Part shown: piece after piece, positions 1 to 5,604 of the stretch
Layout of the letters: each line of letters starts with the position of its first letter
How positions within the stretch are numbered: the stretch's first letter is position 1
Assembly (NCBI GenBank): GCA_027031765.1
Contig: JALVPN010000071.1
Span: 1 to 5,604 of the forward strand
Direction of reading: 5' to 3'
Length of the DNA: 5,604 nucleotides
From: Promethearchaeota archaeon
GTDB taxonomy: Archaea; Asgardarchaeota; Thorarchaeia; Thorarchaeales; Thorarchaeaceae
Program-made: the position numbers and the translations under genes
The notes under the pieces: model-generated
Databases searched by the model: none
Seen by the model: the letters and a program-made list of their open reading frames with translations, nothing else
What the model was told of the DNA's origin: nothing

Positions 1-851
1 ACCATGACCAGGAGGATCAGGGCGACAAACACGGAACCGGCAAGGGGGTCGAGCCAGTCCGGTAGGTAAGTGCGGAACACATTCCTAGCAGACATCATGG
101 CCAGACAGAACAGCACGGATATCAGGCCGGCAACACCGCCGAGCAGGACCAGGAGTGGCACCATGGCGAGGGAGAAACTGAACGATGCCTCGAATGCAAA
201 GATGGGCTGCACGGTCATCGCGAGTGAGAACACAACGTATGACGTGATTGCTGCGAGTACCGTGGGTACGAAATAGCCGAGCTGGGCGTCACGCTTGTAC
301 GGCGCCTCTGTCGCGAACAGCGCACCTCCTAGAGGGGCCTTGTAGATACCCGCAGTCGCAGCAGCAGAGCCCATCATGAGGAACACCCGGACATGCACCG
401 GGTCTGTGTGCCCCAGACGCCGCGCAACAGCATTCCCCAATGCGGCACCAATGAGTACGGCAGGCCCCTCCCGGCCCACAGGGTTACCGGAACCAATGGA
501 GACCGACGTTGCGACCAGCTTCGTCACCGCAGTGCGGGGCCGCAGCTGGCCTGGTGCATGGGTCAACTCAATTGCCTTCGATATGCCGCTGCCCTCTATC
601 TCACGGATGCCAGCATACACGAGCAGGCTTGAGAACGCCCCGCCAATGAGAGGGGTCACGAACACGGGCAGTGCACCGAACGCAGTCGTCATCAGGTCTA
701 TGAGCATCTGGAAGGCGACCATGAACAGCCCACAGACGAGTCCGACGAGCAGGGCCGGCGGGATATACAGACGGTAGAACTCGCTGAAGTGGTCGTAGTG
801 GAACAGAATGCGCAGCGGTACATGGGACTGTACCTCTTCCTGTGGGCTCAC
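1..851 (-). CDS. ClC family chloride channel / Cl-/H+ antiporter, N-terminal ~283 aa (3' end lies outside the window)
   Basis: Manually translated minus frame, open from GTG at 851 to position 1, with an in-frame TGA upstream at 858-860. Sequence: MSPQEEVQSHVPLRILFHYDHFSEFYRLYIPPALLVGLVCGLFMVAF...EIEGSGISKAIELTHAPG...TKLVATSVSIGSGNPVGREGPAVLIGAALG...FLMMGSAAATAGIYKAPLGGALFATEAPYKRD...LLVLLGGVAGLISVLF. It contains the ClC signatures GSGI(P/S) (aa 87-91), G(K/R)EGP (aa 126-130) and APLGGALF..E. Absent from the ORF track because it has no stop inside the window. Confidence 0.96.
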   Translation of the reverse strand, partial: MSPQEEVQSHVPLRILFHYDHFSEFYRLYIPPALLVGLVCGLFMVAFQMLIDLMTTAFGALPVFVTPLIGGAFSSLLVYAGIREIEGSGISKAIELTHAPGQLRPRTAVTKLVATSVSIGSGNPVGREGPAVLIGAALGNAVARRLGHTDPVHVRVFLMMGSAAATAGIYKAPLGGALFATEAPYKRDAQLGYFVPTVLAAITSYVVFSLAMTVQPIFAFEASFSFSLAMVPLLVLLGGVAGLISVLFCLAMMSARNVFRTYLPDWLDPLAGSVFVALILLVM

Positions 852-857
852 CTGCGG

Positions 858-863
858 TCACCC
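858..863 (-). promoter_or_regulatory. Shine-Dalgarno-like site (GGGTGA) for the ClC gene
   Basis: Minus strand reads GGGTGA-CCGCAG-GTG. GGTGA is the core archaeal SD and lies 6 nt before the GTG start at 851. Confidence 0.55.
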
Positions 864-904
864 GTGAGGCATCATGTGGTCAGTCAATTACCGCACAGGC
901 ATGG

Positions 905-918
905 CATTAAGGTTTGTG
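905..918 (-). promoter_or_regulatory. Putative archaeal BRE-TATA promoter for ClC
   Basis: Minus strand reads CACAAA-CCTTAATG: an A-rich BRE-like element directly followed by a TTAAT box, ~55 nt upstream of the start. It is one of the few AT-rich patches in a GC-rich intergenic region. Confidence 0.45.
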
Positions 919-1039
919 ACACAACCGACCACCCCTCTGTGCCGGAGACATCCCGTCAGTGTATGGGGCCAGACAGCACGCGAGCAGTCTCACCCGGTGT
1001 GAGCTTACAGGTCACAGACCTATCTGCAGGGTGGGGCAT

Positions 1040-1081
1040 AGAGAGAAAGGAGGTGTGGGGCACTGTCTGGGGCCCCACATC
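1040..1081 (-). terminator. Putative hairpin plus pyrimidine-tract terminator downstream of the 1095-1580 ORF
   Basis: 1052-1061 (ggtgtggggc) and 1072-1081 (gccccacatc) form an inverted repeat with 9/10 complementary positions and a 10-nt loop. On the minus strand it is followed by TCCTTTCTCTCT, and it starts 14 nt after the TAG stop at 1095. Confidence 0.4.
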
Positions 1082-1094
1082 ACAACATGTGATA

Positions 1095-1580
1095 CTACCT
1101 GCGTAACCGGACAATGAGGATGACCGGTGCGACCGCCACTGCTGCCCCTACGCCACCCGCTGTGACGGGGAGCGCGGGAGAGAGGTGGTGGAGCGGTGTC
1201 GTACTGTCGAGTCCGGCAGTCGACTCGTTGGTCGTGGTCGTTGTAGTCCTTGTCGACGCAGTAGTAATGCTGGTGGTGCTGGTGGAACCCAGAACCCCAG
1301 AGTTGCCCAGCTCCACAGACCACATCTCGGAAACCGTGTAGTAGCCGTTGACATCACGTGCGTACGCCTTGAAGCAGACGACCTGTCCGGGTGAGAGGAC
1401 GCCAACGGAGTAGGTGTAGGCGTTCAATCCACATGGAGTGAGGGTCACGTTCCGCCAGGGCACAGTGTCGTCCGAGATGGAAACTATGGCCTCGGCCGCA
1501 CCATGGTGGAGGGGATTCAGTGTCGTGCCAACAGTCAGACCGGGTGGGCACAGTACACAACAGCCCGTTTGGCCCAGCAC
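1095..1580 (-). pseudogene. Probable C-terminal remnant of an archaeal cell-surface (glyco)protein: beta-sandwich-like domain, Thr/Ser-rich linker, TM anchor, RLRR tail; no signal peptide
   Basis: The ORF encodes AEAIVSISDDTVPWRNVTLTPCGLNAYTYSVGVLSPGQVVCFKAYARDVNGYYTVSEMWSVEL (alternating beta-strand pattern), then STSTTSITTASTRTTTTTTNESTAGLDSTT, then hydrophobic VTAGGVGAAVAVAPVILIV and RLRR*. It has N-glycosylation sequons NVT and NES. Two in-frame TAG stops (1587-1592) lie just upstream of the GTG, so no N-terminal signal can be added in frame. Confidence 0.6.
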
Positions 1581-1645
1581 TGTGGGCTACTAGGGACATG
1601 GCTGGCGGGACACCGGTATTGGACACTCGATCTGTGGGTGGTGCG

Positions 1646-2119
1646 TCACTTCACGACCAGGACGGGACAGCGGGAGCGGCGGATGACCCGTTCGGTGGAG
1701 CTGCCGAGGGAAACTGAGCGCCCCCCTGTTGCACCACTTGCACCCATGACTATCAGGTCGATGTCGTTTGCGCTTGCGACCTGGATTATCTTATCTGAAG
1801 GCAGGCCCCTCTCCACGAGCAGCTCGGCCTCGACCTCGGACTCTGACGCAAGGGCCTTGAACGACTCGAGGAGCTTGAGGCCCTGGGTGATGTATCTCTG
1901 TAGCACCATGTCCGCGTCCTCATTGATCATCGTCGCTATCTGCTGCACCATTCCGAGGTTCACGACGTGGAGCACTAGCAGTTTCGCCCCTGTGAGCCTG
2001 CACAGCTCGATTGCCACGGTGGCAGCCCGTCTGGAGAGGTCGCTGCCGTCTACGGGGAGGAGGACGCGTCGGAGGTCCTGGATGAGTCGGTTGTGGTCAG
2101 GGTGGAGTATGTCGTGCAT
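1646..2119 (-). CDS. Universal stress protein (UspA family, ATP-binding type), 157 aa
   Basis: Contains RRVLLPVDGS, LLVLHVV, GLPSDKII, DLIVMGASGATGGRSVSLGSSTERVIRRSRCPVLVVK. The G-2X-G-9X-G(S/T) ATP-binding motif is intact. The ORF track starts at a TTG (2125). The ATG at 2119 is preferred because it aligns without gaps to the neighbouring paralog. Confidence 0.96.
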   Translation of the reverse strand: MHDILHPDHNRLIQDLRRVLLPVDGSDLSRRAATVAIELCRLTGAKLLVLHVVNLGMVQQIATMINEDADMVLQRYITQGLKLLESFKALASESEVEAELLVERGLPSDKIIQVASANDIDLIVMGASGATGGRSVSLGSSTERVIRRSRCPVLVVK

Positions 2120-2140
2120 ATGCAAAGTACTCTCTGGACA

Positions 2141-2148
2141 CTGAAATA
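2141..2148 (-). promoter_or_regulatory. Possible TATA-like element for a leaderless transcript of the downstream usp
   Basis: Minus strand TATTTCAG at -29..-22 from ATG 2119, with no SD upstream of the ATG. The match to consensus is weak. Confidence 0.3.
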
Positions 2149-2178
2149 CGTTAGCATGACCGACCTGGACCGGCCCGG

Positions 2179-2652
2179 CTACTTTGCCACAATGACCGTA
2201 CAGTTGACCCCGGCAATCACCCGTTGAGTGCAGCTGCCCGTCCTAGGGACGTTGCCACCGGTAGCGCCCTTGGAGCCCAACACCACTATGTCGACCCCGG
2301 CCTTCTTCGCGATGCTGACAATCCTCTCGGAGGGCAGACCACGTTCCAAGACTGTTTCTACCTCGATGGAGTACTCCTCAGCCGCTCGTCTGTACCCCTC
2401 AAGTAGCTGTTGACCGCGCTCACAATAGCGTCTGAGCACTTCCTCTGCGTCCTCGTTGGCCATCGTTGCGAAGTGCTGGATGGCAGGTGTGGGCACCACG
2501 TGGAGTATGGTCAGCCGGCTCTCTGTCATCTCCGCGACCTCAAATGCCACCGTTGCGGCCCTTGCGGCACCAGCGCTGCCATCGACCGCTACGAGCACCT
2601 TCTGGGCCCGGCAGAACACGCGTCCCGGCTCACAGTAGACGATGTTTTCCAT
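2179..2652 (-). CDS. Universal stress protein (UspA family, ATP-binding type), 157 aa
   Basis: Contains MENIVYCEPGRVFCRAQKVLVAVDGS, LTILHVV, GLPSERIV, DIVVLGSKGATGGNVPRTGSCTQRVIAGVNCTVIVAK. The G-2X-G-9X-GS motif is intact. The ORF track extends this frame to 3087, but the extra 145 codons overlap the EamA gene in another frame and look non-coding. ATG 2652 matches the paralog's start. Confidence 0.95.
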   Translation of the reverse strand: MENIVYCEPGRVFCRAQKVLVAVDGSAGAARAATVAFEVAEMTESRLTILHVVPTPAIQHFATMANEDAEEVLRRYCERGQQLLEGYRRAAEEYSIEVETVLERGLPSERIVSIAKKAGVDIVVLGSKGATGGNVPRTGSCTQRVIAGVNCTVIVAK

Positions 2653-2672
2653 GCATTGAGTAAATGTGGCTC

Positions 2673-2690
2673 TTCTCAAAAGATTTGTTG
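2673..2690 (-). promoter_or_regulatory. Possible BRE/TATA-like element for a leaderless transcript of the upstream usp
   Basis: Minus strand CAACAAATC-TTTTGAGAA, with the T-run starting at -29 from ATG 2652. There is no SD, and the element is an AT-rich island. Confidence 0.35.
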
Positions 2691-2818
2691 TTCGACTGGG
2701 ACGCCCACATGACTGGAGGCTGACAACGGGGGCCGCCCCTTCGACCCCGAGCATATGGGGAACTGGCATGACGACGGGCGTGCGACAAGCCGTCCCCGAT
2801 ACGCCGCAGGGTGCGGTG

Positions 2819-3751
2819 TCAGGTCTGACGGTCGGGTGGAGTCCTGTCCGTACGTAGGTTGACGACGGAAATCCCCGAAACGACCAGCACGAGCCCCGCG
2901 ATGGATGTCCAGTACAGTGATCCACTGAGGACAAGCACTGAGAGGAGAGTGCCGAACACAAAGACCAGGTTGATGAACATGCTCGCCCTGGTCGCACCGA
3001 TGGTCTGGATGGCCCTGAAACAGAACAGGGACCCGAGAAAAGAGACCATGCAGCCCAAGAAGACAACATTGGCCCAGAACACGGCACTGTTCAGGGCTGG
3101 CAGGGCCCAGAAGCCCTCCACAGCTGCGCCCACACCGAAGAGCACCATCCCACCACGACACCACCGCCAGTGGCCTCAATGGGTTGACGTTGAGCGCATC
3201 ACCGACTTACCAAAGGAAGAGTACAGTCCCCACATCATCATTGCGCAGAGGATGAGGAGGTCTCCGAAGAGGTGGTCGGGTCTGAAGTCTATGAGCGACT
3301 GCAGACCAATCACAAAGACGACACCGGCGAAACTGAGCACGTAGCCTACGTACTGCCACCTCCTTGCCAGTCGTCCCCCATGGAACAGGTGGGCAAACAT
3401 ACTGACTACTACAGCGTTCACACCCGCGATGATGATCCCCTGCGCAGCAGTGGTAGAGGAAAGGCCCACAATGAAACAGACACCAGACCCAAAGACCCCA
3501 GTGGCTCCGAGTAGTAACGAGTGCCTGACGACACTGTCGGTACTAACACGCGGTGTCCGGAACCACGGTACGACGAGGGATAGGAACAGCAGTGTCACAC
3601 CAGGGGGCCTGAAGAAGCTGATTGTCATGGGTGGGACGAGGCCGACAAGAACTTCTGCGGACACCCAGCTACCGCCCCAGGACAGCACCGTCATGAGGAG
3701 GAGCAGGAGGCACCCGGTCACGTCAGGATCCGACACACCTTGAGGAGGCAC
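2819..3751 (-). pseudogene. EamA/RhaT (DMT superfamily) transporter, ~310 aa, interrupted by two compensating frameshifts (pseudogene or sequencing error)
   Basis: ORFs 3176-3751 and 2819-3148 are in the same frame and together give two EamA repeats (LSWGGSWVS...FFR..., LLGATGVFG, TTAAQG, MMWGLYS, IGATRASMFINL, IAGLVLVVSGISVVN). They are separated by TGA at 3176-3178. Removing one base at ~3184 and adding one at ~3149 restores ...MRSTSPIEATGGGVVVGMVLFGVGAAVE..., a continuous hydrophobic helix. The start is GTG 3751 or GTG 3736. Confidence 0.88.
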
Positions 3752-3986
3752 CCGACTGGGACTGTCCGGCCCTCAAGAGGTACTGTTATCACGGCCACGA
3801 CTACCAACTCTGCCGCCGGGAATGAAGAGGGGTGGGGGTCACGAATACGTGGGGCCCGCAATAGCACAGAAGTGTCAAGCTGCCACCCTGTGCCCGTGCT
3901 TCTGACAGGTCACACCCACAGACCCCCGCACGCACCCGCGTGGCTGGTCCTAGAAGGGTGCATGCTGGTCATGAGGAGGGCCGCGC

Positions 3987-3999
3987 CAACACTTAACAA
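3987..3999 (+). promoter_or_regulatory. Putative BRE-TATA promoter for the 4036 gene
   Basis: CAACA-CTTAACAA lies ~40 nt upstream of the TTG start and shares the CTTAA core seen upstream of ClC. Confidence 0.45.
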
Positions 4000-4021
4000 G
4001 GCCAACTGTACAGGAATGGCC

Positions 4022-4027
4022 GAGGTG
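4022..4027 (+). promoter_or_regulatory. Shine-Dalgarno site GAGGTG for the TTG start at 4036
   Basis: GAGGTG is followed 8 nt later by TTG. An in-frame TAA at 3994-3996, with no ATG in between, fixes this as the most upstream plausible start. Confidence 0.6.
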
Positions 4028-4035
4028 CAAAGGAG

Positions 4036-5427
4036 TTGGCACGCTCGGATCTTATCCACTACTTTGACAAGGGAAAATACCCTGAACACACAAAGGCCAC
4101 TGCGGGCCTGATAGTCGTGTTCGGGACGTTCTGTGGTCTCGGTGTGTACTCCCTCTGGAGCCTCTGGGCTGAGTATGGCACTGAGATCATGAATGCAATC
4201 GAGTCCATAGGACTGCCGGAGGTGCTGACATCAAACCTCTGGCTGATAGCCGGCCTGCTCGCAGTGCTGCTAGTACTGAGCCTCGCGATGGCCATCGGCG
4301 CAGCGAAGGTGGCAAAGAGTCTGGGTGGGACGCTGATATACATTGGCGCCATCCTCATCAACATCGTGACCTGGAGCGTGGTCGCCATCCCTGTGCTCAC
4401 TGGGGCCATGACCGTGTCCGAGGTCGTCACTGCGTGGCCTATCATGCTGCCCGGGCTGTTCACGCTCTTCATCACACTGCTCCTGTTCACAGCGTTCAGG
4501 AGCCGTGTCAGGAGGGCCGGGCGCATAGTCCAGCTCACAGGGCAGGTATGCATTGATGAGAAGGGCACATTTGTACCACCACTGGCAGCGATGTTGGGCA
4601 CGCTGCTGTCCGCACTCATGTTCGGCGCAATCGTCCTGAGGTTCATGCCGTCCGGTGTGTGGCTAGGGACAGAAACACTGACCCTTGAGAACGGCTGGCC
4701 AATAGGTGTTGCCGTAGTGCTCTACCTGTTCATGACCATCTTCTTCTACAACTTCGCATACGCCACAACATCCGCAATCGTCTACATCTACATGCGTGGT
4801 CGGGACCCATCACTGAGCGACGGTGTGAAGGCCTCGCTGGGAGTCCTCGGCGGACTCGTAGCCCTCAGCATCATGAGCGTGATAGTGACAATCATCCGGA
4901 TGATAATCCGCGCAATATCAAGGAAGAGTGGTGCCGGCGGACGCGTGGTCGGTTCCATAGCGGAGGGCACAATAGGCTGGGTCTGGGCCCTCATCAACTA
5001 CTTCACCATACCGGCCATGGTCGCTGAGAACCTCGGTGCCACGGACGGGATAAAGAGGAGCGCCGGTCTCGTGCGGCGGAACTTCGTCGATGTGATAATC
5101 AAGGAAACAGCGGTGCGGTGGGCGTTCATGGTGCTCGCATTCATGTTCTTCTTCGGCTTCGCCATTGCAGGATATGTCGTCGGGTACTACCTCAACTTCG
5201 GCTCGGCCAACGCAGTGATGATGGGGATAGTCTTCGCCATAGTGTTCTTGGTGTTCGCATCAGTCCCCAGTGCCCTCGTACTACGCACCTTTGACATCGT
5301 CTACATTACTCTGCTGTACGTGTTCATCCGCCAGAAGGCCGGCGAAATCACAGGCGAAACTGCAATCCCGAAGTCCATGGAGAGAGAGCTCTCAAGCGCC
5401 TACTCTGCAGCCCAGAAGGGCAGGTAG
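4036..5427 (+). CDS. Polytopic membrane protein (~10 TM, 463 aa), choline-transporter-like (CTL/SLC44/Pns1)-related with a DUF6159-like C-terminal region
   Basis: A long uninterrupted ORF with an SD. Hydrophobic segments lie at about aa 23-44, 68-90, 97-121, 134-154, 178-203, 221-253, 268-291, 313-329, 362-386 and 393-431. Motif-like stretches are FRSRVRRAGRIVQLTGQVCIDEKGTFVPP, YMRGRDPSLSDGVKASLGVLGGLVALSIMSVIVTIIRMII and WVWALINYFTIPAMVAENLGATDGIKRSAGLVRRN. The CDS itself is near certain. The family assignment comes from remembered motifs, not a search. Confidence 0.75.
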   Translation: MARSDLIHYFDKGKYPEHTKATAGLIVVFGTFCGLGVYSLWSLWAEYGTEIMNAIESIGLPEVLTSNLWLIAGLLAVLLVLSLAMAIGAAKVAKSLGGTLIYIGAILINIVTWSVVAIPVLTGAMTVSEVVTAWPIMLPGLFTLFITLLLFTAFRSRVRRAGRIVQLTGQVCIDEKGTFVPPLAAMLGTLLSALMFGAIVLRFMPSGVWLGTETLTLENGWPIGVAVVLYLFMTIFFYNFAYATTSAIVYIYMRGRDPSLSDGVKASLGVLGGLVALSIMSVIVTIIRMIIRAISRKSGAGGRVVGSIAEGTIGWVWALINYFTIPAMVAENLGATDGIKRSAGLVRRNFVDVIIKETAVRWAFMVLAFMFFFGFAIAGYVVGYYLNFGSANAVMMGIVFAIVFLVFASVPSALVLRTFDIVYITLLYVFIRQKAGEITGETAIPKSMERELSSAYSAAQKGR

Positions 5428-5604
5428 ACGGTGGTGCTCGCGGCGTGTGATGGCCCCATACGGGCTGTCACATGCCCCCACAAGGGATGTCGAGTGGGTC
5501 ACCACATCCAGACCAAAACACCTATCGCCTACCACGTACGCGCTGCGTCGGGAGGAACAGAGTTGGACGCTGTCCGAGCTGCATCGAATGCCCTTGATGC
5601 GGTC

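Follow-up and report, generated by a model that had tools for sequence, protein, structure and literature searches.

[quoted passage not shown] The protein consists of two modules: a core running from amphipathic helix AH1 to transmembrane helix M10, which is common to the bacterial six-helix DUF6159 proteins, and four helices (M1–M4) added N-terminally. The best overall explanation, which we hold with middling confidence, is that the gene encodes a minimal-form archaeal member of the CTL/SLC44/Pns1 superfamily that acts as a permease. SLC44/CTL proteins have links to human disease, yet what they do is contested; a compact prokaryotic homolog is a simpler system for CTL structure and biochemistry. 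With respect to eukaryogenesis, the family represents one more multi-pass membrane protein that is common to Asgard archaea and eukaryotes.

The original prediction, made from the sequence of the window, had proposed CTL homology as its main claim, and this is supported by the analyses below. Its description of the protein as unrecognised was overstated, because two Heimdallarchaeum orthologs (UJG41882.1 and UJG44701.1) already carry the NCBI name ‘choline transporter-like family protein’. One preprint also hints at an Asgard–CTL link, without further discussion, and the cross-domain connection had therefore already surfaced at the level of annotation. What is new here is a divergent Thorarchaeal member of an already known CTL family. 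The Asgard family is not mentioned in the main text of the Nature Microbiology ESP catalogue paper or in the 2021 Asgard transportome census, archaea are not mentioned in the 2026 CTL1/PNS1 structure paper, and a literature search returned no paper containing ‘DUF6159’. The NCBI name of Hod- and Thor-labelled orthologs is ‘DUF6159 family protein’, a label that masks the CTL kinship of many of them.

Architecture and CTL homology

The gene is present in a single copy in its genome (2.95 Mb, 95% complete). Its open reading frame encodes 463 amino acids and has a TTG start and a TAG stop. The frame opens immediately downstream of a TAA at 3994-3996, and no canonical in-frame start precedes the TTG at 4036. 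Orthologs can be aligned over the whole protein (100% coverage, beginning at residue 1), and the TTG start is therefore well supported. No convincing promoter, ribosome-binding site or terminator was seen around the gene. The closest proteins are 56–67% identical, are 454–481 amino acids long and come from metagenome-assembled genomes (MAGs) labelled mostly as Thorarchaeota, which agrees with the Asgard origin that had been proposed for the contig. An antisense open reading frame at 4059-4646 is without support and was set aside as spurious. The features of the gene are as follows.

4036..5427 (+), coding sequence of the CTL/SLC44-like membrane protein, 463 amino acids; orthologs span the full length
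4090..4488 (+), N-terminal four-helix module M1–M4 (residues 19-151), from model helices and from profile and structural alignments
4462..5319 (+), Pfam match to Choline_transpo (PF04515), model positions 6-319 of 326, 25.7 bits (cutoff 26.9), E 6.2e-6
4498..4557 (+), AH1, a basic amphipathic helix that joins M4 to M5 (residues 155-174, RSRVRRAGR..., 5 K/R)
4561..4794 (+), M5–M6 helical hairpin (residues 176-253), from the model
4714..5328 (+), Pfam match to DUF6159 (PF19656), residues 227-431, 50.6 bits (cutoff 27)
4813..4842 (+), AH2, a short helix that joins M6 to M7 (residues 260-269), from the model
4846..4995 (+), M7–M8 helical hairpin (residues 271-320), basic at the M7 end and at the hairpin tip
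4996..5079 (+), family signature NYFTIPAMVAE...GIKRS..LVRR, including AH3 (residues 321-348)
5083..5337 (+), M9–M10 helical hairpin (residues 350-434), from the model
5371..5418 (+), C-terminal hydrophilic helix (residues 446-461), from the model at lower confidence

Each motif on which the original prediction relied can be read in the translation: RSRVRRAGRIVQLTGQV followed by GTFVPP (residues 155-182), YMRGRDPSLSDGVKASLGVLGG...IIRMI (residues 250-290), W..INYFTIPAMVAE..G...GIKRS..LVRRN (residues 317-349) and the terminal TFDIVYITLLYVF (residues 418-430). AH1, with five arginines, and AH3 are both basic; AH1 pairs in alignments with the Pns1 segment R-x-R-I, and a conserved RGRDP..DG turn precedes AH2.

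To compare folds, we used an AlphaFold2 model predicted without templates from A1, an alignment of 39 orthologs from the Thor clade. The model is all-helical (pLDDT 81.3, pTM 0.82), with M1 at residues 19-57, M2–M4 at 68-151, AH1 at 155-174, AH2 at 260-269 and AH3 at 335-348. The CTL fold is described as ten helices with threefold pseudosymmetry, in which amphipathic helices link M4 to M5, M6 to M7 and M8 to M9 (PMC13160678). The predicted protein likewise has ten transmembrane helices and three amphipathic helices, in the same order and three-dimensional arrangement as in human CTL1 and yeast Pns1, and the model matches the helix layout that had been read from the sequence. A Foldseek search of the PDB, a check proposed with the original prediction, recovered yeast Pns1 (9f63; E 8.9e-8, TM 0.64/0.69) and human CTL1 (9qu3, 7wwb), and all other matches had TM scores of 0.19 or less. 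The structural alignments to CTL-type structures span model residues 2..453 and 16..461, and the structure-based identity to the eukaryotic proteins is 12–15%. The basic tip of the M7–M8 hairpin in the model does not fit a simple positive-inside topology.

Pns1 of Saccharomyces cerevisiae (PDB 9F63), about 12% identical to the window protein, has a 76-residue disordered N terminus and longer loops. Human CTL1/SLC44A1 (PDB 9QU3, 7WWB; 657 amino acids) has an extracellular domain between M1 and M2 (residues 63-213). The M1–M2 connection in our model is about 10–20 residues long, and the animal-type extracellular domain of about 150 residues is therefore absent; in the alignment, Pns1 too has a short connection, so this domain is a mark of the animal proteins (CTL1-5) and not of the family as a whole. 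Comparison of the units formed by an amphipathic helix and a hairpin gave hhalign E values above 0.02 throughout, and an internal threefold repeat is thus undetectable at the sequence level.

Sequence profiles extend the relationship beyond the predicted structure. The window protein has 243 homologs at E ≤ 1e-3 in a word-indexed search and 712 in an exhaustive phmmer search, well above what chance would give. It matched no NCBIfam family, and hmmscan of the protein alone reported no match to PF04515. In a six-frame search of the genome, the gene gave an end-to-end PF04515 match (E 6.2e-6), but the score of 25.7 bits falls 1.2 bits under the Pfam gathering cutoff of 26.9 bits, which is an operational annotation threshold and not a structural feature. 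PF04515 is matched by 25 of the 39 orthologs in A1, and ten orthologs that we inspected closely (60–67% identity) cover profile positions 4-324 of 326 with scores of 25–31 bits that straddle the cutoff. Because the window protein lies under the cutoff and these orthologs score 25–31 bits, we class it within the CTL-fold superfamily, as a divergent member, and not as a threshold-passing PF04515 entry.

Two broader alignments were used: A2, a set of strongly PF04515-positive Asgard proteins, and A6, an alignment of 42 Asgard sequences with the window protein as its first row. A1 and A2 align with each other over 436 columns (hhalign E 3.6e-45). Searched against the PDB, A2 has Pns1 as its sole match (E 6.3e-15), in an alignment that begins upstream of the PF04515 domain, and A6 has exactly three matches, Pns1 (E 9.8e-21, profile positions 13-398, with position 13 paired with Pns1 residue 78) and two human CTL1 entries (E 4.4e-9, profile positions 41-429). 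The Thor-clade profile A1 alone gave no relevant match in the PDB, and the link to CTL proteins therefore needed the broader profiles. The A2 and A6 matches to Pns1 and human CTL1 indicate that homology covers the N-terminal helices, so that this conclusion does not depend on structure prediction alone. The proposed homology to CTL/SLC44/Pns1 is thus carried by both profile and fold matches, and the profile and structural alignments both include M1–M4, in agreement with the CTL-like arrangement proposed for the four N-terminal helices.

The Thorarchaeota clade that contains the window protein is a divergent one, and some of the other Asgard clades, including the Heimdallarchaeaceae, fit PF04515, a model built from eukaryotic proteins, much better. 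Scores range from 17 to 31 bits in the Thor clade, compared with 42–56 bits for three distant full-length Asgard relatives (P0126, P0127 and P0147), 50–57 bits for the proteins of Heimdallarchaeum aukensis and H. endolithica and a maximum of 72.6 bits in scans of Asgard genomes. The Heimdallarchaeum proteins (UJG41882.1, UJG44701.1; one copy per genome) are about 18% identical to the window protein and belong to the same ten-helix Asgard family, on the same side of the tree described below. Near-invariant positions across the Asgard clades are G36, E175, R254, S342, G379 and T425. S342, in the GIKRS motif of AH3, is the sole residue that is invariant in all 42 Asgard clade representatives, and the equivalent motif, AIKRS, is invariant in bacterial DUF6159.

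Possible function

We read the protein as a permease that facilitates passage of a small polar solute, for example an organic cation or a phospho-headgroup-type compound. By analogy with CTL1 and Pns1, the helices would form a bowl that is open to the outside, the floor of which, at the cytoplasmic face, would consist of the basic amphipathic helices. The polar residues that are most conserved, E175 (after AH1), R254 (before AH2), E331 and K340-R341-S342 (AH3), may help to form a central pseudo-threefold pocket, in which a small polar or charged ligand would bind. Judged by analogy with related proteins, solute transport is plausible, at slightly short of an even call. We favour a small-solute permease on account of two likenesses of the core, one to CysZ and a remote one to the membrane domain that glycerophosphodiester phosphodiesterases carry. 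The resemblance to the sulfate permease CysZ (PDB 3TX3) is one for which our searches detected no sequence similarity; CysZ reportedly forms a hexamer in which hairpins are partly inserted, and it has no M1–M4 module. The relationship to GPDPase_memb (PF10110) appears as a weak, sub-threshold match at residues 323-410 (23 bits, cutoff 29.6), and a match is found in 37 of the 39 orthologs. Proteins of this type, such as Streptococcus pneumoniae WhyD, in which the membrane domain is N-terminal, combine that domain with a glycerophosphodiester phosphodiesterase, and the window protein has no such enzyme part; the WhyD paper describes its membrane domain as remotely homologous to PF04515.

Choline or ethanolamine is an unlikely choice of specific substrate. 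CTL1 has been described as a transporter of both compounds, a role that is now disputed. Nothing supports choline in particular: the sole pocket residue conserved between CTL1 and PNS1, a tyrosine, aligns with a leucine here, and no relevant genes are linked. The tyrosine (CTL1 Y495, PNS1 Y394) corresponds to L319 in the window protein, a mapping obtained through chained alignments and not from superposed coordinates, and to an invariant phenylalanine in the Heimdall-type proteins of A2. The pocket residues of Pns1 (R296, W390, E393, Y394, H397, D432, N436, E492 and R495) are mostly not conserved, with W390 retained as W315. No choline, ethanolamine or lipid genes were found beside the CTL-like gene in any clade examined.

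A real, if lesser, possibility is that the protein has the CTL fold and is not a transporter, and that its bowl and groove bind a lipid, a sterol-like molecule or another ligand in membrane homeostasis, in sensing or through a partner. This is what Nel et al. (2026) propose for the eukaryotic CTLs: they consider that the fold seems incompatible with transmembrane transport and prefer a non-transport role. They also report that most positions common to CTL1 and PNS1 line a hydrophobic groove that holds lipid- or sterol-like densities, and that the ligand density in the pocket is too large for choline. The non-conservation of the pocket tyrosine and the lack of linked metabolic genes for a transported substrate are consistent with such a role. 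However, the six-helix core resembles that of CysZ, a sulfate permease, and is common to a very large bacterial family of stand-alone six-helix proteins; the residues that are most conserved across Asgard and bacterial members are polar and lie at amphipathic-helix junctions and not in a lipid-facing groove; and the gene neighbourhood contains no conserved binding partner. The permease is our committed reading.

No gene neighbourhood is conserved across clades. In one Asgard family (f26), TldD/PmbA and GT2 glycosyltransferase genes adjoin the CTL-like gene; in Heimdallarchaeaceae a conserved, divergently transcribed PfkB-family kinase gene does so, and H. aukensis (CP084166.1) has three Arf/Ras-type small GTPase genes about 5–8 kb upstream. 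Upstream of the gene in the window are a CLC chloride-channel gene that is truncated by the contig end (3-851, −) and two tandem universal stress protein genes (1646-2125 and 2179-2700, −). CLC and universal stress protein genes also adjoin the ortholog in Thorarchaeota chromosome CP070761.1 and do not in a second Thor contig (L097). Between them, a 161-amino-acid open reading frame (1095-1580, −) matches no Pfam family; after a Thr/Ser-rich stretch come a hydrophobic anchor at the C terminus and a basic tail, and the product looks surface-anchored. An EamA/DMT-family transporter gene (2819-3751, −) is broken by an in-frame TGA at 3176-3178, for which nonsense mutation, sequencing error and read-through are all conceivable explanations; the two open reading frames (3176-3751 and 2819-3148) share a frame and jointly make up one protein of about 310 amino acids.

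Distribution in Asgard archaea and origin

Of 400 genomes from the phylum to which the window belongs, 137 contain a PF04515 match, above the curated cutoff in 100 of them, and the A6 profile detects the family in 182 of the 400 (50 of 85 genera); censuses based on PF04515 thus undercount it. By taxonomic family, A6 finds the gene in 62 of 85 genomes of f1 (Thor, including the genome of the window), 30 of 31 of f8 (which includes ‘Candidatus Heimdallarchaeum aukensis’, CP084166.1, and H. endolithica), 17 of 22 of f11, all 12 of f13, 14 of 19 of f14 and all 14 of f21. It finds none in the 135 genomes of f22, and some Thor genera are without a CTL-like gene. Above its cutoff, PF04515 is absent from three bacterial phyla that bear DUF6159 (0/301, 0/251 and 0/251; 0/803 in total) and from 14 named control genomes, among them four non-Asgard archaea. 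Every full-length relative with a name is from an Asgard lineage (Thor, Hel, Njord, Promethearchaeota and Asgardarchaeia). We also constructed a maximum-likelihood tree of the shared core from 67 sequences (42 ten-helix Asgard proteins and 25 short proteins), and in this tree the cluster with the lone ‘Thermoprotei’ label groups tightly with Asgard family f26. When longer proteins were searched with the core-only Asgard profile A3, the matches were two long Asgard forms, and none was eukaryotic. In the searches made here, the M1–M4 module was seen only in Asgard archaea and eukaryotes.

Several observations bear on how the Asgard sequences are labelled and built. Submitter taxon labels are unreliable: Thor-type orthologs at 60–62% identity are labelled Loki- or Odinarchaeota, and close homologs of ribosomal protein L4 near f22 are labelled variously as Hod-, Prometh-, Thor-, Odin- or Hermodarchaeota. 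In f21, which includes closed genomes of 4.4 and 6.0 Mb, 9 of 14 genomes have two or three weaker CTL-like matches, and two of the PF04515 matches (G137:C106:2359-3285 and G144:C750:5508-6440) fall within open frames 2042 and 1065 amino acids long, which may be giant-protein fusions. Some Asgard CTL-like proteins have long C-terminal extensions (P0147, P0279 and P0302/P0168, about 670–720 amino acids), and one of the extended proteins (among these and the 506-amino-acid P0128) ends in a zinc-ribbon domain (PF13248/PF13240).

A question raised by this distribution is whether the family arose in Asgard archaea or entered them. That CTL/SLC44 arose in Asgard archaea, by combination of the four-helix module with a prokaryotic six-helix core of the DUF6159/CysZ type, and was then inherited vertically by eukaryotes appears to us a roughly balanced proposition. 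If it is true, CTL/SLC44 would be a membrane ‘eukaryotic signature protein’, and the compact archaeal forms, without an extracellular domain or glycosylation, would be a natural model for the disputed function of SLC44. The Asgard genes would be uninformative about the origin of the family if they had come from eukaryotes through ancient horizontal transfer or MAG contamination, which we consider improbable. The patchy distribution, with an entire family of 135 genomes lacking the gene and gaps in some Thor genera, would fit transfer; the core tree covers 42 Asgard and 25 short proteins and no eukaryotes; and the Asgard preprint cautions that transfer or uneven sampling can lie behind exclusive clusters of this kind. 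Contamination, however, is excluded, as the gene lies among archaeal genes in closed chromosomes and identity to the eukaryotic proteins is only 12–15%. Asgard clades are 17–30% identical to one another and the gene occurs in 50 of 85 genera, which indicates long residence in Asgard archaea. Moreover, the Asgard proteins are without the eukaryotic extracellular domain, and their core is strongly tied to the prokaryotic DUF6159.

Relation to DUF6159

The likeness to DUF6159 noted in the original prediction is measurable: PF19656 matches the window protein at residues 227-431 (E 2.9e-13, 50.6 bits) and matches all 39 orthologs in A1. The relatives found by exhaustive phmmer are of two kinds, full-length proteins of 440–510 amino acids and many proteins of about 285 amino acids that match residues ~155-432 only. 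The latter are genuine DUF6159 proteins; P0144, for example, scores 173 bits and has no PF04515 match. The short forms come from Chloroflexota, Ignavibacteria, Acidobacteriota, Myxococcota, Lysobacteraceae, Planctomycetota and Cyanobacteria. Over AH1–M10, bacterial DUF6159 proteins (PF19656, about 285 amino acids) are homologous to the window protein, including the P..V.E..G...AIKRS signature and the G..P...DG turn, but they are without the four N-terminal helices, a module that adds about 155 residues to the window protein, and do not reach PF04515. Short DUF6159 aligns with A1 (hhalign E 1.8e-26) and with A2 (E 3.6e-24) only from AH1 (residue ~155) onward.

In the core tree, a branch with an SH-aLRT support of 100 separates the ten-helix Asgard proteins from the short proteins. 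Within the Asgard group, the Thor sequences form a nested, monophyletic clade (100). The window protein is accordingly not the stand-alone six-helix form of about 285 amino acids that groups with bacteria. Together, the core-only alignment and the supported split in the tree establish that it is not an intermediate either; the bridge between DUF6159 and SLC44 that had been suggested gives way to a relationship in which DUF6159 is a core-only relative of the whole CTL-type family. It is extremely improbable that the protein is a DUF6159 protein with an unrelated N-terminal extension that resembles CTLs through convergence of helical bundles, as the assignment by Pfam and NCBI (50.6 bits, ‘DUF6159 family protein’ labels on orthologs) and its own sub-threshold PF04515 score might suggest, because the structural alignment, the core tree and the A6 matches to PNS1 and human CTL1 all contradict this.

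In the ESM Atlas, the cluster of the window protein itself is 98% Archaea, mostly Thorarchaeota, and the other neighbours are short bacterial families (DUF6159, DUF624, BPSS1780-type and DUF7847/GPDPase_memb). The two-module pattern suggests how the family was assembled, from a prokaryotic six-helix core and a four-helix N-terminal module.
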